This document shows positions 1 through 64,000 of a DNA stretch of 64,000 bases, in pieces. Positions within the stretch are counted from its first letter, which is position 1; the number at the start of each line of letters is the position of its first letter. The notes beneath the pieces were generated by a model. That model ran no database searches and was not told the DNA's origin. It worked only from the letters and a program-made list of their open reading frames with translations. Origin of the DNA: Deltaproteobacteria bacterium. Lineage in GTDB: Bacteria; Chloroflexota; Dehalococcoidia; Dehalococcoidales; BS750m-G39. Location of the stretch: NCBI GenBank assembly GCA_030603275.1, contig JAUVYB010000006.1, positions 5,205 to 69,204 on the forward strand, written 5' to 3'. The translations under genes and the position numbers were made by a program.

Positions 1-639
1 TTTAACCTCATCAAGGTAGACCACCGAGGCGCCCAGTCCTTTTAGCCCCATAGTCTCGCAGGGCTCACGGAGGTTATAGCCCGGAGAAGAAGTATCAATG
101 ACGAAGGCGTTTAAGCCTTTGCCCTCACTTTTGGCGAAGACCAGCGCCAGATTGGCCGCCGGCGCCAGGGCGACAAACTGCTTCTGGCCGGTGACGGCAT
201 AGCCATCGCCGCTCTTTTGGGAGGTAGTGGTGATTGCCCGGGGGTCGGAGCCGGTCTCGGCCTCGGTGAAGGCGATGCTGCCCAGCATTTCACCCTTAGC
301 CAGAGGAGCTAAAAGGGCTTTCTTTTGCTCTTCATTGCCGAAGCGGAATATCGCCTCCTCAGGGACGGTGTTTATGGCCATGACAGCGCCGACGGTCATC
401 GACGCCTGGCAGAGCTGCTCCAGCACCAGCACGTAGCTCAGATAGCCGGCCCCGCTGCCGCCGCATTGGGCGGGGTAAGGCAGGCCCTGATAGCCCCGTT
501 TGCCCAGTTCTTTAGCCAAATCAAAGGGGAACCGGCTCTTAGAGTCAATTTCAGCGGCCTGGGGTTTAACGGCATCATCGGCAAACTCCCCTGCCATTCT
601 TTGCAGCATCTTCTGTTGTTCGCTAAGATTAAAGTCCAT
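1..639 (-). CDS. acyl-CoA dehydrogenase, N-terminal 213 codons (C-terminal part lies beyond window start)
   Basis: Absent from the ORF track because no stop codon lies in the window. My minus-strand translation from the ATG at 639-637 gives MDFNLSEQQKMLQRMAGEFADDAVKPQAAEIDSKSRFPFDLAKELGKRGYQGLPYP...GSIAFTEAETGSDPRAITTT...GDGYAVTGQKQFV, a typical ACAD N-terminal/middle-domain pattern. The frame runs exactly to nt 1, and the start abuts the ruvX stop. Confidence 0.8.
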   Translation of the reverse strand, partial: MDFNLSEQQKMLQRMAGEFADDAVKPQAAEIDSKSRFPFDLAKELGKRGYQGLPYPAQCGGSGAGYLSYVLVLEQLCQASMTVGAVMAINTVPEEAIFRFGNEEQKKALLAPLAKGEMLGSIAFTEAETGSDPRAITTTSQKSGDGYAVTGQKQFVALAPAANLALVFAKSEGKGLNAFVIDTSSPGYNLREPCETMGLKGLGASVVYLDEVK

Positions 640-1065
640 TTATGTCAACTCCGGCGGGTTAGATTCGTCGAGATAGCTCTGCAGGATTAAGGCGGCGGCC
701 TGAGAATCGTACCGGGTCTTTCCCCTGCCCTTTTTGCCGCCGGACGCCCGCTTGAGGCGCTGCGCCATTACCGTGGTCAGGCGCTCGTCCCTGAATTCCA
801 TCGGGGTTTTAATATGCTCGGACAGCTTCCGGGCGAAATCATTGACCTTTTCCGCCTGCCCGCTCAAAGAGCCGTCCAGCGAGAGGGGCAAACCGACGAC
901 GATTTTCCCTACCTGCTCTTTATTGATAATATCGGCAATCGCCGCTATAGCCTGAGCATCATCTATGCGTTCAATAACGCTAAACGGGCTGGCTAAAATA
1001 CCTCCGGGGTCGCTTAAGGCCACCCCAATCCACCTGTCCCCGATGTCCAGTCCCAGACAGCGCAT
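640..1065 (-). CDS. ruvX: YqgF/RuvX-type putative pre-16S rRNA nuclease (Holliday junction resolvase-like)
   Basis: 141 aa. The N-terminus MRCLGLDIGDRWIGVALSD is the YqgF signature. The position directly downstream of alaS, sharing nt 1065, is the conserved alaS-ruvX arrangement. Confidence 0.9.
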   Translation of the reverse strand: MRCLGLDIGDRWIGVALSDPGGILASPFSVIERIDDAQAIAAIADIINKEQVGKIVVGLPLSLDGSLSGQAEKVNDFARKLSEHIKTPMEFRDERLTTVMAQRLKRASGGKKGRGKTRYDSQAAALILQSYLDESNPPELT

Positions 1066-3683
1066 TAGATTAAGCTCTTTACCAACTTAAGGGCCTGGTC
1101 CAGCTTTTTCTTATCCCTGCCGCCGGCCTGGGCTAAATTCGGCCTGCCGCCGCCGCCGCCGCCGGTGACCGCAGCCACCTGCTTGACTATCTTGCCGGCA
1201 TCATAGCCTTTGGCGACTAAATCGGGGGTTACGGCGGCCAGAAAAGCCGGTTTGTCTTCATATACGGTTCCCAGAACGACTATAGCGCTCAAAAGCCTGT
1301 CGCGGAGAAAGTCGCTCATCTCCCGCAGAATCTCCAGCCGTGAGGAAGGGACTTTAGCCACTAATACGTTTATCCCTTTAATAACCTCGGCCTGAGCCAG
1401 CAAAGATTCGGCGGTCTTTTTGGCCAGTTCCCGCTCCAGGGCCAGCCGCTGCTTGCGCTCCTGCTCCAGCTCGCCGGCCAGGCCGGATACCTTGTCCCTG
1501 GCTTCCTCCGGGGAAGACCCCAGAGTTTTAGCAATCCGCTCCAAATCCGTCAGGCGCTCATCAAAATACTGCTCGGCGCCGCGGCCGGTAACGGCCTCAA
1601 TGCGGCGCAGGCCGGAGCCGATGCTGCTCTCGGAAATAATATGAAAGAGGCCAATCTCCCCGGTGGCCGAGACATGGGTGCCGCCACAGAGTTCGGCGCT
1701 GATAAAGGGCTCACCGATTTTTAACACCCTGACGGTGTCCCCGTATTTTTCATCAAAGAGGGCGATGGCACCCGCCTCTATCGCCTCTTTATAGGGAATC
1801 TCCTCGTCATAGACCCTGAGGTTCCGGCGGATTTGCTCGTTTACGATGCGGTTGACCCCGGCTATTTGCTTTGCCGACAGCGCCCTGAGGTGGGAGAAAT
1901 CAAAGCGGAGGCGGTGGGGTGCCACCAGAGAGCCGCGCTGCTGGATATGCTCCCCCAGCACCCGGCGCAGCGCCATCTGGAGGAGGTGGGTAGCGGTATG
2001 ATTGCGGGCGATATCAAGGCGGCGCTCCGTTTCCACCACCGCCTCGACCTCATCGCCAACGCTGAGGCTACCTTCAACAACCTTGCCCTGGTGGACGATT
2101 ATGCCCGGCGGCACCTGAATGGTATTAATCACCTCAAAAAGCCCGTCATGTCCCCTTATTTGGCCGGTATCACCGACCTGGCCGCCCATCTCTCCGTAGA
2201 AGGGGGTGCATTCCAGAATAAGATTCGCTTCCTGACCCTTCTCTATTTTATCGGCGGGTTTATTAGCCACGGCAAGGCTGACGATTTTAGACTTAAAGCT
2301 GAGGCTGCCGTGGCCGACGAAGGAGGTGGGCTCAAGGTTTCCCTGCGCCCCAACTTCCCCACCCCCTGCCTTTACTTTAAACTTATGGGCGGCGTGGGCT
2401 TTTTCCTTCTGCCTGCCCATCTCATTCTCAAAGCCATCCAAATCCACCGAGAAGCCACGGTCGGCGGCAATCTCCCGGGTCAGCTCAACGGGAAAGCCGT
2501 AGGTGTCATAGAGCTTGAAAGCCCGCTCGCCGGAGATTTCTTTTTTGCCCGTCCTGGCGGCTTCAGCAACAATGTCATCCAGCAGTTCCAGTCCGGTGCT
2601 CAGGGTGGCGCCGAACCTGGTTTCTTCATCCTCAATTACCTGCAGGATAAAGTCCCGCCGCTGCTTAAGCTCGGGGTAGACGTGGCCCATAAGCTCGATA
2701 GCCACCTCGGCGATATTATCAATAAAGGGCTTCTCCAGGCCTAACCTGCGGCCGAAAAGAGAGGTGCGGCGTAGTACCCGCCGCAGGACATAGCCCCGCC
2801 CCTCGTTGCCGGGGAGAACGCCGTCAGCGATAAGAAAGGCGATACCCCGGCTATGCTCAACCACCACCCGCATGGCGTTATCGGTAGCCTCGTCGGCGCC
2901 GTATTTGCGGCCCGAAAGCCCAGCTATTTTATCTATCAGTGGAACGAAGAGGTCGGTATCATAGACGTTGGTCTTGCCCTGTATTACCGCCGCCGTCCTC
3001 TCCAGACCCATGCCGGTGTCAATATTGGGCTTGGCCAGTAAAGAGCGGTTGCCCTCCCGGTCCTGGTCGTACTGGGTGAAGACCAGGTTCCATATCTCCG
3101 AGAAGCGGCCGCAGGCGCAGTTGGGGCGGCAGGAAGACTTGCCGCAGCCGAACTCCTCGCCGAAGTCATAGTGAAGCTCGCTGCAGGGGCCGCAGGGGCC
3201 GGAATCACCGGCCGGTCCCCAGTAGTTGTCCTCCTCGCCAAAGCGCAGTATCCTTTCTTCGGGGACACCCACCTCCCGCCAGTAGCCGAAGGACTCGTCA
3301 TCATCCAGGAATATGGTCGCCCACAGGCGCTCCGGCTTTAATTTCAATCTTTCGGTAACGAACTCCCACGCCCAGCCAATCGCCTCCCGCTTGAAGTAGT
3401 CGCCGACGCTGAAGTTGCCCAGCATCTCGAAGAAGGTGAGGTGGCCGGCATCGCCCACCTCCGTGAGGTCGCTGGTGCGGAAGCACTTCTGGCAGGAAGC
3501 CAGGCGTGGGCTGGGGGGAACTTCCTCCCCCAGAAAGTAGGGCTTGACCTGCACCATGCCGGCGCTGGTGAGCAATAGCGTTGGGTCACCCCTGGGTATC
3601 AGCGGGGAGCTAGGTATGATTTTATGGCCTTTTTCCTTAAAGAAATCCAGAAAGGCTTTTCGGACCTGGTCGCTGGTCATCAT
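1065..3683 (-). CDS. alaS: alanine--tRNA ligase
   Basis: 872 aa. Class II AlaRS motifs are present (FFEMLGNFS, GMGLER), with the editing-domain HxxxH/CxxxH (HTATHLL ... CGGTH) and a C-terminal DHHA1-like GGGGGRPNLAQAGG. Confidence 0.97.
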   Translation of the reverse strand: MMTSDQVRKAFLDFFKEKGHKIIPSSPLIPRGDPTLLLTSAGMVQVKPYFLGEEVPPSPRLASCQKCFRTSDLTEVGDAGHLTFFEMLGNFSVGDYFKREAIGWAWEFVTERLKLKPERLWATIFLDDDESFGYWREVGVPEERILRFGEEDNYWGPAGDSGPCGPCSELHYDFGEEFGCGKSSCRPNCACGRFSEIWNLVFTQYDQDREGNRSLLAKPNIDTGMGLERTAAVIQGKTNVYDTDLFVPLIDKIAGLSGRKYGADEATDNAMRVVVEHSRGIAFLIADGVLPGNEGRGYVLRRVLRRTSLFGRRLGLEKPFIDNIAEVAIELMGHVYPELKQRRDFILQVIEDEETRFGATLSTGLELLDDIVAEAARTGKKEISGERAFKLYDTYGFPVELTREIAADRGFSVDLDGFENEMGRQKEKAHAAHKFKVKAGGGEVGAQGNLEPTSFVGHGSLSFKSKIVSLAVANKPADKIEKGQEANLILECTPFYGEMGGQVGDTGQIRGHDGLFEVINTIQVPPGIIVHQGKVVEGSLSVGDEVEAVVETERRLDIARNHTATHLLQMALRRVLGEHIQQRGSLVAPHRLRFDFSHLRALSAKQIAGVNRIVNEQIRRNLRVYDEEIPYKEAIEAGAIALFDEKYGDTVRVLKIGEPFISAELCGGTHVSATGEIGLFHIISESSIGSGLRRIEAVTGRGAEQYFDERLTDLERIAKTLGSSPEEARDKVSGLAGELEQERKQRLALERELAKKTAESLLAQAEVIKGINVLVAKVPSSRLEILREMSDFLRDRLLSAIVVLGTVYEDKPAFLAAVTPDLVAKGYDAGKIVKQVAAVTGGGGGGRPNLAQAGGRDKKKLDQALKLVKSLI

Positions 3684-3691
3684 TATCTACG

Positions 3692-3720
3692 ATTTTAGTT
3701 TAAGAGACACCGACTGTCAA
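3692..3720 (-). promoter_or_regulatory. sigma70-type promoter for alaS, near-leaderless
   Basis: On the minus strand: TTGACA (3720-3715), 17 nt, TAAAAT (3697-3692), then 8 nt, then ATGATG (3683). No Shine-Dalgarno sequence fits in the 8-nt gap. Confidence 0.55.
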
Positions 3721-3734
3721 CGTGGGGAGGAAAT

Positions 3735-4775
3735 TCAAGCGGGCTGGGGGCAGAGGTCGGCGATCAGCAGATTTAGCGCCAGACCACCATCGTACCTGCC
3801 CGTCTTGATGGACAGGTCTGCCTGCAGGAGGCGTATATACACCTGCTTGAGCCGCTCCAGGGGATAGCGCTGAGCCTGCTCCATTGTCTTGCGGAAGGGA
3901 AACTCCGACTTTAAGCCCAGTCGGCTCTGAATCTCCATATCGGGCTTTCTCTGGCGCCTAAGCTCCTTAGCCCGTACCACCAGCCTCACCTGCCGCGACA
4001 GCATCACCAGCAGATAGGCCGGCGAGGCCCCCTGCTGCAATAATTGCTCCAGCAGTGTTTCGGCGACCCCCACCTTGAAGTCGAGGATGGCATCGACCAT
4101 GGCGAAAACATTAGCCTCCTGCGCCGAGCTGACCACCGCCTTAATATCATCCACCTCAATGCTGCGGCCCAAGGCGAACAGCGCCAGCTTGTTTATCTCA
4201 CTGCTCATAATCCAGAGATTGCCCCCCACCAGCCGGGCCAGCAGGTCCAGCGCCGGCGGGGACATGGCGGCACCCTGAGCGGCAGCTTCCTTTTTAATCC
4301 ACTGGCGCAGCACGTCGCCCCTGAGCAGGGGGAAAGACATTACCTTTGCCCCGGAAAGTAGTTTAAGCAGCGGGTTAGCGTTTTTTATCCGGCCGTCGGT
4401 CAGGACTAAAATAGTGCTATCCGGGAGGTTAGCCATAGCGGCGGCAAGGGATTTGGCGTCGCCTTGCCGCCCGTTGGAAGGCGACGATTTCTTGCTCCGG
4501 CGGGGCTTGTTCTGGGACTCAAAGCGCCCCAGCAGTCCCTGGACAACCACCAAGCGACTTTCGGCTAAAAAGGGCACCGTCTCCACCACCATCCGCAACT
4601 GGTCGGGGGTCACCTGCTTGCCTTCAAGGAGGGTGGTGTTGGTAGATAAAAGAGAGGGGTCGCCCAGGCCCTTTTTTATCTCGTCCAGCGCCCGGGTAAG
4701 GGAAAAATCGTCATCACCATATAATATATAGAGCAAATCACACCTTGGCTGTTTGAAGTTATCCCATTTTAGCAT
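3735..4775 (-). CDS. holA: DNA polymerase III delta subunit
   Basis: 346 aa with a HolA-like N-terminal pattern (YILYGDDDFSL ... LLEG) and a C-terminal helical domain. Assignment by family resemblance. Confidence 0.8.
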   Translation of the reverse strand: MLKWDNFKQPRCDLLYILYGDDDFSLTRALDEIKKGLGDPSLLSTNTTLLEGKQVTPDQLRMVVETVPFLAESRLVVVQGLLGRFESQNKPRRSKKSSPSNGRQGDAKSLAAAMANLPDSTILVLTDGRIKNANPLLKLLSGAKVMSFPLLRGDVLRQWIKKEAAAQGAAMSPPALDLLARLVGGNLWIMSSEINKLALFALGRSIEVDDIKAVVSSAQEANVFAMVDAILDFKVGVAETLLEQLLQQGASPAYLLVMLSRQVRLVVRAKELRRQRKPDMEIQSRLGLKSEFPFRKTMEQAQRYPLERLKQVYIRLLQADLSIKTGRYDGGLALNLLIADLCPQPA

Positions 4776-4820
4776 AGTGGGGTTAATTATTCTCTATTTG
4801 GGTGGGGCAAAAAGGGAGTC

Positions 4821-4896
4821 AAAGAGGGGCGTCAGCCCCTCTTTCTTCTCCTTCCCCCTCTCCAAGATTGGAGAGGGGGATACAGGGGGTGAGGTT
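4821..4896. repeat. twin-hairpin intergenic repeat (family B), copy 1
   Basis: Hairpin 1: AAAGAGGGGC (4821-4830), loop GTCA, GCCCCTCTTT (4835-4844), a perfect 10-bp stem. Hairpin 2: TCCCCCTCTCC (4853-4863), loop AAGATT, GGAGAGGGGGA (4870-4880), a perfect 11-bp stem, followed by TACAGGGGGTGAGG. The same architecture recurs at 41211-41288. Confidence 0.8.
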
Positions 4897-4972
4897 GACA
4901 ATAATAACTTCTATTGAACAATAACCCTACTAGGAGTAAAATAAACCTAACGAACACCACAGGAGAGTCAAA

Positions 4973-5197
4973 ATGGCCGAACAGCCCGATGAACTGAAGA
5001 AGCTGGCGGCAATTACCAGCGACCTGGAGTTTGCCTCCGAACTGAGGACTCAAGCCATTGAACAGCTCGGTACCATCGGCTCCCATGAAGCCCTCCTTAT
5101 CCTGCTGGATATTGTCGCCAACGAGAGGTTGACCACCAAGGAACGCGAACTTGCCCTCGAGCGGGCTAAAAAAATAGTCAAGTCCAGCCACCAGTAG
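4973..5197 (+). CDS. small HEAT-repeat-like hypothetical protein
   Basis: 74 aa. An AGGAG lies 8 nt upstream of the ATG. The sequence AIEQLGTIGSHEALLILLDIV resembles a HEAT/PBS-lyase repeat. Confidence 0.5.
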   Translation: MAEQPDELKKLAAITSDLEFASELRTQAIEQLGTIGSHEALLILLDIVANERLTTKERELALERAKKIVKSSHQ

Positions 5198-5228
5198 CCC
5201 CCGCTCTGACAGGGCCGGGATTAGACTA

Positions 5229-6314
5229 ATGAGTATTAATATCGGCATCGTCGGCCTGGACAAAAGCGGCAAGACCACCATCTTCAACGCCCTGACCAGG
5301 GGCCAGGCCGACACCAAAAGCTCCACCCTCCATATCGGAAAGGCTAAAGTCCCCGAACCGCGCCTCAAAGCGCTGGCCGACATGCTCCAGCCCAAGCGTG
5401 TAGTCCCCGCCGAGGTGAGCTATATCGACATCGGGGCTTCGGTTAAGGGGGGAGACAGGGGGATGGGGGGTCAAATCCTGGGCGAGTTGAGCCACACCGA
5501 CGCCCTTATTAACGTCGTCCGCGCCTTCGCCGACGACAGCATACCCCATGTCGAGGGCAGCCTGGACGTGGAACGGGACATCACCGCCATCGACCTTGAG
5601 CTTGCCCTCCATGATGCCGGCATTACCATCCGCCGACTGGAGAGGATAGAGACCTCACTGAAAGGGGGCGACCCCACCGAGCGCCAGGGCCTGCTGAGAG
5701 AGCAGCAACTGCTGGAAAAGCTAAAAGCCGAACTGGAAAAAGAGGTTCCCATCCGCCAGCTCGGATTAACCGCCGACGAAACCAAGGCCATATCTAACTT
5801 CCAGTTCCTCACCGCCAAGCCGCTGCTAATCGCGGTCAACATCGGAGAGGAGCAGATATGTGAAGCGGCGTCTTTAGAAAAAGAGCTGAACTCCCGCCAC
5901 TCCGGGGCGGGGCGGGGCTTTATCGCCCTCTGCGGCAAGCTGGAAATGGAGCTGACCCAGCTGGATGAAGAAGCAGAGAAGGAATGCCGCACCGAGTTCG
6001 GCATCACCGAGCCGGGATTAGAACGCGTTATCAGGCTGAGCTACCAGCTGCTGGACCTGATTACCTTCTTCACCACCGTATCGGATGAGGTCAAAGCCTG
6101 GCCTATCCCCAGGGGCACTACCGCCCTTAAGGCGGCGGGGAAAATCCACTCCGACATGGAACGGGGCTTTATCCGGGCGGAAGCCATCAGCTACAACGAC
6201 CTGGTGAAATGCGGCGGTATGGCTGAGGCGCACAAGAAGGGGCTGCTGCGGCTTGAGGGCAAGGGCTACCCGGTGCTGGACGGGGATGTAATTACATTCC
6301 TGTTTAATATCTAG
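5229..6314 (+). CDS. ychF: ribosome-binding ATPase YchF (Obg-family GTPase fold)
   Basis: 361 aa. Contains the G1 motif GIVGLDKSGKTT and the C-terminal TGS-type region GFIRAEAISYNDL...GKGYPVLDGDVITFLFN. Confidence 0.95.
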   Translation: MSINIGIVGLDKSGKTTIFNALTRGQADTKSSTLHIGKAKVPEPRLKALADMLQPKRVVPAEVSYIDIGASVKGGDRGMGGQILGELSHTDALINVVRAFADDSIPHVEGSLDVERDITAIDLELALHDAGITIRRLERIETSLKGGDPTERQGLLREQQLLEKLKAELEKEVPIRQLGLTADETKAISNFQFLTAKPLLIAVNIGEEQICEAASLEKELNSRHSGAGRGFIALCGKLEMELTQLDEEAEKECRTEFGITEPGLERVIRLSYQLLDLITFFTTVSDEVKAWPIPRGTTALKAAGKIHSDMERGFIRAEAISYNDLVKCGGMAEAHKKGLLRLEGKGYPVLDGDVITFLFNI

Positions 6315-6330
6315 CCTGTTTAATATCTAG
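6299..6330. repeat. perfect 16-bp tandem duplication CCTGTTTAATATCTAG x2
   Basis: Copy 1 is 6299-6314 and copy 2 is 6315-6330; they are identical. Copy 1 holds the last ychF codons plus its TAG. Copy 2 holds the stop codon (6327-6329, complement) of the convergent HAD gene. Confidence 0.95.
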
Positions 6331-7022
6331 AGGTATTCCACAATCTGGGTGAGGCTGGAGAGGCGGGGGGCATCGGTAATATCCTCAAAAAAGCCGTTGC
6401 GGTCAATGAGAAGCCCGATCATCCCGGCCCCGTTAGCCCCCACCACATCAATCTGGTGCTGGTCGCCGACATATATTGCCTCTATGGGCCTGACCTTGGC
6501 TTTTCTCAGTGCCGCCCGGAATATCTGGGGCATAGGCTTGTTGAAACCCGCCTCCTGGGATGTGACCACCACCCCCAACCAGTCGGTAAGACCTACCTGC
6601 TGACAGAGGGGGGTTATATCACGGTCTACATTGGAAATAAGTCCTAAAATCAGTCCCCGCTCTTTAAGCTGGGTGAGGGTGGGGACGACATCATCAAAGA
6701 GAACCATCTTGTAGTCAGCCTTAAGCCACTTCTTTAAGATACCGGTGATGAGCTCCCAGGATGCCTCTATCCCTACCTCCTTGAGGACTATGCCGTGGTA
6801 TTCGGTGTAGAGCTCCACCGTTTCCTCTTTAGAGCGCCTGCCTATCGGGTAACGGGCATGCTCCTGATAGATAAATTCGTCGGCGGCCATGATGGGGCGG
6901 AGCAAAGACTGGGGGGTTGCCTCTACGCCCAGCTCCTTGAGTATCCTGGCCTCGGTTTCTTCCCTGGGCGGGTCGTAGCCAACCAGCGTGTTGTAGAGGT
7001 CGAAAAATACCGCTTTAATCAC
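6327..7022 (-). CDS. HAD-superfamily hydrolase (subfamily IA-like)
   Basis: 231 aa. Motif I is FFDLYNTL (D-x-Y-x-T variant), with later SN and GD motifs (LISNVD, YVGDQHQIDV). Substrate is not assignable. Confidence 0.85.
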   Translation of the reverse strand: MIKAVFFDLYNTLVGYDPPREETEARILKELGVEATPQSLLRPIMAADEFIYQEHARYPIGRRSKEETVELYTEYHGIVLKEVGIEASWELITGILKKWLKADYKMVLFDDVVPTLTQLKERGLILGLISNVDRDITPLCQQVGLTDWLGVVVTSQEAGFNKPMPQIFRAALRKAKVRPIEAIYVGDQHQIDVVGANGAGMIGLLIDRNGFFEDITDAPRLSSLTQIVEYL

Positions 7023-7076
7023 GAGGTCGCCTTCCTGAAGTTGCGGGTGAGTAAACTAACCATAGCCTGCCGATTT

Positions 7077-7751
7077 CTAGGTGATAGTGACCAGACCGTG
7101 CTTTATCGCTTCTACCACTGCCTGAGTGCGAGCGTTGGCGTTGAGCTTGCGCAGTATAGAGGTGACATGGTTCTTTACCGTTTGCTCGCTTATGTCCAGA
7201 GCCAGGGCAATCTGCTTGTTGAGATAGCCCTTGGCCATATAGTTAAGGATTTCCTGTTCCCTGGCGGTTACCGGCGAGACGAAGGACTCGGTTCCCTGCC
7301 CCAGGGGAAGTTCCCGGAAGTGATGCAATACCTGCTCCGCCACCTTGGGGTGGCTGACAAAGCTTTCGTTTATGGGGTGTTCCCCTTTAGCCGTCCTCTT
7401 TACCGCGTTGACCAGCTCTTCGGCGGTAATATCCTTGTTTAAGTAGGCTGCCGCCTGGGCTTTGATCGCCTGGAACAGCTGGTCATCGTCCGGGGTGGAG
7501 GTAAGTACAATTACGCCGATATTGGGCATACGTTGTCTTATCTGTCGAGCCAGTTGCAGCCCGCTATCGGAGGGGGTATCAATGTCTACCATGACTACAT
7601 CAGGCAGCAAGCCTTCCACGGCTGATACCGCCTCATCATTGGCTTCAGCATCGCTGATAATCTCTATCCCGCTCATGCCCGCCAGCGAATGCCGTACCCC
7701 CTGCCTGAACAGGGACTGGGGGCTGATTATGCATAGCTTTATTGTGGTCAT
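7077..7751 (-). CDS. NarL/LuxR-family response regulator, atypical receiver
   Basis: 224 aa. The receiver keeps D (VVMVDID), T (VLTS) and K (YLNK) but has S-P where the N-terminal acidic pair normally sits (LCIISPQSL). The C-terminal LuxR HTH reads EQEILNYMAKGYLNKQIALALDISEQTVKNHVTSILRKL. Confidence 0.9.
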   Translation of the reverse strand: MTTIKLCIISPQSLFRQGVRHSLAGMSGIEIISDAEANDEAVSAVEGLLPDVVMVDIDTPSDSGLQLARQIRQRMPNIGVIVLTSTPDDDQLFQAIKAQAAAYLNKDITAEELVNAVKRTAKGEHPINESFVSHPKVAEQVLHHFRELPLGQGTESFVSPVTAREQEILNYMAKGYLNKQIALALDISEQTVKNHVTSILRKLNANARTQAVVEAIKHGLVTIT

Positions 7752-7854
7752 AACTTAACTTAAGTGTAACACATAATAACTATAGCTTCAATAGTATAGC
7801 TACCGGAGTTCTGTAAAGCAGGGGGGAAACTGACACCACCCAGCCCCGGGCTGG

Positions 7855-10800
7855 TTATTGAGTGGTTACCAGAGGTGTGTTCTCGGCTATATTGATGAAA
7901 ACCTCGACCAGAGCTGCGTCAAACTGCTTGCCGGCACCAGCTTTAAGCTCCTCCAGTGCCTCTTCCAGAGAGAGGGCGTCGCGGTAAGGCCTGGCTGAAA
8001 TCATGGCGGCAAAGGCATCAACCACGCGCAGTATGCGGGCATCCAGCGGTATGGCATTAGCCTTTAGCCCCAGCAGATAACCGGTGCCGTCATAGTTCTC
8101 ATGATGGTACAGGATTCCCGGCATACAGGCCGATAGCTGAGGAATATGACTGACAATATCTGCCCCCATCTGAGGGTGATATTTAATCATCTCCCACTCC
8201 TCGGCACTGAGCTTGCTGGCTTTATTGAGTATCTCATCGCTGATGCCCAGTTTGCCGATATCATGGAGCAGGGCGCAAACGCTTAAGCGGGCTATATCCG
8301 CCGGCTCCATGTCAAGGCCTTTGGATAGGATGACAGCAAAATCCTTTACCCTCTGCGAGTGGTCATGGGCGTAATGGTCTTTAGCATCCACCGCCGCCGC
8401 CAGGGCATGGATGATACTGAAGGCACCCTTGTCCTGCTGAAGCTCAAGCTTGGCCGGCGGCTCCGATAAAGGCGATAAAATCTCCAAAACCGCCTGGCTC
8501 TGATTGCCGCCTCTCTGCTTGGCATAATAAAGCGCCTTATCCGCAGCGCTTATAACCTCGCTTATGGCTATCCCATCTACAGGCCAGCTGGCTAAACCAA
8601 GACTGGCTGTCATTGAAACACCGCCGGTTTTAATCTCCGAAGTAATGCGGTAGCGAACTCGCTCGGCTACCTCGTGCGCATCCTTTATGCTGGTCTGTGG
8701 CAACAGAATGGCAAACTCGTCGCCGCCATAACGGAAAGCCTCATCAGCATCCCTTACTGCTCCTTTCAGAACTAAGCCCAGTTGCTTGAGGAGGCGGTCA
8801 CCCTCAAGATGGCCGTAGGTGTCATTGAAGGCTTTAAAGGAGTCAAGGTCCAGAATAACCAGCGAGAAGGCACCACCGTAGCGAGAGTGGCGGCCGATCT
8901 CAACCTGAATCCGCTCCATGAGATGGCGGCGGTTCCACAAGCCGGTAAGCTCATCGATGCGCGCCCTCTGCTCAGCCTGGGCATAGAGCCGGGCGTTTTC
9001 AATGGACATGGCAATCCGGGAAGCCAGCTGGGAAAGAAGCTGTACCTGGCTCTGACTGTAGGCGTTGGGGCGGCGGCTGGCTATACACATGCTGCCAATA
9101 GCCTCAGCACCCACCATCAAGGGTAGAAATACCAGCGACTGCACCCCCTGCTTGATGTGGTATTTGCCCGTCCAGAATCGGCTTTCTTCAGGCAGGTTGG
9201 GCTCCACCAGAGGCACTTTATTTGTTACTACCCATTCTGTAGCTGTGTCTTTAAGCGGCAGCTTGTCTCCTGTTTGCCATGCCGAGCCTATCTCGGAAGT
9301 TATGGCTAGAAGGTTAAGCTCCTCACCTTCTACCAGGGTAAGCGCCGCCCAGTCAACATCGAGTGCCTTCCTCAGTTCCTTGATAAAGCTATCATATATC
9401 TGTCGGATGTCCAGGCTGGAAGTCATAATTGCCGCCAGATGGCCAATAAGGGCTAGCTCCTCCTCCCGCTGCCTGGCTTCCTCGTAGAGGTAGCTTCTCT
9501 CCAGACTCACCGCTACCCGGCTGGCAACCTCTTCCAGCAAACTGATGTCTTCCAGCAAATACCTGCCCGACTGCTTGCCGCTCAATACCAGAATGCTTAT
9601 CAGTTTATCCCGGCTTATTACCGGCAGAAACAGCTCTATATCGGCGGCGGTAATCGTCTCCTTTTCCTGCTCCCACAGGCTGCGGAATTCAGGCAGTATG
9701 TCTAAATTCTGGATGGTTAGCATACGGCGCTGCTGGCTTAAATACTGGACAACAGGGTTGTCCTGCCTCAGCCTTAAGTTCGATAGGGGGTTAGCTTCTC
9801 CTCGAGGCTCAACAAATTGGGGGACGAAGTCTCCGCTTCCGCCTTCAGGGAAAAGCAAACATGCCCCCCGGCAGTTTATCGCCCTGATTACCAGCGGTAA
9901 CATCTCGCCGCCCAGCTCCTTGAGGTTAAAAACGTCCTGTATCCTGTCGGCAAATTCCGAAAGTTTCTGCCGGTAATCATAGGTCTTCCAATAGAAGATC
10001 TGGTCTATTTTTTGCTGGAAAACGCCTCGCGTCAGGTAAATGAGAAGGACGGCTACGGCTGCCGCTATTAGTCCTGTAACCTCAACGATGGGGCTCAGCT
10101 CGAAACCAAGCCATAAATGAACCAGGAAGAATAAAAGCAGATAGGTACCGACACCGGCAATAACCAGCGTCCCCCAGCCTAACACCCGGCGTAAAACCAA
10201 TCTGATATCTACTAGTTGATGCCTGATAATGGCATAACTGAGAATGAAGGCAACCAGAATATTGCCGAAATGGCTGATGGGGAACTCCCTCCCCCAGGGG
10301 ATAAGGGCAGCCGAAATAAAGATAACCAGGACGAAGATGCTGATAAGCAGGGAAACGATTTGATTGTACTGCATCGGGTTGTCTAAAACCTTAAGCCTCT
10401 TCCAGAAAACGTATATATTCCTGGCCCCCAGGACCATGAGGGGAATAGCCATGAAGACTATCCCAAGGCCATATTCAGGGTAAACTTTATCATTAATGAC
10501 AGTTACGCCTTCGGGAAGACGACCCAGCGCAGCTAGAACGACAACCACCGCCAGTGAAGCCCAAGCAAAGGGGAGCCAGCGCCCCTGACGCGGGCCGTAG
10601 AAAGAAGACATAAAGCAGTGGAGCTGCACCGCCATCCACATGAGTGCAACGATAATAACTGCAAATAAAAGGAGATTATATTCCGGAAAGAAGTTGCTAC
10701 GGAAAAAATAGTCGGCTAAGCTCCACATCATGGCGGCGACTAGAAAGAGGGTGAAGAGCCGGTGCTGCCTCTGCCACGGCCGGCTGCCAATGGTAATAAT

Positions 10801-10857
10801 CAGCAGCGGAATATAGGCAGCTATAGCAACTAACGGAAATAGCGCATAGATATTCAT
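7855..10857 (-). CDS. multi-pass membrane GAF-GAF-GGDEF-HD-GYP signalling protein
   Basis: 1000 aa. About 8 hydrophobic segments in the first ~280 aa. The GGDEF domain has an intact RYGGDEF and an RDAD I-site 5 aa upstream. The C-terminal HD-GYP-type domain carries LLHDIGK and HHENYDGTGYL (GYP changed to GYL). Confidence 0.9.
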   Translation of the reverse strand: MNIYALFPLVAIAAYIPLLIITIGSRPWQRQHRLFTLFLVAAMMWSLADYFFRSNFFPEYNLLLFAVIIVALMWMAVQLHCFMSSFYGPRQGRWLPFAWASLAVVVVLAALGRLPEGVTVINDKVYPEYGLGIVFMAIPLMVLGARNIYVFWKRLKVLDNPMQYNQIVSLLISIFVLVIFISAALIPWGREFPISHFGNILVAFILSYAIIRHQLVDIRLVLRRVLGWGTLVIAGVGTYLLLFFLVHLWLGFELSPIVEVTGLIAAAVAVLLIYLTRGVFQQKIDQIFYWKTYDYRQKLSEFADRIQDVFNLKELGGEMLPLVIRAINCRGACLLFPEGGSGDFVPQFVEPRGEANPLSNLRLRQDNPVVQYLSQQRRMLTIQNLDILPEFRSLWEQEKETITAADIELFLPVISRDKLISILVLSGKQSGRYLLEDISLLEEVASRVAVSLERSYLYEEARQREEELALIGHLAAIMTSSLDIRQIYDSFIKELRKALDVDWAALTLVEGEELNLLAITSEIGSAWQTGDKLPLKDTATEWVVTNKVPLVEPNLPEESRFWTGKYHIKQGVQSLVFLPLMVGAEAIGSMCIASRRPNAYSQSQVQLLSQLASRIAMSIENARLYAQAEQRARIDELTGLWNRRHLMERIQVEIGRHSRYGGAFSLVILDLDSFKAFNDTYGHLEGDRLLKQLGLVLKGAVRDADEAFRYGGDEFAILLPQTSIKDAHEVAERVRYRITSEIKTGGVSMTASLGLASWPVDGIAISEVISAADKALYYAKQRGGNQSQAVLEILSPLSEPPAKLELQQDKGAFSIIHALAAAVDAKDHYAHDHSQRVKDFAVILSKGLDMEPADIARLSVCALLHDIGKLGISDEILNKASKLSAEEWEMIKYHPQMGADIVSHIPQLSACMPGILYHHENYDGTGYLLGLKANAIPLDARILRVVDAFAAMISARPYRDALSLEEALEELKAGAGKQFDAALVEVFINIAENTPLVTTQ

Positions 10858-10937
10858 ATATGGGTAATTATTACCTCAAATAGGCAAACTGTCAAGCGAA
10901 GCTAAAGTAAGCAGACTAAAGTATGGGGACTAAAATA

Positions 10938-12572
10938 CTAGCCGACGGCCAGCGCCTCAGCTTCCGGCCTGCCTAGCAGGAACGAGAGAACCTTGTCTGA
11001 GGGGTTGACGTGGGGCGGCTTGAGGTGGGCCAGGTCAGCCCCTTCCGCCTGCCTCTGGACAGTGTAGCCGGCGAAGGCTCCGCGAGGCAGCAGGGTAATC
11101 TTTACCTTGAAATTAATCATGTCCGCTAAATCGTCGTGAACCTGAGAAGTGGAGTAGGTATCCTTGTCCGCTTTCATTATCTGTTCATGTACCGCCGCGG
11201 CAATATCGGCTGCGCTGGTCAGGGAGTCACCTTTGAGTTCAATCAAGAGATTCAGCACCGGCTTTCCCGGCTCCTTATAAGCTGTCCAGTCCTCATAAGG
11301 GATACCGGTGTTCTCTATCGCCTGCCAGATTATCTTCTCCGTCAGCCGGATGACCACGAAGTCGATAAGGTCGTCCGCCCGCCTCTCGAAGACCATCTGG
11401 GGGGTGTTAATGCCCAGTTTCTCATTCCCTAACGAGGTTATCTTAACCATATCCCCAATTCTGTACCTGACCAGGGCACCACCATGGAAGTTGGTGATAA
11501 CTATCTCGTAATTCTCTCCGGCCTTTACCTCGTCAAGCAAAAGGGTCTTGGGCTGGTAGCTGTGGTCCAGCTTCAACTTGAAGTGTTCCTCTTCCGGGAT
11601 GAATTCCAGGAAGTTAAGATTGGGGATGAAGGTCATACCCTCACTGTCCCAGGTCTGGGTAGCGATAAAACCACCTTCAGTACTGCTATAAACATCAAGC
11701 GGATAACGCCCCCAGAGCTCCTTTATTCTATCCCGGTAAACCCAGCTATCAAGACCGCTGCTTATGATTCCCCTCATCGACCACAGGTCTCTGGGCAACA
11801 TCGGGCGCCGGGCTAATTTGCTCCTGGCCAGTCCCTTGGTCAGGCGAAACAGCGCCCTGGGCTGGGAGAGCAAAGGACGAATATTTACCCTCTTCGAGGA
11901 CTGGCTGAACTTATCCCCAACCGTCACCAGAACCATAGACAGGCCAAAGAAGTAATCGAACCCCTGAGATAGGGCCTGCTTGAAACCAAGCCTTACCCTG
12001 CCTTCGAAGGACAGCCTTTCCGCTACTCCTATGGGCGGTAGATAATCTGCCGGCGTCTGTTGCCCCAGCATAGTGGCCATAGCGCCCGACACATAGGGGC
12101 GGGGGGCTACCGAGTAGACAATCCTGGGACGCTGGGGAAATGAGGACGTTTCTCCCCATTTCCTGGAACTGGAGAGCATACCAATACCGCACATTATCAC
12201 GCTCATTTCATTAGCGTAGGCCGGGGTTACCGGCACCCATTTGCAGGGGTATTCGCCCGACCTGCCCGAGGTGTGTACCCATAAAGCCGGCTCTACCGGC
12301 AGTGTGTCCTCTCTCTTCTCCAAAAGCTCGGGGCAGTAATCAGCGTAAGTGGTTAGCGGCACCCGCCGCCTGAATTCCTCCACCGTTTCCGGCCTGGGAC
12401 CGTTCAAGAGCTTCTTGCCCAGAGCCGAGCGGCTGAGCAGCCTTATCTGCTCCAGCAGCAGCCGCTTCTGGATGGTCATAAACTGTTCCAGGCTGAGGTT
12501 GAGAAAGCCACAGCACATCTGCCACATCTCTTCATTTCTGCGCTTTTTTAAAAGCTCAGCTACCTTGGGCAT
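10938..12572 (-). CDS. GH3-family (acyl-acid amido synthetase-like, adenylate-forming) protein
   Basis: 544 aa. The N-terminal region (EEFRRRVPLTTYADYCPELL ... WVHTSGRSG) and the overall length match bacterial GH3 auxin-responsive-promoter family proteins. Assignment by resemblance. Confidence 0.75.
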   Translation of the reverse strand: MPKVAELLKKRRNEEMWQMCCGFLNLSLEQFMTIQKRLLLEQIRLLSRSALGKKLLNGPRPETVEEFRRRVPLTTYADYCPELLEKREDTLPVEPALWVHTSGRSGEYPCKWVPVTPAYANEMSVIMCGIGMLSSSRKWGETSSFPQRPRIVYSVAPRPYVSGAMATMLGQQTPADYLPPIGVAERLSFEGRVRLGFKQALSQGFDYFFGLSMVLVTVGDKFSQSSKRVNIRPLLSQPRALFRLTKGLARSKLARRPMLPRDLWSMRGIISSGLDSWVYRDRIKELWGRYPLDVYSSTEGGFIATQTWDSEGMTFIPNLNFLEFIPEEEHFKLKLDHSYQPKTLLLDEVKAGENYEIVITNFHGGALVRYRIGDMVKITSLGNEKLGINTPQMVFERRADDLIDFVVIRLTEKIIWQAIENTGIPYEDWTAYKEPGKPVLNLLIELKGDSLTSAADIAAAVHEQIMKADKDTYSTSQVHDDLADMINFKVKITLLPRGAFAGYTVQRQAEGADLAHLKPPHVNPSDKVLSFLLGRPEAEALAVG

Positions 12573-12650
12573 ATCACCATTCCTAAAGCTAATAAGCTGG
12601 CCCGAAAAACTATGTTATGTCTCATTATAACTATAGGAAGTTATTACCTA

Positions 12651-12667
12651 CTAGAACATAGTTCTAG
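12651..12667. promoter_or_regulatory. perfect 7-3-7 palindrome CTAGAAC-ATA-GTTCTAG, candidate operator
   Basis: Lies in the 187-bp divergent region between the GH3 gene (start 12572, minus) and HTH-fabF (start 12760, plus). It overlaps a possible -10 hexamer, TAGAAT (12665-12670). Confidence 0.4.
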
Positions 12668-12759
12668 AATATAAAAGCTTGCCAAAAAACAGCCTATTAT
12701 GTTAAAACTAACCCGATTACAGCCAACTAAAACAGGATATAGAAGGGTAAAGCTAAACC

Positions 12760-12963
12760 ATGATATTCCAAGCTGAAACTAATAATAGCTTACTAACCCC
12801 GGAACAGGTGGCTGGAATCCTCCAGGTACATATTCTAACCATATACGGCTACATACGGGAGGGAAAGCTAGACGCTATACGTCTGGGTCGTAGCTACCGC
12901 ATCACTCACCAGGACCTTGAGCAATTCATCGAATCAAACCGTATCAACAATAACAAGCGATAG
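12760..12963 (+). CDS. excisionase/MerR-superfamily helix-turn-helix DNA-binding protein
   Basis: 67 aa. LLTPEQVAGILQVHILTIYGYIREGKLDAIRLGRSYRI is the excisionase-family HTH pattern. It lies 15 nt upstream of fabF. Confidence 0.8.
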   Translation: MIFQAETNNSLLTPEQVAGILQVHILTIYGYIREGKLDAIRLGRSYRITHQDLEQFIESNRINNNKR

Positions 12964-12978
12964 AAGGGAACAGCGTAG

Positions 12979-14229
12979 ATGCTTAAGAACAATCAGAGGA
13001 TAGTAGTTACCGGTATGGGGGCTATCAGCGCAGTGGGGCTTAACGTTGCCGAGACATGGGAAGCCCTCATCAGCGGGAAATCGGGGATTGATTATATCAG
13101 CCGCTTTGACCCGACACCTTTTGAAACCAAGTTTGCCGCTGAAGTCAAGGGGTTTGACCCCTTGACTTACGTAAGCCGCAAGGAAGTGCACCGCATGGAC
13201 CGGTTTACCCAGATGGCAGTCGCCGCCAGTCTACAGGCGGTGAACGGGGCAGGGCTGAAGATAGATAATAGCAATGCCGAGGATACCGGCGTTTTTATCG
13301 GCAACAGCGTCTGCGGCCTGCTCGAGGTCTCCGACCAGTTTAAGATACTGAATGAAGCCGGACCGAGAAGGATAAGCCCCATTCTGGCGCCTACCATGAC
13401 CGGTGATGCACCTCCGGTGCAGATTTCATTGTTACTGGGCACCAAGGGGCCAAATTTCTCTCTGTCATCGGCCTGCTCCAGCAGCAGTGATGCCATCGGC
13501 CATGCCTACGATGCCATTAAATACGGAGAGGCCAAGATAATAATCGCCGGCGGCACCGAGGCACCGGTAATACCTATCGTTGTCGCCGCCTTTAACGCCG
13601 CCCGCGCTTTATCAACCAAGAACAGCTCGCCCCAAAATGCCTGCCAGCCTTTTGATGCCGAACGCGATGGCTTCGTCCTGGGCGAGGGTGCCGCCACTGT
13701 TGTACTTGAGAGGCTTGACTACGCCCTTGAGCGCGGCGCCCCTATACTGGCTGAAATGTTAGCCTACAGCGCTACCAGCGACGCCTTTCACATCACCCAG
13801 CCTTCACCCAACGGCGCGGGCGCCGCCAAAGCGCTGGGTATAGCCCTGAAGAAGGCGGGAATCAGGCCTGATGAGGTTGACCACATCAATGCCCACGGCA
13901 CGGCTACCCAGCTTAACGATACCGCCGAAACCCACGCTATCAAGAGCGTATTTAGCGAACTGGCCTACCGTATACCGGCCTCAGCCAGCAAGTCAATGAC
14001 CGGACACCTGCTGGGGGCATCGGGGGCTCTTGAGGCAGTAATCTCTATCATGACCATAAACCACGGGATTATACCACCAACCATAAACCTCAATAACCCC
14101 GACCCTGAATGCGACCTGGACTATGTACCCAATAAGGCGCGCAAGGCCAAGGTGAACACGGTGGTATCAAATTCCTTCGGCTTTGGCGGACATAATTCGG
14201 TGCTTGTTTTCCGCCGGTATTCGGAGTAA
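12979..14229 (+). CDS. fabF: 3-oxoacyl-ACP synthase II
   Basis: 416 aa. Contains the active-site Cys context SSACSSS, the two His motifs (NAHGTAT, SMTGHLLGA) and the C-terminal SNSFGFGGHN. Confidence 0.95.
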   Translation: MLKNNQRIVVTGMGAISAVGLNVAETWEALISGKSGIDYISRFDPTPFETKFAAEVKGFDPLTYVSRKEVHRMDRFTQMAVAASLQAVNGAGLKIDNSNAEDTGVFIGNSVCGLLEVSDQFKILNEAGPRRISPILAPTMTGDAPPVQISLLLGTKGPNFSLSSACSSSSDAIGHAYDAIKYGEAKIIIAGGTEAPVIPIVVAAFNAARALSTKNSSPQNACQPFDAERDGFVLGEGAATVVLERLDYALERGAPILAEMLAYSATSDAFHITQPSPNGAGAAKALGIALKKAGIRPDEVDHINAHGTATQLNDTAETHAIKSVFSELAYRIPASASKSMTGHLLGASGALEAVISIMTINHGIIPPTINLNNPDPECDLDYVPNKARKAKVNTVVSNSFGFGGHNSVLVFRRYSE

Positions 14230-14288
14230 TTGCCTCCTGTGATGGGTATCGGTTTGGAGCGCTTAAACCCCCCAGGGGAGGGGCTTAA

Positions 14289-14621
14289 TCAGGATTCCTT
14301 GGTTTTGCTGTTAACCAGAGCCTGTAGCTTCTGGCTTAGCTCGTTGAAGTTCTTATCTGAGTGCTTGCCGACTTCCAGTCCATAGCTCATGAAAAACTCC
14401 AGGAAAGTGCGCAGTAGCTCCTTAACTCCCTGCAGAGACTGGTGAAGTTCTTCCTTGGTCACATAGTTTTGCTTTCCTGTATCTCCCTTATATTCTTTAT
14501 CTTCTGAGAGCTGACCCTCAATGAGGAAGTTAATAAATTCGGAACGGCTCATCTCACCACGGCTTTCATCAACCTTCCTGGCTACCCCAGCATCAACTAT
14601 TAGCATCCTTTTCTCGGCCAT
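14289..14621 (-). CDS. hypothetical protein with CopG/ribbon-helix-helix-like N-terminus
   Basis: 110 aa. RMLIVDAGVARKVDESRGEMSRSEFINFLIE looks like a strand-helix-helix unit. The gene is AT-rich relative to its neighbours. Confidence 0.45.
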   Translation of the reverse strand: MAEKRMLIVDAGVARKVDESRGEMSRSEFINFLIEGQLSEDKEYKGDTGKQNYVTKEELHQSLQGVKELLRTFLEFFMSYGLEVGKHSDKNFNELSQKLQALVNSKTKES

Positions 14622-14661
14622 GTGAGACTCCCCTTACAATTCTTATAAATACAATTTCTGA

Positions 14662-14708
14662 TAAAAAAGAAGGGTAACCTATCGCCTCCGGCGACCTCGG
14701 GTTACCCT
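14662..14708 (-). terminator. Rho-independent terminator of the winged-helix gene
   Basis: AGGGTAACC (14671-14679) pairs with GGTTACCCT (14700-14708). An inner hairpin forms from TCGCC/GGCGA. On the minus strand the stem is followed by T6 (A-run 14663-14668 on plus), 20 nt after the stop at 14729. Confidence 0.65.
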
Positions 14709-14728
14709 ACAAAAGCAGGTCTGAACCA

Positions 14729-15022
14729 TCAGAAATCGATACCCTCTTCCAACCCAAGCATTTCCATTATGTCGTCAATGTTTTTGAGTAGCTTATTGCC
14801 TTTATCAGTCACGTGGTACTTTATTGAGGGATTGCCTACCTGTATCTTGTTAATTAAGTCCTGGTCCATCAGAAAGGCAAGGTACTTCTGTATCTGAGCA
14901 TAGCTCATATTAGCGCTGTACATAATCTCGGTCTTACCCGCACCATTGCCATTATTCCCCACCCGCAACATGTCGGCTATTATCTCAATATTTGACCTTC
15001 TTATGTTAAGCATCCATACCAC
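14729..15022 (-). CDS. small winged-helix DNA-binding protein (archaeal-type)
   Basis: 97 aa. KTEIMYSANMSYAQIQKYLAFLMDQDLINK...YHVTDKGNKLL matches a wHTH layout. The gene is AT-rich (22/60 GC at 14761-14820). Confidence 0.55.
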   Translation of the reverse strand: MVWMLNIRRSNIEIIADMLRVGNNGNGAGKTEIMYSANMSYAQIQKYLAFLMDQDLINKIQVGNPSIKYHVTDKGNKLLKNIDDIMEMLGLEEGIDF

Positions 15023-15140
15023 CCCCCAGTCAGTACTTACTGCGTGGGAGGATTGTACAACTAAGTATAAGATATGTCAAGTGGTCAGGGGTAAAAAGGC
15101 GATTTTATTTAGGCGCAGCCTCAAATATGGGGATTGCCCA

Positions 15141-15332
15141 GCTTTTAGAGGGTGTTCCTCTTCCCACCCAACCCACCCTCAAAGGCAATACCTCTAAAAC
15201 TCCCTTAAAAAGTGGGGTGGGGTAAAAAGGGCTTTAGCCCTTCCTTAAGGGTGGTGGGTGGGAAAAGATATAAAAAGGGGCGGGGCAGAAAGTGTTTTAG
15301 AGGCGAAGCCTATAAAGGCGGGAGGGTGGGAC
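15141..15332. repeat. C-run/G-run inverted-repeat element (family A), copy 1
   Basis: Left arm: GCTTTTAGAGGGTGTTCCTCTTCCCACCCAACCCACCCTC (15141-15180). G-rich right arms: GGGTGGTGGGTGGG (15249-15262), and the AGGCGAAGCCT hairpin followed by GGCGGGAGGGTGGG (15317-15330). Confidence 0.75.
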
Positions 15333-15344
15333 GCAATACGTAGG

Positions 15345-16151
15345 CTATAAAGCGCCCATATACCAGCTGAGAATGTCGCTGCCCCACAGCAGGGTGACTA
15401 TAGCCGTCACCGCCAGGAAGGGGCCGAAGGGCATAGCTTCCTTGCGTTTTTTAATCTTAAAGCCGAGCAGGATAACGGCTACCAGACCGCCCAGAATCAT
15501 GCCCATGATTAAGGCAACGATTACCAGCGGGAAGCCGGTAGCCAGACCGATTAACGCCGCCAGCTTTACATCGCCAAAGCCCATTCCACCACGGGAAACG
15601 ATAACTATCAAAAAAAAGACGACAAAACCAATGCCACCGCCGATGGCAGCTTGTGCGATGTGGGGTACAATCCCTACTTGGGGTAAGAAGATGGTGAAGA
15701 AGACACTGAGGAGTAAGGATACCACCAGAGCGGGATAAACTATTTTATTGAGGATAAGCCCGTGCTCCAGGTCAATGACCAGAATCACCATGAAGAGAGA
15801 GATGTAGAAGAGGACAATGGGAAGCTCAATGCCCAAGCCGTATTGCCAGTAGGCCAGGCCGAACAGCGCCGCCGTGGCTATTTCCACCCACAGCACCCGC
15901 TTAGGTATGGGAGCTCTACAGTAGCAGCAGCGGCCGCGCAGCCACAGGTAGCTGAATACCGGTATGAGGTCCTTTACCGCCAGGCGCCGTGAGCAGGCAG
16001 GGCAGTGAGAGGGGGGATAGGCCAGCGACTGATTTGCCGGCAAACGGTCACAGCAGACATTGAGGAAGCTGGCTATTATCATCCCCAGCAAGACGAACAT
16101 AGCGGCAAAACCGGCTTCCATATTAGCATCTATTTTGCACCCTGCGGCCAA
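15345..16151 (-). CDS. pilD: prepilin peptidase / N-methyltransferase
   Basis: 268 aa. The N-terminal Cys-rich motif reads CPACSRRL...CCYCRAPI. There are multiple TM segments and the conserved GFGDVKL Asp motif. The true start may be the internal Met at 16121. Confidence 0.9.
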   Translation of the reverse strand: MAAGCKIDANMEAGFAAMFVLLGMIIASFLNVCCDRLPANQSLAYPPSHCPACSRRLAVKDLIPVFSYLWLRGRCCYCRAPIPKRVLWVEIATAALFGLAYWQYGLGIELPIVLFYISLFMVILVIDLEHGLILNKIVYPALVVSLLLSVFFTIFLPQVGIVPHIAQAAIGGGIGFVVFFLIVIVSRGGMGFGDVKLAALIGLATGFPLVIVALIMGMILGGLVAVILLGFKIKKRKEAMPFGPFLAVTAIVTLLWGSDILSWYMGAL

Positions 16152-16231
16152 GCAAAGTCAATACTAACCTCGCCAGAGCCAGCCATATAGCCCAAAGGTA
16201 CTAGCCCAATACGGCTATGACCAAATTTCTA

Positions 16232-16260
16232 TTGACCGTCCGATACCCATCCCATATTAT
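16232..16260 (+). promoter_or_regulatory. sigma70-type promoter for the pilin gene
   Basis: TTGACC (16232-16237), 17 nt, TATTAT (16255-16260). The ~62-nt leader ends in AGGAGG (16315-16320), 9 nt before the ATG at 16330. Confidence 0.55.
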
Positions 16261-16329
16261 TAAATTACTTAAACATACCAGAGCTTGTCTAACTTAAGCC
16301 CAAATAACCAAGAAAGGAGGTAAAAAGAA

Positions 16330-16719
16330 ATGAAGAGGTTTATGAAAAGGTTACACCGAGGAGAGAAAGGCTTCACCCTGATCGAGCTGCTTATCGTGAT
16401 TGCCATCCTGGGCATTATCGCCGCCATAGTCGTCCCTAACGTGGCCGGCTTTATGATCAGCGGCAGCCTGAACGCGGCCAACACCGAGGTGCAGAACGTG
16501 AAGACCGCCGCCGTGGGCTATCTGGCGGAGTACGGGGAATGGCCCGCCACTTCAACCCCGTTGGAGGGTGTCTATTTAGAGGGTGCCCCTAAAGTAACGT
16601 ACACTTTCTCTGCTGTCGCAGGGGAAGGGGGACGGATAGCGAGTGCTGACCCGATTGACTGGGACGGCGCCGGCCTCCAGTGGAACGCTACTGACCAGAT
16701 ATGGGAGAGAATTCCATAA
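16330..16719 (+). CDS. type IV pilin (prepilin with class III signal peptide)
   Basis: 129 aa. MKRFMKRLHRGEKG|FTLIELLIVIAILGIIAAIVVPN has the canonical G|F cleavage site with Glu+5. The mature part has no cysteine. Confidence 0.9.
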   Translation: MKRFMKRLHRGEKGFTLIELLIVIAILGIIAAIVVPNVAGFMISGSLNAANTEVQNVKTAAVGYLAEYGEWPATSTPLEGVYLEGAPKVTYTFSAVAGEGGRIASADPIDWDGAGLQWNATDQIWERIP

Positions 16720-16871
16720 TCAGTCCTTAGTCTGAAGCTTCAGATTAAGTAAGTTAATCTGGAAGGGCTTATCGGTGGGGTTATCTTATTTGGGCTTTAA
16801 CCCCGCCGGTAGGCTTTTTCTATTTACCTGGGTGGCAGGTTAAGGCAAAGAACGCCAGTGAGTTATTTTAG

Positions 16872-16900
16872 GAGGGGCTGTAACGCCCCTCTTTTATTTT
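16872..16900 (+). terminator. Rho-independent terminator downstream of the pilin gene
   Basis: GAGGGGC (16872-16878), loop TGTAAC, GCCCCTC (16885-16891), then TTTTATTTT (16892-16900). A weaker candidate hairpin with a T5 run lies at 16773-16819. Confidence 0.7.
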
Positions 16901-16924
16901 GCCCCCGGCTTAAACACTTACCCG

Positions 16925-17060
16925 GCTTTTAGAAGGTGTTCCGCTTCCCACCCATACCCACCCTACAGATGTTAGAACCTCTTTAACACCCCTTAAAGCG
17001 GAGTGGGGAAAAGAGAGTTTAAGAGGGTGAAACCCCTTTTGGGCGGGTGGGTATGGGACG
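16925..17060. repeat. C-run/G-run inverted-repeat element (family A), copy 2
   Basis: The left arm contains CCCACCCATACCCACCC (16947-16963). The right arm is a hairpin followed by TTTTGGGCGGGTGGGTATGGG (17037-17057). The 13-nt CCCATACCCACCC is perfectly complementary to GGGTGGGTATGGG. Confidence 0.8.
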
Positions 17061-17320
17061 AAAGAGAACTGTTAAAAAGGGGGAGGAGTGGAGGCCACCG
17101 AAGGGGGGATAGAGGGGGGCGAAGGTCTCAAAGCTACATTACATATAGAAGGGTGACGCCCTGAGAGCCATTATCAGGGGCTTAAACAGCAAAACCCATC
17201 CAGATACAGGTAGCCCTATAGGGCAAAGCCCTGATGATACTACAGGGGGTCTTGGATAGGACAAAGGTGTGTATCTGGGAAGCAAAAGAGAGTTTTAGAG
17301 GGGGCTAAAGGGAGTTAAAA

Positions 17321-17355
17321 AGAGGCGGAGCCTCTTTTGGGCGGGAGGGTGGGAA
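17321..17355. repeat. family A right-arm-only copy
   Basis: AGAGGCGGAGCCTCTTTTGGGCGGGAGGGTGGGAA: a hairpin (AGAGGC/GCCTCT) followed by GGGCGGGAGGGTGGG (17339-17353). Confidence 0.7.
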
Positions 17356-17427
17356 GCAAGACAACTGAAAACAGAGGGGATACAGGGGATAGGGTCACCT
17401 TATCCCCAATCAAAACTGCTAAAAGGA

Positions 17428-18507
17428 TTATGCAATCTCTACCCTGCCAATGAGCTTTTCTACTTCCTGGCGATCGTTGCAGAAGGCGAGCAGGGACTCC
17501 CCGGTGATGAGCCGCTTGAGATAGAGGTTGACCAGAGCTTCATCCAGAGAAATCATGCCCATTTCCCGGTGGGTGCGGATAACATTGGGTAACTGGTATA
17601 TTTTGCCTTCTCGGATGAGGTTCTTTACCGGCGCGTTAGCCAGCATAACCTCCACCGCGGCTACCCTCCCGGAGCTATCAGCCCTGGGGACAAGCACCTG
17701 GCAGAGCACGGCAACCAGCAGTGAGGCCAACCGAGTCTGAGCCAGAAAGCGCTCGTGGGGCGGGAACAGGTCTATTATCCTCTCTACCGCCTGGGGGGCG
17801 CTGGGGGCATGGCCGGTAGATAGTATCAAATGCCCCGTCTCTGCGATGGTTAACACCGCCGAAGCCGTCTCCAAATCCCTCATCTCACCCACCAGAATCA
17901 CGTCGGGGTCCTGCCTTAAGACATGCTTCAGCGCCTGGGCAAAGGAAAGGGTATCACTGCCCAGCTGACGCTGGGTTATGGCACACTTAATTGAGGGGTG
18001 AACATACTCAATGGGGTCTTCAATGGTAACTATGTGGCGGGCTTCATTATTGTTCAGATGGTTAATCATGGCCGCCTGTGAAGTGGATTTACCGCTACCG
18101 GTAGGCCCGGTGACTATTATCAGCCCCCTCGGCTTCAGGGCAAGTTCTGTATATATCGAGGGTAATTCCATGTCCTCTACCGTCGGAATCTCCGGCGGTA
18201 GTAAGCGCACGGCCAGGCTGATAGATCCCCGCTGCTGGGCAGCGTTGCAGCGCAGACGCCCAACACCGTCCAGGGTATAGCCAAAATCAAGCTCCAGGTG
18301 GCGGTGGAATTCCTCTCTTTCCTCGGGAGTAGTTACCTGGAGAAAAGCCTGGCTGATATCCTCAGCGCTTAATGGCGCCGTGCCGTTCAGCGGCTCCAGG
18401 GAGCCCCTCACCCGCAGTAACGGCGGGCTGGAGACTACCATATGTAAATCAGAAGCGGCCTTGGCTTTAGCTGTATGAAGTAATTCAAAAATATCCATAT
18501 TCACCAC
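17428..18507 (-). CDS. pilT: type IV pilus retraction ATPase
   Basis: 359 aa. Contains Walker A GPTGSGKST, the Asp box, Walker B ILVGEMRD, the His box and the PilT-specific AxxxxHLxLSTGH-type motif (ETGHLILSTGH). Confidence 0.93.
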   Translation of the reverse strand: MVNMDIFELLHTAKAKAASDLHMVVSSPPLLRVRGSLEPLNGTAPLSAEDISQAFLQVTTPEEREEFHRHLELDFGYTLDGVGRLRCNAAQQRGSISLAVRLLPPEIPTVEDMELPSIYTELALKPRGLIIVTGPTGSGKSTSQAAMINHLNNNEARHIVTIEDPIEYVHPSIKCAITQRQLGSDTLSFAQALKHVLRQDPDVILVGEMRDLETASAVLTIAETGHLILSTGHAPSAPQAVERIIDLFPPHERFLAQTRLASLLVAVLCQVLVPRADSSGRVAAVEVMLANAPVKNLIREGKIYQLPNVIRTHREMGMISLDEALVNLYLKRLITGESLLAFCNDRQEVEKLIGRVEIA

Positions 18508-19986
18508 CTATTCTAGGAGAAACTCGAATTCATACCCTATGAATTCGTCCTCGCAGTCCAGCCTAGCTTCTATTGACGAGATAATGATCCTCAAGAACTG
18601 TCCTCTCAAATCTCTGGCATAGGCGAAAATATCGTCCTCGGCATCAATCTCTTCCTTGACCAGGCCGTTGATCGTCACGTCTTCCTCTTCGTGATTAATC
18701 TCGATGAAGTCAGCGTCTTGCGGCAACAGCCTTACGATATCGTCCATGTGCTGATCAACCAGCCCGCGAAAGGCTCCCAGAGAGTCGAGAGTAGTCTCAA
18801 AAACATCGGTCCTGGCTTCTACGGGTGCAATCTCGGCTTCCATCTGGGCAACCTGCTCCTTTAGCGTCGCTATCTCCACACGCTCCTGGGTAACACGGGT
18901 CTCGATGGTTGCCAGCTGAGAACGCAGTTCCTCATTTTGAGTCATGGTGTTGCGGAGCATAATTCCCATATAGACCAGTATGCCCGCGCCAATAATGACA
19001 CCAACCGGGACCAGGATGGCGGATAAGGGAATAGCTTTGGGCAGGTACATCTGGGGTAGTGCGTTGAAGTTTACCAGGGAAACCTGGGTCTCGTCTTTTT
19101 CTGGAAATAGTTCCTTGAACGCCAACCCGATATTGACCATAAATTCGCTGGGGTTAAAGCTCTCCGGCGATTCCACCGGCGATGGTAATATCGACACCGG
19201 GCATTTTAACTTGCCCGATAGCGACTGCCAGTTCTCCGGTGTCTGCGCCAGGTCACCACAGACAAACATGGGTACCGTTGCATCTAAAGGTTGTTCCTTG
19301 TGGCTGGAATTGTAGAAGGCAACGGTCCGGTCAATCTCCTCCGTGATGGTGGGTATCTTTTCTGCCAGCGATGCCGCCTCGCCGGGCAGTGATAGGGTAC
19401 GGATTAGCTGGGGTAGCCTATCTACCATGATTATGATATCAAGGCTGTCCAGCCTGGTGTTGACAATTAACGCCCGGGGCTCATTCAGGGTTCGGCAGAC
19501 TGCCAGCGGGGCCAGGTCCATAATATATGGCTCAATACCCGCTGTTTTTAGCGTCCGATATGAAGAGTCGGCTACATTGCGGGGAAAGGCGGCCAGGAAA
19601 ACGCGTGTCTCTCCCGCCGGCGCCGGAATACGCTGGTAGGAAAGGTATACCTCATCTAAAGGTACCGGTATCACCCTGGCCGCTTCCTGCTTGACCGCTT
19701 CGGGTAGTATGGCCTCAGGTAGCTCGGGCAGGGAAATCAGACGGTATAGAGAGTTGAGGCCGCTTAAACCAACGACGTACTTCCCCCCGGTTTCTTTTAC
19801 CATCTTGAGTAGTTCCTTTATTTTATCAGCCACCTGGGTTTCATCAACGACTACCCCCTGGCTGACCAGACCCGGCTCCAGGTACAGGCTGGCCCACTTC
19901 TTTACCCGCTTGCCCTCAACAACCACCAGGTTAACCGTGTTGTCATTTATAAATAGAGTTTTAATTTTTTTAGCCATCATCCTCAC
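18508..19986 (-). CDS. pilM: PilM-like actin-fold protein fused to a PilN-like TM/coiled-coil region
   Basis: 492 aa. The first ~320 aa are PilM-like. They are followed by one TM segment (AIPLSAILVPVGVIIGAGILVYMGIML), a coiled coil and an acidic C-terminal domain. The stop abuts the pilT start. Confidence 0.75.
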   Translation of the reverse strand: MRMMAKKIKTLFINDNTVNLVVVEGKRVKKWASLYLEPGLVSQGVVVDETQVADKIKELLKMVKETGGKYVVGLSGLNSLYRLISLPELPEAILPEAVKQEAARVIPVPLDEVYLSYQRIPAPAGETRVFLAAFPRNVADSSYRTLKTAGIEPYIMDLAPLAVCRTLNEPRALIVNTRLDSLDIIIMVDRLPQLIRTLSLPGEAASLAEKIPTITEEIDRTVAFYNSSHKEQPLDATVPMFVCGDLAQTPENWQSLSGKLKCPVSILPSPVESPESFNPSEFMVNIGLAFKELFPEKDETQVSLVNFNALPQMYLPKAIPLSAILVPVGVIIGAGILVYMGIMLRNTMTQNEELRSQLATIETRVTQERVEIATLKEQVAQMEAEIAPVEARTDVFETTLDSLGAFRGLVDQHMDDIVRLLPQDADFIEINHEEEDVTINGLVKEEIDAEDDIFAYARDLRGQFLRIIISSIEARLDCEDEFIGYEFEFLLE

Positions 19987-20621
19987 CTTGGAAATCCATA
20001 TATTGCGAGTTTAATAGTAGCCTCCGGCCCCATCTCGCCGCCGTCTAGTTCCTCCGGAGGTTCAAGAGCCTCTATAGCCGCCACCTTGAAAGTTGCCACA
20101 CCAAAGTCCGGGGTGGTGACTATGAGATGAATGAATTCGAGCACCTTATCTACCGTCTGGTCAATGTAAATTTCAAAGTCCCCCGCGTTGCCGGGAAGCG
20201 AATCACTATTCCACACCACCACTTCAAAAGTGGTAACAGCGTAGGTGATGTCAGTCCCCTTTACTACCTCTTCCTTCGGTTCTGAGGCCGTGAGCTCGAC
20301 TATTAGCAGGCCAGACTGCTTGGCAAGCTTGAATATTACTTCGTCGTATTCAATACTTTCTACCGACTTGGGGAATTTTCCCTCGCTCTTACTAAGCGCA
20401 AATATGGCCTTATCCAACTCACCTTCCCATTGGGCCAGTTGACCAGCCAAATCATCCTTCTCTGCGAGCAGCTCTGGCAGGAGACCCTGAGTAGTAGTCA
20501 GGTTCTTATTTAACAGCACCTGCTCTCCCGACTGCCCCGAGTAGAGAGTGAACAGGATGGCAAAGCCGAGTATGAAAATGCCAATTCCCAAAACTAATAA
20601 GGCTGTCTTACTTACTTTCAT
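19983..20621 (-). CDS. PilO-like bitopic pilus assembly protein (hypothetical)
   Basis: 212 aa. An N-terminal TM segment (TALLVLGIGIFILGFAILFTLY), then a coiled coil and a globular domain. It overlaps pilM by 4 nt. The call rests on topology and context only. Confidence 0.4.
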   Translation of the reverse strand: MKVSKTALLVLGIGIFILGFAILFTLYSGQSGEQVLLNKNLTTTQGLLPELLAEKDDLAGQLAQWEGELDKAIFALSKSEGKFPKSVESIEYDEVIFKLAKQSGLLIVELTASEPKEEVVKGTDITYAVTTFEVVVWNSDSLPGNAGDFEIYIDQTVDKVLEFIHLIVTTPDFGVATFKVAAIEALEPPEELDGGEMGPEATIKLAIYGFPR

Positions 20622-20625
20622 TTAA

Positions 20626-22944
20626 TTACCCCCTAATCAAATAGCTTATGGTGCCGCCGCTGGTGACCTCACTGGAAAAGGAGAGAATGATGTACACCAG
20701 GTTCCAGGAGTCAGTCCCGGTAGGTAAGTCCACCTGAGCCGAGGCATCTCCCGGGTTTATGGTAGGATACGTAACTATAAAGGTATCAATATCTATCCCG
20801 TCCTCCGCAAGCCCCGGGGATGCCGAATTCCACACATTAGTAGAAGGGCTTGCCGCATTAGAAAGGAAGTCACCATTGACACTTATCCGGTCACCTGTAT
20901 AGGCATCATCTCCCTCACCGACAAAGCAGGTCAGACGAGCAGCATGATCCTCATCCATAACATCCTCCGGGGCAAGGAAACCGCTTATAATGCCCCCGGG
21001 ACTGCCATCACCATCAAAATCAACATTGCAGTTCATACCAGAGTAAATAAAGTCATCGTAGAGATAGAGCTGATGCCGGTCGATATCCGGGCCGGAGTAG
21101 ATGAGTATCAGCGACCAGGCGGCGTAGGACCACTCATTACCGGTATCACCGTCTACTTCACCAACAGTGTAGGTTCCATTGCCACTGGTAATACCAGCAA
21201 ACTTGACCAGTGCAGTTACATCCTTTTTGCAGGCGTAGGAAAAGCCGTTGGGCACACCTGAGCCGGTGAAGTTTGCCAGGTAGTGAGAGTCTATAGCGCT
21301 GGCGGTTATCTCCCCGCTACCGGATGCCGGATCGCCGTCACCATCGAAGTGATACTGGGTGCCATTTACCTCAAAAATGACCGAATCATCGCACACCGTC
21401 TCAATTGCTTCGACTTTAATATTGTCAATATAGACTTTCTCATTCAGGGATCCAGCGTCCCAAAAAAGCCGCATCCTGAAGCTATCGGTTATATATTCAC
21501 TGGGAATGGCGCAGCTGTAACTGCTATCTGGGTTATTGCCCAGAAAGACTTCTATACCATCACTATCATCATCACTCCAGCTGCTACCGCCGTCCCCGGA
21601 AAAGGCAAGGTACAGACCCTCGTGTTCGTCTACATAATCGCTGGCGTCTTGTTGCCAGGCAACCCTGACCAAATTATAGTCCGCGTAGGCACTCAGGTCC
21701 AGGCTGACTGTATCCGGGATAACCATGGTAAGGGTTCTAGCGCCTGGAGTGGCACCACCCTCCCCCATAAATCTTACGTTCCCCGGCGGCGTGCCGGCAA
21801 GCTCGTCCCAGTGGCTACCAGCCGACCAGTTAGTTAAGTCGGAACAACTATCGGAAAATACCTGAATCGGATTTCCTACCAGCCAGGCCGACCAGTAAAG
21901 ATAGGCAGCCTCTACATGGGCACCGGCGGGGATATCACCAACCGTGGCATCGCTCTCATCAAGCAGTGTATCCCGTATGAGCGGACCCCCCGTCATCAAG
22001 GTAGCACCTATGGCGCGGTAGTCTCCGGCTACGGCAAGACCAAGTTCACGCAGCTCATTTTCGGCAGCATAGGCCTCAATAGTTATAGTCTTACCTGTAT
22101 CTACATCCGTAGCATCGCTGGTAATCTGGTAATACTTAAGGTCAACATCCCAGGAGAGATAAATATCGGTTCGCTTTGCCTTTACCCAGGAAAAGGCTGA
22201 CGAAGGACGTCCCTGCGGCGTGAACTGGAAAGTGATAATTCGCTTATCGCCCTCACCGGGAAGGTCTTCAAACTTGGGACTGGGAGAGCCGAAATCCCAC
22301 ATTACGGCACTACCACTCCGATGGGGAGTGACTGTCGGCACACAGTAATAATCCGCACCCGGGTTATCCTCAAGGTTACTGGAACCGGGCACATAGGTAT
22401 AGCCACCCGGCAGCCATGCCCCTATTCTCTCTAGAGTTAATACGCCGAGACTCTGGTCATAGTTTATTGAAATCTGATATAAACCATTGCCGTCTTCTTC
22501 CCCGACAGTATCGCCGACAACCACAATGTCAGCATGCGGCGTCATACCAGTGGGGGGGGTCTCCAGGCCGTCGAGCACCCACTGCGGCTGTATGGTAACA
22601 AGTACATTATTGCCATTGACCGGATCAGTCAGGGAATAGGTATATGTTGCATCGTAAGCATCAGAGTCTATCCAAGGACCGTCCCACTCTTCCGGCAGTA
22701 ACGGGTTATCCACTTGTATCCTGTGTAAGGCATCCTCCACCCCGGAATCAGCCGCATATTGCCCGTACATCTTCTCTTCAAAGACTTCTCTGCCCGTCCT
22801 GAGCCCCGTGCTTACGTGGCTCAACATCGGGGCGATGACGAGGGCGCTTACAAGCATGAGCAGCACTACTATAATAAGTGCCTGTCCCTTCTCATCTGCC
22901 TTAAATTTGTTTAATGTCTTTTTCCTCATTTTCCCCCTCCCCAA
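20626..22944 (-). CDS. large pilus-associated protein with PilX_N-like hydrophobic N-terminus
   Basis: 772 aa. KGQALIIVVLLMLVSALVIAPML resembles PilX N-terminal segments and lacks the G|FxxxE prepilin site. The rest is a D/G/S/T-rich presumed extracellular region. The gene is embedded between the minor pilins and the pilO-like gene. Confidence 0.45.
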   Translation of the reverse strand: MGRGKMRKKTLNKFKADEKGQALIIVVLLMLVSALVIAPMLSHVSTGLRTGREVFEEKMYGQYAADSGVEDALHRIQVDNPLLPEEWDGPWIDSDAYDATYTYSLTDPVNGNNVLVTIQPQWVLDGLETPPTGMTPHADIVVVGDTVGEEDGNGLYQISINYDQSLGVLTLERIGAWLPGGYTYVPGSSNLEDNPGADYYCVPTVTPHRSGSAVMWDFGSPSPKFEDLPGEGDKRIITFQFTPQGRPSSAFSWVKAKRTDIYLSWDVDLKYYQITSDATDVDTGKTITIEAYAAENELRELGLAVAGDYRAIGATLMTGGPLIRDTLLDESDATVGDIPAGAHVEAAYLYWSAWLVGNPIQVFSDSCSDLTNWSAGSHWDELAGTPPGNVRFMGEGGATPGARTLTMVIPDTVSLDLSAYADYNLVRVAWQQDASDYVDEHEGLYLAFSGDGGSSWSDDDSDGIEVFLGNNPDSSYSCAIPSEYITDSFRMRLFWDAGSLNEKVYIDNIKVEAIETVCDDSVIFEVNGTQYHFDGDGDPASGSGEITASAIDSHYLANFTGSGVPNGFSYACKKDVTALVKFAGITSGNGTYTVGEVDGDTGNEWSYAAWSLILIYSGPDIDRHQLYLYDDFIYSGMNCNVDFDGDGSPGGIISGFLAPEDVMDEDHAARLTCFVGEGDDAYTGDRISVNGDFLSNAASPSTNVWNSASPGLAEDGIDIDTFIVTYPTINPGDASAQVDLPTGTDSWNLVYIILSFSSEVTSGGTISYLIRG

Positions 22945-22953
22945 TCCTGATTA

Positions 22954-23502
22954 TTATGAGCCTGGCCTGGGAATAACTTCATATGTCCTGGTCTCCGTTT
23001 GCGCTGCCGAACCAGCGCCCACAGTTGCCGTTACCGTGAAGACAAGCGTGCCACCGGTATATTCACAACTGGTATTTCCCGGGTCAATAAATTCCGCTAT
23101 AACTCCCATCGTAGCGGCCCCAGAATTAATAGAATGGGCCCGCTGGAGTTCGTCACCGACTATACTGTAAATAACTGTATGTACTTCATTATTAGTCCAG
23201 TCACTCCAGGTTAAGGTAAAGGGAAACCTGGAGCCGTCAGGGTCATCAACCGACTCATCAGCTAAGACCAAATCTTGAGCCATCAGAACATCGTGGCTGA
23301 CCCAGTAGCCGGCACTCTGTACCTGCCTGACTGCAGTCATGTGGGCGCTGGTGCGGCCACTGCTATCAACTACCTGGAAAATAGTCATCGTAACGGCACC
23401 GGTGATAATGCCGCTAATGGCCATAGCTATCGTCAGTTCCATCAGGGTGAAACCCAGCTGGTTTCTATTTATCGACCTTAGAATGTGAAATATCTTAACC
23501 AT
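22954..23502 (-). CDS. minor (pseudo)pilin with prepilin-type N-terminal cleavage/methylation domain
   Basis: 182 aa; the N-terminus reads NQLG|FTLMELTIAMAISGIITGAV. Confidence 0.8.
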   Translation of the reverse strand: MVKIFHILRSINRNQLGFTLMELTIAMAISGIITGAVTMTIFQVVDSSGRTSAHMTAVRQVQSAGYWVSHDVLMAQDLVLADESVDDPDGSRFPFTLTWSDWTNNEVHTVIYSIVGDELQRAHSINSGAATMGVIAEFIDPGNTSCEYTGGTLVFTVTATVGAGSAAQTETRTYEVIPRPGS

Positions 23503-23505
23503 GAC

Positions 23506-23955
23506 CTATATACCCCTTTGTGCCCTGTAGCCCTCTAAGGTGAATATTTCCTTTGTTTCCTCGCTAACAGTATGTTGTATAGTCACCGTTATAACCTGGA
23601 TGCCATCGTCAATAGCACCATTCAAAGGTACAGTACTGACAATAACGGTATAACCATCATAATCACCGGAAAGCAGTGGTGGAGGGTCATCATCCCACCA
23701 GTCCGCCGCTGGCGGGTCTGTTGAACTAAGGTCTGACGAAGTGACGGTGTAATTCCAATCGGCACTACTGTACTCCAGGCTCCTGACATATTCCATCTGA
23801 GTTCGTGCCAGGCTTTCAGAAGTGGCCCGCTCATCGGCAATCATGATGGCTCTGGAACCAGTGGCCAGGGCGTTGAGAAAGGCGACAGCTACTACACCCA
23901 GCAAAGCTATGGCTAGTGCTACCTCCATTAGACCGAAGCCTTTTTCATCTTTCAT
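23506..23955 (-). CDS. minor (pseudo)pilin with prepilin-type N-terminus
   Basis: 149 aa; the N-terminus reads MKDEKG|FGLMEVALAIALLGVVAVAFL. Confidence 0.75.
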   Translation of the reverse strand: MKDEKGFGLMEVALAIALLGVVAVAFLNALATGSRAIMIADERATSESLARTQMEYVRSLEYSSADWNYTVTSSDLSSTDPPAADWWDDDPPPLLSGDYDGYTVIVSTVPLNGAIDDGIQVITVTIQHTVSEETKEIFTLEGYRAQRGI

Positions 23956-23967
23956 AGCTCTTAGCTC

Positions 23968-25179
23968 CTAGGCATTCATTTGGCCGTAGATAGAATACAT
24001 GGCTGAAATTAGAGAGACTGCAACAAAGCCAATTACTACGGCAATCCCTATAATCATGGCCGGTTGAATAAATCCCACAGCAGAACTCGTCCTGTCATCA
24101 GCCTCAACCTCATAACTCTGAGCTACCGTAGTTAGCGTGTTGTCCAGGTTGCCGGTTTCTTCACCAACTCCCACCATCTGCACCATGAGGGGCAGGAAGA
24201 GTTTATTCTTGCCCATGGGCTTGGATAAGCCCTGGCCTCTAATCAATTCCTGCTGAACCTCGGTTAGCGCTTCGACCATAGCCTTGTTGTTACTGCCGTG
24301 AATCACCAGCGACATGATTTCGGGTAAGGGTAAGCCAACCTTGAAAAGGAGTGCCATAGTTCGACAACAGCGGCTAAGCTCGCTAAGTACATTAATTCGA
24401 CCTACTAGTGGCAGAGTTAGCCTTAATTTATCCAATTGATATTTGCCGGCTGGCGTCCTGATGTATAAATAGCCCACAATAATCACCGCCACTAGCGCCA
24501 GCATGAGGAAAAGCCCGTTCTGGATAAGCCAATCAGATCCGTCCAGAAGCAGCTTCGTTGCCGCCGGTAGCTCAACGTCGAAAGCCCCGTACAGGTCAAT
24601 AAAGGTGGGCATGACAAAGGCAACCAATATGGCTATCACTACTAAGGCTACAACGGCCAGCATAACGGGGTAGGCAAGAGCGCCTTTAATCTTCTTTTCG
24701 GTGTTAAGATTTCTCTCCAGATAATCAGCCATCTGCCGTAGCACCACTTCCATGTTGCCACCCTGCTCGCCCGCCGCTATCGTCCGGTGATAAATTTCAG
24801 GGAAGGCACGCGGATGTTTGCTTAAGGCCGTGGATAACGAAGTGCCACCACGAATGTCAGAGGCTACCTGACCAATTATCGCCTTGAGGCCGCGATTGGT
24901 GGACTGGCCCTGTAATAGCTCTAAAGAAGTAACAATGTCAGTGCCAGACTCAAGGAGTAGCGCCAGCTGGCGGGAAAACATTATTATTTCTCTTGGCTTT
25001 ATCCGTGAAAAGCGGCCGGTAATACTGCCCAGGTTTAAGAAGGGGGTTATCATCTTAAGGCTTACCAACTGGTAGCCACCATAGTTTAATAGGCTGGCGG
25101 CGGATCCTTCGTCGGTGGCCGAAAGCCTGCCTTTAACCAGTTTTTTCTCCGATGTGTAAGCTATGTACTGAAAATCCAT
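23968..25179 (-). CDS. pilC: type IV pilus platform protein (GspF/PilC family)
   Basis: 403 aa. Two T2SSF repeats and three TM segments, with typical motifs (FSRQLALLLESG, LCRTMALLFKVGLPL-like). Confidence 0.93.
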   Translation of the reverse strand: MDFQYIAYTSEKKLVKGRLSATDEGSAASLLNYGGYQLVSLKMITPFLNLGSITGRFSRIKPREIIMFSRQLALLLESGTDIVTSLELLQGQSTNRGLKAIIGQVASDIRGGTSLSTALSKHPRAFPEIYHRTIAAGEQGGNMEVVLRQMADYLERNLNTEKKIKGALAYPVMLAVVALVVIAILVAFVMPTFIDLYGAFDVELPAATKLLLDGSDWLIQNGLFLMLALVAVIIVGYLYIRTPAGKYQLDKLRLTLPLVGRINVLSELSRCCRTMALLFKVGLPLPEIMSLVIHGSNNKAMVEALTEVQQELIRGQGLSKPMGKNKLFLPLMVQMVGVGEETGNLDNTLTTVAQSYEVEADDRTSSAVGFIQPAMIIGIAVVIGFVAVSLISAMYSIYGQMNA

Positions 25180-25194
25180 GATACCTCCAGACCA

Positions 25195-27684
25195 CTAGTC
25201 TCCAGAATAGGCATTGCGCAAAACCTCAGAGGGAGTGGTTACGCCCTCCTTTACCTTGCGCATACCGTCTTTCATCATCGTTACCATGCCTTCCTTGAGC
25301 GCCTGGGCACGAATCTCACTGCTGCTAACCACGCTGGTGACCATCGTCCTTATAGTGTCACTCATGGCCAGAAACTCAAAGATACCGATTCGACCCGTAT
25401 AGCCTGTATAGGCACATGATTTGCAGCCAGTGCCATAGATGAATTCGGTCCGCTTTTCCCCCATCTCTTTTTCGTAAGCCATCTGTTCTATCAGCGGCGC
25501 TTCAATAGGATGGCCGCAATCACGACAGACACGACGCACCATCCGTTGACCTATAACACCAATAACCGCCGAGGCTATCAGGAAGGGTTCTACTTTCAGG
25601 TCAATGAGACGGGATATCACGCCGGAAGAATCGCTGGCGTGTACCGAGGATAGCATAAGGTGACCGGTGAGGGCGGCTTGGACCGCTATGTTGGCTGTTT
25701 CGGCGTCGCGTATCTCACCGACCATTATTATATCGGGGTCAAGGCGAAGTATGCTCCGCAGTCCGCTGGCAAAGGTAATGCCGGCCTGGGAATTGACCTG
25801 AATCTGATTGATGTCCTTAAACCGATATTCAGCCGGGTCTTCAATAGTAATAATGTTTCTGCCCAGAGAGTCAAGCGAGTTTATGCCGGCATATAGAGTG
25901 GTGGTCTTGCCCGCCCCTGTAGGACCGCTGGTTAAAATCATGCCGTAGGGAATCTTGAGCATGGCTTCAAACTTGGCCTGGCTGTCAGGCAACATGCCTA
26001 GCTCAGCCATCCCTAAAGACGCTACCGACTTATCTAACAGGCGCAGCACCGCCATCTCGCCGGTAACCGTGGGAGTGGTAGCGACACGAATATCTATCTC
26101 CCGCCCTTTGGCACTGACCGAAAACTGGCCGTCCTGGGCCCGGTGACGGTCGGCAATATTTAAATCGGCCAGAATCTTGATGCGGGAAAGGAGGGCTAAA
26201 TGTATATTCAGCGGTAACGACATAAGGTCCTGAAGGGTGCCATCAATACGATAGCGTACCCTTAATCTGTCTTCTTCCGGCTCAATGTGGATATCAGAGG
26301 AACGGGCTTTGACCGCCTCTTCAATAATGAGGTTGAGCGCCTGAGCCAGAGGAGCGTCAGTATCAGTACTAAAGGCCAATCTGTCCGCAGATGCCTCATC
26401 AGGCACGTTAACGCGAGAAAGCTGTTTCTCAATCTCGCCATAGCCTTTGTAGTTGAAGTCGATAGCCTCCCGCACCTCATCGGCGGTGGCAGCTACCGGT
26501 TTAATCCTCATCCGGCTCAGCGCCGAAAAAGCCTCCAGGGCAAAGATGTTAGTGGGGTCAGCCATGGCTACCTCTAAGGTATTACCGGATACCACCATCG
26601 GGATGGCACCGTACCTTCTCGCCATCACCTCAGGAATCAACTGCAGGGCTTCCGGCCGAAGGCCATGCATTAAGCGTTTGCGCACCGATTCAGTGGTCGA
26701 AGCCTCTTTCTTTTCTTCTTTGGCTGGCTCCTGCACCATTGGGGCTATCTTCTCTTCCAAAAAGGCTTTCTCCTCCAGAGAGGCTTCTTCCTCCACCAGT
26801 GGGGCTATCTTCTCCTCCAGAGAGGCTGACTCCTCCACCGGTGGGGCTGGTTTTTCTTCGGTGAGCACAGCCTGAGGAGCCGGCTTATGATTTAACTGAA
26901 ATACTTTTATCCGCTGGTGCTCGGCAAATTGCTTGGCTTCAGGGCTGAGCCGAGGCGATATAATAATGGCTTTTTCATCAACGCCTACCTCGTAGGCTTT
27001 GGTGTCAAATACGGATACCTCCTCCAGGCTTACCTCTTCTTCCCCATCAATGAAATCTATGCCCAGGCTGTGGCTGACCTGGTCGGTATTGGTATAGGCT
27101 AATACATCAAAGTTGTATTCCAGCCCGGAGCGGCCTCTAATTTTGGCTTTTTCCTCGACAGTGTAGCCCCGACTGACCAGAGATGCCACCAGTTGTTCTT
27201 TGGTCTCAAATTTGAGGGGCTCCTGTGGCTGAGCTGGCTGCTGCTGCTGCGGCGGTTGCTGCGGCTTCACCTCTAACATCGACTCTATCTGCTCCATGTT
27301 TATGACCTTTATCCGCTGCTTCTGGGCTAATTGCTTTGCCTCCTGACTAAGCTCGGGGTTGGCGATAATAACCCGACCCTGGATGCCGGTATCGTAGGCT
27401 TTGTTGGCAAAACTAAAGATAGCGGCTACCTCCTCCTCCCTGTCACCACCGGCGGTAACGCAGATGGCAATATTGTAGGTGGTGAAACCATCATCCTTCT
27501 GAGCCAGCATATCAAAGGTATGCTCAATCCCAGACTTACCCATAAGCTTGGCTCCATCGGTTATTACGTAGCCCTGCTTCTCCAGGTAGTCTCTGACCTG
27601 GGATTTGAGTTCTTCGTCGATTTTCACCTGACCCATCTCATCTCCCCCACTATCAGCTACTCCTGTCTCCATTACTCTTTCCAC
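25195..27684 (-). CDS. pilB: type IV pilus assembly ATPase (GspE/PilB family) with ~340-aa N-terminal extension
   Basis: 829 aa. The T2SSE_N-like region (LIPEVMARRYGAIPMVVSGNTLEVAMADP) starts near aa 345. It has Walker A GPTGAGKTT, Walker B IMVGEIRD and the tetra-Cys motif CRDC...CKSC. The start codon is uncertain because several Met codons lie in the first 17 codons. Confidence 0.93.
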   Translation of the reverse strand: MERVMETGVADSGGDEMGQVKIDEELKSQVRDYLEKQGYVITDGAKLMGKSGIEHTFDMLAQKDDGFTTYNIAICVTAGGDREEEVAAIFSFANKAYDTGIQGRVIIANPELSQEAKQLAQKQRIKVINMEQIESMLEVKPQQPPQQQQPAQPQEPLKFETKEQLVASLVSRGYTVEEKAKIRGRSGLEYNFDVLAYTNTDQVSHSLGIDFIDGEEEVSLEEVSVFDTKAYEVGVDEKAIIISPRLSPEAKQFAEHQRIKVFQLNHKPAPQAVLTEEKPAPPVEESASLEEKIAPLVEEEASLEEKAFLEEKIAPMVQEPAKEEKKEASTTESVRKRLMHGLRPEALQLIPEVMARRYGAIPMVVSGNTLEVAMADPTNIFALEAFSALSRMRIKPVAATADEVREAIDFNYKGYGEIEKQLSRVNVPDEASADRLAFSTDTDAPLAQALNLIIEEAVKARSSDIHIEPEEDRLRVRYRIDGTLQDLMSLPLNIHLALLSRIKILADLNIADRHRAQDGQFSVSAKGREIDIRVATTPTVTGEMAVLRLLDKSVASLGMAELGMLPDSQAKFEAMLKIPYGMILTSGPTGAGKTTTLYAGINSLDSLGRNIITIEDPAEYRFKDINQIQVNSQAGITFASGLRSILRLDPDIIMVGEIRDAETANIAVQAALTGHLMLSSVHASDSSGVISRLIDLKVEPFLIASAVIGVIGQRMVRRVCRDCGHPIEAPLIEQMAYEKEMGEKRTEFIYGTGCKSCAYTGYTGRIGIFEFLAMSDTIRTMVTSVVSSSEIRAQALKEGMVTMMKDGMRKVKEGVTTPSEVLRNAYSGD
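26741..26850. repeat. imperfect in-frame tandem repeat inside pilB (acidic E/K/A/P linker)
   Basis: GGGGCTATCTTCTC occurs at 26741 and 26801. CTCCTCCAGAGAGGCT...TCCTCCACC.GTGGGGCT occurs at ~26770 and ~26813. The region encodes PPVEESASLEEKIAPLVEEEASLEEKAFLEEKIAPMV. Confidence 0.7.
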
Positions 27685-27758
27685 TCAAGATACCTTTTCC
27701 TTATCTTAATTGTTTGGAATTAACCGCGCATAAAACCGGCGTGCAAATTCGTTTAAAA

Positions 27759-28442
27759 TCATGCCCTTACCTCCGCTGGAATCCAGCCGTTGCGCATAGC
27801 CAGAGCCACGGCATGGGCCCTGTCGTTGGCATTAAGCTTGCGCAGGATAGAGCTAACATGATTTTTTATCGTCTGTTCACTGATTTCCAGAATGTGGGCA
27901 ATCTGCTTATTGGAGTTGCCCTGGGCAATGTAGTTCAGAATCTGGGTTTCCCGGTAGGTGAGAGGAGCGGTTACCGTCTCCATGACTTTCCCCGCCGAAA
28001 CTATATCCCGAAATTGCCTTAAGACATGTTCGGCAACCGCCGGCCTGGTGATAAGGCTGTCATTGATGGGGTATTCTCCATGACAGGCCCGATTTATCAC
28101 GCTGACCAGCTCTTCCGTAGTGGTGTTTTTATTAAGGTAGGCTACGGCACCGGTTTTAATAACCTCAAATAGCTCATCGTCATTGGAGTTGGGGCTCAGT
28201 ATCACTACCTTGCTGTTGGGATAGCGACGGGCAATCTTGCGCCCCATCTCAAGGCCGCTTAAGGCCGGGAAGTTGATATCCAGAAGAACGACATCCGGGG
28301 ACTCGGCTTCAATTATATCTAATGACCCATCATCGGGAGCACCCTCCAGTACCCTGAATCCGGCCTGTTCTGATAGTGCCTGCCGTACACCGGACCGAAA
28401 AAATGCCTGCTTATCAATTATCACTACCGCAATCTCATTCAT
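27759..28442 (-). CDS. NarL/LuxR-family response regulator (paralog of 7077-7751)
   Basis: 227 aa. The receiver keeps D (VVLLDIN) and K (YLNK), but the acidic pair is reduced to D-K (VVIIDKQAF). The LuxR HTH reads ETQILNYIAQGNSNKQIAHILEISEQTIKNHVSSILRKL. Confidence 0.9.
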   Translation of the reverse strand: MNEIAVVIIDKQAFFRSGVRQALSEQAGFRVLEGAPDDGSLDIIEAESPDVVLLDINFPALSGLEMGRKIARRYPNSKVVILSPNSNDDELFEVIKTGAVAYLNKNTTTEELVSVINRACHGEYPINDSLITRPAVAEHVLRQFRDIVSAGKVMETVTAPLTYRETQILNYIAQGNSNKQIAHILEISEQTIKNHVSSILRKLNANDRAHAVALAMRNGWIPAEVRA

Positions 28443-28684
28443 CCAGACACCTCTTCACCAGTTTCGCTAAAGAGCTCATCCCCGCCATTGTTGTTCTGTT
28501 CGGCAAGAAAGATGGAAACATCCTCATGGCGGAATCTCCGGTCACCCCGAGAGCCGATACGATACGCCTTTATTACCCCCTGATTACTCCACCGCCTTAC
28601 CGTATTAATATGCACATTAAGAAGACGGGCTACATCGCTCGTCGTCAGCATAGGATCAATATTGTTATGATTGCCATTAGCCAT
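28439..28684 (-). CDS. excisionase/MerR-superfamily HTH DNA-binding protein
   Basis: 81 aa; LTTSDVARLLNVHINTVRRWSNQGVIKAYRIGSRGDRRF. It overlaps the downstream response-regulator gene by 4 nt and is the first gene of the minus-strand pilus operon. Confidence 0.8.
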   Translation of the reverse strand: MANGNHNNIDPMLTTSDVARLLNVHINTVRRWSNQGVIKAYRIGSRGDRRFRHEDVSIFLAEQNNNGGDELFSETGEEVSG

Positions 28685-28898
28685 AACTTGCTTCCTCCCG
28701 TGAACTATCTAAACCTCACCTCTTACTACTGTAAATTATCTTACTTCCCGTAACAATCACCCAAAGGGGCTATTGGGAGCTAGTAATTAGTAATAGTACT
28801 TTTGAGCTAGGCAAATAGTCGGGCAAATAAGTGAGGTAGATGTACCTGTGGGCGGGGGTTAAGAGGATAAAAGAATTAAGACCGGATAAGGAGACTCG

Positions 28899-30485
28899 CT
28901 ACCGGCTACGCCTTTTGTAGAACCAGAAGACAAGGCCAGCCAGCACCAGGGCGACGAGGCCGTAAATGATATACCAGACCCCGCCGGACATGGCCGTGCG
29001 GGAAAAGCCGACGTAGAACAGCCCCACCGATGACCACTCGCCCTCATTGGAGGCGCCGTCTACCGCCTTTACCCGCCAGTAGTAGGCTTTCGAGCCGGCT
29101 GGCGCCAGCTTCTCATCCTCGGTCAGGGTATATTCCGAGAGGAGTATGTCTTCCCTGTCCACCGCCAGGGTGTTAAAATCAATATCCGAGGCAACCTGCA
29201 GGGTATAGCTCACTCCGCTGGGGTCGGTGACGTCTCCCCAGACAAAGCGCGCCTTTTCCTGGGCCGTGCCGGCAGTCTCCGGCAGTCGGGGCAGCGGCAC
29301 CGGCGGCGCCTCTGATTCCATAATGAAAGTGGTAGTTCCAGTGGTGGGACCATCAGTGGCCTTTATAACATGGCTCCCGGCAGCGCTGGGGGGGACGGTA
29401 AAGACGGTTGTGAAATTGCCGTCAGGACCGGCGGTGGCGGTAGCCCGAGATATAACTGCATCACCTTCACTATAAGTAATGTTAATCGTAGCCCCGCTTG
29501 CAAAGCCAGCACCGTAGATAGTAAGCTCCATGCCGGCATTACCGGGGGAGGCAGTGGTGGTAACCGGGCCCAGGCGGATGCCGCCCACCACCACCAGCTG
29601 GGCCTCAGCCTTATTGACATTCCTGTCTGAAGCTACCACCTTTATGGTGGCGGGGCTATCGTACAGGGGGGCAGCGAAAACACAACTAAAACTGCCCTGA
29701 AGGTCGGTTTCTATATAATATGGGTTAGTATCAACTCTTTCACCATCAAGGGTGAGGGTTATGGCATACTCCACTCTGAAGCCGGTGCCGATAACCTCCA
29801 CCTCTTTGCCCCCCTCCTGTTGGGACGGAATCAGGGTTATCTTTGGCTCCACGGTGAATATGGCCTCGGGCTTATCACCCGACTCGTCAGCGACGATTAT
29901 AATATGTTCACCCATAATACTGTCGGGAATAATAACGGTGCAGGTGAATTTACCATCGCTATCGGTCGTGGTATCGCCGCTAATTATGTCAATCACCTCA
30001 TCCTCATATTCAACGACGATTGCCTGCTCCGGGCGAAGGTCCTCACCGCTAATCTCAACCTCATCGCCCACCCCACCCTCTTCCGGGGTCAGCCATATTT
30101 CACCCTTGATTACGGTAAAAGTTGCAACGGCAATTATATCCTTATTGGCGCGAACGGCATAAACATAATACTCCCCGCCATGTACATCTTCCTTATGGGT
30201 ACCATCCTCAAGCCTGTCCGGCACCCGAAAAGTTTCGTTGGTTATAAGCATGTAGGCCCTGACCTGGTTATTGATTTTGTCGCCGATATCGGCCTTATCG
30301 CTGGAGAAGTAGAAGCGTACCGGCTCACTACCCGCACTCTCAACATCAACCCAGTCGCCGATTTTGCCCTCATTGGGGGTAAGATTAACGGATACCGCCG
30401 CTGCCAGACTGACGGCAAAAACCGATAAAAGCAGGGCAATAAAAATGCCTGATGCCAGTAGACGACAAATTTGGCGGTATTTCAT
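28899..30485 (-). CDS. cell-surface protein with Ig-like repeats and C-terminal TM anchor
   Basis: The signal-like N-terminus is MKYRQICRLLASGIFIALLLSVFAVSLAAA. About 4 repeats follow the pattern G.G.EV.I.G.GF...TD..G.F...F..P....G.H.I. The C-terminus is VWYIIYGLVALVLAGLVFWFYKRRSR. I moved the start to the ATG at 30485 because the track's TTG start (30524) is the first half of a TTGACA -35 box. Confidence 0.7.
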   Translation of the reverse strand: MKYRQICRLLASGIFIALLLSVFAVSLAAAVSVNLTPNEGKIGDWVDVESAGSEPVRFYFSSDKADIGDKINNQVRAYMLITNETFRVPDRLEDGTHKEDVHGGEYYVYAVRANKDIIAVATFTVIKGEIWLTPEEGGVGDEVEISGEDLRPEQAIVVEYEDEVIDIISGDTTTDSDGKFTCTVIIPDSIMGEHIIIVADESGDKPEAIFTVEPKITLIPSQQEGGKEVEVIGTGFRVEYAITLTLDGERVDTNPYYIETDLQGSFSCVFAAPLYDSPATIKVVASDRNVNKAEAQLVVVGGIRLGPVTTTASPGNAGMELTIYGAGFASGATINITYSEGDAVISRATATAGPDGNFTTVFTVPPSAAGSHVIKATDGPTTGTTTFIMESEAPPVPLPRLPETAGTAQEKARFVWGDVTDPSGVSYTLQVASDIDFNTLAVDREDILLSEYTLTEDEKLAPAGSKAYYWRVKAVDGASNEGEWSSVGLFYVGFSRTAMSGGVWYIIYGLVALVLAGLVFWFYKRRSR

Positions 30486-30495
30486 TCTACCCTCA

Positions 30496-30524
30496 ATAAT
30501 ATGTTTCAATATGCCATCTGTCAA
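30496..30524 (-). promoter_or_regulatory. sigma70-type promoter of the surface-protein gene
   Basis: On the minus strand: TTGACA (30524-30519), 17 nt, TATTAT (30501-30496), 10 nt (TGAGGGTAGA), then the ATG at 30485. Confidence 0.55.
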
Positions 30525-30610
30525 TCACTCTTTCTTCCTACTCCGTTGCCGATCACCGGGGATTTATATCAGCTTTGGCTATGTGCTATACTGTGTTCAA
30601 GGTAAAGGAG

Positions 30611-31246
30611 ATGGGAAACAAGCTGGCTGCCTCTATCCAGCAGCAGGTGGAACAGGCTATCACCATCCTTAAACGGGGTGGCATAGTTGCCTGTCCCACC
30701 GATACCGTCTACGGGGTGGGCGCCGCCATAAACATTGAGCGGGCAGTGGAGAGGGTCTATCAGATAAAGGGGCGGCCGCTCAGCCGGGCGCTTCCCATAT
30801 TGCTGGCCGATAAATCCCAGATAGCCGAGGTTGCTAAAGCAGTGCCACCGCTTGCCTGGCGCCTGGCCGATAAATTTTTGCCCGGTGCCCTGACCATAGT
30901 ACTGTCTAAGGCTGAATCCGTCCCCGATATTGTCACCGGCGGGCTTAAAACCATCGCCGTCCGCATCGCCGACCACCCGGTACCTATCGCCATTGTCCGG
31001 GGACTGGGGGTTGCTATCGTGGGTACCAGCGCTAATCTTAGCGGAAGCCCAAGCGCCCTGACCGCCGAAGAAGTTCGCATCCAGCTGGGCGACCGGGTAG
31101 ATATGATTATCGACGGCGGCCGGTGCCCCGGCGGTAGGGAATCAACTATCATTGATTTGACCGGAGAAATACCGCGGATTCTGCGCCAAGGGCCTATATC
31201 ATCAGAAGAACTGAAAAAAGTATGCCCGAGCCTTGCCCAGGCTTAA
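30611..31246 (+). CDS. tsaC: L-threonylcarbamoyladenylate synthase (YrdC/Sua5 family, short form)
   Basis: GGIVACPTDTVYGVGA and the SANLSG motif are present. The start is placed at the ATG at 30611, preceded by AAGGAG; the track start is 30575. Confidence 0.88.
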   Translation: MGNKLAASIQQQVEQAITILKRGGIVACPTDTVYGVGAAINIERAVERVYQIKGRPLSRALPILLADKSQIAEVAKAVPPLAWRLADKFLPGALTIVLSKAESVPDIVTGGLKTIAVRIADHPVPIAIVRGLGVAIVGTSANLSGSPSALTAEEVRIQLGDRVDMIIDGGRCPGGRESTIIDLTGEIPRILRQGPISSEELKKVCPSLAQA

Positions 31247-31257
31247 GGAGGATATAA

Positions 31258-31698
31258 ATGCGTGTTGCTATTGGCTCTGACCACAGAGGGGTAGAACTGA
31301 AACAGTCTATTATCAACCTGCTCGAGGAAACGGGCCATAGCTACCAGGACTTCGGCAGTGACACCACTGAGTCGGTGGATTTTCCCGATTTTGCCTTGCA
31401 GGTGGCGAAGGGGGTGGCCAGGGGCGATTTTGAACGCGGCATCTTAATCTGCGATACCGGCATCGGTATGTGTATCGCCGCCAATAAGGTTAAGGGAATC
31501 AGGGCCGCCCTGTGCTACAATGCCTTTAACGCCCGCCGAGCCCGCCAGCATAACGACGCCAACATCCTCTGTCTGGGGGGGGGCGAAAAACAGCTGCAGG
31601 ACCCGGTATCGGAAATCGTTAGCGCCTTCCTCACCACCGAGTTCGAGGGGGGCAGGCACCAGCGCCGCATAGACAAGATAAAGGCCATGGAGGGCTGA
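31258..31698 (+). CDS. rpiB: ribose-5-phosphate isomerase B
   Basis: 146 aa. MRVAIGSDHRG...ILICDTGIGMCIAANKVKGIRAA is the RpiB/LacAB signature. Confidence 0.93.
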   Translation: MRVAIGSDHRGVELKQSIINLLEETGHSYQDFGSDTTESVDFPDFALQVAKGVARGDFERGILICDTGIGMCIAANKVKGIRAALCYNAFNARRARQHNDANILCLGGGEKQLQDPVSEIVSAFLTTEFEGGRHQRRIDKIKAMEG

Positions 31699-31723
31699 AT
31701 AGATACCTCCAAGGAGAGGGAAG

Positions 31724-31752
31724 TTGACAATAAATATGAACTGTGCTATCTT
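31724..31752 (+). promoter_or_regulatory. sigma70-type promoter of the ilv-leu operon leader
   Basis: TTGACA (31724-31729), 17 nt, TATCTT (31747-31752). The leader-peptide ATG follows 8 nt later, so the transcript is near-leaderless. Confidence 0.55.
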
Positions 31753-31760
31753 AACTTGTA

Positions 31761-31814
31761 ATGAACACGCAGAATGTCGTATTGGTACTTATTGTTATGA
31801 AACAAAGCCCGTGA
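31761..31814 (+). CDS. candidate ilv-leu leader peptide MNTQNVVLVLIVMKQSP
   Basis: A 17-codon ORF that I translated by hand. Codons 6-12 are an unbroken Val-Val-Leu-Val-Leu-Ile-Val run. The stop codon TGA (31812-31814) sits inside a segment that can pair with the terminator stem. Confidence 0.6.
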   Translation: MNTQNVVLVLIVMKQSP

Positions 31815-31834
31815 GTGGGGTTTCGCCACAACAT

Positions 31835-31860
31835 GCCGTCCCCACGGGACGGCTTTTTTT
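31835..31860 (+). terminator. intrinsic terminator (attenuator) upstream of ilvD
   Basis: GCCGTCCC (31835-31842), loop CAC, GGGACGGC (31846-31853), then T7 (31854-31860). It lies 26 nt upstream of the ilvD ATG. Confidence 0.8.
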
Positions 31861-31885
31861 ATATAATATAATTAGGAAATAAAAT

Positions 31886-33553
31886 ATGAAAAGCGACGCT
31901 GTTAAACGAGGTCTAGAGCGTGCCGGGCACCGGGCCCTGCTGCACGCCCTGGGCTGGAGCAAAGCCGATATAGACAAGCCGCTTATCGGGGTAATCAACA
32001 GCTTTACCGAGATTGTCCCCGGGCATATGCACCTGCCCCAGATCGCCCAGGCGGTTAAGGCCGGAGTGTGGAGCGGGGGAGGCGTCCCCTTTGAGGTCAA
32101 TACTATCGCCGTCTGCGATGGCATTGCCATGAACCACCCGGGCATGAAATACAGCCTGCCCAGCCGGGAGCTAATCGCCGATTCGGTGGAGATAATGGCC
32201 GAGGCTCACGCCTTTGACGCCTTAGTTTTTATACCCAACTGCGACAAGATAATTCCCGGTATGCTGATGGCAGCGGTAAGATTGAACCTGCCGGCTATCT
32301 TCATCAGCGGCGGCCCCATGCTGGCCGGGCGCCGGGAGGTCAACGGTAAGGTGGATAAGATTGACCTTAGCACTATATTTGAGGGGGTAGGCCAGGTAGC
32401 CGCCGGCAGGATGAAGCCGGAGGAACTGGAGGAGTTGGAGGGGCTTGCCTGCCCCGGCTGCGGCAGCTGCTCGGGGATGTTTACCGCCAACACCATGAAC
32501 TGCCTGACCGAAGCCATGGGCATGGGGCTGGCCGGTAACGGCACCATCCCGGCGGTGGATGCCCGGCGGCTTGAGTTAGCCCAAAAAGCCGGACAGCAGG
32601 TGATGAGGCTGCTGGCCGAGAATATACGACCCAGGGATATTATTACCCGGGAGGCGGTTGATAACGCCTTTGCCGTTGATATGGCGCTGGGGGGCAGCAC
32701 CAATTCCGTCCTGCACCTCATGGCCATAGCCCACGAGGCCGGGGTTGATTTCCCGCTGACTCTGGTGAACAAGATAAACCAGCGCACCCCCCACCTGGCC
32801 AAGATGAGGCCGGCCGGCGACTATCACCTTGAAGACCTGGACCGCGCCGGCGGCATACCGGCCGTGATGAAGGAATTAAAAACGCTATTAAACCTGAAGG
32901 TGAAGACAGTCTCCGGGAAAGCGCTATCTGACGTTATCGCCGACAGTAATAATAATGATAAAGAGGTTATCCGCCCCTTTGCCCAGCCTCATTCCCCTAC
33001 CGGCGGCCTGGCCATCCTCTTCGGCAACCTGGCACCGGAGGGAGGGGTGGTCAAAAGGGCGGCCGTCGCCCCGGAGATGATGGCCCACCGGGGAGCAGCC
33101 CGCGTCTTTGATTCCGAAGAGGAAGCTACCAAAGCTATTATGAGCAAGAAAATAAACGCGGGAGAGATAGTGGTCATCCGTTACGAGGGGCCTAAAGGCG
33201 GGCCGGGGATGAGGGAGATGCTCACCCCGACCTCATTGCTCAGCGGCATGGGCATGGATAAAGAGGTGGCCCTTATCACCGACGGGCGTTTTTCGGGGGC
33301 GACGCGGGGGGCGGCTATCGGCCATGTTTCCCCCGAAGCCGCCAGCCGCGGACCTATCGCCGCCTTAAGGGACGGGGATATAATCAAGATTGATATTGAA
33401 AACTATAAGCTCGACGTGGAGCTTAGCGATAAAGAGATATCCGAGCGCCTGGCAAAACTGGCCGAGTTTGAGCCTAAAGTTAAGACGGGTTACCTGAAGC
33501 GCTATGCCGAGAAGGTAACATCAGCCAGCACCGGCGCCGTGTTTACTAGATAG
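31886..33553 (+). CDS. ilvD: dihydroxy-acid dehydratase
   Basis: 555 aa with IlvD/Edd family motifs ([34 protein letters not shown]). Confidence 0.97.
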
Positions 33554-33562
33554 GGGGCTATT

Positions 33563-35293
33563 ATGAAATTAACCGGGGCACAAATGATAGGTGAGAGTCT
33601 GGTGAAGGAGGGGGTGGAGGTTATATTTGGCATACTGGGCGGATCTCTTCTGCCCCTGTATGACGTCCTCCCCCACTACCCCCAACTCCGTCATATACTG
33701 GTACGCCACGAGCAGGGAGCAGCCCATGCCGCCGACGGCTACGCCCGGGCTACTGGCAAGGTCGGCGTGTGCTTAGCTACCTCCGGGCCGGGAGCGACCA
33801 ACCTGGTAACCGGCATCGCCAACGCCTGCCTGGACTCAGTTCCTATGGTGGCCATAACCGGCCAGGTAGCCCGACCTTTTATCGGCAAGGACGCCTTCCA
33901 GGAGGTGGATATTACCGGCATCACCATGCCCATAACAAAGCATAACTACCTGGTGATGGATGCCGCTTCAGTGCCTGAGACAATTAAAGAGGCCTTTCAC
34001 CTGGCCAGGACAGGGCGGCCTGGGCCGGTGCTTATCGACCTGCCCAGGGACGTCCAGATAGACCAGGCGGAGTTTAACTACCCGAGCAAGCCTAACCTGC
34101 CAAGCTATAAGCCAATCCTTAAGGGGCATCCGGCCCAGATTAAGAAGGCGGCTAAGCTGATAAATGAAGCCAAGAAACCGGTTATTATCGCCGGGAGGGG
34201 GGTTATTATATCCGCCGCCTTTGCCGAACTAAAAGAGCTGGTGGAGCAAGCCCAGATACCATTGGTTACCACGCTTCTGGGCATCAGCTGCTTCCCCGAG
34301 TCTCATGTTCTGAGTTACGGGATGCTGGGGATGCACGGTATGGCTTACGCCAATATGGCGGTTGACGCCGCTGACCTGATAATTGCTATCGGGATGAGGT
34401 TTGACGATAGAGCTACGGCCAAGGTAAGCGATTTCGCTCCTCACGCCCATGTTATCCATATTGATATCGACCCGGCGGAAATCGGCAAAAACGTACGCGT
34501 GGACGTGCCGATAGTCGGTGATGTGAAGGCGGTTCTTAAGGAATTAAATAAACTGATTGTTGCCGCCAAGCGTATTGACTGGATTCGGCAGCTTGATGAC
34601 TGGCGCAGGGAACATCCATCACTGGTTATCAGGCCCGGCGAAAGTCTCCTGCCCCAGTACGTAATTCGCCAGATTTATGAGGTAACCAACGGTGAGGCGA
34701 CTATCGTCACCGGGGTGGGACAGCACCAGATGTGGGCGGCTCAACACTACTGGTACGATAAACCCAATACCTTCATCTCGTCGGGTGGGCTGGGCACGAT
34801 GGGCTTTGGCCTGCCGGCGGCCATCGGGGCTAAAGTGGGTTGCCCCAACGACACCGTCTGGTGTATTGACGGCGACGGCAGCCTGCAGATGACGATACAG
34901 GAACTGGCCACCGCCGTTCAGGAAAAGGTGGCGGTCAAGATTGCCGTTCTCCACAACAACTACCTGGGAATGGTGAGGCAATGGCAGGAGATGTTCTACG
35001 GTAAGCGATATGTGGCCACTCCACTGAGCAGCCCCGACTTCGTCAAGGTTGCCGAAGCCTACGGCCTACCCGGGTTGAGGGTGGAACGCCGAGAAGAGGT
35101 GGCGCCGGCTATCCAGCAGGCAATGGCGGAGCCGGGACCGTTCCTGATTGATTTTATCGTCGAACCGGAGGAGAATGTCTATCCGATGGTGCCACCGGGG
35201 GCGTCTCTGGCCGAAGTCCTTGAGGAACCAGAAAAGAAGACCAAACCTAAAGCAGTTAAGGATTCAGCCAAGCTGCCGGTGAGCAATATCTAA
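33563..35293 (+). CDS. ilvB: acetolactate synthase large (catalytic) subunit
   Basis: 576 aa with a ThDP-enzyme layout. The N-terminal motif is HEQGAAHAADGYAR and the ThDP motif is GDGSLQM...NN. Confidence 0.95.
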   Translation: MKLTGAQMIGESLVKEGVEVIFGILGGSLLPLYDVLPHYPQLRHILVRHEQGAAHAADGYARATGKVGVCLATSGPGATNLVTGIANACLDSVPMVAITGQVARPFIGKDAFQEVDITGITMPITKHNYLVMDAASVPETIKEAFHLARTGRPGPVLIDLPRDVQIDQAEFNYPSKPNLPSYKPILKGHPAQIKKAAKLINEAKKPVIIAGRGVIISAAFAELKELVEQAQIPLVTTLLGISCFPESHVLSYGMLGMHGMAYANMAVDAADLIIAIGMRFDDRATAKVSDFAPHAHVIHIDIDPAEIGKNVRVDVPIVGDVKAVLKELNKLIVAAKRIDWIRQLDDWRREHPSLVIRPGESLLPQYVIRQIYEVTNGEATIVTGVGQHQMWAAQHYWYDKPNTFISSGGLGTMGFGLPAAIGAKVGCPNDTVWCIDGDGSLQMTIQELATAVQEKVAVKIAVLHNNYLGMVRQWQEMFYGKRYVATPLSSPDFVKVAEAYGLPGLRVERREEVAPAIQQAMAEPGPFLIDFIVEPEENVYPMVPPGASLAEVLEEPEKKTKPKAVKDSAKLPVSNI

Positions 35294-35314
35294 GCCGGGA
35301 AGAGAGGTGATAGC

Positions 35315-35851
35315 ATGCCCAAACATACTATAATAGCCCTGGTGGAGGATAAGCCTGGGGTGCTCAACCACATGGCCAGCCTTTTCCGCCGGCGAGGCTT
35401 CAATATTGAAAGTATTGCCGTGGGACGCAGCGAAGTGCCCCATCTATCGCGCATGACCCTGGTCGTCAACGGGGGCAACACCATGGTGGAACAGGTCAGG
35501 AAGCAACTGGATAAGGTAGTGGATGTGGTCAAGGTCTCCGATATCACCAGCGATAAGGTGATTACCCGGGAACTGGCCTTAATTAAAGTAAAAGCCACTT
35601 CCTCTACCAGAAGCGAGGTTATGCAGATTGTAGATATATTCCGGGCTAACATAGTAGATGTTGCCGCTGACTCGGTAACCGTTGAGGTTACCGGCGATGA
35701 GAATAAAATCGATTCCCTGCTTAACCTGCTGCGCGGTTTCGGCATCAGGGAACTGACCAGGACGGGGCGCATCGCCCTGACCCGGGGTGAAACAAAGCCT
35801 TTGCCGGTGAAGAAGCCGCCCAAGGCAAAAGGGCAGAAACCGACTAAATAA
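35315..35851 (+). CDS. ilvN: acetolactate synthase small (regulatory) subunit
   Basis: 178 aa with the ACT domain HTIIALVEDKPGVLNHMASLFRRRGFNIESI. It lies directly after ilvB. Confidence 0.93.
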   Translation: MPKHTIIALVEDKPGVLNHMASLFRRRGFNIESIAVGRSEVPHLSRMTLVVNGGNTMVEQVRKQLDKVVDVVKVSDITSDKVITRELALIKVKATSSTRSEVMQIVDIFRANIVDVAADSVTVEVTGDENKIDSLLNLLRGFGIRELTRTGRIALTRGETKPLPVKKPPKAKGQKPTK

Positions 35852-35867
35852 TTGAATATTAAGGAGT

Positions 35868-36869
35868 TTGACGATGGCCAAGATATATTATGATAAAGAT
35901 TGCAACCTGAAGCTGCTCGATGGTAAAACAGTGGGTATTGTCGGCTACGGCAGCCAGGGGCACGCCCACGCCCAGAACCTGAGGGACAGCGGCTGCCAGG
36001 TGATAGTGGGCGAAGCCAAGGGAACGCCGGGCTGGAAGAGCGCCCAAAAGGCCGGATTTAAGGTGATGACCGCCGCCGAGATGGCCAGGGAAGCCGATAT
36101 TATTGTAATGCTGGCGCCGGATAACCTGCACCGCGATATTTACTACGGGGCAATCGAAAAGGGGCTGGCCAAGGGCAAGATGCTGATGTTCGCCCACGGC
36201 TTTAATATTCATTACGGGCAGGTGGTGCCCCCGGCTAACATCGATGTGGCCATGATAGCCCCCAAGTGCCCCGGCCATATACTGAGACAGCTTTACACCG
36301 AGGGCGCCGGCTCGCCGGCCATAGTAGCCGTGCACCAGGACGCTTCGGGCAAGGCCCTGGCTACCGCACTGGCCTACGCCGAGGGCATCGGCTGCGGGCG
36401 GGCGGGGGTGATTGAGACCACCTTTGCCGAGGAGACCGAAACCGACCTCTTCGGTGAACAAACGGTGCTATGCGGGGGTATTTCATCGCTGATAAAGGCG
36501 GGGTTCGAGACCCTTGTGGAGGCGGGCTACCAGCCGGAGATAGCCTACTTTGAGGTCTGTAACGAGCTTAAGCTCATCACTGACCTGATTTACCAGGGGG
36601 GCCTGAGCTATATGCGCTATTCGGTTAGCGATACCGCCGAGTACGGCGACTACACGCGGGGACCCAGAGTTATTGATGAAATGGTCAAAGAAGAGATGAT
36701 GGCCATCCTGGCCGAGATTCAGGACGGCACTTTCGCCAAGGAATGGATACTGGAAAACCAGGCCGGGCGCCCGGTGTATAACGCCCTGAAGAGGATGGAC
36801 GAGGAGCACCCGCTTGAGCTGGTGGGGCGAGAGCTGAGGGAGATGATGCCCTGGCTCAAGAAGAAATAG
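35868..36869 (+). CDS. ilvC: ketol-acid reductoisomerase (class I)
   Basis: 333 aa; motifs [17 protein letters not shown] and the LFGEQ..LCGG region. Confidence 0.97.
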
Positions 36870-36964
36870 TAAATAATTTAATTGGTAACTAAAATGCCTA
36901 AACATATGACCACGCAATATAACGAAGTTCCCTTTTCTGGGGGAAATAAACTCATCCTTATTAG

Positions 36965-36988
36965 CCCCTCTCCAATATAGGGGAGGGG
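36965..36988. repeat. family B hairpin, partial copy
   Basis: CCCCTCTCC (36965-36973), loop AATATA, GGGGAGGGG (36980-36988): 9 bp including one G-U pair. A second hairpin, CGGCGGGGAAAA/TTTTCCCTGCCG, follows. Confidence 0.6.
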
Positions 36989-37065
36989 TAAACGCGGCCG
37001 GCGGGGAAAAGATTTTCCCTGCCGATAAATCCACTTAATGAAGTTTTTTCTCCCAGGAGGATACT

Positions 37066-38583
37066 ATGAATAAAGTAATAATCTTTGATACCACACTAAG
37101 GGACGGGGAACAAGCGGCGGGGGGTACGTTAAATGTCCAGGAGAAGCTGGGTATAGCCAGACAACTGGAGAGGCTGGGTGTTGACGTTATCGAGGCCGGT
37201 TTTCCCATCAGTTCGCCGGGCGATTTTGAGGCGGTAAGCCTCATCGCCAAAGAGGTGCGCAAGCCGGTAATCTGCGGGCTGGCCCGGGCTCACCCCGACG
37301 ATATAGACCGTGCCTGGGAGGCCGTCAAAGAGGCGGCTCACCCCCGGATACACGTGTTCCTTTCCTCTTCGGATATACACCTGGGTTATCAGTTGAAAAA
37401 AAGCCGTGAGGAGGTGCTGAACACCGCCCGGGATATGGTGGCACGGGCCAAGAAGTACACCGACGACATCGAGTTTTCCCCGATGGACGCCAGCCGCACC
37501 GAGCCCGAATATATCTACCAGATACTGGAGGCGGTGATTGACGCCGGAGCCACCATGGTGAATATCCCCGATACCGTGGGCTATGCTATCCCCGGCGAGT
37601 TCGGCAACCTGATTGAGGGCATTATCAACAATGTGCCTAATATCAAGAAGGCCGTTATCAGCGTCCACTGCCACAATGACCTGGGGCTGGCCGTGGCCAA
37701 CAGCCTGGAGGCGGTGAGGCGGGGAGCCCGGCAGGTGGAGTGTACCGTCAACGGCATCGGGGAGAGGGCGGGCAACGCCTCCATGGAGGAAATCGTCATG
37801 GCCATCAAGACCCGCCAGGACTTTTTCCACCTGGCCACTAATGTTAATACCAACCAGATATATAAAGCCAGCCGACTGGTCAGCGACCTGACCGGCTTTG
37901 TCGTTCAGCCCAATAAGGCCATCATCGGGGCCAACGCCTTCCGGCATGAGTCTGGAATCCACCAGGACGGCGTCATCAAGATGCCGATAACCTACGAGAT
38001 AATGGACCCTAAAACGGTGGGCATACCCTCCAGCAGTCTGGTGCTGGGCAAGCTCAGCGGGCGGCACGCCTTCAAAGAGCACCTGGCCGAGTTGGGCTAC
38101 AGCCTGAACGAGGAGGACTTCAACCGTGCCTTTACCGCCTTTAAAGAGCTGGCCGATAAAAAGAAGGGAGTCACCGATAGGGACATCGAGTCCCTGATCG
38201 CCGAGGAGCAGCGCACCATATCGGAGGCGTATCACCTTGACCGGGTACAGGTCTCCTGCGGCGACAGGGGTATCCCCACCGCCGCCGTCAGGCTTATCGG
38301 TCCGGAGGGTGAGGCGCTGGCTGATGCCGCCCTGGGCACCGGCCCCGTTGACGCCGTGTACAAGGCTATCAATAAAATAGTGAACGTGCCCAACGAGCTT
38401 GCCGAATTTACCGTTAAATCGGTAACCGAGGGTATTGACGCCATCGGGGAGGTGCTGGTAAGAATAGAGAGCGAGGGCATAACCTACACCGGGCGGGGCG
38501 CCGATACCGACATCATCGTTGCCAGCGCCAAAGCCTACATGAATGCCCTTAACCGGCTGTTAGCCACTAAGAAAGGAAGCTGA
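37066..38583 (+). CDS. leuA: 2-isopropylmalate synthase
   Basis: 505 aa. It has DTTLRDGEQ, the [12 protein letters not shown] motif and a C-terminal LeuA dimerisation/regulatory domain. Confidence 0.9.
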
Positions 38584-38585
38584 TA

Positions 38586-39839
38586 TTGACTCTAGTCGAG
38601 AAAATACTGGCCGAACATAGCGATAACAAAGGGGTAAGCCCTGGAGAGTTCATCAACGTCAGGGTAGACCTGGTTATGTCTAACGACATTACCGCCCCTA
38701 TCGCCATCAGGGAGTTTAAGCGGCTGGGGGTAGACCGGGTCTTTGACCCCGGCAAGGTGGTAATGGTGCCCGACCACTTCGTGCCCAATAAGGACATCGC
38801 CTCCGCCGAGCAGGCCAAGCTTATGCGGGAGTTCGCCCACGAGCAGGGGATAATCTACTTTGAATTGGGTGAGATGGGTATTGAGCACGTGCTTCTGCCC
38901 GAGCAGGGGCTGGTGCTGCCGGGGGAGGTGGTCATCGGGGCTGATTCCCACACCTGCACCTACGGGGCTCTGGGCGCCTTTGCCACCGGCATGGGCTCGA
39001 CCGATATCGCCATGGCCATGGCCACCGGTGATATATGGATGAAGGTGCCCCACACCATCAGGCTGGTTTACCACGGAAATCTGGGGGAATGGGTGGGCGG
39101 TAAAGACCTTATACTGCATACCATCGGCGATATCGGTGTTGACGGCGCCCTCTATTCGGCAATTGAGTTTACCGGCGAGGCGATAGAAGCCCTGTCCATG
39201 GACGGCCGGTTTACCATGGCTAATATGGCCATTGAAGCCGGGGCTAAAGCCGGCATTTTCGGGGTGGATAACAAGACGCAACTTTATGTAAAATCAAGGG
39301 CCGAGCGCTCCTACCTGGTATACGAGCCGGATAACGGTGCGGAATACTCAAATGTTATTGAGTATGATGTCTCCGATATAGAGCCCCAGGTTGCCCTACC
39401 CCACTCGCCGGCTAATGCCAGGCCGGTGAGCCAGGTGGGGAACATAGAAATTAACCAGGCAGTAATCGGCAGCTGCACCAACGGCCGCATCGAGGACATG
39501 AGAATTGCTGCCCAGATTTTGAAAGGACGGAAAATACACCCGGGGGTGCGGTGCATTATCATCCCCGGCTCACAACAGGTGTACCTAGACGCCCTGGCCG
39601 AGGGCATGCTGGGAGTATTTATCCGGGCCGGGGCGGTGGTCAGCACCCCCACCTGCGGTCCCTGCCTGGGTGGACATATGGGAGTTCTGGCCGATGGCGA
39701 GAGGTGCGTCTCTACCACCAACCGCAACTTCGTCGGCAGAATGGGCAGCACCAAGGCAGAAGTCTATCTGGCCAATCCGGCGGTAGCAGCGGCCAGCGCG
39801 GTAATGGGTAAGATTGCCAGCCCGGAGGAGATTTTATAA
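38586..39839 (+). CDS. leuC: 3-isopropylmalate dehydratase large subunit
   Basis: 417 aa, TTG start. Aconitase-family Cys ligands are present (SCTNGR, TCGPCLG). The N-terminus MTLVEKIL is typical. Confidence 0.95.
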
Positions 39840-39891
39840 AAACCAAAAAAAGTAAGGGATTTTGAGAGGAGCTTGGTAGAGGAATAATGCT

Positions 39892-41190
39892 ATGGGGTGG
39901 CTCATTGTTTTTGGCATTATACTTGCCATTTGGTTCATTACTTGGCTGAGCAACAGGCTATCTAACCTACGGGGGATGGCAAAGAAGTATGCTGAATTGA
40001 AGCCGAAATTTGACAGCTTGAATACTTATAAAGACGAATTGGAACTCACAAACAAAGAATTAAAGCACTGGGCTGATAAATATCATGAGATGAAATCGGT
40101 GTTCGATAGGTTAGATAAATACAAGGGTGAATTAGAGTTAAAAGAGTCCCGACTAAGAAATAAAGAAGAAACATTTGAGACATTAGTCAAAGAAAAAACA
40201 GCTGGTTTTCCTTGGTTAACTTGGGCTTATGATAATTACTATGAACTTGAGGACCTAAAGATGGAGGCCTATCTTGAAAGCAAACCCCATCCAGCAATAA
40301 AAGCCGCCGAACACCATAAACAGATTTCTAAAGAGCGTCGTGAAGCTGAAAAAGCAGCAAGGTTGGCAAATTACCTCTTGGATTATTGTCGTTATCTAGC
40401 TCCTTGGTTAGATGAATACATAGGCTTGGAAGCTGATGAGTTAGACGAAATTATAAAAGAGATACACTCAGCGTGGGAGAAGAAAGAGAAGGAGTTTGAT
40501 GAGGAAGTAAAACGACATTTTGGGCCTAAATATGAAGGACTTACGCCGACCGAGAAATTGCAGAAAAAACTGGATTGGTATTGGGGGAAACCTAATAAAT
40601 CCAATTGGCAAATTGGAAGGGATTACGAGAGATATAGCGGGTATTTATATGAGATAAAAGGCTGGAATGTCAACTATCACGGTAAGAAGGGATTTGAAGA
40701 CTTGGGGCGGGACTTGGTTTGCAAAAAAGCTAATGCTGTAGAGATAATCCAGTGTAAGCGCTGGGCGCAAGAGAAAATAATCCATGAAAAGCATATCTAT
40801 TATTTATTTGGCACCACAGTTGAATATTTTATTGAAAACTTTAGAGGCGAGGACTTACAATTAGCCCTATTTCCTAGCCTTGCTCGAAAGAGAAATGTAA
40901 TCCCTAAATTGGTTACTACGATAGATGTTTCCCCAAAAGCTGAACAAGTAGCGAAAGTGCTTGGGGTGGTAATAGAAAAAGTACCGTCGGAGCCCTATCC
41001 CTCGGTAAAATGCAATGTAGCTAGAAGGACGGGGGAGAAAATCTTTCACCTTCCTTTCGACCAGCAGTATGATACCATATTAATAGAGGAAGAAAGACTA
41101 GAATGCTATGTTGAAACCGTTGCGGAGGCAGAGGCCCTTGGATTTCGGCACGCATACCGCTGGAAGGGCGAAGTTGCGCAAATCCCATAA
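39892..41190 (+). CDS. membrane-tethered coiled-coil protein with Mrr-like PD-(D/E)xK restriction-endonuclease domain
   Basis: 432 aa. The N-terminal TM segment is WLIVFGIILAIWFITWL. It has a long K/E-rich coiled coil with an internal duplication (KFDSLNTYKDELELTNKEL / VFDRLDKYKGELELKESRL). The nuclease core reads GWNVNYHGKKGFEDLGRDLVCKK..AVEIIQCKRW. The gene is strongly AT-rich against its flanks. Confidence 0.75.
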   Translation: MGWLIVFGIILAIWFITWLSNRLSNLRGMAKKYAELKPKFDSLNTYKDELELTNKELKHWADKYHEMKSVFDRLDKYKGELELKESRLRNKEETFETLVKEKTAGFPWLTWAYDNYYELEDLKMEAYLESKPHPAIKAAEHHKQISKERREAEKAARLANYLLDYCRYLAPWLDEYIGLEADELDEIIKEIHSAWEKKEKEFDEEVKRHFGPKYEGLTPTEKLQKKLDWYWGKPNKSNWQIGRDYERYSGYLYEIKGWNVNYHGKKGFEDLGRDLVCKKANAVEIIQCKRWAQEKIIHEKHIYYLFGTTVEYFIENFRGEDLQLALFPSLARKRNVIPKLVTTIDVSPKAEQVAKVLGVVIEKVPSEPYPSVKCNVARRTGEKIFHLPFDQQYDTILIEEERLECYVETVAEAEALGFRHAYRWKGEVAQIP

Positions 41191-41210
41191 ACACACTGCA
41201 AAGGGGATTG

Positions 41211-41288
41211 AAAGGGGCGAAGCCCCTTTAGAAAAATAATCTTCCCTCTCCCCTTTCTAAGGGGAGAGGGATAAAGGGTGAGGGGTTC
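41211..41288. repeat. twin-hairpin intergenic repeat (family B), copy 2
   Basis: AAAGGGGC-GAA-GCCCCTTT (41211-41229), then CCCTCTCCCC (41244-41253), loop TTTCTAA, GGGGAGAGGG (41261-41270), then ATAAAGGGTGAGGGG. The order and spacing match 4821-4896. Confidence 0.8.
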
Positions 41289-41293
41289 CTAGA

Positions 41294-41794
41294 ATGCTAA
41301 AAGGTACGGTCCATAAATACGGGGCTAATGTAGATACCGACGCTATCATACCGGCGCGCTACCTTAACGTATCTGACCCGGCGGAGTTGGCCAATCACTG
41401 CATGGAAGATATTGACGAGGACTTCGTTAAGCGGGTCAAGCGGGGGGATATAATGATGGCCGCCACCAACTTCGGCTGCGGCTCATCAAGGGAGCACGCC
41501 CCACTGGCTATCAAGGCGGCGGAAATTTCCTGTATAATAGCTAAAAGCTTCGCCCGCATCTTCTTCCGCAATGCCATAAATATTGGCTTACCACTACTGG
41601 AGTGTGACCAGGCGGTGGATAAGACCGAGGCGGGCGATACTCTGGAAGTTGACCTGTCCAACGGCAGGATAAAAAACCTGACCAATGGCATGGAGTTTGA
41701 GGCAAAAGCCTACCCCGATTTTATGGCGGAGCTTATCTCCGCCGGCGGGCTGGTTGAGTACACCAAAAAAAGACTAGATAGCAGGAGAGTTTAG
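41294..41794 (+). CDS. leuD: 3-isopropylmalate dehydratase small subunit
   Basis: 166 aa, short archaeal/Dehalococcoidia-type LeuD ([26 protein letters not shown]). Confidence 0.95.
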
Positions 41795-42889
41795 ATGCAA
41801 TTTGAACTGGTAGTTTTACCCGGTGACGGCGTTGGTCCCGATGTTACCACCGAAGGAATCAAGGTGCTGGAGGCGGTAGGCAAGAGGTTCGGCCACCGCT
41901 TTAAACTGCACTATGGACTGGTGGGTGGGGTTGCCATTGACAAAGAGGGGACAGCCCTGTCTGATAATACCGTGATGATGTGCCAGGACGCAGATGCGGT
42001 ACTGCTGGGAGCGGTGGGCGGCCCCAAGTGGGACGACCCCCTAGCTAAAGTCCACCCCGAAGACGGGCTGCTGGCACTGCGCAAGGAGCTGGGGCTTTTC
42101 GCCAACCTGCGCCCGGTCAAGGTATCCCCGGTTCTGGTTGACTCAACCAACCTTAAGCCGGATGTCATCCGGGGGGTAGACCTTGTCTTTGTCCGGGAGC
42201 TTACCGGAGGTCTCTACTTCGCCCGCCCCAAGAGACAGTGGAAGACATCCCGGGGGAGGCGGGCTACCGATTCCATGACCTACTCCGAGCATGAGATTGA
42301 GCGCATCGTCCGGGTGGGCTTTGAGCTGGCCAGGGGCCGGCGCCAGAAATTGACCTCGGTGGACAAAGCCAATGTGCTTGAGGCCTCCCGCCTCTGGCGG
42401 CAGGTAACCATGGAGGTCGCCCCGCAATACCCCGATGTCGAGTTGGACCACATGCTGGTTGATGCCTGTTCCATGCGGCTGATTCAGAACCCGACCTATT
42501 TCGATGTGCTGGTTACCGAAAACACCTTCGGCGATATTCTCACCGACGAGGCCTCGATGCTGGCCGGCTCTATGGGAATGCTGCCCTCGGCCAGTCTGGC
42601 CGGGGTACCGCGGGAGGGAGTTAATATATTCGGTATGTATGAGCCGATTCACGGCAGCGCCCCCCGCCGCGCCGGACTTGACATGGCTAACCCCATCGCT
42701 ATTATCCTCAGCGTGGCCATGATGCTCCGCTATTCCTTCGGCCTGGCTGAAGAGGCGCAGACCGTTGAGACGGCGGTTGACAAGATGTTAAATGAGGGTT
42801 ACCGTACCTATGATATAATGGACGAAGGCAAAACAAAGGTGGGGACAAAGGGGATGGGAGACATAATAACCGAGAAGGTGGAAGGCTAG
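41795..42889 (+). CDS. leuB: 3-isopropylmalate dehydrogenase
   Basis: 364 aa; motifs NLRP, VRELTGG and [15 protein letters not shown]. Confidence 0.97.
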
Positions 42890-42892
42890 AAA

Positions 42893-44494
42893 TTGTCTAA
42901 AGTGCAACTTTACGATACCACACTGCGGGATGGCACGCAGAAAGAGGGCGTTTCTTTCTCCGTGGTTGATAAGCTTAATATTGCCCAGAAACTGGATGAG
43001 CTGGGTATCCACTTCATCGAAGGAGGCTACCCCGGCTCCAATCCCAAGGATGACGAGTTTTTCCAGAAGGCAAAGAAGCTGACTCTGGCCAACTCGGTGC
43101 TGGTTGCTTTTGGCAATACCAGGCGAGCTAAAGTTAAAGCAGAAGCAGATACCAACCTCCAAGCCCTGGCCAATGCCGGGGTGAAAGTGGCTACCATTGT
43201 CGGCAAGAGTTCCGATTTGCAGGTTACCAGGGTTCTGAAAACCACTCTGGAGGAAAACCTGAGCATGATTGCCGATTCTGTAGCCTATCTCAAGTCAAAA
43301 GGGCTTTCGGTTATCTTTGATGCCGAGCATTTCTTTGACGGCTTTAAGCATAACCCCGATTATAGCCTGCGCTGTTTAACCGCCGCTGCCGAAGCCGGGG
43401 CAAGCTGCCTGGCGCTCTGTGATACCAACGGAGGTACGCTTCCTGGCGAAATAGCCGACGCTATCGGGGCGGTTAAAAAAGTGACCTCGGTACCCCTGGG
43501 AATTCATGTTCATGATGATAGCGGTCTGGCGGTAGCCAACAGCCTGGCGGCGGTAAACGCTGGAGTAACTCAGGTACAGGGTACCATCAATGGCTACGGC
43601 GAGCGCTGCGGCAACGCTAACCTGTGTTCTATTATCCCCAACCTGAAACTCAAAATGGGCATCGATTGCATTACTGATGAGCAATTAAGCAGGCTGGCCG
43701 AGGTATCCCACTTTGTCAATGAGGCAGCCAATCTCGCTCCCGATACCTCTTTGCCCTATGTCGGAGCCAGTGCCTTTAGCCATAAGGGCGGGCTTCATGT
43801 TTCCGCCACGATGAGGTGGAATGAGAGCTATCAGCATATAGACCCGTCCAAAGTTGGCAACCGGCAAAAAGTGGTGGTTTCCGAGCTATCAGGCAAGGGA
43901 AACATCTTATACAAGGCGAAGGAACTGGGACTGAACTTGCCCCCGGAAGGCAAGGAGGCAAAAAAGCTGGTGGAGCAGGTCAAGCTGATGGAGAGCCGCG
44001 GCTTCCAGTATGAGAACGCCGAAGCCTCCTTTGAGCTGCTCATACAGCGGGCCAGACCGGATTACCAGTCTCCCTTTGAACTGGTTGACTTTATGGTGGT
44101 GGTGGAGAAGAGGCGGCGTGCGCCCGTGAAGGGAAGCCCGGAGGAGATACTATCCGAGGCGATGGTTAAGGTTAGGGTGGGCAAGGAGGTAATGCACACC
44201 GTGGCCGAGGGTAACGGCCCGGTTAACGCTCTGGACCAGGCGCTGCGCAAATCGCTGCTGAGGTTTTACCCCAGCATAGCTGAAGTAAGACTGGTCGACT
44301 ATAAGGTACGCATCCTTGAGGAAACCGTGGGCACCGGCGCCCAGGTTCGGGTACTTATCGAGTCCACCGACGGGGTTGACGAGTGGCACACCGTCGGCGG
44401 CTCAACCAACATCATTGAGGCCAGCTGGCTGGCTTTAGCCGACAGCCTTGAATACTGGCTCCTAAAACAAAAAGGAGGTGGTAAAGATGGATGA
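42893..44494 (+). CDS. cimA: (R)-citramalate synthase (LeuA-like type 2)
   Basis: 533 aa, TTG start. MSKVQLYDTTLRDGTQKEGVSFSV...GGYPGSNPKD matches the CimA-type subfamily rather than LeuA. A second LeuA paralog at the end of the leu block fits the citramalate route to isoleucine. Confidence 0.82.
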   Translation: MSKVQLYDTTLRDGTQKEGVSFSVVDKLNIAQKLDELGIHFIEGGYPGSNPKDDEFFQKAKKLTLANSVLVAFGNTRRAKVKAEADTNLQALANAGVKVATIVGKSSDLQVTRVLKTTLEENLSMIADSVAYLKSKGLSVIFDAEHFFDGFKHNPDYSLRCLTAAAEAGASCLALCDTNGGTLPGEIADAIGAVKKVTSVPLGIHVHDDSGLAVANSLAAVNAGVTQVQGTINGYGERCGNANLCSIIPNLKLKMGIDCITDEQLSRLAEVSHFVNEAANLAPDTSLPYVGASAFSHKGGLHVSATMRWNESYQHIDPSKVGNRQKVVVSELSGKGNILYKAKELGLNLPPEGKEAKKLVEQVKLMESRGFQYENAEASFELLIQRARPDYQSPFELVDFMVVVEKRRRAPVKGSPEEILSEAMVKVRVGKEVMHTVAEGNGPVNALDQALRKSLLRFYPSIAEVRLVDYKVRILEETVGTGAQVRVLIESTDGVDEWHTVGGSTNIIEASWLALADSLEYWLLKQKGGGKDG

Positions 44495-44642
44495 GATCGA
44501 GGTTAAGGTAACCTGGCGTTTCGCCTGGGCTTTATACTGGAGAATGCTGCTTATGGGCCTGGGAATAGCTTTCGTAGCCTGGCTAATTTTGCTTATAGTA
44601 GCTACGGTGATAGGCGGGGCATTTTTATGCCCTTTATTATAG
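44487..44642 (+). CDS. candidate 51-aa small membrane protein
   Basis: Not in the track because it is under 60 aa. AAAGGAGGTG (44471-44480) lies 6 nt before the ATG at 44487. The translation is MDEIEVKVTWRFAWALYWRMLLMGLGIAFVAWLILLIVATVIGGAFLCPLL, with one or two hydrophobic spans. It overlaps the cimA 3' end by 8 nt. Confidence 0.35.
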   Translation: MDEIEVKVTWRFAWALYWRMLLMGLGIAFVAWLILLIVATVIGGAFLCPLL

Positions 44643-44669
44643 GCGGCTTTTAGTCTGGCCTGCCTATAT

Positions 44670-45575
44670 CTACTTGGCTTTGGACCAGGGTTCCACACTG
44701 AGGTATTTCCAGCCGGCATCGGCTAAAACGGCCACAATATTGCCTTCAGCCATCTCTACGGCGACCTTGACCGCTTGATGGACTACCGACCCAGAAGACA
44801 AACCGGCAAAAATACCCTCCTTTTCCAGAAGCTGCCTTGTTGCCTCTGCCGCCTGCTGGCTGGTAACAGTGGTCTTCTCGGTAAGCAGAGAGGCATCCCA
44901 GAAAGGTGGCATCTCTTCCCCCAGGCACTTTAAGCCCTGGATACTGTCACCAATGGGCGGCTCGACTCCGATTACCCTGACATGGGGGTATTTCTCCCTA
45001 AACCGGCGGGCAACGCCCGTTAGCGTGCCTCCGGTGCCGATACCGGCCACCAGAACGTCAATCTTATCATAAGGGAAATCGTTTAATATCTCGACGGCGG
45101 TAGTCTCGTAATGTGCCAGAGGGTTAGCCGGATTGGAGAACTGGTCAGGCATAAAGTATTTCTTGTCCTGGGCTACCATTTCCCTGGCGGTAGCTATGGC
45201 TTTTGCCATGCCAAAAGCCCCTTTGGTCAGGATAAGCTCGGCACCAAAGATTTTGAGCAACTGCCGCCTCTCCAGACTCATGCTATCGGGCATAACGATG
45301 GTGACCTTATAGCCTTTCTGACGCCCCAGCCAGGCCAGAGCTATACCGGTATTGCCGCTGGTGGCTTCCAGGATAATCTTGTCCCTGGTTAGCTCTCCGC
45401 TACGCTCCGCCTCCTCTATCATGTACTTGGCCACCCGGTCCTTCATACTGGCACTCCCCCCCAGGTTCTGCCCCTCCAGCTTGGCCAGGATTTTCACCTT
45501 TTTATTAGGGGTCGTTTGACCCAGTTCAACCAACGGTGTATGCCCCAGAGCCTCGATAACATTTTTAAAATACAT
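44670..45575 (-). CDS. cysK: cysteine synthase (O-acetylserine sulfhydrylase), PLP-dependent
   Basis: 301 aa; PLP Lys context GGSASMKDR, TSGNTGIALA and GIGTGGTLTG. Confidence 0.92.
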   Translation of the reverse strand: MYFKNVIEALGHTPLVELGQTTPNKKVKILAKLEGQNLGGSASMKDRVAKYMIEEAERSGELTRDKIILEATSGNTGIALAWLGRQKGYKVTIVMPDSMSLERRQLLKIFGAELILTKGAFGMAKAIATAREMVAQDKKYFMPDQFSNPANPLAHYETTAVEILNDFPYDKIDVLVAGIGTGGTLTGVARRFREKYPHVRVIGVEPPIGDSIQGLKCLGEEMPPFWDASLLTEKTTVTSQQAAEATRQLLEKEGIFAGLSSGSVVHQAVKVAVEMAEGNIVAVLADAGWKYLSVEPWSKAK

Positions 45576-45579
45576 TTTT

Positions 45580-47040
45580 CTATCCTTTAACTACGCCTAT
45601 AGGTTTTGTCCTTGCCACCTTAAGTGATATACCAGCTTTGTGGGTTATGTCAACCACTTCACTCACGTCCTTGTAGGCTTCAGATGCCTCCTCAGCCAGC
45701 GAAGCCATGCTGCCGGCTTTAACCGTAATACCCCTGTCCGCCAGCACCCGGGCAACATCAGCGCCACGAAGGCTGCGCCTGGCCGCCCCCCGGCTCTGCA
45801 CCCTGCCGGCACCGTGGCAGGTGGAGCCGAAGGTCTCTTTCATAGCCGCCTCGGTGCCCAGCGCCACATAGGAGTAGCGACCCATGTCCCCGGGAATGAG
45901 AACCGGCTGGCCGAAATTCCGGTAGACATCAGGGACATCAGGGTGTCCCGCGGGAAAAGCCCGGGTCGCCCCCTTGCGGTGAACGCAAAGCTTCTCTTTT
46001 TTACCGTTAATAGTATAGTCCTCCAGCTTGGCGATGTTATGGCAGACATCGTAAATCTGCCTCATGCCCAGTTCTTCCTGGCTCTTGCCAAAGACCCTGC
46101 TGAAAGATTCCCTGGCCCAGTGCAGGATGAACTGGCGGTTGGCCCAGGCGTAGTTAGCGGCGCATGACATCGCCGCCAGGTAGTCCTGTCCCTCCGGCGA
46201 ACTAATCGGGGCACAGGCAAGCTGGCGGTCGGGCAGACTGATGCCGTATCTCTTTACCGCCTCCCCCAGTAAGGCCACATAGTCTGTGCAAATCTGGTGA
46301 CCAAAGCCCCGGGAGCCTGTATGTATCAGCAACAGCACCTGCCCCAGAGACTCAATGCCCATCGCCTTAGCCGCCCCGGCATCATAGAGCTCATCCACCA
46401 CCCCCACCTCCAGGAAGTGGTTACCCGAGCCCAGAGTCCCCAGCTGGGGGATACCCCGCTTTCTAGCCTTACTACCGACCTTGTCCGGGTTAGCCCCCTT
46501 CATACTGCCAGACTCTTCGGTAACAATAATATCCTCAGGCAAACCATAGCCCTTTTCCATTGCCCAGCGGCTGCCCTTGACCATAACCTCTTCCAGCTCT
46601 TTTTCCTTGACCCTTATCTTGCCCTCCGAACCCAGACCCGAAGGAATATTGACGAAAAGCTGGTTGATCAGCTGCTCGATTTTGGGTCTTACCTCACCCT
46701 CGGTCAGACTGGTCCGCACCAGCCTGACACCGCAGTTAATATCAAAACCAACGCCGCCGGGCGAAACTACCCCATCCCTTACCCTGGTGGCCGCCACCCC
46801 ACCTATAGGGAAGCCGTAGCCCCAGTGAATATCGGGCATCGCCAGCGAGTTGCGGACGATGCCGGGGAGAAAAGCAACATTAGCTACCTGCTCAAAGGCC
46901 TGCTCCTCCCAGCTATGACCGAGCATGGCTTCGCTGGCAAAGATAAGACCGGGCACCAACATGCCAGCCTTGTAGCTGGTCGGTATCTCCCAGCGGTAGT
47001 CGTCTATCTTCCTTACTATTTCCTTCCAGGGTGCCGACAT
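45580..47040 (-). CDS. rtcB: RNA-splicing ligase RtcB
   Basis: 486 aa; motifs PDIHWGYGFPIGG, GFDINCGVR, SGNHFLE, HTGSRGFG and STCHGAGR. Confidence 0.97.
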   Translation of the reverse strand: MSAPWKEIVRKIDDYRWEIPTSYKAGMLVPGLIFASEAMLGHSWEEQAFEQVANVAFLPGIVRNSLAMPDIHWGYGFPIGGVAATRVRDGVVSPGGVGFDINCGVRLVRTSLTEGEVRPKIEQLINQLFVNIPSGLGSEGKIRVKEKELEEVMVKGSRWAMEKGYGLPEDIIVTEESGSMKGANPDKVGSKARKRGIPQLGTLGSGNHFLEVGVVDELYDAGAAKAMGIESLGQVLLLIHTGSRGFGHQICTDYVALLGEAVKRYGISLPDRQLACAPISSPEGQDYLAAMSCAANYAWANRQFILHWARESFSRVFGKSQEELGMRQIYDVCHNIAKLEDYTINGKKEKLCVHRKGATRAFPAGHPDVPDVYRNFGQPVLIPGDMGRYSYVALGTEAAMKETFGSTCHGAGRVQSRGAARRSLRGADVARVLADRGITVKAGSMASLAEEASEAYKDVSEVVDITHKAGISLKVARTKPIGVVKG

Positions 47041-47051
47041 TTTAACCTCAA

Positions 47052-47468
47052 TTAAATATCAAGTAACACCTGAACCCGGTAGCCATCAGTTTTATCCACC
47101 TTAAGCATGTGGTAAGTGGCCGCCTTGACCCCAGTTTTCAGTTTGTGCTTTGAGCTATCTACCTTCTCTCCGTAGCTTCTAGCCTTGAGCCGGGTATCGT
47201 TAAGCTGGATAATATCAAACCGCTTAAAAAGAATGCCCTCAGCGTCAAAGCGGTAAATAAGCTCGTTTAACCACCCCACCAGCAGGCTCTCCTCATCGCT
47301 AGCGGTCAGCTCTATATCCCGATACAGGACCTCCTCCACATCATCAAGCTCGGTTATCAGGCTGAACAAAGCCCTAGCCGCATTGGCAAACGCCTGGTTC
47401 AAGTCAGTACCATAGGCGATAACGCCAACGTCAGCGGTATGGTCTAAAATTTCAAAGTCCTTCCCCAT
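47052..47468 (-). CDS. archease (RtcB activator)
   Basis: 138 aa. The N-terminus reads FEILDHTADVG and the C-terminus KAATYHML. It lies immediately upstream of rtcB. Confidence 0.9.
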   Translation of the reverse strand: MGKDFEILDHTADVGVIAYGTDLNQAFANAARALFSLITELDDVEEVLYRDIELTASDEESLLVGWLNELIYRFDAEGILFKRFDIIQLNDTRLKARSYGEKVDSSKHKLKTGVKAATYHMLKVDKTDGYRVQVLLDI

Positions 47469-47539
47469 AGCTATTGGTTATTAAATTATATCACCTAGCC
47501 TTACAAATAAAAATCACCCCTAAAAAAGGTTTCGCCCCA

Positions 47540-47725
47540 CTCCTAGAGGGTGGTTGCCTCCCCACCCAACCCACCCTCTAGAAGTAATACTTCTATCAAT
47601 TTCTTTTTATTTGCCCCTTTATCCCCCCACCTCACGAGGGAGAAAAAATTAACGCCACCCCAATTGGGGGGGTGGGGTTAAAGATTCTTTAAAAGGTAAA
47701 ACCTTTTGGGCGGGTGGGTATGGTA
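47540..47725. repeat. C-run/G-run inverted-repeat element (family A), copy 3
   Basis: CTAGAGGGTGG (47543-47553) and CCACCCTCTAG (47571-47581) form a perfect 11-bp inverted repeat around CCCACCCAACCCACCC (47561-47576). The right arm is AAAAGGTAAAACCTTTTGGGCGGGTGGGTATGG (47691-47723). Confidence 0.8.
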
Positions 47726-47738
47726 AGAAAAACCCACT

Positions 47739-47767
47739 TTGAGGCTTTTGCCACTATCTAGTATAAT
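47739..47767 (+). promoter_or_regulatory. sigma70-type promoter of the 47799 gene
   Basis: TTGAGG (47739-47744), 17 nt, TATAAT (47762-47767). AGGAG (47786-47790) lies 8 nt before the ATG at 47799. The track's TTG start at 47739 is the -35 box. Confidence 0.5.
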
Positions 47768-47798
47768 GTTAGTAGGAATAACGCCAGGAGATTTTAAG

Positions 47799-48389
47799 AT
47801 GGGTGATATCAGGAGCGCTCGTGAGATAGCTATGGAGAAGGTGGAGGAGCTGGGCGCAGTGACCGAAGAGGAGCGCCTGAGATGGAAATACGTCCCCGAA
47901 GGGGAAAAACTGGCCGCCAGATACCTGAAGCAAAACCTGAACCTGGCTACCGAAATGGGCAAGTACGACGAGAAGGCGGCCAGTTACATCAAAGAGGGAG
48001 CCAGCGAAGTACTGATAAGGAATATCAACCTGTCCCAGGACGAATCAACCAGGAATACCAACAAAAAGGCAATGGAGGGCTTAAAGAGCCTGAAGAAGGA
48101 TAAAATAGGCTTGGAGAATATTTTCAGCAGGATAAGAAACGTCTTCACCCACTACGCAGAGCAGGGTGAGCAGCAGAGAAGGCAGGCTTATGAGCAACTA
48201 AAGGCTGATTTTGGCACCAAGGTCCAGCAGGCAATACAGCAGCAGCTGGGTACGACAGCAGGATTAAAGATAGATATAGAGAAGCAGCCGCAGTTCCAGG
48301 AAGAGTGGCGCAAGCTGCTGGCACAGCTAGATTCGCAGTATATCAACCTCCTCAACGAATATAAACAGGAGCTATCGGCTATAGTCTAG
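47799..48389 (+). CDS. hypothetical protein (helical, K/E/Q-rich)
   Basis: 196 aa from the ATG with a good SD; I recognise no family. The start is revised from the track. Confidence 0.6.
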   Translation: MGDIRSAREIAMEKVEELGAVTEEERLRWKYVPEGEKLAARYLKQNLNLATEMGKYDEKAASYIKEGASEVLIRNINLSQDESTRNTNKKAMEGLKSLKKDKIGLENIFSRIRNVFTHYAEQGEQQRRQAYEQLKADFGTKVQQAIQQQLGTTAGLKIDIEKQPQFQEEWRKLLAQLDSQYINLLNEYKQELSAIV

Positions 48390-48398
48390 GAAATAACG

Positions 48399-49106
48399 AT
48401 GGATATTGAGGACGAAAGGATTATAGACGCCGTTAAGCGTACCGAGATATTAAGACCGCCCAAGCGGAGCCTGGCTACCTTCGGCACGACCAATGTATAC
48501 TACTATCTGGTTACCGAGCCTGCCTACGCCGAGCTGGTGGAGGCTACCACCGAAACGGTGGTTAGAGAAGGCAGGATAATCGCCGAAAGACCAAGAATCG
48601 TAACTCCCTACTACCTTTCCCACCTCGAAGGCTTTAGCTCGGAGGCCAGAAAATACTTTGATACCCTAGTTAATACCCACGGCCCTAACGCCCCGGGGCT
48701 GTTTTACACCTACAAGAACGAGCCTAAGGAGCTAAACATCGTTTCCGATAACCTGCAGGCTGTAGTAGATAAAATAAATAGTGATATTGATAAGCGGGGC
48801 GACCCGCTAGCCTCTATCATCAGGGGACAGGATGATCTCTGGGATGTGTCATTGATGAAATTTCTCTATGAAATGACCCGAAGCTCCATAGCCGATAACC
48901 TTCAGCAGATGGGGAACAAAGGGCTTCTGGATATAGACGCCAGGGGTATCCCCACCAACGTCAAAATAAGGATTGAGAAGCTCTTTGAATCAGCTCACAA
49001 AGGCGACATCGAGCCCAAGGAGTTGAAGGAGGAGATCGACCGCTGGGGCGTGTTTGATGATTATGAAGACAGGTTCTTCGCCCTTTTCGGAGGGGGGCGG
49101 CGGTAA
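48399..49106 (+). CDS. hypothetical protein
   Basis: 235 aa, 9 nt after the previous gene. I recognise no motif. Confidence 0.6.
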   Translation: MDIEDERIIDAVKRTEILRPPKRSLATFGTTNVYYYLVTEPAYAELVEATTETVVREGRIIAERPRIVTPYYLSHLEGFSSEARKYFDTLVNTHGPNAPGLFYTYKNEPKELNIVSDNLQAVVDKINSDIDKRGDPLASIIRGQDDLWDVSLMKFLYEMTRSSIADNLQQMGNKGLLDIDARGIPTNVKIRIEKLFESAHKGDIEPKELKEEIDRWGVFDDYEDRFFALFGGGRR

Positions 49107-49198
49107 TAAACCTCACAAAATCTTCGATTTTGCGGGGGCCCCAGCAAGGGTGCAGAATTTTAATTAAAAAGCCGGGGAAGAAACGGACTTAAGATAGC

Positions 49199-50077
49199 AT
49201 GTATAACGAACAGGTGATAGTAAGACCACCCAGTGAAGCCAACAGCTTCCTGCTGCCGGTAACCCTTGGCTGCTCCCATAACAAGTGTACCTTCTGTGGC
49301 ACCTTTACCGGGATTAAATTCAGGATAAGGCCCCTCGAAGATATCAAACGGGATATTGATAAGGTGGCTGAGAACTACAGCTGGAGCATGAGGCGGGTAT
49401 TCCTGGAAAACGGGGATGCCCTAATCTGCCCCCAGCGTAGATTGGTGGAGGTGCTGAAATATCTGAGCGAGAAGTTCCCCCGCCTGCACCGCATTGGCAC
49501 CTATGCCACACCCCAGTCGGCTCTGATAAAGAGTGTCGACGAGCTCAAAGAACTAAACCAGCTCGGGCTCAAGATTGCCTATCTGGGGGTGGAGACGGGA
49601 GATGAGGAGCTGCTCAAGAAAATCAATAAGGGGGCCAGCTACGATGAGATTGTGGAGGCGGGAAGAAAGATAAAGCAGGCCGGCATTACGCTTTCGGTTA
49701 CGGTAATACTGGGGCTGGGGGGCATTGAAGGCAGCAAGCGGCACGCCCTGGGCACCGCCAGGATACTCACCGACCTTGACCCCGATTTTGCCGGCGCCCT
49801 CACTATAATGCTTGTCCCCGGCACACCCCTGCACAAAGAGTGGGAGGATGGTAAATTCACCCTCATCTCGCCGTTTCAGTCTCTGGAAGAGCTAAAGATA
49901 ATAATAGAAAACTCCAACTTTACCAACTGTTTCTTCACCGCCAACCACGCCTCCAACTATCTGCCGATTAAGGCACGCTTGCCCCAGCAAAAGGCGGAGA
50001 TACTAAAGTTGATAGACGAGGTCTTAACCAGTAAGGATATGTCCCGGCTGCGCCCCGAGTTTATCCGGGCTCTATAA
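49199..50077 (+). CDS. radical SAM protein with CX4CX2C cluster motif
   Basis: 292 aa. LGCSHNKCTFCG (DNA tgc tcc cat aac aag tgt acc ttc tgt) spaces the three Cys as CX4CX2C rather than CX3CX2C. A GDAL-type SAM-binding stretch (ENGDALI) is present. Confidence 0.8.
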   Translation: MYNEQVIVRPPSEANSFLLPVTLGCSHNKCTFCGTFTGIKFRIRPLEDIKRDIDKVAENYSWSMRRVFLENGDALICPQRRLVEVLKYLSEKFPRLHRIGTYATPQSALIKSVDELKELNQLGLKIAYLGVETGDEELLKKINKGASYDEIVEAGRKIKQAGITLSVTVILGLGGIEGSKRHALGTARILTDLDPDFAGALTIMLVPGTPLHKEWEDGKFTLISPFQSLEELKIIIENSNFTNCFFTANHASNYLPIKARLPQQKAEILKLIDEVLTSKDMSRLRPEFIRAL

Positions 50078-50095
50078 AAGAAGGGCGGTTCAAGC

Positions 50096-50743
50096 GTGAA
50101 TATTTCGGTAATTGAAGCCAGAGACCTTGCCGAGGCCTGGTTCCTCTGCCTGCGCAAGACCCTGACCGAGGGGTATGAGTACAAGATTGACCGCGGCAGT
50201 TACGCCGGTCAGCACCGCAAAGAGCTCGACTTCGTCGTGGTCAAGGTTAAGAACCCAGGAACTAAACCAATAATACCGTCCATACCTCAGGGTATACCAC
50301 CGCCTACCTCCATGGAATATATAGAAGACTATCTCCCCTATCTTATGACCGCCCATAAAAGGGAGGGCGAGCAGTATACCTACGGTCAATACCTGGAAAA
50401 GCAGATACCGAAAGTAATCGAAATGTATAAGCAGGACGGCCATAATACCAACCAGGGTTTTATGGCCGTGGGCGATGCCGAATCCATAAAACTCGATGAC
50501 CCCCCATGCCTCAGGTCGATAGATACCCGGATACGCGATAACAGGCTTCACTTTTTCGTCTATTTCCGCTCCTGGGACCTATGGGCCGGTTTCCCCTCAA
50601 ACCTGGCCGCTATTCAGCTACTCAAGGAGTATATGGCCAGCGAGATAGGGGTTGATGACGGCGAGCTGGTTGCCACCAGCAAGGGGATGCACCTCTATGA
50701 ATATTCCTGGGAGCTAGCCAGAATTGCCGCAAGAATGACATAG
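50096..50743 (+). CDS. thymidylate synthase (ThyA)-like protein, short archaeal type
   Basis: 215 aa, GTG start. DDPPCLRSID (catalytic Cys context) and YFRSWDLWAGFPSNLAA align with the ThyA PCH and YQRS.D...G.PFNIA motifs. Confidence 0.7.
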   Translation: MNISVIEARDLAEAWFLCLRKTLTEGYEYKIDRGSYAGQHRKELDFVVVKVKNPGTKPIIPSIPQGIPPPTSMEYIEDYLPYLMTAHKREGEQYTYGQYLEKQIPKVIEMYKQDGHNTNQGFMAVGDAESIKLDDPPCLRSIDTRIRDNRLHFFVYFRSWDLWAGFPSNLAAIQLLKEYMASEIGVDDGELVATSKGMHLYEYSWELARIAARMT

Positions 50744-50751
50744 GAGGTCAG

Positions 50752-51453
50752 ATGAAAGACATAGTATCTCCGGAAATACTTGCTAAATTCCCCGATTATG
50801 TTCGGGGGGTGGTTATCGCGCGGGGGGTTGATAACAACGGTGAAAAAAAGCAGCTGGTCGAACTGCTGCGAAAGGTTGTACAAGAGGCTACTAAAGACGA
50901 GTCCCTGCAGGACATCAAAAACCATCCCCGTATAGCCCCCTGGCGGCAGGCTTATTCCGATTTCGGCACCAACCCCAATAAGTTTTATTGCTCTATTGAG
51001 TCACTGGGAAGACGGGCGCGGCGAGGTGACCAGCTGCCCTATATCAATACCCTGGTAGCTTTGTTTAACTACTTTTCCATAAAACACATGGTGCCCAGTG
51101 GCGGCGATGACCTGGGCTCGGCCGAGGGAGACCTCCGCCTTACCCTGGCTAAGGGTGATGAGCCGTTTACCCCGCTGGGCTCGGAGGCTATTGAGTACCC
51201 CTCACCCGGCGAGGTGATTTATGTTGATAATTCCAAGGTAATGTGCCGGCGCTGGAACTGGAGGCAGGGCGACCAGACCAAGCTCAGCCCGGCCACTCGA
51301 AATGTAGCCATAAATGTGGACTGCCTGCCGCCGGTGTCAAAGGACGAGGCTAAAGCCATAACCGGAGAACTGGCCGAGCTGGTGCGGGAGTTCTGCGGGG
51401 GTGAGGTGAAGTATTTTCTGCTTGATGCTATTCAGAACGAGGTTGAGATATAA
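50752..51453 (+). CDS. B3/B4 tRNA-binding-domain protein (PheT B3_4-like)
   Basis: 233 aa. The pattern HPRIAPWRQAY..FG.NP...CSIESLGRRARRGDQLPYINTLV..FNYFSIKHMVPSGGDDL resembles stand-alone B3/4 domain proteins. Confidence 0.65.
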   Translation: MKDIVSPEILAKFPDYVRGVVIARGVDNNGEKKQLVELLRKVVQEATKDESLQDIKNHPRIAPWRQAYSDFGTNPNKFYCSIESLGRRARRGDQLPYINTLVALFNYFSIKHMVPSGGDDLGSAEGDLRLTLAKGDEPFTPLGSEAIEYPSPGEVIYVDNSKVMCRRWNWRQGDQTKLSPATRNVAINVDCLPPVSKDEAKAITGELAELVREFCGGEVKYFLLDAIQNEVEI

Positions 51454-51486
51454 CCTGTTCTTGCCCCCAACCCAACATAAAGCTCC

Positions 51487-52278
51487 ATGTCTCAAGACGG
51501 AGGATTAGCCGTGAGCCAAATTGATGCCGCCGCCAATATGATTGCCCAATCAAAAAAGCTGGTGGTCTTTACAGGCGCCGGCCTGAGCACCGAATCAGGC
51601 ATCTCCGATTTCCGCAGTCCGGGAGGAGTCTGGAGCCGATTCGACCCCAGCGAATTTACCTTCCAGAAGTTTCTATCCAGCGAGGAGAGCCGGGAAAAAT
51701 ACTGGGAATTTTCCACCTCATCCTGGGGTGAGATGGCGGCGGCTCAACCTAACCCCGGTCACCATGCTATCGCCGAACTGGACAGTATAGGCAAGCTGGA
51801 CTGCGTTATTACCCAGAATATCGACGGCTTGCACCAGAGGTCCGGAATCCCGGAGGAAAAGGTAATTGAACTGCACGGGACAGCCCGGTGGGTCAGCTGC
51901 CTGGAGTGCGGGCAAAGATACCCCAGGGAGCAAATCCAGGGCAGGCTTAGCTCGGGAATAAAGGTGCCGCGGTGCGATAGCTGCGGCGGAATCATGAAAC
52001 CAGCTACCATTTCCTTCGGTCAAGCCATGCCGGAACGGGAAACCCGCCAAGCCGAAAACAGGGCAGCCGCCTGTGACCTGTTCTTGGTCGCCGGCTCTTC
52101 GCTGGTAGTCTATCCCGCCGCCCAGATGCCACTAATCGCCAAGGAGAGCGGCGCCAGATTGATTATCGTTAACCTGACGCCAACCCCCCACGACCCCCAC
52201 GCTGATATTGTCATCCACGACCAGACCGGCCCGGCGCTGTCTCAAATCATTGACCGGGTAAAGGCATATTTAAGTTGA
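51487..52278 (+). CDS. cobB: NAD-dependent protein deacylase (sirtuin)
   Basis: 263 aa; motifs GAGLSTESGISDFRSPGG, QNIDGLH and ELHG, with a Zn ribbon CLECG...CDSCGG. Confidence 0.93.
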   Translation: MSQDGGLAVSQIDAAANMIAQSKKLVVFTGAGLSTESGISDFRSPGGVWSRFDPSEFTFQKFLSSEESREKYWEFSTSSWGEMAAAQPNPGHHAIAELDSIGKLDCVITQNIDGLHQRSGIPEEKVIELHGTARWVSCLECGQRYPREQIQGRLSSGIKVPRCDSCGGIMKPATISFGQAMPERETRQAENRAAACDLFLVAGSSLVVYPAAQMPLIAKESGARLIIVNLTPTPHDPHADIVIHDQTGPALSQIIDRVKAYLS

Positions 52279-53495
52279 GACTTAAACTGGTTGTCCTCAC
52301 TCTACTGTCACTCTGTTTACTCGGCGGGAGCTGCGCTACCTCCCCCGATTTTGATAGCTCTCTAAAATCGATAGTCAAACCCTATCAATTCAGTATTGCA
52401 CAGTGGGAACTCAAAGCCCTACCGGACGAAGTGAATGACTATGTTTTCAACAAGGGAGAAAGGGTTGAAGATAAAGTCGGTGTGGTCGTTGAGTATTTTA
52501 ACCTGATTAAGCAGATAAAAAGCCTTGAAGCAGAAATTGCCGCCGTTAACGCCGGTTATAAAGCGGGTGATTTAGCCTCACTTGAATCTGAACTGAACAG
52601 ACTACAACAGCAAAAAGCGGCTCTAACCGACGGAGTGGAAAAAATAATAGCCGAGCAGATAAAAGAGGTGCTGGCGGAGCAGGGTATCTATCATCCTCTA
52701 GATAATTACATCAAATGGAAGGTCGGCTTCCCACCGCTGATTTTTAGACTGGAGCCACCGCCGCACCTGCTGGTGGTTTCCCCCAGGGACAGGATAGAAA
52801 GCCTGAGAGAGATTCACCTGCAACAAGACCTGAGCGTGGCGGCAATGGAGAGCATTGAGGAGCAGGCAGATAAATTGGGTGTCTCCTCACTGGTGGTAGG
52901 GCTGGGAGGGCTGGGGACATATCCCGCCTTCGTCATTGACGACGCCAGCCTGCAGTTTACCATCAACGCCGCCACCGAGGAATGGCTGCACAACTACCTG
53001 ACCTTTAAGCCGCTGGGATTTCTATATTTGCTTGATTTAACCGGCATATCCCGCAATTATGAGATTGCCACCATAAACGAAACCGTAGTTGGCATAGCCA
53101 GTAAGGAGATCGGTGCCATCGTCTATCAAAAATTCTATTCTGACTATGAAAATAGTCCCCAGGCACCGGTAGAGGAGCCAGAGGTCGACTTCAACCAGGA
53201 AATGAGAGAAATAAGACAGATAGTCGACACATACCTAGCTCAGGGGGAAATCAGCCAGGCCGAAGAATACATGGAACAGAAACGGCAATATTTGGCCTCC
53301 ATGGGCTACTATATCAGAAAGCTGAACCAGGCCTATTTTGCCTTTCACGGGACTTACGCTGATAGCCCAACCTCCATAAGTCCCATCGGCGCTGAGCTAA
53401 AACAGCTGAGAGAGCAAAGCGCCTCACTAAAGGCTTTTCTGGACACCGCAGCCGCTATGACCAGCCGGCAAGACTTAAGTTTAAGCATCCAGTGA
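52275..53495 (+). CDS. secreted hypothetical protein (signal peptide, possible lipoprotein)
   Basis: 406 aa, TTG start overlapping the cobB stop. The N-terminus is MRLKLVVLTLLSLCLLGGSCATS. I recognise no family. Confidence 0.55.
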   Translation: MRLKLVVLTLLSLCLLGGSCATSPDFDSSLKSIVKPYQFSIAQWELKALPDEVNDYVFNKGERVEDKVGVVVEYFNLIKQIKSLEAEIAAVNAGYKAGDLASLESELNRLQQQKAALTDGVEKIIAEQIKEVLAEQGIYHPLDNYIKWKVGFPPLIFRLEPPPHLLVVSPRDRIESLREIHLQQDLSVAAMESIEEQADKLGVSSLVVGLGGLGTYPAFVIDDASLQFTINAATEEWLHNYLTFKPLGFLYLLDLTGISRNYEIATINETVVGIASKEIGAIVYQKFYSDYENSPQAPVEEPEVDFNQEMREIRQIVDTYLAQGEISQAEEYMEQKRQYLASMGYYIRKLNQAYFAFHGTYADSPTSISPIGAELKQLREQSASLKAFLDTAAAMTSRQDLSLSIQ

Positions 53496-53501
53496 TAGTG
53501 G

Positions 53502-54215
53502 TCAATAGGCTCTCATTCTGGCTACCACAAAGAGAATAATTAGCCCCAGGAAAACCGCGCCGCCAACTACTAGCCACAGAACCGGCACACCACCAGAATC
53601 GGCTGAAGGTGATGATGGCGGCAATAATTGTGCTGGCTCGGTTGACCCAGGGGGCAGGGGGGTAGCCTCGGGCGAAGAATGGGCTACCGGGGGTGGGGCG
53701 ACGGCTTGAGAGGCTTCAGTGGCTACCATCACCACACCTTCCACCCACGTTGCCTCTATTTCACCAGCGGTAATATCGCTAAGCACCCCGTTGGATGGGT
53801 TTACCAGGCTGCTGTCGCCAGCCGCACCGATGACATGAAAGTGCATCTCGGCCAGATATCCCGAGCCATTGGCCCCGGTTAATCCCGGGACATTTTGAAT
53901 AACCCGGTATGTCCCCGGGCTAAGCTCATTATAGAGGTCGACCGGTATTTCAGTTGAGCCTATAAACCCCGAGGTAATAGTATCCAGCCGTAGAACCGTG
54001 GCATCAAAGGTGACATCATAGTTACAGGCGTCAAAGTCAGTCACCTCGCTGATACTGATACTGGCGGTAAAGCCGCTATCGGGGTCTACCCCGGAAGGGT
54101 TATCAACGCTCACGGTAACACCCGATGTCGCCGCCACCGGTGGCACTGCCCCACCAACCAGAAGCAGTGCCACCACAACAGCTATAATGCTAAACACTCT
54201 TACTATGCTTTTCAT
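53502..54215 (-). CDS. membrane-anchored cohesin-domain protein (cohesin only, no dockerin)
   Basis: 237 aa. Signal peptide, then a cohesin-like module (FTASISISEVTDFDACNYDVTFDATVLRL...YNELSPGTYRVIQNVPGLTGANGSGYLAEMHFHVIG), a P/S-rich linker and a C-terminal TM segment (VPVLWLVVGGAVFLGLIILFVVARMRAY). The start overlaps the upstream gene's stop (TAATG). Confidence 0.8.
   Translation of the reverse strand: MKSIVRVFSIIAVVVALLLVGGAVPPVAATSGVTVSVDNPSGVDPDSGFTASISISEVTDFDACNYDVTFDATVLRLDTITSGFIGSTEIPVDLYNELSPGTYRVIQNVPGLTGANGSGYLAEMHFHVIGAAGDSSLVNPSNGVLSDITAGEIEATWVEGVVMVATEASQAVAPPPVAHSSPEATPLPPGSTEPAQLLPPSSPSADSGGVPVLWLVVGGAVFLGLIILFVVARMRAY
53715..54125 (-). repeat. cohesin module copy (anchor protein)
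   Basis: Paralogous at protein and DNA level to 54389-54808, 56300-56714 and 58495-58904. Confidence 0.8.
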
Positions 54216-54808
54216 TAATCCAGACCAGCTATTATCCTCTCTACCTTGGTAATATCCAGGGCGTTGACATTGCCATCACCATTGGCATCAGCGCCGGGTG
54301 TCTCAGCATCCAGTCCAGCGATTATCCTTTCCACCTTGGTGATATCCAGGGCGTTAACGGCACCATCGTCATTGGCATCTCCCGGAATTACCGAGGTGAC
54401 ATTTACCGTATCCCCCACCCAGGTGGCGGTTATCTCCACAGCGAGATTATTGGAGAGCATGCCGTTGGAGAGAGTTATAGTGCTGCTGTCACCGCCAGAG
54501 CCGACGACATGGAAGTGCAATACCGCCAGATAGCCGGAGCCAGTTGCCCCGCTCAAGCCAGGAACATTCTGAATAATACGGTATGTCCCCGGGCTTAGCT
54601 CATTATAGAGGTCAACTGGGATTGTCATTGAGCCTATCAACCCCGAGGTTACATCATCCAGCCCTAGAACCGTGGCATCAAAGGCGACATCGTAGTTACA
54701 GGCGTCAAAGTTAGTCACCTCGCTGATATTGACATTGACGGTAAAGTCGCTGTCCTCAAGCACCTCATCATCCGGGGCATCAATGGTCACCGTCACTGAC
54801 ACAGTCTC
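54215..54808 (-). repeat. cohesin-dockerin cassette copy (197 codons)
   Basis: The C-terminal 197 aa of the 615-aa protein. It is homologous to the C-terminal 194 and 193 aa of the next two proteins. Confidence 0.85.
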
Positions 54809-56062
54809 CGCATAAAGACGGACTATCTTCACTGCAGAGCTCATGCCAAAGTCCCAACTATCGTTAAGGAGTATGTACAATACTCCATCACCCCCGACAA
54901 CCGGCCAGTTGGTTGAATAAGAGTGATCCGCTTCGCCCAAATCAAGAGACAGCGTCCACAACTCGGTGCCATCGGAGTTTATGGCTGAAACCGAAGCCCC
55001 GTGGCTCACGTAAATGGTGCCATCGGCACCGACGACCGGAGCGTCACCCGCCGCTGAGCCCAGGCTGTATTCCCAGATTGTACTACCGCTGGCGTCAAGC
55101 GCTGTAAGCTTTTTGTCGCTGTAAGAGCCAGTCTTAACATAGAGGGTGGTTCCGTCAGCAGCTACGGCTCCGGTAGAATAGCTACCATCGAAGAATCGAG
55201 ACCACTGCGACACCCCGCTAGCGTTAAGAGCGGTCATTGTGCCGTCCTGACTGCGATAGACTATGTTGCCGTTGCCAAGGATGTTTGGCCCGTATATTGG
55301 GCGGTCGGGGAGGGCAGTCGTCCACTTAACCGACCCGTCTGAGTTAAGGGCAATGGCACCATGGGCATCATTACCGACATAGATAGTGCCGTCGTCACCG
55401 ATAGCCGGTGAGCAAAAGATTATTCCGCCGGCTGAATATGTCCAGTTTACGCTACCGTCGACAGCCACCGAGCGCAGGTTGTCATCGTAGGCTCCAAAGT
55501 AAACGTTGCCGCTCTGGTCAACAGCCGGTGATGACATATAGGCGCTATCACTCGTCGAGACCGTCCAGACCTCAGCTCCATCGGTCTGGCTTAGCTTGGC
55601 CATCCCGTAATCAGCGGGCGGCCAGTGGGTGCCGAAGTTTATGTAGAGGTAATCTTCGATAACCGCGGCTGTCCCGGAAACACCCTGCATTACCGGTCGG
55701 GTCCACGACCATTTCAGCGTCCCATCGGTGTTAAAGGCATGCAGCCCCTCTTCCCCATTTCTAAGTCCGAGGTAGAGTGTTCCATCCGAGCCTATGGAAA
55801 GCGGCATCTCGGCACCGGAGCCGGGAGTGGTAGCCGTCCAATCAACCTCGGGAAGGGTGGTGGGACCAGTATAAGCACTGCGGTTGGTATGGTGCGGGTC
55901 CAGGCCATAAACGGGATAGGGACTGGAAGCCAGTCCGCGGCTTATCTCGCTACCCGACTCACCCGATGCAACAGGGGGCGCCTCAACCCCCACTGCTACC
56001 GCCGGTATTGAAACCAGCAAAAGCAGCGATATAACCAGCACCGGAAATAAGATTTTACCCAT
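54215..56062 (-). CDS. secreted PQQ-like beta-propeller protein with C-terminal cohesin + double dockerin
   Basis: 615 aa. Signal peptide, then repeated DG(T/S)(L/I)Y(V/L)G...A(F/L)N.DG(T/S).KW blades, then the cohesin module, then GDANDDGAVNALDITKVERIIAGLD and DANGDGNVNALDITKVERIIAGLD (two EF-hand-like dockerin repeats). Confidence 0.8.
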   Translation of the reverse strand: MGKILFPVLVISLLLLVSIPAVAVGVEAPPVASGESGSEISRGLASSPYPVYGLDPHHTNRSAYTGPTTLPEVDWTATTPGSGAEMPLSIGSDGTLYLGLRNGEEGLHAFNTDGTLKWSWTRPVMQGVSGTAAVIEDYLYINFGTHWPPADYGMAKLSQTDGAEVWTVSTSDSAYMSSPAVDQSGNVYFGAYDDNLRSVAVDGSVNWTYSAGGIIFCSPAIGDDGTIYVGNDAHGAIALNSDGSVKWTTALPDRPIYGPNILGNGNIVYRSQDGTMTALNASGVSQWSRFFDGSYSTGAVAADGTTLYVKTGSYSDKKLTALDASGSTIWEYSLGSAAGDAPVVGADGTIYVSHGASVSAINSDGTELWTLSLDLGEADHSYSTNWPVVGGDGVLYILLNDSWDFGMSSAVKIVRLYAETVSVTVTIDAPDDEVLEDSDFTVNVNISEVTNFDACNYDVAFDATVLGLDDVTSGLIGSMTIPVDLYNELSPGTYRIIQNVPGLSGATGSGYLAVLHFHVVGSGGDSSTITLSNGMLSNNLAVEITATWVGDTVNVTSVIPGDANDDGAVNALDITKVERIIAGLDAETPGADANGDGNVNALDITKVERIIAGLD

Positions 56063-56129
56063 TTTCCACCTCCTGTTTTGCCATTTTTTAAGAATACGCT
56101 GGCATTTAGTCCATTTTCACCTCCAATAG

Positions 56130-56714
56130 TTAACCCAGCCCGACAATTATCAGCTCTATCTTGGTAATATCCATAGCGTTGACATTGCCGTCACCATTAG
56201 CGTCAGAGCCGGGGGTCTCAACGTCCAGTCCAACGATAACCCGCTCCACCTTGGTTATATCCAGGGCATTGACCGCACCATCGCCATTGCCGTCACCAGG
56301 CGTCACTGAGGTAATATCCACGGAATCACCAGCCCAGGTCGCTGTTATCTCCCCAGCCTGGTTATCCGATAGCACGCCGTTTGACAGAGATATAGCGCTG
56401 CTATCGCCTTCAGAGCCGATGACATGGAAGTGCAGTACCGCCAGATAGCCGGAGCCGCTTACACCAGCCACACCGGGGACATTCTGGATAACCCGGTATG
56501 TCCCTGAGCTTAGCTCGTTATACATATCAACCGGTACCGCGGTGGAGTCTATCAGCCCTGAGGCTACGTCATCCAAGCGTAACACCGAGGCATCAAAGGT
56601 AATATCATAGTTACAGGAATCAAAGTCGGTGACCTCGCTGATATTGATACTGGCGGTAAAATCGCTATCGGGGGAGACATCATCGGGGGCGTCAATGCTG
56701 ACCGTCACCAGTTC
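56130..56714 (-). repeat. cohesin-dockerin cassette copy (194 codons)
   Basis: See the cassette alignment in findings. Confidence 0.85.
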
Positions 56715-58232
56715 CGGCGGCGCCAATTCGGTGGTAAAGCTCCAAGAGTAAGCCGAGGCCATTGGATTGCCGGCGGCATCGGTTATCGCCGTACTTAAGC
56801 TGGCGGTATAGAAGGTGTCGTAGGCCAAGTCGGCAGACGGGGTAAAGGTAGCGGTATAGGTACCACTATTATAGGAAACGCTACCCGATACACCAGCTAG
56901 GGTAAAGCTGCCGGTGGTTATGGTTGCCGCATCCATCGCCTCGCTGAAGGTAGCCGCTACCACTGTCTCCAAAGACACATCAGTGGCATCTGCTGCCGGT
57001 GAGGTGCTGGCTACGGTGGGTGGGGTGGTATCGGACTCGCCCACCTTTACCAGCCAGACATCACTACCGCCAGCACCATAAGAGCCTGTATCGCCGGTAA
57101 CAATATAGCCGCCATCTGAGGTAACCGCTACCGAGAGGCCATCTTCGTAATTGGAGCCGCCGAAGAATGCATTCCACTCCTCATTCCCATTGGCGTTGGT
57201 CTTTATCAGCCACATTTTTCCATATCCAATACCATAAGAGTAGGTAGTGCCGGTAACAATATAGCCGCCGTCCGGGGTCTGGGCTACCGAGTGGCCGGCA
57301 TCACTGGCAGACTCCCCGCCGAAGGTATTACTCCAGACCTCGTTGCCGCTGGCATCGGTCTTTACCAAGTAGACCTGACCAGTGCCGCCGAAGGAATAGC
57401 TATTGCCGGCAATAATATAGCCGCCATCCGAGGTCTGGACTACTGACTGTCCATAGTCACCGCTGACTCCGCCGAAGATTTCGTTCCACTCTTCATCCCC
57501 ACTGGCATCAGTCTTAATCAGCCAGGCGTTAGCGGAACCATCACCGTAAGAGAAAGTGTAGCCAGCAATAACATAGCCGCCGTCCGAGGTCTGGGCTACT
57601 GACCGTCCATAGTCGTCATTTGAGGTGCCAAAGGTCCGGCTCCACTCCTGAATACCGTAGGCATCGGTCTTTATCAACCAGGCATCATAAGACCCAGCAC
57701 CATGGCTCGAGGTATCGCCAACGATGACATAGCCGCCATCCGAGGTCTGGGCTACCGAGTAGGCAGTGTTGGCTCCCGTACCGCCGAATATCTGGTCCCA
57801 CTCTTCATTGCCGCTAGCATCGGTCTTTATCAACCAGACATCACAATAGCCAGCAAAAGAATAGGTGTAGCCAGCAATAATATAGCCGCCATCCGAGGTC
57901 TGAGCTACCGACTTGCCATAGTCCTGCTCGGAGCCGCCGAAGGTCTGACTCCATTCCTCATTACCGCTAGCATCGGTCTTTATCAACCAGACATCATTAA
58001 GCCCAGCGCCATAAGAGTATGTCTGGCCGGCAATGATATAGCCGCCGTCAGAGGTCTGGGCTACCGAGTTGCCCTGGTCGTGACCCGAGCCGCCAAAGGT
58101 CTGGCTCCATTCCTCCACGGGGGCGCTGCGGGAATCGGGCGGAGTGGTAATCTGCTCACCAGCGGCCGGCAGGGGGAACATGAGCAGAAGAGCGCAGACA
58201 AAGGCTACTAGAAGTATTTTTTGTACTTTCAT
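56130..58232 (-). CDS. secreted 7-blade SBBP-like beta-propeller / Ig-like protein with C-terminal cohesin + double dockerin
   Basis: 700 aa. Signal peptide, then seven ~52-aa repeats (W..TFGG....G.SVAQTSDGGYI.AG.T.S.G.G..D.WLIKTDASGNEEW). A Big_5/SbsA-like Ig region follows (PPTVASTSPAADATDVSLETVVAATFSEAMDAATIT), then the cohesin, then GDGNGDGAVNALDITKVERVIVGLD and DANGDGNVNAMDITKIELIIVGLG. Confidence 0.8.
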   Translation of the reverse strand: MKVQKILLVAFVCALLLMFPLPAAGEQITTPPDSRSAPVEEWSQTFGGSGHDQGNSVAQTSDGGYIIAGQTYSYGAGLNDVWLIKTDASGNEEWSQTFGGSEQDYGKSVAQTSDGGYIIAGYTYSFAGYCDVWLIKTDASGNEEWDQIFGGTGANTAYSVAQTSDGGYVIVGDTSSHGAGSYDAWLIKTDAYGIQEWSRTFGTSNDDYGRSVAQTSDGGYVIAGYTFSYGDGSANAWLIKTDASGDEEWNEIFGGVSGDYGQSVVQTSDGGYIIAGNSYSFGGTGQVYLVKTDASGNEVWSNTFGGESASDAGHSVAQTPDGGYIVTGTTYSYGIGYGKMWLIKTNANGNEEWNAFFGGSNYEDGLSVAVTSDGGYIVTGDTGSYGAGGSDVWLVKVGESDTTPPTVASTSPAADATDVSLETVVAATFSEAMDAATITTGSFTLAGVSGSVSYNSGTYTATFTPSADLAYDTFYTASLSTAITDAAGNPMASAYSWSFTTELAPPELVTVSIDAPDDVSPDSDFTASINISEVTDFDSCNYDITFDASVLRLDDVASGLIDSTAVPVDMYNELSSGTYRVIQNVPGVAGVSGSGYLAVLHFHVIGSEGDSSAISLSNGVLSDNQAGEITATWAGDSVDITSVTPGDGNGDGAVNALDITKVERVIVGLDVETPGSDANGDGNVNAMDITKIELIIVGLG
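57039..58112 (-). repeat. seven tandem ~156-bp coding repeats (propeller blades)
   Basis: DGGY(I/V) occurs 7 times at ~52-aa spacing (aa 41-398 of the 700-aa protein). Confidence 0.8.
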
Positions 58233-58251
58233 AATACCCTCCTAAAACCCC

Positions 58252-58275
58252 CACCCCCCTCTTACGAGGGGGGTG
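58252..58275. terminator. GC-rich hairpin between protease gene and propeller gene (possible terminator / family B-like)
   Basis: CACCCCCCTC (58252-58261), loop TTAC, GAGGGGGGTG (58266-58275). On the minus strand it is followed by GGGGTTTT. The stronger T-run (T7) is on the plus strand, where no gene ends, so the role is uncertain. Confidence 0.35.
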
Positions 58276-58322
58276 ATTTTTTTACTCAGGCTCGTGTTAA
58301 GGTTTGTCTTTAACCAGAATGA

Positions 58323-58904
58323 TTAATCCAGGCCGACGATTATCCTCTCCACCTTGGTGATATCCAGAGCGTTGACATTGCCATCGCCATTGGCATCAGC
58401 GCCAGCTGTCTCAGCGTCCAGGCCGACGATTATCCTCTCCACCTTGGTTATATCGAGGGCATTAACCATGCCATCACCATTGGCATCCCCAGCCAGCGCC
58501 GAAGTGATACTCACCGAATCGCCAACCCAGGTCGCCTCTATCTCTGCCGCCTGAATATCTGATAGCGTGCCGTTAGCGAGACTTATGGCACTACTATCGC
58601 CTTCAGAGCCAATAACATGGAAGTGCAATACCGCCAGATAGCCGGAGCCGCTCACCCCGGCTACACCAGGAACATTCTGAATAACCCGGTATGTCCCTGA
58701 GCTTAGCTCGTTATACATATCAACAGGTATAGTGGTTGAACCTATCAGCCCTGAGGCTATGTCATCCAGCCGCAGTACCAAAGGATCAAAGATAATATCG
58801 TAGTTACAGGAGTCAAAATCGGTGATCTGGCTGATATTAACATTGGCGGTGAAGTCGCTATCAGGTTCAGCTGTAGCCGGGGCATCAACGCTAACCGCAA
58901 CCGC
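58323..58904 (-). repeat. cohesin-dockerin cassette copy (193 codons)
   Basis: See the cassette alignment in findings. Confidence 0.85.
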
Positions 58905-61900
58905 CCCTACCGCTACCACGGTAAAGCCGTCAGTTAGCGTTCCCGTTCCGGCCGAAGTGGTAACTGAAACATCTCTCAGCCCCAAGGTAGCAGTAGTATC
59001 GATAGAGATGTTAGCCGTTATCTCCGCAGCACTGACCACGGTAAAGGAATTGACTGTTATCCCGTCACCAAAGCTTACTGCCGTGGCTCCGGTAAGATTA
59101 GTCCCGCCAATGGTTACCTCCAGAGTCGCCCCCTGCTCCCCGGAATCAGGGCTGACTGAGGTTACCGTCGGTAGCTCAAGAGCACTAACATGCAGGGCCA
59201 CCGGCACGGTTACCGAAGCCTCATCGGGGTCATTACTGGCGATGATTATCTCGGCATTGTAAGTGCCCACACTGAGTCCGGTGGTGTCTATGGTCACCGT
59301 TATGGGGTCTGAGCTAGACGCCGCCACAGCACCCGAAATGGGGCTTTCACTCAGCCAGGAGCAATCTATGCTGCTTACGGTAAAGATGGCTGTTTCCTCA
59401 TCGAGCAGAGTCGCTTCCGAATCATAGACCTTTGCCGTGATAGTGTACTCACCCAGCACGGCTTCCGCCGGCAGGCTATAGGTGAAGTTGCAACTGGCCA
59501 CCTCTCCCGCCTCCACGGTTATCGCCGAGGTGTCATAAAACACCAGCGTACCTTCCGGGTCCTCCACATTGATAGTAACGACGCCGTCGGTAAGGGCGGC
59601 ATCACCGCCATTGCCCACATCCACATAGATGGTCACGTCTTCCTCAGGCAGGTAGCTGGAACTGTCGGTAAATAGCGTCACTATACTTACCTCGGGAGTG
59701 CCGATTATGGCGTCAGTGGTCCCGTAATAGAAGATGACGTCCTGGGATTCACCGGGTGAGAGCGTGCCCAGGTTCCAGTACATGCCTACGGCGGTATCCG
59801 AGGTTATTGACTGCCCGATGGTCGCGGTATAGTCAAAGGGGATGTAATAGATATCCGGCCAGTAAACAAACTGCACCTTATAAGGCTTATTGCCAGTGCT
59901 AAATGTGCAGTTGGAGGTTAGTGTTGGACTGACCAGGCTATCGGTGGCCTGCCAGTAGTCAAACACTGGGTTGTTATACTCCTGTTCGGTGGTGACGTTG
60001 CCCACTCCCGGAACGATAAACGGAGCACCATCGTTGTATGCCAACATGGTATCAAGCATGAAGCGTATCTTTACCTCGTGGCTGGCGGCATCGTTGTTGG
60101 TAATAGTAGCCTGGTATTTAGTGGTGTCTTGCTGTAAGGTCAACCTCAGGGAGACACCCACATCCGTCGGTAGGGACCACTGCGTGGTAATGCTGTTGCC
60201 ATCAACGGCAGGCGCCTGTGTTACATAGCTATCCATGGCAGCATCTTGATCGTAATCGCTACCATCTAACTGAACCGTCATATAGGAGGTGCCAGCGTAG
60301 GGATAGCCGTAAAGCAACAGCTTTTCATCGGCGGTGGCTTCGGTATATCTACCAATGTAACTCAAGTCAGCAACCGCAATACTCATGTCATATTCGGTAT
60401 TACTCAAAGTCAGGTCAGGATTTTTGGAAATGACCTCTTCTTTAACCGTTGCCAGACTGCCCTCAATGCTTATCGGCACCGAGCCGCCGCTTGCCTCCTG
60501 GTCGCTGATGTCATAGGTAAGCTCACTGGTGCCATCGTTGCCAATGGTCAGGATATAATCCTCTGTGGTATCAGGAGCTAACGTTACTTCATAGCTGGTC
60601 GGTGATACACTGATGTCAGGCACAGATGGAGATGTAAAGAGGATGGCATAGAGGAATTCATCCCAGTGGGTATCGTTGGTAAACAAGACGTCAGTCTCGT
60701 AGTCAGAGTAGTAATTGGCCGAAGTTTCCGGGTAGTAAATGGACAGCCCGTGAGAGTTGCCCACTGATGCCGTATGGCCTTCGGCAATAACAGCGTTAGT
60801 TATCGCCGTCATCACGTCACTGGCGGCATCTCTGACCGCCTGACTTATAGTGGCATCCTGATTTACCAGCTGGGCAAAGTGATAGAGATCGATATAGTAG
60901 TAATAGTAGTATTCCTGGGCTGAGCTTCTGGCCGTACTGATGGCAGTCCAATCACCGGGGGCGTTGGTCATGGCTACAGCAAAGCTGTCAACGGCGGTTG
61001 CCAGCGCTTCCATATAATCTAAGTCCACCGCCGACTGAGTTATATCCCAGCTCGAACTATAGGAGATTACGTAGTCGTTAACTATCTGGGTACCCAGCTC
61101 TGCTGGTGTCATCGTTGGGTCGGCGGTCAGGGCGGTGAGAGTGGCGGCATAATCCCAACCGTCGCCGGGTTCGGTTTCCTCCGAGCCCACGGTTATGTCA
61201 ACCAGAGGACGGCTGGCACTGCCCATCACCTGATAAGCCACCTCGACCATTTGCATCAGGCAGGCATCAAAGCCAACGATATCCAGCGTTTTGCCGGTGC
61301 TAAGGTTGGCCGCATTAAGGGCGCTGCGGAGTTCGGTCATGGTCAGTTCGTCACCAGACTCGTCATCAACGCAGATGGACTTTACCGCCTCACCATCGCT
61401 ATCTCTCCCCCTCCAGCCGCTGCCGTGGTTCCAAAGCACCAGGGCATAATGCTGGGCGGGATAGTTTGCCACCGCCCACTCGATAAAACTCGTCAGTGTC
61501 GCCGGGTCGCCCATATTCACCTCTCCCAGGTCTTCGATCACCGGGGAGTTAATAATCAACTGGTCGGTATCCTGAGTGACGTATAACCGCTTGGTGCCGG
61601 TCCAGTTCCCGTTGGTGGTGTCATCGGCATAGTCGCGCTCAGCGCGGTCCATCTGAACCACGATTGCGACGTCATCGGTAGAGCCGGCAACTTCCATCTC
61701 GTTCATATCATCTATGCCGGCACTCTCCAGGTTATTATCGGCATCAAGGTAAACCATAAACAGCCAGTCCACTTCAAACTCGGAGGCGGTGGCATCTACC
61801 GCCGCCTGGATATCGAGCAGGCCATAGCCGTCTATATTATTGTTGGCGTCCACCGAACTAGCTGTTGACTGGAGCAGGTTCCTGACATCGGCCGGATGCC

Positions 61901-63701
61901 CCTTTAGCTCAGGATTGGCTTCAAGCAGTAGCGCCGCGGCTCCGGCGGCAACGGGACAAGCCATGCTTGTCCCGTGCATCACGTAGTAATCCGCCGGACC
62001 CGAGCCATCCAGATTCAAGCCATCGTTGTCAATAAAGTAAGCACTGGCACCGCCAGGCCAGGCATAGACATCCTGGTCACGCACCGATATTATGGCGCTG
62101 CCCGGAGCCACGATATTCGGCTTCTGCGGTGCGCCACTATCTACCCTCGGTCCGCGGCTGCTGAAGGAGGCCATGGTACCTACCGTCTGATCGGGGTTGA
62201 TGAAGTGATAGCTAAGCCCGTCATAGGCAGTCCAGTTCTTCCTGCTGGTGTAAGCACCAACGGCTATAGCCTTTTCGGCATCGGCCGGTGAACAAAGGGT
62301 ATAAAACGGGTCGGCGTTATGAAACTCAACCGAAGCCCCGCTACTGGCAATGCCCTCAAAGTAGATATGGTAGAACTGGTCACTATCCGAGTTGTTAGTA
62401 ACTTTTAGATAGTAGGTCGGGCTTCCTGCTGGCAAGTAGAAATACCAGCCAGCTTCAGGACCATAGCCAGAAAGTTCATGCTCGGTACCTTTCCAGCTCT
62501 CTTCCTGGGCACCTGCCCAGATGTCACCCATAGCCGTCTGGGTGGAATCGTAATACTCCAGAACCAGGTCTCTGCTATTTGCCAGTCCGTCAAACCAAAC
62601 CAGGTTAAAGCCAAGCCCGGCATTACCGCCGGTGGAGCCAGTAACATCGACCTGGATAAATCCAGTGCTGCTATAGGCATCAACCGTGCCTGAGTAATGC
62701 TCACCGTCACCGGCTTCATTACCCGCCGAGATAAAGACTACCGCCCCCTGACTAAAAGCGTAGTCTACCGCCTGGGAGGTTTGCCTGGTACCATCATGGT
62801 AATCCCCCCAACCACCATAACTCATGGTTATAATATCGGCGTCATAGGTATCCACCGCCGCCTTAATGGCGTTGGTCATGGCATCAAGCGAAGCGTTACC
62901 AGTAGTATCATTGCCAATCTTGAGAAAGATAAGGTCAGCATCCGGTGCCATGCCTTTATATTCGCTAGCGGCTCCGGAGGACTGTGTTCCCCGCCCCAGA
63001 GCCGAACCGGCGACATGGGTACCATGCCCGGTAACGCTATTGGCAATGGTGTCATCCAGCACCGGCCAGCTTGAGTAGTCTTTACTGGCTACCGGCGCCG
63101 GGATATCAGGGTGAGAAGTGTCCAGGCCAGAATCCAGCACGGCTATCCTGACACCGCTACCATCATAGCCTGAGCCCCAGACATCGTCGGCGTTTACCTC
63201 AATTGCCGCCTGGTCATTCTGAGGCTCTAATAGCTGCTCGGCAGTATCCAGTTGGGCAACATAGTCCCTGCCCGCCAGCACGCCAAGCTTATCTACAGGC
63301 ATATCAGCCACGATAAAGCCGGTGGGGAATTCCCCTACCGGCGGTATCCAGGAATCTGGATAAGGGATAATACCCATAGACTCCAGTTCATCTAATTGCT
63401 TTACCGTCGGCTCCTGGGCAAGGTGGATAAATACCCGCTGTGTCTCCAGGTCTTTCGTATTCATGCCCCTAGCCTGCATCATGCTCAACTCGCCGGCTGT
63501 TGGCTGAACCTGCTGGCAGCGCAGCTTAGCCTCTACCTGCAAAGAAAGCAAGGCGCTGACCTTAGCCTCGGGCTCAGCCGCCGGAAATGAAAGCGCCTGG
63601 TGACTGTTTCCAGATGAAACAGCGTGAACACCAGGCATAGTACCAAGGGAAAGTGACAATAAAAGAAAAATAGTGCCAAAAATCTTGAGGGGGGTTTTCA
63701 T
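58323..63701 (-). CDS. giant secreted double protease: I9-like propeptide + subtilisin S8 + clostripain-like C11 + Ig-like/IPT modules + cohesin + double dockerin
   Basis: 1792 aa with a signal peptide. S8 triad contexts are AVLDSGLD (D190), GHGTHVAG (H226) and HGTSMACP (S579), with a large insertion between His and Ser. C11 contexts are WLFMVYLDADNNLE, VLWNHGSGW (H759) and GFDACLM (C814). An IPT-like region reads VTSVSPDSGEQGATLEVTIGGTNLTG. The same C-terminal cohesin + 2 dockerin repeats follow. Confidence 0.85.
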   Translation of the reverse strand: MKTPLKIFGTIFLLLSLSLGTMPGVHAVSSGNSHQALSFPAAEPEAKVSALLSLQVEAKLRCQQVQPTAGELSMMQARGMNTKDLETQRVFIHLAQEPTVKQLDELESMGIIPYPDSWIPPVGEFPTGFIVADMPVDKLGVLAGRDYVAQLDTAEQLLEPQNDQAAIEVNADDVWGSGYDGSGVRIAVLDSGLDTSHPDIPAPVASKDYSSWPVLDDTIANSVTGHGTHVAGSALGRGTQSSGAASEYKGMAPDADLIFLKIGNDTTGNASLDAMTNAIKAAVDTYDADIITMSYGGWGDYHDGTRQTSQAVDYAFSQGAVVFISAGNEAGDGEHYSGTVDAYSSTGFIQVDVTGSTGGNAGLGFNLVWFDGLANSRDLVLEYYDSTQTAMGDIWAGAQEESWKGTEHELSGYGPEAGWYFYLPAGSPTYYLKVTNNSDSDQFYHIYFEGIASSGASVEFHNADPFYTLCSPADAEKAIAVGAYTSRKNWTAYDGLSYHFINPDQTVGTMASFSSRGPRVDSGAPQKPNIVAPGSAIISVRDQDVYAWPGGASAYFIDNDGLNLDGSGPADYYVMHGTSMACPVAAGAAALLLEANPELKGHPADVRNLLQSTASSVDANNNIDGYGLLDIQAAVDATASEFEVDWLFMVYLDADNNLESAGIDDMNEMEVAGSTDDVAIVVQMDRAERDYADDTTNGNWTGTKRLYVTQDTDQLIINSPVIEDLGEVNMGDPATLTSFIEWAVANYPAQHYALVLWNHGSGWRGRDSDGEAVKSICVDDESGDELTMTELRSALNAANLSTGKTLDIVGFDACLMQMVEVAYQVMGSASRPLVDITVGSEETEPGDGWDYAATLTALTADPTMTPAELGTQIVNDYVISYSSSWDITQSAVDLDYMEALATAVDSFAVAMTNAPGDWTAISTARSSAQEYYYYYYIDLYHFAQLVNQDATISQAVRDAASDVMTAITNAVIAEGHTASVGNSHGLSIYYPETSANYYSDYETDVLFTNDTHWDEFLYAILFTSPSVPDISVSPTSYEVTLAPDTTEDYILTIGNDGTSELTYDISDQEASGGSVPISIEGSLATVKEEVISKNPDLTLSNTEYDMSIAVADLSYIGRYTEATADEKLLLYGYPYAGTSYMTVQLDGSDYDQDAAMDSYVTQAPAVDGNSITTQWSLPTDVGVSLRLTLQQDTTKYQATITNNDAASHEVKIRFMLDTMLAYNDGAPFIVPGVGNVTTEQEYNNPVFDYWQATDSLVSPTLTSNCTFSTGNKPYKVQFVYWPDIYYIPFDYTATIGQSITSDTAVGMYWNLGTLSPGESQDVIFYYGTTDAIIGTPEVSIVTLFTDSSSYLPEEDVTIYVDVGNGGDAALTDGVVTINVEDPEGTLVFYDTSAITVEAGEVASCNFTYSLPAEAVLGEYTITAKVYDSEATLLDEETAIFTVSSIDCSWLSESPISGAVAASSSDPITVTIDTTGLSVGTYNAEIIIASNDPDEASVTVPVALHVSALELPTVTSVSPDSGEQGATLEVTIGGTNLTGATAVSFGDGITVNSFTVVSAAEITANISIDTTATLGLRDVSVTTSAGTGTLTDGFTVVAVGAVAVSVDAPATAEPDSDFTANVNISQITDFDSCNYDIIFDPLVLRLDDIASGLIGSTTIPVDMYNELSSGTYRVIQNVPGVAGVSGSGYLAVLHFHVIGSEGDSSAISLANGTLSDIQAAEIEATWVGDSVSITSALAGDANGDGMVNALDITKVERIIVGLDAETAGADANGDGNVNALDITKVERIIVGLD

Positions 63702-63737
63702 AGTTACCTCCTTAAATTTTGTGGACAGTTGAGCACC

Positions 63738-63766
63738 AGTATAGCATAAAAAATGCCCACTGTCAA
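63738..63766 (-). promoter_or_regulatory. sigma70-type promoter of the giant protease gene / cohesin-dockerin cluster
   Basis: On the minus strand: TTGACA (63766-63761), 17 nt, TATACT (63743-63738). The 36-nt leader carries AAGGAGGT (63713-63706), 4 nt before the ATG at 63701. Confidence 0.65.
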
Positions 63767-63835
63767 CAAGAAGGCATACTATTATATAGTACTTTAGGGT
63801 GACTTTTGGGTAACTTTAGGCAACTATGGTGCCTC

Positions 63836-64000
63836 TTAGGCTAGAGGCTCTAGCGCCTGTTCGGCGGTGTCCAGTTGAGTTATGTAATCTTTATTCATCA
63901 GCTCGTCAAGCTTGCCTATGGGCATATCGGCCACCAGGAATCCGGCGGATGGCCCTTCGGCGGAAGGTATCCACGAGTCAGGATAAGGGGTAATGCCCAT
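63836..64000 (-). CDS. 3' end of a short paralog of the protease propeptide region (N-terminus beyond window)
   Basis: My translation is ...MGITPYPDSWIPSAEGPSAGFLVADMPIGKLDELMNKDYITQLDTAEQALEPLA*. It aligns to aa 109-160 of the 1792-aa protein (MGIIPYPDSWIPPVGEFPTGFIVADMPVDKLGVLAGRDYVAQLDTAEQLLEP). It stops at 63838-63836, where the catalytic domain would begin. Confidence 0.6.
   Translation of the reverse strand: MGITPYPDSWIPSAEGPSAGFLVADMPIGKLDELMNKDYITQLDTAEQALEPLA

Follow-up and report, generated by a model that had tools for sequence, protein, structure and literature searches.

A probable ribosome-mediated attenuator on a predicted leaderless mini-ORF upstream of the ilvD-first operon of a Dehalococcoidia (Chloroflexota) genome

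The ilvDBNC-leuACDB-cimA operon of a Dehalococcoidia (Chloroflexota) genome is very probably preceded by a ribosome-mediated leader-peptide transcription attenuator, which would adjust its expression to the supply of branched-chain amino acids (BCAA). The element lies in the window, i.e. the whole 64-kb stretch of DNA that was analysed. Such an attenuator, acting on a leaderless mini-ORF, had been put forward by the original prediction; sequence comparison now supports it through 22 related loci, coding-type substitutions and a fitting geometry. The lineage is new and the mechanism is already known: leaderless ribosome-mediated attenuation, hitherto a matter of Actinobacteria, would be extended to a new phylum, the Chloroflexota (Dehalococcoidia). 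Literature and Rfam searches found no report of such attenuation in Chloroflexota.

The sequence itself shows each of the elements, how well it is conserved and how it is spaced. The promoter, the ORF, the terminator and the GUGGGG and CCCCAC strands are all present where they had initially been placed. The features of the locus are the following (positions in the window):

31258-31698, rpiB, the gene upstream of the leader
31724-31729, + strand, -35 hexamer TTGACA, invariant in all 23 ORF-bearing leaders
31744-31752, + strand, extended -10, TGcTATCTT (hexamer TATCTT at 31747-31752, TG at 31744-31745)
31759-31761, + strand, probable transcription start, 7-9 nt past the -10 hexamer, deduced from promoter geometry
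31761-31814, + strand, leader ORF MNTQNVVLVLIVMKQSP*, 17 codons plus TGA (ATG at 31761, stop codon at 31812-31814)
31776-31796, + strand, seven-codon V/L/I run GTC GTA TTG GTA CTT ATT GTT, the putative regulatory run
31815-31820, + strand, GUGGGG box, candidate antiterminator 5' strand, which begins right after the stop codon
31825-31826 with 31835-31836, + strand, inner antiterminator pairs GC:GC of the nascent-RNA fold, weak and window-specific
31835-31853, + strand, intrinsic terminator hairpin GCCGUCCC-CAC-GGGACGGC, conserved, fold of -14.9 kcal/mol
31840-31845, + strand, CCCCAC, candidate antiterminator 3' strand, made of the top of the terminator 5' arm and the loop
31854-31860, + strand, U7 tract of the terminator, directly after the stem
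31874-31888, + strand, ilvD ribosome-binding region (AGGA at 31874-31877, start codon at 31886-31888)
31886-33553, + strand, ilvD, first gene of the operon
33563-35293, + strand, ilvB
35315-35851, + strand, ilvN
35868-36869, + strand, ilvC
37066-38583, + strand, leuA
38586-39839, + strand, leuC
39892-41190, + strand, unrelated 432-aa ORF between leuC and leuD
41294-41794, + strand, leuD
41795-42889, + strand, leuB
42893-44494, + strand, cimA-like gene
31886-44494, + strand, operon presumed to be regulated, from ilvD to the cimA-like gene

The gene order ilvDBNC-leuACDB-cimA proposed for the operon holds, except that an extra unrelated ORF sits between leuC and leuD. An exact-sequence look-up of the window's IlvD returned no record.

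The promoter that had been recognized in front of the ORF, TTGACA and TATCTT separated by a 17-nt spacer, is indeed found, together with an additional extended -10 TG (scan score 10/12 with TG). The TTGACA hexamer belongs to a block, TTGACAATAAAT, kept in most related loci retaining a leader, and the T, G, T, A and final T of the extended -10 are invariant (alignment A1). A metagenome scan with the pattern TTGACAATAAAT-N9-13-TANNNT-N5-11-ATG returned at least 120 unrelated AT-rich matches, none of them with the terminator of this leader among the matches listed, and this pattern is therefore unspecific. The ATG of the leader ORF is located 8 nt past the -10 hexamer in the window and 6-10 nt past it in the 22 relatives, a distance too short to accommodate a Shine-Dalgarno sequence. 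Promoter geometry predicts a 5' UTR of 0-2 nt in the window and of 0-3 nt over the 23 leaders, so that the leader ORF would be leaderless. Leaderless translation, in those Chloroflexi genomes that were found to have it, is predicted for only ~5% of the genes (PMC3160421); that it is so uncommon is a point against the attenuator reading.

The mini-ORF with its seven successive Val, Leu or Ile codons was correctly located from the outset and has homologues in the 22 related loci. A search of the six frames of the 64-kb window identifies it as the sole ATG-initiated ORF of at most 30 codons with a V/L/I run of at least six, and the corresponding figure for runs of at least seven in shuffled windows is 0.08; the leader ORF therefore exceeds what chance would provide. 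Among 80 related ilvD loci, 22 share the same arrangement at the same place, i.e. promoter, mini-ORF, GUGGG box and terminator; all belong to MAGs of Dehalococcoidia/Chloroflexota whose IlvD proteins are 72-94% identical. With the window, this gives 23 ORF-bearing leaders that carry 22 distinct nucleotide versions of the ORF. The homologous ORFs have 12-17 codons and the form M-x(3-5)-[V/L/I]5-7-x(2-5)-stop; the ends of the peptide drift freely and the V/L/I core alone is kept. In a MAFFT alignment blind to translation, the first, second and third codon positions have mean column entropies of 0.89, 0.32 and 1.23 bits, respectively, over codons 6-12. Codons 8-11 have an invariant T at the second position (0.00 bits) and vary at the first and third ones, leucine codons swap among TTG, CTG, CTA and TTA in the run, and the alignment gaps inside it measure 3 or 6 nt. 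Judged from this alignment, the substitution pattern in ORF-bearing lineages is that of coding-type purifying selection, which is not expected of an irrelevant ORF. These features also provide an annotation rule for a 12-17-codon gene that is overlooked by gene callers.

The terminator initially described as an 8-bp stem followed by T7 is likewise present at its positions, and 53 distinct leaders share the conserved hairpin. Its stem, GCCGTCCC/GGGACGGC, comprises 8 pairs, 7 of them G-C, and is closed by the loop CAC; its core, CCGTCY-N5-RGRCGG, occurs a single time in the window. The CCGUC...GRCGG sequence is nearly invariant across the 53 distinct leaders despite an IlvD identity of 71-94%, the CCG/CGG at the base of the stem being invariant and three upper pairs showing compensatory changes. 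The hairpin lies 137 nt past the stop codon of rpiB, a gene found upstream in 14 of the 19 ORF-bearing loci with enough flank, and could thus be taken for the plain terminator of an upstream tsaC-rpiB unit, the mini-ORF then being there by chance. This extremely unlikely reading is rejected, since a consensus-like promoter conserved in 56 loci separates the hairpin from rpiB, and since loci without rpiB as a neighbour still have the element. Indeed, rpiB is missing upstream in 5 of these 19 loci, and the leader therefore travels with ilvD rather than with rpiB. The ORF is furthermore conserved with a coding signature, against the chance expectation of 0.08 per window given above.

In terminator-bearing leaders, the gap between the terminator and ilvD measures 14-37 nt and includes a Shine-Dalgarno sequence (exception: L070, 98 nt). 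No conserved promoter was found in this gap, and transcripts of ilvD must therefore run across the terminator. This argues against an independent small gene, made of the promoter, the ORF and the terminator, which would merely adjoin ilvD and produce a ~100-nt sRNA or a hydrophobic micro-protein of 17 aa. With its own strong promoter and strong terminator, the unit is expected to yield an abundant ~100-nt transcript, the core of the peptide is hydrophobic, and Rli60 from Listeria was originally annotated as an sRNA (PMC5864092). However, the unit is associated with ilvD in every case, including loci with another upstream gene, and free ends around a kept V/L/I run correspond to a pattern of regulatory codons, not to a folded or membrane peptide. 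An independent small gene is therefore very improbable, and the attenuator remains the preferred explanation of the promoter, the ORF and the terminator.

The segment CCCGTGAGTGGGG (31808-31820), which includes the stop codon of the leader ORF (31812-31814), had been proposed to pair with the terminator in two ways, the complementary strands being GTGGGG (31815-31820) with CCCCAC (31840-31845), and CCCGTG with CACGGG (31843-31848). The first pairing is conserved, whereas the second one is confined to the closest subgroup of the window. CCCGUG:CACGGG was rejected as a general feature because CCCGUG is found only in the five leaders ending with ...AGC CCG TGA; other subgroups carry CGGUGA or TAA instead. 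GUGGG is nearly invariant among the ORF-bearing leaders, and each of the five core pairs of GUGGG:CCCAC is kept in 18-21 of the 23 sequences. Overall, 79.7% of the antiterminator cells are paired versus 27-66% in slid controls. The short 6-bp antiterminator that had been described corresponds to the core of the helix, but in most relatives inner pairs with the terminator 5' arm make it longer. Where the apex of the terminator deviates, the box deviates accordingly: GGGGAU:GUCCCC in L050, GGACGGCU:GGCCGUCU in L034 and GUGAG:CUCAC in L004 and L009. Boxes fit their own apex better than randomly reassigned ones, with p = 0.012 for the ORF-bearing leaders and p = 1e-4 when the ORF-less leaders are added (permutations that ignore phylogeny).

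Compared with mononucleotide shuffles of the spacer, the antiterminator is no better (mean z of -0.7); that of the window reaches a z of -1.5, and 8% of the spacer shuffles are equally good. Shuffling thus provided no significant thermodynamic evidence for the antiterminator. When a G-rich spacer adjoins a C-rich arm, base composition suffices for them to pair. Within the ORF-bearing group, column-wise covariation did not exceed that of shuffles in either the antiterminator or the terminator, since their two strands are just conserved. In every sequence, the terminator state is favoured over the antiterminator state, by 0.3-15 kcal/mol overall and by ~9 kcal/mol in the window. This rules out switching at equilibrium, and the switch must therefore be kinetic. 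As for a segment 1:2 (anti-antiterminator), a local hairpin just past the stop codon, CGGCC-GGUG-GGUCG, was dismissed because it is absent from the subgroup of the window; it is present in the subgroup with 12-14 codons, where it is a possible segment 1:2. The window leader shows no obvious pause hairpin, which is another point against an attenuator.

The masking of the RNA by a ribosome was modelled in silico with an assumed footprint of ~12-15 nt, 15 nt downstream being masked in the case of the stop codon. When the modelled ribosome is stalled on the V/L/I codons, the box folds onto the 5' arm and the loop of the terminator; this fold has -11.0 kcal/mol in the window, and -10.7 to -16.6 kcal/mol in the relatives. 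With a ribosome at the stop codon, the pairing of the box is lost in 22 of the 23 sequences. Folding under both constraints, one of the checks suggested for the model, is thus in line with the proposed switch in 22 of 23 cases. In 22 of the 23 sequences, 19-23 nt separate the start of the box from the last V/L/I codon, the exception being L034 (17 nt, with a different box), and this spacing is held although the stop codon shifts by 9 nt. The end of the box lies 7-15 nt past the first base of the stop codon, again in 22 of the 23 sequences; L019 is an exception to this geometry, as its early stop codon puts the box outside the footprint. Both the spacing and the constrained folds agree, for the assumed footprint, with the idea that a ribosome at the stop codon hides the segment and that a stalled ribosome frees it.

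The following mechanism can be proposed, in which we infer the transcription start, the translation of the ORF, the coupling of ribosome and polymerase, and the regulation by BCAA supply. The strong extended -10 promoter would start the transcript at the ATG of the leader or within ~2 nt of it, and a 70S ribosome would therefore have to initiate on a leaderless 5' end. When charged tRNA-Val, tRNA-Leu and tRNA-Ile are plentiful, the ribosome would reach the TGA and its footprint would hide the adjoining GUGGGG box. The terminator 5' arm would then be free, the 8-bp hairpin followed by U7 would form, and transcription would end ~100 nt from its start, 25 nt before ilvD. A shortage of any one of these charged tRNAs would make the ribosome stall in the VVLVLIV run, with a footprint that stops ~6-10 nt upstream of the box. 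The free box could then pair with CCCCAC, along with a few inner pairs, before the 3' arm of the terminator is made. This would block the terminator kinetically and let the RNA polymerase continue into ilvD. Ribosome loading has to take place on a 5' end located only ~100 nt from the U-tract; the race is tight, and this counts against the proposal. If real, the mechanism implies tight transcription-translation coupling and 70S loading on the nascent 5' end in a largely uncultured group.

Conservation in relatives was the other check suggested for the model, and its outcome is mixed: the ORF and its run are kept in 22 relatives, but 33 related loci have the terminator without the mini-ORF. In the latter, the promoter and the terminator are kept, many also keep the box, and there is no conserved ORF; the terminator, and often the box, can therefore exist without the peptide. 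In these ORF-less leaders, the -10 hexamer and the U-tract are only ~50-65 nt apart; in the IlvD tree, they interleave with the ORF-bearing leaders. The box and the sequence-invariant terminator could therefore constitute an autonomous switch, shared with the ORF-less leaders, that responds to another effector (RNA-binding protein, small ligand, or start-site/NTP sensing), the mini-ORF being accessory or, in this genome, irrelevant to regulation. In line with this, the constraint on the terminator sequence in the 53 leaders exceeds the need of a plain terminator, and box-apex complementarity is above permutation in the ORF-less group too (p = 0.01, phylogeny ignored). Such a switch is nevertheless unlikely, as the ORF is under coding-type selection and has a fixed spacing to the promoter and the box, and no candidate binding protein was identified. 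At the gathering score, no Rfam family, including the leader families Leu_leader, Phe_leader, His_leader, Thr_leader and Trp_leader, matches the 64-kb window or 20 related loci; the best match below threshold (E-value <=10) is Phe_leader, with 25.6 bits against a threshold of 55, and mainly covers the terminator. RNAalifold on 16 ORF-less leaders finds no conserved structure besides the terminator. A conserved first hairpin (CUGAA...UUCAG) considered in these leaders is unsupported by RNAalifold or inspection, and inspection found no conserved tiny ORF in them.

A ribosome-mediated attenuator thus remains the favoured reading for the window. It is improbable, but conceivable, that the box and the CCGUC...GRCGG terminator form an ancient autonomous module of Dehalococcoidia, with a leader ORF gained or lost repeatedly and ORF-less leaders that sense BCAA without a ribosome. 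The effector might then be a metabolite binding directly, a tRNA end or a protein; to our knowledge, there is no riboswitch for a branched-chain amino acid. If this were true, the element of the window would be a hybrid form linking both. The ORF-less sister leaders, with the same promoter and terminator, could reveal the contribution of the peptide and might hide a different sensor.

Various attenuators of BCAA operons invite comparison. The leaders of the enterobacterial ilvGMEDA, ilvBN and leu operons depend on a Shine-Dalgarno sequence, encode peptides of ~28-32 aa and display a 1:2 pause hairpin and long antiterminators. The logic proposed here is the same, as regulatory codons position the ribosome and thereby choose between antiterminator and terminator, and the multivalent control by Val, Leu and Ile codons of a single peptide is common to these leaders and to the element of the window. 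The element had been presented as enterobacterial logic in an unusual lineage; the lineage is indeed new, but BCAA leader peptides are also known from Actinobacteria, where they are leaderless, and from Firmicutes (PMC11857589, PMC5864092). T-boxes, such as that of the Bacillus subtilis ilv-leu operon, likewise act in cis and report tRNA charging by forming either a terminator or an antiterminator; they bind the tRNA directly, whereas sensing would here occur via the translating ribosome. The class to which the window belongs also has T-boxes, known in Dehalococcoides for ileS, trpE and trpB-like genes (PMC2494555). In the window, positions 31600-32000 gave no T-box match at an E-value <=10, the ~100-nt leader is too short for a Stem I and a specifier loop, and neither a T-box nor a pairing of UGGG with a tRNA acceptor found support.

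The closest parallel for a leaderless start is the ilvBNC operon of Corynebacterium glutamicum, whose leaderless IlvL peptide, MTIIRLVVVTARRLP, has a transcription start 1 nt from its start codon (Morbach et al. 2000, as described in PMC11857589). A related case is the leader of ilvB1NC from Mycobacterium tuberculosis (PMC13236596). As in C. glutamicum, a short ORF that mixes Ile, Val and Leu codons precedes BCAA biosynthesis genes. The C. glutamicum ORF has a terminator and an alternative antiterminator hairpin behind it and gives a short terminated transcript; here, the antiterminator is a candidate one and the short transcript is expected. IlvL lacks a ribosome-binding site and its transcript starts on the start codon or 1 nt from it, a trait that is here predicted from promoter geometry. 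However, IlvL belongs to Actinobacteria and the element of the window to Chloroflexota, with no detectable sequence or Rfam relationship. Furthermore, the Corynebacterium leader is 292 bp long and has three hairpins, including an anti-antiterminator (PMC11857589), whereas the whole attenuator would here take ~100 nt, with an antiterminator core of 5-6 bp and, in the subgroup of the window, no clear first hairpin. The operon differs as well, since that of the window has ilvD as its first gene and also carries leu genes and cimA. At ~100 nt, the element would be among the smallest attenuators of its kind and a compact model.

Two attenuators from Firmicutes are located, like the element of the window, upstream of ilvD. 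In Staphylococcus aureus, a leader peptide and a terminator precede ilvD in the ilv-leu operon; the peptide differs by its 26 aa and its richness in Leu, a 5' UTR is present in the leader, and CodY is active upstream (PMC5794164). The ribosome-mediated attenuator Rli60 of Listeria monocytogenes has been proven experimentally, and its 13-aa BCAA-rich leader peptide lies directly before an ilvD-first ilv-leu operon, as here (PMC5864092). Its differences are a ribosome-binding site, a structure of four segments and the combination with repression by CodY (PMC5864092). The energies in the window match those of this proven case: the antiterminator, here a candidate one, is weaker than the terminator, with -10.3 versus -17.1 kcal/mol in Rli60 (PMC5864092) and -11.0 versus -14.9 kcal/mol in the window.

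The gap between rpiB and ilvD carries all the elements of the leader-peptide attenuator that had been predicted there, as confirmed by a check of the sequence:

31724-31729, + strand: -35 hexamer, TTGACA
31747-31752, + strand: -10 hexamer, TATCTT, 17 nt past the -35 hexamer, with a TG at 31744-31745
31761-31814, + strand: leader ORF MNTQNVVLVLIVMKQSP with its stop codon, ATG at 31761, 8 nt past the -10 hexamer
31835-31853, + strand: terminator hairpin GCCGTCCC-CAC-GGGACGGC, 8 pairs, -14.9 kcal/mol
31854-31860, + strand: T7 tract, directly 3' of the hairpin
31886, + strand: ATG of ilvD

The promoter, which has an extended -10 element, scores 10 of 12 in a promoter scan. The genes tsaC and rpiB lie 5' of the leader, and ilvD, ilvB, ilvN, ilvC, leuA, leuC, an unrelated 432-aa ORF, leuD, leuB and a citramalate-synthase-like gene follow it in this order. 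Across the six frames of the 64-kb window, the leader ORF is the sole ATG-initiated ORF of at most 30 codons with at least six consecutive Val/Leu/Ile codons (the expectation from shuffled windows is 0.08 for runs of seven or more), and the terminator core also occurs only once.

These elements probably constitute, as a class of mechanism, a ribosome-mediated attenuator acting on a leaderless leader ORF. With ample charged tRNA-Val, tRNA-Leu and tRNA-Ile, the ribosome would reach the TGA and cover the GUGGGG box (31815-31820), so that the terminator would form and the transcript would end about 100 nt from its start. When these charged tRNAs are scarce, the ribosome would stall in the VVLVLIV run and leave the box exposed; the latter would then capture CCCCAC (31840-31845) ahead of the emergence of the 3' arm, allowing the polymerase to proceed into ilvD. 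Presence, conservation and spacing of the elements are seen in the sequences themselves, whereas the start site, translation of the ORF, its coupling to transcription and the response to branched-chain amino acid supply are predicted.

Relatives were sampled by an IlvD scan keeping one genome per species, which gave 80 loci, all from Dehalococcoidia/Chloroflexota metagenome-assembled genomes (IlvD identity 71-94%). Their ilvD upstream regions sort into types, the common promoter being TTGACAATAAAT...TGnTAnnnT. The expectation that relatives would conserve the ORF and its branched-chain amino acid (BCAA) codons holds in part: both are kept, in the same position, in 22 loci, which form the ORF-bearing type together with the window, whereas 33 loci retain the terminator without the ORF. 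The ORF-bearing leaders have 12-17 codons and the pattern M-x(3-5)-[V/L/I]5-7-x(2-5)-stop, as in MNIELVILVIHT, MKRNQIILVLVIYT and MNTLYVVLVLIDDKNR.

In a MAFFT alignment of these leaders, built without use of translation, the invariant columns within the ORF are second codon positions. Over codons 6-12 (window numbering), mean column entropy is lowest at position 2 (0.32 bits), against 0.89 bits at position 1 and 1.23 bits at position 3, and the second base of codons 8-11 is T throughout. Leucine codons exchange among TTG, CTG, CTA and TTA, Val and Ile codons swap, gaps inside the run measure 3 or 6 nt, and the peptide ends drift freely. As far as aligned sequences can tell, this substitution pattern is the one expected of regulatory codons, not of a structured RNA or a functional micro-protein. 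That the promoter, ORF and terminator form an independent sRNA or micro-protein gene is very unlikely, as the interval from the terminator to ilvD contains no promoter and the element is never found apart from this gene. It is even less credible that the hairpin merely terminates rpiB and that the ORF is a chance frame, since a conserved promoter separates rpiB from the hairpin and the element is kept at loci devoid of rpiB.

All 23 leaders place the ATG 6-10 nt past the -10 hexamer; the most frequent distance is 9 nt (14 leaders), followed by 8 nt (6), 10 nt (2) and 6 nt (1). Assuming a normal start site, 7 nt (+/-1) past this hexamer, the predicted 5' UTR is only 0-3 nt, too short in any of them to hold a Shine-Dalgarno sequence ahead of the ATG. 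Promoter geometry thus points to a leaderless ORF. Leaderless genes have been predicted in some Chloroflexi, but they account for only ~5% of genes (PMC3160421). The start of the promoter spacer (31730-31736, ATAAAT after TTGACA) is conserved in both ORF-bearing and ORF-less leaders, which is unusual for a spacer; these bases may bind a transcription factor or modulate promoter strength, as a layer on top of the attenuator.

The nascent RNA of the 23 ORF-bearing sequences was folded up to the terminator loop, the 3' arm being not yet made. When the ribosome is modelled as stalled in the run, the predicted pairing of the GUGGG(G) box with (C)CCCAC, the top of the terminator 5' arm plus the loop, does form (-11.0 kcal/mol in the window, -10.7 to -16.6 kcal/mol in relatives), and most relatives add inner pairs with the remainder of this arm. 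When the ribosome is placed at the stop codon instead, with +15 nt masked, the pairing disappears in 22/23, again in agreement with the prediction. The box starts 19-23 nt past the first base of the last Val/Leu/Ile codon in 22/23 (17 nt in L034), a spacing that holds although the stop codon position shifts by 9 nt, and ends 7-15 nt past the first base of the stop codon in 22/23. The five core pairs are each retained in 18-21 of the 23 leaders, and paired cells amount to 79.7%, versus 27-66% with a slid partner. Furthermore, deviant apices come with matching deviant boxes in L050 (GGGGAU:GUCCCC), L034 (GGACGGCU:GGCCGUCU) and L004/L009 (GUGAG:CUCAC). In an alignment-free permutation that ignores phylogeny, boxes are more complementary to their own apex than to randomly reassigned apices (p = 0.012 for ORF-bearing leaders, 0.01 for ORF-less leaders, 1e-4 combined). 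Antiterminator energy is not better than that of shuffles of the G-rich spacer (mean z -0.7; window z -1.5), and no column-wise covariation of the pairing was found, both strands being simply conserved. The alternative CCCGUG:CACGGG pairing of the original prediction is confined to the closest subgroup of the window and is not a family feature. Globally, GUGGGG:CCCCAC is somewhat more probably the exact antiterminator helix than not. Equilibrium energies favour the terminator state in every one of the 23 sequences, the margin being 0.3-15 kcal/mol (~9 in the window); therefore, the choice would have to be kinetic, as in classical attenuators.

The sole exception to masking at the stop codon, L019 (853-963), is an ORF-bearing leader with a premature stop (MNSNYAILVLVT), whose GUGGG box lies 17-21 nt past the stop, beyond the footprint of a terminating ribosome, so that this geometry predicts weak or constitutive read-through. 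In leaders of a 12-14-codon subgroup (L003, L005-L008, L010, L013, L025, L041, L067), a local hairpin CG(G/A)CC-(G/A)GUG-GGUCG just past the stop hides part of the box and could be a classical segment 1:2 (anti-antiterminator). Such a hairpin is absent from the subgroup of the window, and the family would thus include both three-segment and four-segment designs.

The ORF-less leaders (L011, L012, L015-L018, L020, L021, L023, L024, L026, L030-L032, L035-L038, L040, L042, L045, L046, L048, L049, L051, L056, L058, L066, L070, L072, L074, L075, L077; for example L015:2876-2970, upstream of ilvD) keep the promoter and the terminator core, and many carry a GGUGGG-type box. Only ~50-65 nt separate their -10 hexamer from the U-tract, and rpiB and ilvD lie 115-171 nt apart (one outlier, 260) versus 182-209 nt in ORF-bearing loci. 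They include a GGGCUGAAGGUGGGAUUUCGG subtype, a short ACUAGCAUGGCCU subtype and a Dehalococcoidaceae subtype that begins with ACGGGCU, complementary to AGUCCGU in the terminator 5' arm; an Rfam search that covered 20 related loci gave no match. Both leader types share the hairpin, which is conserved across 53 distinct sequences (31836-31852 in the window and 52 others), with compensatory changes in three upper stem pairs, the top pairs being the only ones to covary. The CCG/CGG stem base is invariant and CCGUC...G(A/G)CGG nearly so, despite the 71-94% IlvD identity, a constraint that, judging from this alignment, exceeds the need of an ordinary intrinsic terminator. This invariance and the existence of ORF-less leaders would suit a box and terminator read by some other effector, the ORF being accessory, a reading made unlikely by an ORF whose conservation is of the coding type and whose spacing is fixed.

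In the neighbour-joining IlvD tree, the leaders with an ORF fall into one main clade (the window, L001-L010, L013) and at least five groups scattered amid ORF-less leaders. This interleaving suggests that the ORF segment of ~45 nt was lost repeatedly, or possibly gained. Attenuation of the ilv operon appears dispensable in some Dehalococcoidia, as ilvD directly follows rpiB (8-38 nt) in L014, L052 and L065, where promoter, leader and terminator are all absent. A third type (11 loci: L039, L043, L047, L054, L055, L059, L062, L073, L076, L078, L080; ~70 nt before ilvD) has a different promoter-proximal sequence and neither terminator nor ORF. It displays a promoter TTGACGYTAGATAGG-N-TATGYTATGTT, then a conserved ACGCAACATAATTYATTT that a DNA-binding regulator may use as its operator, then a Shine-Dalgarno sequence.

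BCAA leader peptides are well known in Enterobacteria. They are also established or predicted for Mycobacterium tuberculosis ilvB1 (PMC13236596), Staphylococcus aureus ilvD (PMC5794164), Corynebacterium, where transcription of IlvL (MTIIRLVVVTARRLP) starts 1 nt from the start codon (PMC11857589), and Listeria, where Rli60 precedes ilvD (PMC5864092) and has antiterminator and terminator energies of -10.3 and -17.1 kcal/mol, versus -11.0 and -14.9 in the window. The element would work like those of Corynebacterium and Listeria but belongs by sequence to no curated family, as the window and 20 related loci have no Rfam match. The T-boxes reported in Dehalococcoides are those of ileS and trp genes only (PMC2494555), and no description of a leader-peptide attenuator from Chloroflexota turned up in a literature search. 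The element stands out by its compactness, its predicted leaderless start in a phylum where this is uncommon, and its ORF-less sister leaders.

Within the operon, the 432-aa ORF (39892-41190, + strand) between leuC and leuD has no NCBIfam match and a borderline Pfam match to Mrr_cat (restriction-endonuclease-like, E = 3.5e-4). A perfect 13-bp inverted repeat, TCCCTCTCCCCTT-AGA-AAGGGGAGAGGGA (41243-41271), lies 3' of this ORF, which looks like an insertion into the operon.

Follow-up and report, generated by a model that had tools for sequence, protein, structure and literature searches.

Why does a gene for a predicted nuclease lie between leuC and leuD, which encode the two subunits of one enzyme, in an uncultured Dehalococcoidales bacterium? 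We analyzed the 64-kb stretch of DNA that holds this locus (the window) and refer to the gene as X. All support for the readings of X given here is computational. A single gene on the same strand does separate leuC from leuD, as the original prediction from the bare sequence had it (Table 1). For the borders, the leuC orthologue in L081 (L numbers denote relatives' loci) has PF00330 Aconitase on record; for leuD, 581 relatives were retrieved, and PF00694 Aconitase_C is recorded for its orthologues. The G+C counts first used to argue that the insert differs from its flanks were exact, at 19/60 for positions 40021-40080 and 41/60 for 39601-39660. The insert is the sole 1.2-kb stretch below 0.45 GC in the window (minimum 0.395, median 0.535), and the GC3 of X is 0.41 vs 0.70 for leuC and 0.63 for leuD. 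X is compositionally foreign.

Table 1. Features of the leuC-leuD slot and of X (positions in the window)
Feature	Position	Strand	Basis
leuC (3-isopropylmalate dehydratase large subunit, 417 aa), left border of slot	38586-39839	+	ORF list
3' relic of ATL/MGMT-like gene, reads VRDFERSLVEE*	39853-39888	+	relatives' intact genes, DNA matches
X, membrane-tethered Mrr-like nuclease gene (predicted), 432 aa	39892-41190	+	ORF list, Pfam, dN/dS
X: N-terminal TM helix, about residues 2-21	39895-39954	+	Kyte-Doolittle
X: K/E-rich hypervariable coiled-coil stalk, residues 25-103, with diverged 31-aa duplication	39964-40200	+	AlphaFold model, composition
X: conserved helical domain, residues 104-235; motifs GFPWL, KERREAEKAA, LAPWL	40201-40596	+	family alignment, structure model
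X: Mrr/MspJI-type PD-(D/E)xK nuclease domain	40603-40986	+	Pfam, AlphaFold, Foldseek, invariance
X: predicted catalytic residue E246		+	invariance
X: predicted catalytic residue D274	40711-40713	+	invariance
X: predicted catalytic residue Q287	40750-40752	+	invariance
X: predicted catalytic residue K289	40756-40758	+	invariance
X: C-terminal 'sunset'-like domain (KCNV...KIFHLPFDQQYD...EAEALGFRHAYRW)	41005-41163	+	NCBIfam NF051437, phrog_21287
REP-like twin-hairpin element, right border of variable segment, directly upstream of leuD	41203-41290	+	covariance model R1
leuD (small subunit, 166 aa), right border of slot	41294-41794	+	ORF list

The many lysines and glutamates of the protein do not cause this low GC, as GC3 is likewise low and is constant across hosts. 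As an alternative to transfer, the constant AT-richness could also reflect selection, for example for low translation of a toxic enzyme. The spacer upstream of X measures 52 nt, and no promoter or terminator signal around the gene exceeded shuffled expectation; X, lying on the operon's own strand, may be carried by the operon's transcription, as proposed. The statement that no integrase or transposase adjoins X holds, and synteny with L081 is unbroken for 6 kb on either side.

If X were a private, recent insertion, then relatives should have an empty junction. Instead, the identical slot holds homologues at 66-91% identity over aligned residues in no fewer than 13 further contigs of Dehalococcoidia (carriers include L081, L083, L085-L087, L090, L091, L100, L104, L247, L249 and L251), and the LeuC proteins of these contigs are 78-92% identical to that of the window. 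A contig look-up with the exact X protein gave no record. The foreign composition of X is borne out, but a private, recent insertion is not. Nor do relatives universally carry X with native composition: only some have the gene, and wherever it occurs its base composition is foreign to the host. The premise that leuC and leuD normally abut holds outside the clade and in sister clades, with gaps of 6-40 bp, but fails in this subclade: here most slots are filled, and their size ranges from 0 to 2.9 kb. In relatives it also takes a methyltransferase and PNPOx-like, GNAT, RidA-like and MBL genes, and in L083 and L251 X is followed by a gene for a small GIY-YIG nuclease. In L001, the closest relative, a Mrr_cat gene precedes the same REP-like element; BLASTP shows no similarity between this gene and X, and we rejected it as a homologue. 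Part of the neighboring cargo (the GIY-YIG gene, a Zn-ribbon gene and the Mrr_cat gene of L001) is AT-rich with the same foreign signature, and the 'empty' sites differ widely in sequence. The variability of the leuC-leuD slot is specific to this lineage, the alternative cargos are many, and X recurs there, amid cargo turnover, in one subclade of Dehalococcoidales.

The borders of the variable segment had been noted as loosely similar sequences flanking both sides of the insert. They are not insertion repeats: on the left stands the remnant of a deleted ATL/MGMT-like gene and on the right part of a dispersed REP-like element, and we rejected a target-site duplication on these grounds. Intact genes of 150-173 aa, ending in ...PPKVKDFEKALVEV*, lie immediately upstream of X in L083, L086, L087 and L104, a 150-aa gene has the same place in L251, and the spacer DNA of the window matches the 3' ends of such genes in L005, L086 and L104. 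The L083 protein matches Pfam DNA_binding_1 at E 2e-5 and 24.8 bits, which is under the cut-off of 27. On the right, the twin hairpin reported downstream of X was recovered by covariance model R1 at 102.9 bits. Its minimum free energy is -42.7 kcal/mol (z -2.6), 18/25 pairs show compensatory changes, and the repeat is dispersed on both strands through many intergenic regions. The copy beside X is 98% identical to the L001 copy, which follows an unrelated gene. An Rfam scan of 34-46 kb of the window gave no match. We also rejected an integron cassette, given that no GTTRRRY core was seen by eye, that the syntenic flanks are free of integrases and that dispersed copies of the hairpin occur on either strand.

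We then considered the protein itself. Its N-terminal TM helix, part of the original description, is well supported, with a mean Kyte-Doolittle value of 2.27 for residues 1-19 (the 19-mer maximum) against 0.82 for the next best segment. Basic residues follow the helix, so that by the positive-inside rule the bulk of X is predicted to be cytoplasmic. In the AlphaFold model, the stalk region is one long helix (residues 9-103); its K+E fraction is 0.34, and the nucleotide identity between L083 and L251 is only 45-57% here, compared to 94-97% in the flanks of the two. The coiled coil, once put at some 230 aa, spans only about 80, since residues 104-235 are a conserved helical domain. An internal duplication within it is present, as proposed, but diverged, with 11/31 residues identical between the copies; TRF detected no repeat at the DNA level, and the 401-aa homologues are short by exactly 31 aa. 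The helical domain has invariant or near-invariant columns in the alignment and helices at 107-232 in the AlphaFold model, and had no genuine family match in Pfam, NCBIfam or PDB sequences. The isolated C-terminal tail matches NF051437 at 21.4 bits (E 1.9e-4), under the cut-off of 27, which is exceeded in 3/4 viral homologues (28.3-29.6 bits). The tail also matches phrog_21287, a 'membrane associated protein' (E 7e-5), and the AlphaFold model has low confidence over it. A literature search on the 'sunset domain' and on membrane-anchored Mrr-like nucleases found nothing relevant.

The central claim, that X has a Mrr-like PD-(D/E)xK core, is upheld by Pfam, the AlphaFold model and Foldseek. The GRDLV...EIIQCKRW motif is there, and E246, D274, Q287, C288 and K289 are invariant among 41 relatives. 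X itself scores 21.1 bits with Pfam Mrr_cat, barely above the cut-off of 21; 25/41 relatives match this profile (best E 2.6e-9) and 31/41 match Mrr_cat_2. The model has an alpha/beta fold at residues 238-363, with strands at 259-263, 274-279 and 282-289 and flanking helices. Against the PDB, Foldseek retrieved EndoMS (5gkj), MspJI (4f0p) and AF1548 (1y88) at E 2.5e-4 to 7.5e-4 and probability 1.0; it also matched Cdn1, again at probability 1.0, and phage 'restriction endonucleases'. A sequence-profile search of the PDB gave no genuine match. By profile and fold, X thus qualifies as a putative nuclease of the known Mrr_cat subgroup, and its predicted active site is conserved within a modeled fold of Mrr/MspJI type. 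With dN/dS at 0.04-0.2, the gene is under purifying selection.

How, then, does X compare with known Mrr and type IV enzymes? It shares the catalytic fold and the D...QxK variant of PD-(D/E)xK with the catalytic domains of MspJI and AspBHI and with the Mrr-like AF1548, and like type IV systems it has no partner methyltransferase gene in its slot. By analogy with the PD-(D/E)xK class, X is predicted to cleave DNA in a metal-dependent manner, and it may, like type IV enzymes, act on modified DNA. Unlike them, it has no Mrr_N winged-helix domain (no Pfam match in X or the 41 relatives) and no SRA-like reader, and has instead the TM anchor, coiled coil, helical domain and 'sunset'-like tail. A membrane anchor is an unusual trait for restriction-type enzymes.

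As the original prediction called X possibly defence-related, we searched PADLOC-DB v2.0.0 with it. No defence-protein model matched, the sole match being a spurious coiled-coil one to LmuB (E 0.0055), and a gut-phage homologue of X had no match there either. The wider family comprises about 960 clusters at 50% identity; it is uncharacterised and has no PADLOC model, and database names for its members are only 'restriction endonuclease' or 'hypothetical'. Among 80 IMG/VR loci, an HTH+Peptidase_S24 (CI-like) repressor lies within two genes of the homologue in 55, usually directly upstream and on the same strand; a tyrosine or serine recombinase lies within three genes in 31, usually downstream; and ImmA/IrrE is nearby in 11. 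The order is that of temperate-phage lysogeny modules (cI-like repressor, sometimes ImmA, X homologue, integrase), as seen with homologues only 31-41% identical to X. Such distant homologues occur in prophages and plasmids; among GenBank phages, tblastn found no match for X and one weak match for a viral homologue. In 20 metagenome loci, a small gene encoding a TM segment and Zn_ribbon_Top1 lies directly upstream of the homologue, which there mostly matches only from about residue 60-100 on, an arrangement that fits DNA handling at the membrane. Among closer homologues outside the leu slot (66-74% identical), those of L094 and L096 have housekeeping genes on both sides, and that of L093 (70% identical) precedes the PADLOC candidate system PDC-M41 A+B; a homologue in L183 lies near AbiD. 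The Dehalococcoidia copies sit in a biosynthetic operon rather than a defence island, and the copy in the window is not in a prophage.

Collectively, these observations are consistent with a model in which X would be transcribed by read-through of the ilv-leu operon and would act as a stand-alone innate-immunity or exclusion nuclease, cutting incoming phage or plasmid DNA at the cytoplasmic face of the membrane. As no methyltransferase gene accompanies X in the slot, it may, in the type IV manner, recognize modification or another feature that marks DNA as foreign. Because the distant homologues sit in temperate-phage lysogeny modules, and because the position between repressor and integrase is the classic place of superinfection-exclusion genes, a role in defence or exclusion is suggested, to which we give slightly less than an even chance. 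Sie proteins described so far, which are small membrane proteins or lipoproteins, are not known to contain a nuclease domain. X would differ from them in having one, and the window copy in lying in the leu operon rather than a prophage. The distant homologues resemble the lactococcal Sie2009-type genes, Ltp of S. thermophilus and RexAB of lambda in being membrane-anchored and in holding the same place between repressor and integrase; in lactococcal phages, the genes at this place include membrane-associated Sie proteins (PMC7693887). The whole statement, that X is a functional membrane-anchored DNA endonuclease, exchanged between genomes and acting in innate immunity or exclusion, seems to us evenly balanced between right and wrong.

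A broader version would make the family a new kind of defence or exclusion enzyme, expressed from lysogeny modules mainly in gut Clostridia such as Oscillospiraceae and cutting incoming DNA at the membrane, with X in Dehalococcoidales a cassette that is exchanged laterally and kept in a REP-punctuated slot, where it is transcribed with the essential leuCD operon. This we put forward tentatively, as somewhat more apt to fail than to hold. If it is a defence or exclusion nuclease, then the family would add to defence catalogues a widespread architecture that they lack (TM anchor, variable coiled coil, Mrr core, 'sunset' tail), and it would suggest how a nuclease could bring about superinfection exclusion at the membrane.

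The lysogeny-module position suits an abortive-infection or toxin effector equally well. Here, tethered X would be held inactive until infection or a membrane disturbance is sensed, upon which the cell's own DNA would be degraded and the cell would die. Stand-alone nucleases without a methyltransferase are common as abortive-infection effectors, which counts for this reading, as do the hypervariable stalk, a frequent feature of sensor or specificity modules, and the homologues found near AbiD (L183) and beside a HicB antitoxin-like gene (L091). However, the neighborhoods compared have no conserved gene for a cognate antitoxin or sensor beside X, and a toxin constitutively co-transcribed in an essential operon would need tight control, of which there is no sign. 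We consider this reading unlikely, though the best of the alternatives.

Somewhat less probable again is a role in DNA repair or recombination, with X a membrane-associated, RmuC-like nuclease whose possible partners are the neighboring lesion-binding protein of ATL/MGMT type and the small GIY-YIG nuclease found after X in two contigs. RmuC (YigN), a DNA recombination protein, has an N-terminal membrane segment, a long coiled coil and a C-terminal PD-(D/E)xK domain, and X has a similar overall layout. Every leu-slot copy of X lies directly downstream of an ATL-like gene or its relic, and the repair nuclease EndoMS/NucS is the best Foldseek match. The fold class of RmuC is listed in PMC3424549. 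X belongs to another nuclease subfamily, with extra domains and foreign composition, and the RmuC profile PF02646 matched neither X (E up to 1) nor the 41 relatives (E up to 0.01). Moreover, the ATL-like gene has native GC, occurs in many genomes without X and was deleted in the window while X was retained, and the distant homologues in lysogeny modules never adjoin ATL-like genes. Foreign composition and patchy carriage are also atypical of core repair genes.

If X had descended with its hosts, then its divergence should follow that of LeuC. Between L083 and L251, LeuC is 98.1% identical while the X core is only 86% and the X N-terminus 49% identical; between L081 and L086, LeuC is 81.5% and X 90.5% identical. 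The identities of the X core and LeuC correlate at r = 0.5, and X-bearing and X-lacking genomes are intermixed in the LeuC tree. The GC3 of X stays at 0.38-0.43, near 0.40, though that of host leuC spans 0.49-0.84. These pairwise identities and dS values are incongruent with LeuC, and we rejected strict vertical descent; the history of X is decoupled from that of leuC and the host. A gene long resident in the clade, passed down vertically, repeatedly lost and kept at low GC by selection (for example, to limit translation), neither recent nor mobile, would fit the constant position after the ATL-like gene or relic, as from a single ancestral insertion, the age of the alleles (dS 0.3 to above 2) and the partly ameliorated L100 copy (GC3 0.60). 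It is nonetheless improbable: identities fail to track LeuC, GC3 is fixed over the host range, and the AT-rich neighboring cargo is equally foreign in signature.

The evidence instead favors exchange of X between related genomes, which would occur by homologous recombination with leuC or the ATL-like gene as left anchor and the REP-like element plus leuD as right anchor. Taken alone, the structural and evolutionary parts of the explanation seem to us very probable. A selfish homing-type nuclease, which would cut the empty leuC-leuD junction of naive genomes and enter it when the break is repaired from an allele that carries X, would account for the strong locus fidelity in Dehalococcoidia, the exchange of alleles independently of the host and the other nuclease genes that share the slot (GIY-YIG and the Mrr_cat gene of L001), but seems highly improbable for an enzyme with a membrane anchor and long stalk, with homologues of 66-74% identity elsewhere and distant ones in prophages and plasmids, and in a slot that takes non-nuclease cargo too and whose empty versions vary so widely.

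Exchange by flanking homology would also fit the likeness of the slot to chromosomal accessory and defence hotspots, which share its single position, alternative cargos and lack of an integrase or transposase. In contrast to these, the leuC-leuD slot lies inside an operon, between the subunit genes of one enzyme, is small and is punctuated by REP-like twin hairpins. Stand-alone predicted nucleases are common in variable regions. As Dehalococcoidia genomes are small and streamlined, where they keep their variable genes is of interest, and here an intra-operon junction has served as a long-lived site of accessory-gene turnover.

X, the 432-aa ORF between leuC and leuD, belongs to a single series of plus-strand genes running from ilvC to a second HMGL/LeuA-like gene. 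LeuD relatives assign the window to an uncultured Dehalococcoidales, with locus L001 as the best match (89% identical). X is the GC minimum of the 64-kb window (0.395 over 1.2 kb, against a median of 0.535) and its sole 1.2-kb stretch below 0.45. The G+C counts behind the original prediction, which described an AT-rich Mrr-like nuclease gene inserted here, were exact on recount (19/60 and 41/60). The base composition of X is foreign. Amino-acid content as the cause of its low GC is ruled out by GC3, which is 0.41 in X versus 0.70 in leuC and 0.63 in leuD. Across hosts, X keeps a GC3 of 0.38-0.43 against leuC values of 0.49-0.84, with partial amelioration only in locus L100 (0.60), and this near-constancy bears out the claim of foreign composition. 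Mobile-element genes are absent nearby, in keeping with the reported lack of an integrase or transposase. A rival reading is that X is an old resident gene whose AT-richness is kept by selection. dN/dS between X alleles is 0.04-0.2, near the LeuC value, as for a functional gene under selection.

Features of the window discussed in the text
Feature	Position	Strand	Basis
Twin-hairpin copy	4815-4899	+	covariance model, 52 bits
Twin-hairpin copy	17311-17384	+	covariance model, 24 bits
ilvC	35868-36869	+	ORF
Twin-hairpin copy, weak	36946-37030	-	covariance model
leuA	37066-38583	+	ORF
leuC	38586-39839	+	ORF
ATL-like gene relic, 36 nt (VRDFERSLVEE-stop)	39853-39888		3' end of ATL-like gene
X, 432 aa	39892-41190	+	ORF
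Twin-hairpin copy beside leuD	41203-41290	+	identity to L001 copy
leuD	41294-41794	+	ORF
leuB	41795-42889	+	ORF
HMGL/LeuA-like gene, second in series	42893-44494	+	ORF

The PD-(D/E)xK core proposed for X is supported by several lines of evidence. Pfam Mrr_cat matches residues 243-309 at the gathering threshold (21.1 bits, cut-off 21), and among 41 relatives of X, 25 match Mrr_cat (best E 2.6e-9) and 31 match Mrr_cat_2. Residues E246, D274, Q287, C288 and K289 are invariant across relatives down to 48% identity; D...QxK is the form that this motif takes in Mrr and MspJI. In an AlphaFold model built on an alignment of relatives (mean pLDDT 72), residues 238-363 form an alpha/beta domain. Foldseek matched this domain in the PDB to EndoMS/NucS (5gkj), MspJI (4f0p), Mrr-like AF1548 (1y88), Cdn1 and AspBHI (E 2.5e-4 to 3e-2, probability 1.0 for most), and in BFVD it gave matches to phage 'restriction endonucleases'. 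Mrr_cat and 1y88 are grouped together within PD-(D/E)xK (PMC3424549).

The predicted N-terminal TM helix is likewise seen, as residues 1-19 are strongly hydrophobic. Basic residues follow, and we therefore predict a cytoplasmic nuclease domain. The K/E-rich coiled coil, put at about 230 aa in the original prediction, covers residues 25-103; its internal duplication holds up as a diverged 31-aa repeat (11/31 identical), and 401-aa homologues lack those 31 residues. The model shows TM and coiled coil as a single long helix (residues 9-103), followed by a helical bundle (107-232) corresponding to a conserved helical domain (104-235) that had no family match. The C-terminal tail is modelled poorly and matches the NCBIfam 42-aa 'sunset' domain below threshold (21.4 bits); three viral homologues exceed it (28.3-29.6 bits). 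We found no literature on 'sunset'. PADLOC, proposed with DefenseFinder as a check, models neither X nor a viral homologue. X is a real, selected gene for a predicted membrane-anchored Mrr-type nuclease, and its predicted architecture is a new variant among Mrr/PD-(D/E)xK nucleases.

Across 80 genome loci retrieved with LeuD, none of which carried X, the leuC-leuD gap is mostly 6-150 bp outside Dehalococcoidia and 9-40 bp in several Dehalococcoidia lineages. One Dehalococcoidia subclade differs, with gaps of 260-1220 bp without X and up to 2.9 kb with it. The cargo there varies: SAM-methyltransferase-like genes, named from sequence alone (L003, L006); PNPOx-like genes (L004, L007, L010, L014, L086); an ATL/MGMT-like gene of 150-173 aa (L005, L007, L008, L010, L028, L073 and others); an MBL-fold gene (L025); and GNAT plus RidA-like genes (L026). 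The nearest relative, L001 (LeuB 93%, CimA 92%), carries a different AT-rich gene at this position, which hits Mrr_cat (L001:3-743, E 4e-9, GC 0.41) but has no detectable similarity to X. The junction is thus a lineage-specific, clade-specific variable site in which X recurs patchily, and we count this long-lived cargo slot among the most interesting points. L001 (JAUWGI010000008.1) is labelled 'Deltaproteobacteria bacterium', which looks wrong for its Dehalococcoidia-like ilv-leu locus. Three anammox genomes (Candidatus Brocadia; L061, L064, L066) represent another lineage with a filled junction, leuC and leuD lying ~4.35 kb apart. The leuA-leuC spacing is 2 bp in the window (38583/38586) versus ~460-650 bp in L003, L004, L006, L010, L086 and others, the L086 spacer containing REP-like copies; several junctions of the ilv-leu operon therefore vary in length.

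Close homologues of X (66-91% identity over aligned residues) occupy the same slot in 13 loci (L081, L082, L083, L085, L086, L087, L090, L091, L100, L104, L247, L249, L251), which argues against a one-off insertion. The original observation is confirmed, and its interpretation is supported in part. Some slots hold extra genes, ATL-like 5' of X, or GIY-YIG, HicB-like or Zn_ribbon_Top1 around it. In many related Dehalococcoidia the leuC-leuD junction contains the intact ATL-like gene, which has native GC; its protein matches Pfam DNA_binding_1 below threshold. The left 'similar sequence' of the original prediction is a relic of this gene, since its DNA and its translation both match the 3' end of the ATL-like genes that immediately precede X in other loci. 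It follows that the ancestral order was leuC, ATL-like gene, X, leuD, and that the window lineage later lost the ATL-like gene by deletion. X might alternatively be a repair or recombination factor alongside the ATL-like protein. The L091 copy of X (L091:2817-4349) is 510 aa long and contains the GFPWLA...KERREAE module twice. The L104 copy (L104:2271-3478) is broken into two ORFs (252 and 156 aa), either by a frameshift (pseudogene) or by assembly error.

The history of X is decoupled from that of its hosts. LeuC and X-core identities correlate at r = 0.5: L083 and L251 share 98.1% in LeuC, 86% in the X core and 49% in the X N-terminus, and L081 and L086 share 81.5% in LeuC and 90.5% over all of X. 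Genomes with and without X are intermingled in the occupied-slot subclade of a LeuC neighbour-joining tree (no bootstrap). We read this as one old insertion 3' of the ATL-like gene, after which X was lost or replaced in some genomes and its alleles were exchanged laterally via conserved flanks; a homing-type selfish nuclease is a rival account. The coiled-coil stalk (L083:6085-6385) diverges sharply between the near-identical L083 and L251 (nucleotide identity 94-97% in flanks, 83-94% in the X core, 45-57% in the coiled-coil segment), and is either hypervariable or replaced by recombination.

The right 'similar sequence' is part of a dispersed REP-like twin hairpin rather than an insertion repeat. 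The 88-nt copy beside leuD shares 98% identity with the stretch preceding leuD in L001, which there follows the unrelated Mrr_cat gene, and 87-93% with copies in L003, L088 and L083. A covariance model from seven copies found the element numerous, on both strands, in ilv-leu intergenic regions of relatives (L012, L081, L083, L086, L091, L104, L251). The ~85-nt element comprises a hairpin GGGGC-GAA-GCCCC, an A-rich spacer and a 13-bp hairpin CCCTCTCCCC/GGGGAGAGGG. Its predicted structure is well supported: compensatory changes occur at 18/25 base pairs and 95.5% of cells are paired, reached by 0/500 shuffles, in an alignment that was fitted to the model and so favours structure; the folding energy of the leuD-adjacent copy is -42.7 kcal/mol (z = -2.6). 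Rfam gave no match. Twin hairpins separate successive cargo genes in L083, L091 and L104, which only suggests that they may serve as recombination joints.

A profile search with the X family gave 961 clusters (50% identity) at E < 1e-30, a large uncharacterised family named in source records only 'restriction endonuclease', 'HJR/Mrr/RecB family endonuclease' or hypothetical. Members come from, among others, Chloroflexota, Elusimicrobia, Oscillospiraceae, Anaerotruncus and Hymenobacter plasmids. Relatives are also encoded on 133 IMG/VR viral-contig stretches, of which the 80 best loci were analysed; the homologues there are 31-41% identical to X, and the five whose sequences were read completely have the same architecture. 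In 55 of these 80 loci an HTH+Peptidase_S24 (CI/LexA-like) repressor lies no more than two genes away, most often immediately upstream and co-oriented. A tyrosine or serine recombinase lies no more than three genes away in 31, mostly on the downstream side, and 11 carry an ImmA/IrrE peptidase. This context is a lysogeny module, and the strength of the family's link to it is also among the most interesting points. The region between integrase and repressor in lactococcal phages is known to encode, among others, membrane-associated superinfection-exclusion proteins (PMC7693887). All functional claims on X are predictions from sequence: operon read-through would transcribe it (promoter-like and terminator-like matches around it were no more than chance), flanking homology would allow its exchange, and its product may act in defence or exclusion against incoming DNA; an abortive-infection toxin is a rival reading.

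In 20 metagenome loci, a small TM + double Zn_ribbon_Top1 gene (e.g. L090:730-1197, L093:5434-5790) lies directly upstream of an X homologue that mostly matches only from about residue 60-100 on, so the membrane anchor can apparently reside on a separate protein. In P0099 the zinc ribbon is fused to X. The arrangement resembles a membrane-anchor and DNA-binding module that occurs either split or fused. One 70%-identical homologue is followed directly by the PADLOC candidate system PDC-M41 A+B (L093:7368-8941), whose B protein matches Pfam DUF5131, and AbiD lies near another homologue. Other 66-70%-identical homologues stand singly among housekeeping genes.

What the first reader, a model, noticed from the sequence alone, without database searches (positions are those of the whole stretch)
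53502..63766. Self-contained non-cellulosomal cohesin-dockerin system: one membrane-anchored cohesin plus three secreted cargo proteins that each carry cohesin AND dockerin
Four consecutive minus-strand genes sit behind one strong promoter (TTGACA-17-TATACT, 63766-63738) and share a ~140-aa cohesin-like module.

- Cargo proteins: the three upstream proteins (1792, 700 and 615 aa) each have a signal peptide. Each ends in the identical architecture of cohesin followed by two dockerin repeats with EF-hand-like loops (DANGDGNVNALDITKVERII(V/A)GLD).
- Anchor: the last, small protein (237 aa) has a signal peptide, a cohesin, a P/S linker and a C-terminal TM anchor, but no dockerin. Its ATG overlaps the stop of the preceding cargo gene (TAATG at 54213-54217), which suggests translational coupling.
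- Contrast with cellulosomes: classical cellulosome logic puts cohesins on scaffoldins and dockerins on enzymes. Here every cargo carries both modules, so the cargos could daisy-chain head-to-tail into polymers that terminate on the membrane-anchored cohesin. Alternatively, they could be auto-inhibited in cis.
- Cargo type: two beta-propellers and an S8+C11 double protease, with no glycoside hydrolases. This points to a cell-surface proteolytic or binding complex rather than a cellulosome.

I am not aware of such a system being described for this kind of genome. The function is inference.
Basis: partly seen in the sequence, partly recalled or inferred. Interest (0 to 1): 0.85.

Follow-up and report, generated by a model that had tools for sequence, protein, structure and literature searches.

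The report
Membrane-anchored cohesin-dockerin protease display locus
An uncultured Dehalococcoidales bacterium carries the tail end of a conserved gene cluster that most likely uses cellulosome-type cohesin and dockerin "plug-and-socket" modules to hang a giant double protease and two propeller proteins on its cell membrane; it is a previously undescribed variant of a known assembly principle, not a new principle.

Summary
**Observation: confirmed.** Four minus-strand genes (53502-63701) sit behind a conserved promoter.
- All four carry a real cohesin, by Pfam above cut-off and by an AlphaFold2 model (pLDDT 94.6) that matches solved cohesins.
- The three large proteins end in cohesin followed directly by a canonical two-repeat dockerin.
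- The 237-aa protein is signal peptide + cohesin + Pro/Ser linker + C-terminal membrane helix.

**Interpretation: partly supported.**
- It is a non-cellulosomal cohesin-dockerin system with a protease as its main cargo.
- It is not self-contained. In the closest relatives (Dehalococcoidales MAGs, 89-91% identical protease) these genes are the 3' end of a larger locus.
- That locus also encodes a membrane-anchored scaffoldin with 3-4 cohesins, a 220-aa cohesin-dockerin-only protein, dockerin-only cargos, and two further conserved small genes.
- One of those small genes is cut by the window edge. Another (P0262) appears to lie on the same contig, outside the window.
- The C-terminal cohesin-dockerin tandem is a widespread tag: 66 of the 150 best cluster representatives have it.

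**Mechanism: inferred only.** Daisy-chaining is plausible and has precedents (R. bromii Amy4, A. fulgidus ORF2375/2376), but I could not test binding.

**Novelty.** I found no description of this system in Dehalococcoidia. Verdict: new variant of a known kind, moderate interest.

The parts
63738..63766 (-). Sigma-70-type promoter: TTGACA, 17 nt, TGn-TATACT
   Evidence: 11/12 match, best in the region. TTGACA is invariant in six related loci and TGCTATACT is identical in five, with a variable spacer.
63707..63731 (-). Conserved leader (CTCAACTGTCCAC core, 63731-63721) and RBS AAGGAGG (63713-63707)
   Evidence: Invariant columns in alignment A4. The function of the leader motif is unknown.
58323..63701 (-). 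1792-aa secreted double protease: signal peptide, prodomain-like N-terminus, S8 subtilase, C11 clostripain-like domain, Ig-like domains, cohesin, dockerin
   Evidence: Pfam S8 161.9 bits, C11 202.7 bits, Dockerin_1 39.9 bits. Catalytic motifs are intact. Orthologues at 76-91% identity occur in many Dehalococcoidales loci.
58497..58910 (-). Cohesin module of the protease (residues 1598-1735)
   Evidence: Pfam Cohesin 40.2 bits on the isolated module. AF2 pLDDT 94.6. Foldseek TM 0.78-0.85 (normalised to the target) to solved cohesins, including 6kgf_C and 2xdh.
58326..58496 (-). Dockerin of the protease: two 24-residue repeats, 23/24 identical
   Evidence: Pfam Dockerin_1. phmmer hits to solved type-I dockerins 1daq, 2ccl and 1ohz. 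Helices at 151-161 and 181-191 in the model. Repeat symmetry is kept despite 7 synonymous codon differences.
58252..58275 (-). Conserved GC-rich hairpin between the protease gene and the next gene, flanked by an A-run and a T-run, 6 nt before the next RBS
   Evidence: The stem is invariant and the loop variable in window, L016 and L014. RNA fold -35 kcal/mol, z = -3.5. Likely a partial terminator or mRNA stabiliser (inference).
56130..58232 (-). 700-aa secreted SBBP/delta-60-type repeat (propeller-like) protein + Big_5 + cohesin (56304-56714) + dockerin (56133-56303)
   Evidence: Pfam Big_5 85 bits, Cohesin 44.5, Dockerin_1 33.9. NCBIfam SBBP/delta-60 hits are below cut-off. At least six ~52-aa repeats.
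54215..56062 (-). 615-aa secreted PQQ_2/BamB-like beta-propeller + cohesin (54389-54805) + dockerin (54218-54388)
   Evidence: Pfam PQQ_2 84.6 bits, Cohesin 37.9, Dockerin_1 39.9. Orthologue at 90% identity in L003.
53502..54215 (-). 237-aa anchor: signal peptide, cohesin (53721-54128), Pro/Ser/Thr/Ala linker (53601-53720), TM helix + RMRAY tail (53505-53600). Its ATG overlaps the stop of the previous gene.
   Evidence: Pfam Cohesin 40.7 bits. Hydropathy. TAATG overlap. Orthologues with the same tail are in L003 and L017. The tail motif is shared with scaffoldins.
63836..64000 (-). 3' end of a conserved ~240-aa gene cut by the window edge. It is a lipoprotein-like protein whose C-terminal ~100 aa are a paralogue of the protease's N-terminal prodomain-like region.
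   Evidence: sequence. Near-identical to the C-terminus of L017 9135-9866 and L014 11517-12242, which directly precede the protease gene there.

Best explanation
The four genes are the downstream end of a larger, conserved cell-surface protein-display locus of uncultured Dehalococcoidales.

Proposed mechanism:
1. All products are exported by Sec signal peptides.
2. The 237-aa protein stays in the membrane through its C-terminal helix, with its basic tail inside. It holds one cohesin outside the cell on a flexible Pro/Ser stalk.
3. The calcium-binding dockerins at the C-termini of the S8+C11 protease and the two propeller proteins plug into membrane-anchored cohesins. These are the single-cohesin anchor and, very probably, a 3-4-cohesin scaffoldin encoded just beyond the window edge.
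4. Each cargo also carries a cohesin of the same family directly before its dockerin. A docked cargo therefore offers a new socket, so further dockerin proteins can be added in chains or branches.
5. The result is a protease-centred complex on the surface of a cell that probably feeds on peptides and other polymers.

Shown: module identities, folds, topology signals, operon signals, conservation and synteny.
Inferred: that these particular cohesins bind these particular dockerins, the stoichiometry, and the physiological role.
For: Modules:
- Cohesin and dockerin pass the Pfam cut-offs.
- The AF2 model has pLDDT 94.6 and matches cohesins taken from solved cohesin-dockerin complexes and the A. 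fulgidus non-cellulosomal cohesin.
- Dockerin repeats have the canonical DxNxDGxxNxxD loops. Their symmetry is preserved by selection: 23/24 and 22/24 identical residues with 7 synonymous codon changes.

Anchor:
- Only the cohesin-only protein has a C-terminal TM segment and a basic tail.
- The same tail ends the 3-4-cohesin scaffoldins of L008, L014, L016 and L017.

Synteny and conservation:
- A cohesin-plus-tail protein directly follows dockerin genes in eight or more loci, next to the same backbone genes.
- Dockerin-only cargos sit beside multi-cohesin scaffoldins in relatives, which shows trans docking logic in the lineage.
- Cargo-borne cohesins are as conserved as anchor/scaffoldin cohesins, with nearly the same consensus on strands 3, 5, 6 and 8, the strands that form the dockerin-binding face in known cohesins.
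- Proteins made only of signal peptide + cohesin + dockerin exist (P0017, P0060 and others). They have no function other than linking.

Precedents with experimental binding:
- R. bromii Amy4 cohesin binds its own dockerin (PMC4611034).
- A. fulgidus ORF2376 cohesin binds the ORF2375 dockerin (PMC9705933).
Against: - No binding or complex prediction could be run, so the wiring is unknown.
- In the window's sub-lineage the cohesins fall into distinct orthologous classes: scaffoldin, terminal anchor, three cargo classes and mini. Dockerin repeat 2 also differs between classes. Specificities may therefore differ, and cargo cohesins may not accept cargo dockerins.
- The cohesin-to-dockerin linker is only about 6 residues and the tandem is modelled as fairly rigid (pTM 0.74). 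This could also fit a structural rather than receptor role for the cargo cohesin.
- The scaffoldin is inferred for this genome from relatives and from contig-length identity. It was not seen.
- There are no expression or proteomic data.
- Signal peptides and the TM helix were judged by hydropathy only.
Confidence: 0.6

Rival explanations
1. Rigid 'CohDoc' dyad. The cargo-borne cohesin is mainly a structural buttress for the adjacent dockerin, as the X-module is in type-II XDoc dyads, or it binds its own dockerin in cis as a clasp or auto-inhibitor. Under this reading cargos do not chain, and each simply docks once on a membrane-anchored cohesin.
For: The linker between the last cohesin strand and the first Ca loop is about 6 residues. 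pLDDT stays at or above 87 across the junction and pTM is 0.74 for the two-domain model. The immediate cohesin-dockerin juxtaposition is the dominant arrangement: 66 of the 150 best representatives. An intramolecular dockerin clasp is known in R. flavefaciens ScaA (PMC3821032, title only).
Against: Cargo cohesins are as conserved as anchor/scaffoldin cohesins on the putative binding strands. Natural variants separate the two modules with an Ig domain (P0039, P0038) or carry two cohesins before one dockerin (L005, L006, L009). Mini cohesin-dockerin proteins would be pointless as mere buttressed plugs. A 6-residue linker makes it sterically doubtful that the dockerin can reach the cohesin's binding face (inference; no coordinates were available).
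Confidence: 0.17
2. Adhesion system. The cohesins and dockerins, together with the propellers, mainly mediate attachment of the cell to other cells (syntrophic partners) or to particles, not enzyme display.
For: Two of the three cargos are non-catalytic propeller or repeat proteins. Related loci hold beta-helix (NosD-like) and Ig-rich proteins. A cell-cell role has been proposed for ANME cohesin/dockerin proteins (PMC9012536).
Against: The constant cargo across loci is the S8+C11 protease with intact catalytic residues. The propeller genes are an insertion found only in the window and L003, and partly in L014 and L016. Both partners of each cohesin-dockerin pair are encoded in one locus of one genome.
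Confidence: 0.12
3. Self-contained four-gene system. The single-cohesin anchor plus three cohesin+dockerin cargos form the whole machine, and head-to-tail polymerisation replaces a scaffoldin.
For: One strong, conserved promoter precedes the four genes, and anchor translation is coupled to the last cargo. No other cohesin or dockerin is in the 64-kb window.
Against: The gene immediately upstream is a conserved locus member cut by the window edge. Close relatives have a scaffoldin, a mini cohesin-dockerin protein and dockerin-only cargo upstream. P0262, another locus member, maps to a contig of the same length as the window's and lies outside the window.
Confidence: 0.08

Closest known systems
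Archaeoglobus fulgidus ORF2375/ORF2376 non-cellulosomal cohesin-dockerin pair (Bayer 1999; Voronov-Goldman 2011; cited in PMC9705933 and PMC4611034)
   Same: Non-cellulolytic organism. Adjacent genes, one with a cohesin only and one with a dockerin (and, from my memory of the original papers, also a cohesin). Binding has been verified experimentally there. Its cohesin structure, 2xdh, is the third-best structural match to the window's cohesin (TM 0.80 normalised to the target).
   Different: It is archaeal, has only two genes, no TM-anchored multi-cohesin scaffoldin and no conserved protease cargo. Sequence identity is only about 20%.
Ruminococcus bromii amylosome, enzyme Amy4 (PMC4611034)
   Same: A catalytic protein carries both a cohesin and a C-terminal dockerin. 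Its cohesin binds its own dockerin, so multimerisation is predicted. A single-cohesin surface anchor (Sca2) also binds peptidase dockerins.
   Different: Only one enzyme has this dual architecture, not a systematic C-terminal tag. The anchor is sortase-linked to a Gram-positive wall rather than held by a TM helix. The cargo is GH13 amylases.
Clostridial cellulosomes, including the single-cohesin OrfX proteins of mesophilic clostridia (PMC7157769)
   Same: Type-I-like cohesins and two-repeat dockerins. Gene clusters contain a scaffoldin plus dockerin-bearing proteins and a small single-cohesin protein of unclear role.
   Different: Here there are no glycoside hydrolases, no CBM on the scaffoldins of relatives and no SLH or sortase anchoring. 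The cargo is proteases, propellers and beta-helix proteins.
Inferred cellulosome-like complexes of uncultured anaerobes: ANME archaea (PMC9012536) and Ca. Stygibacter, Cloacimonadota (PMC8542988)
   Same: Genome-inferred cohesin/dockerin systems in non-cellulolytic, uncultured anaerobes. They include dockerin-bearing S8 and cysteine peptidases and cohesin+dockerin proteins.
   Different: Different phyla and different anchors (S-layer domains; T9SS C-terminal domain). No cohesin-dockerin tandem tag or TM-tail family is reported. None concerns Dehalococcoidia.

Membership tests
Cohesin (Pfam PF00963) | Profile HMM match above the curated gathering score | tested here: met
   40.7, 37.9 and 44.5 bits for the 237-, 615- and 700-aa proteins, and 40.2 bits for the isolated module of the 1792-aa protein. 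The cut-off is 24.1.
Cohesin (Pfam PF00963) | Nine-stranded beta-sandwich (jelly-roll) fold | tested here: met
   The AF2 model has pLDDT 94.6 and about nine strands. In Foldseek all 50 listed PDB hits are cohesins, with TM 0.78-0.85 normalised to the target for the closest type-I and non-cellulosomal ones.
Cohesin (Pfam PF00963) | Binds a cognate dockerin | not testable with these tools
   No complex prediction or wet-lab assay was available.
Type-I dockerin (Pfam PF00404) | Profile HMM match above the gathering score | tested here: met
   39.9, 33.9 and 39.9 bits against a cut-off of 22.9. phmmer hits to solved dockerins 1daq, 2ccl and 1ohz.
Type-I dockerin (Pfam PF00404) | Two duplicated ~22-24-residue segments, each an EF-hand-like Ca loop (D-x-N-x-D-G-x-x-N-x-x-D) followed by a helix | tested here: met
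   Repeat sequences are shown. The model has helices at 151-161 and 181-191.
Type-I dockerin (Pfam PF00404) | Ca2+-dependent folding and binding | not testable with these tools
   Requires ITC or native PAGE with and without EDTA.
Cellulosome | Dockerin-bearing glycoside hydrolases as cargo | tested here: not met
   No GH domain is in the four proteins, nor in the dockerin proteins of related loci, nor in the Pfam lists of the 120 best homologues.
Cellulosome | Non-catalytic scaffoldin with multiple cohesins | tested here: inconclusive
   Absent from the window. Present in relatives L008, L014, L016 and L017 with 3-4 cohesins, and likely beyond the window edge.
Cellulosome | Carbohydrate-binding module on the scaffoldin; SLH or sortase anchoring | tested here: not met
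   The L014 scaffoldin has Big_5, fn3 and CARDB but no CBM. Anchoring is by a C-terminal TM helix.
Self-binding cohesin+dockerin proteins (Amy4 type) | Cohesin and dockerin in one polypeptide | tested here: met
   All three cargos.
Self-binding cohesin+dockerin proteins (Amy4 type) | The protein's cohesin recognises its own type of dockerin | not testable with these tools
   Only indirect support: equal conservation of cargo and anchor cohesins.

The most novel reading that the evidence does not exclude
The C-terminal cohesin-dockerin tandem is a self-propagating assembly tag. Cargos, together with 'mini' proteins made only of cohesin + dockerin, polymerise head-to-tail from membrane-anchored cohesins. 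This would build an open-ended, branched protein mesh carrying proteases and binding modules. It would act as a modular exoskeleton or feeding coat for Dehalococcoidales, a group whose cultured members lack a peptidoglycan wall (background knowledge; not tested for this lineage).
Probability: 0.3. Interest if true: 0.75.

Novelty: new variant of a known kind. Interest (0 to 1): 0.55.

Why it matters
- Cohesin-dockerin assembly is understood almost entirely from plant-fibre-degrading Firmicutes. Here the same modules organise a protease-centred surface complex in Dehalococcoidales, an abundant uncultured group of anoxic sediments and groundwater whose way of obtaining food is poorly known.
- The system has two unusual features. 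It uses transmembrane-helix anchoring instead of wall anchoring. It also uses a cohesin-dockerin tandem as a standard C-terminal tag on hundreds of protein families, which in principle allows chain growth without a long scaffoldin.
- It offers a large, sequence-diverse set of possibly orthogonal cohesin-dockerin pairs for synthetic biology.
- It gives a concrete hypothesis for extracellular protein degradation by subsurface Chloroflexota.
- Precomputed Pfam annotation gave no hit for several of these scaffoldins, although a direct Pfam scan detects their cohesins. Domain surveys that rely on such annotation will undercount them.

Tried and rejected
- **Window's own contig.** Exact look-ups of the window's anchor, protease and P0262 returned 'not on record'. 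I therefore could not read the ~10.7 kb outside the window and had to rely on close relatives and on contig-length identity.
- **Papers not held.** Peer et al. 2009 and Pagès et al. 1999 are not in the library. Statements about them come from citing papers or from memory and are marked as such.
- **Concerted evolution.** A first tree and identity statistics suggested one shared specificity per genome: 70% same-genome anchor-cargo identity versus 58% between anchors of different genomes. A larger tree showed stable orthologous cohesin classes in the window's own sub-lineage, so I dropped this as a general claim.
- **Sorting signal.** I asked whether the conserved C-terminal tail is a known sortase/exosortase-type signal. 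NCBIfam gave no hit. The tail is shared by three protein families in the locus, but no processing enzyme was identified.
- **Second anchor family.** I asked whether the 'PHAFYG' tail protein is a diverged cohesin. It is not: there is no HMM match, and the model only weakly resembles CarboxypepD_reg/transthyretin-like sandwiches.
- **Other.** Rfam found no RNA family in the window. I considered an archaeal origin, given the ThyX-like gene, archease and RtcB nearby. I rejected it because of the sigma-70 promoter, the Shine-Dalgarno sites and synteny with Dehalococcoidales MAGs.


Full report
**1. What is in the sequence**

The region holds four consecutive minus-strand ORFs:

| ORF | Length |
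|---|---|
| 58323-63701 | 1792 aa |
| 56130-58232 | 700 aa |
| 54215-56062 | 615 aa |
| 53502-54215 | 237 aa |

It is the best match in the region.
- A strong RBS (AAGGAGG, 63713-63707) follows it.
- The last two genes overlap by one base, in TAATG.
- Hydropathy shows an N-terminal hydrophobic segment in all four products. Only the 237-aa protein has a C-terminal one (residues 207-237, then RMRAY). It is preceded by a 40-residue stretch rich in Pro, Ser, Thr and Ala.

**2. Module identity**

- Pfam finds Cohesin above its cut-off in the 237-, 615- and 700-aa proteins, and Dockerin_1 above cut-off in all three large proteins.
- Cohesin is not listed for the full-length 1792-aa protein. Its isolated C-terminal 195 residues score 40.2 bits for Cohesin and 43.2 for Dockerin_1.
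- The four cohesins are 65-79% identical. Their DNA is 70-78% identical.
- A six-frame search with HMMs built from these modules finds no other copy in the window.
- An AlphaFold2 model of the cohesin-dockerin module, built on a 70-sequence alignment, has pLDDT 94.6 and pTM 0.74. It shows a beta-sandwich followed by two helices.
- All 50 listed Foldseek hits in the PDB are cohesins. The best are type-I cohesins crystallised with dockerins (6kgf, 6kgc, 5nrm) and the non-cellulosomal A. fulgidus cohesin 2xdh, with TM about 0.8 normalised to the target.
- The dockerin aligns with solved type-I dockerins and has two canonical Ca-loop-plus-helix repeats.
- The two repeats are 23/24 identical in the 1792-aa protein and 22/24 in the 615-aa protein, yet 7 of the identical-residue codons differ synonymously. 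Selection is therefore keeping the two faces equivalent, as in dual-binding-mode dockerins.

**3. Cargo**

- The large protein has an S8 subtilase (D190, H226, S579) and a C11 clostripain-like domain (H759, C814), both with intact catalytic motifs.
- The 615-aa protein has a PQQ_2/BamB-like propeller, above the Pfam cut-off.
- The 700-aa protein has at least six SBBP/delta-60-like repeats plus Big_5. The repeat-family matches are below the curated cut-offs.
- No glycoside hydrolase or CBM is present.

**4. Organism and conservation**

- A genome scan with a cohesin-dockerin alignment returned 13 loci, all from Dehalococcoidia, Dehalococcoidales or Chloroflexi MAGs. Two are labelled Deltaproteobacteria.
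- One of those two, L003, is the closest relative and is syntenic with the window, so the label is probably a binning error.
- The housekeeping genes flanking the cluster (leucine biosynthesis, RtcB, a radical-SAM protein, a thymidylate-synthase-like protein, B3_4, Sir2) are shared in order with L002, L003, L010 and L017 at 67-94% identity. The cluster therefore sits at a fixed chromosomal site.
- A cohesin protein ending in the same TM tail lies directly downstream of dockerin-bearing genes in L001, L003, L004, L005, L008, L010, L013 and L017.
- The S8+C11+dockerin protease is the constant cargo: L001, L002, L004, L010, L014, L016 and L017, and about 28 of the best database hits.
- The two propeller genes are an insertion between protease and anchor, seen in the window and L003. 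In L017 and L018 the anchor follows the protease directly.
- The promoter hexamers, the RBS and a leader motif are conserved upstream of the protease gene in five to six loci, with a variable spacer.

**5. The locus is larger than the finding**

- The window ends inside a gene. The ORF at 64000-63836 is the C-terminus of a conserved ~240-aa lipoprotein-like gene that directly precedes the protease in L014, L016 and L017.
- In L016 and L017 (protease 91% and 89% identical to the window's), the order upstream of the protease is:
  1. a beta-helix protein;
  2. an Ig-dockerin protein;
  3. a membrane-anchored scaffoldin with 4 or 3 cohesins and the same TM tail;
  4. in L016, a 220-aa signal-peptide + cohesin + dockerin protein;
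  5. a 230-aa tail protein;
  6. the 240-aa gene.
- L014 and L008 show the same kind of scaffoldin.
- The window's proteins come from an NCBI contig of 74,665 bp. A homologue of the 230-aa tail protein, P0262, is recorded on an NCBI contig of exactly that length. Its N-terminal domain is absent from the window.
- The simplest reading is that the locus continues in the ~10.7 kb outside the window. 'Self-contained' is therefore not supported.

**6. How widespread**

- An exhaustive HMMER search of 1.84 billion cluster representatives gave 3869 hits at E ≤ 0.001 and 286 at E ≤ 1e-30.
- Of the best 150 representatives, 66 carry the full cohesin-dockerin tandem at their very C-terminus. Fifteen of those are 260 aa or shorter, so they have no cargo at all.
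- Thirty-two of the 150 have three or more cohesin stretches.
- The tandem is therefore a standard C-terminal tag in this lineage, attached to many different N-terminal domains: Ig-like, PKD, fn3, beta-helix and peptidases.

**7. Mechanism**

The best-supported reading is trans docking of cargo dockerins onto membrane-anchored cohesins, with the cargo-borne cohesins acting as further sockets.

Support:
- Dockerin-only cargos sit next to multi-cohesin scaffoldins in relatives.
- Cohesin-dockerin-only proteins exist.
- Cargo and anchor/scaffoldin cohesins are equally conserved, with almost the same consensus on strands 3, 5, 6 and 8.
- Binding has been shown experimentally in analogous systems.

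Limits:
- In the window's sub-lineage the cohesins form distinct orthologous classes.
- Dockerin repeat 2 differs between classes: KVERII, KIELII, ATERTL and MVEIII.
- Who binds whom is therefore open.
- The very short cohesin-dockerin linker and the fairly rigid model leave room for an XDoc-like structural role or a cis interaction.
- No tool here could predict complexes or return coordinates.

Transcription: a conserved GC-rich hairpin lies between the protease gene and the next gene. The stem is invariant, the loop variable, and the RNA fold has z = -3.5. This suggests differential expression within the operon.

**8. Comparison with what is known**

- Non-cellulosomal cohesins and dockerins are known across bacteria and archaea (Peer et al. 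2009, as cited in PMC9012536).
- Proteins with both modules that self-associate are known, for example R. bromii Amy4.
- An adjacent cohesin gene and dockerin gene with verified binding are known in A. fulgidus.
- Protease-bearing cellulosome-like complexes have been inferred in Cloacimonadota.
- No paper in the searchable library links Dehalococcoidia with cohesins and dockerins. The four papers that hold both 'Dehalococcoid' and 'dockerin' do so incidentally.
- What is new here: the host lineage; the TM-helix anchoring with a conserved tail shared by three protein families; the systematic cohesin-dockerin tandem tag; and the conserved S8+C11 double protease as core cargo.

**9. Verdict**

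- This is a new variant of a known kind.
- Interest is moderate (0.55).

Noticed in passing
window 63836-64000 (-); L014 11517-12242, L016 9144-9866, L017 9135-9866: A conserved ~240-aa lipoprotein-like gene (LLITAC lipobox-like signal in L017) sits directly upstream of the protease. Its C-terminal ~100 aa are a paralogue of residues ~60-160 of the protease, a prodomain-like region with no Pfam hit. It could be a free-standing inhibitor or chaperone of the S8 domain.
   Followed up: partly
L002 3815-4513, L014 10769-11443, L016 8343-9041, L017 8355-9047; P0262 (probably the window's contig, outside the window): A second family of small membrane-anchored proteins occurs in the locus: signal peptide + ~100-aa 'PHAFYG' beta-sandwich + Pro/Thr-rich repeat stalk + the same TM tail as the cohesin anchors. 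It has 317 homologues and no Pfam domain. The AF2 core has pLDDT above 90, with only weak resemblance to CarboxypepD_reg/transthyretin-like domains. Function unknown.
   Followed up: partly
window 53505-53600 (-) and the C-termini of anchors and scaffoldins in L001-L017: A conserved C-terminal tail, (I)NWP(V/I)LWGVIGG or GGVPVLWLVVGG, then a TM helix, then RR(R/K)AY, is shared by single-cohesin anchors, multi-cohesin scaffoldins and the PHAFYG proteins. It resembles a sorting signal, but no NCBIfam model matches and no sortase-like gene was seen.
   Followed up: partly
window 58252-58275: A 10-bp GC-rich hairpin with an A-run before it and a T-run after it lies 6 nt upstream of the next gene's RBS. 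The stem is invariant and the loop variable in window, L016 and L014. It is probably a partial terminator or mRNA stabiliser inside the operon.
   Followed up: partly
window 63721-63731 (-): A leader motif (C)AACTGTCCAC just downstream of the -10 box is invariant in six loci. It could be an operator or a transcription-start context.
   Followed up: no
window 58323-63701 (-); P0121-P0148: The fusion of an S8 subtilase and a C11 clostripain-like protease in one 1200-2200-aa polypeptide recurs in about 28 of the best hits, nearly all with a dockerin. The S8 domain alone is widespread in Chloroflexota. The S8 domain also has a ~240-residue insertion between the oxyanion-hole Asn (AGNE motif at residue 326) and the catalytic Ser (S579).
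   Followed up: partly
L014 4206-6893, L016 3925-7335: Precomputed Pfam annotation gives no hit ('-') for these 3-4-cohesin scaffoldins. A direct Pfam scan and my HMM both find the cohesins. Domain-table surveys would therefore miss them.
   Followed up: yes
L003 (JABMRW010000044.1) and L009 (JAUWGI010000014.1): These contigs are labelled Deltaproteobacteria. L003 is 87-94% identical to, and syntenic with, the window and Dehalococcoidales MAGs, so it is probably mis-binned. L009 was not checked for synteny.
   Followed up: partly
window 52275-53495 (+): A 406-aa protein with a lipoprotein-like signal peptide and no Pfam hit is convergent with the anchor gene, 6 nt between the stops. It is conserved at the locus boundary in L002, L003, L010 and L017. 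Whether it belongs to the system is unknown.
   Followed up: no
window 39892-41190 (+): A low-GC patch (45% against about 53%) holds a 432-aa ORF with a weak Mrr-type restriction-endonuclease match. It lies just upstream of the aconitase-family small-subunit-like and isopropylmalate-dehydrogenase-like genes and is possibly an insertion.
   Followed up: no
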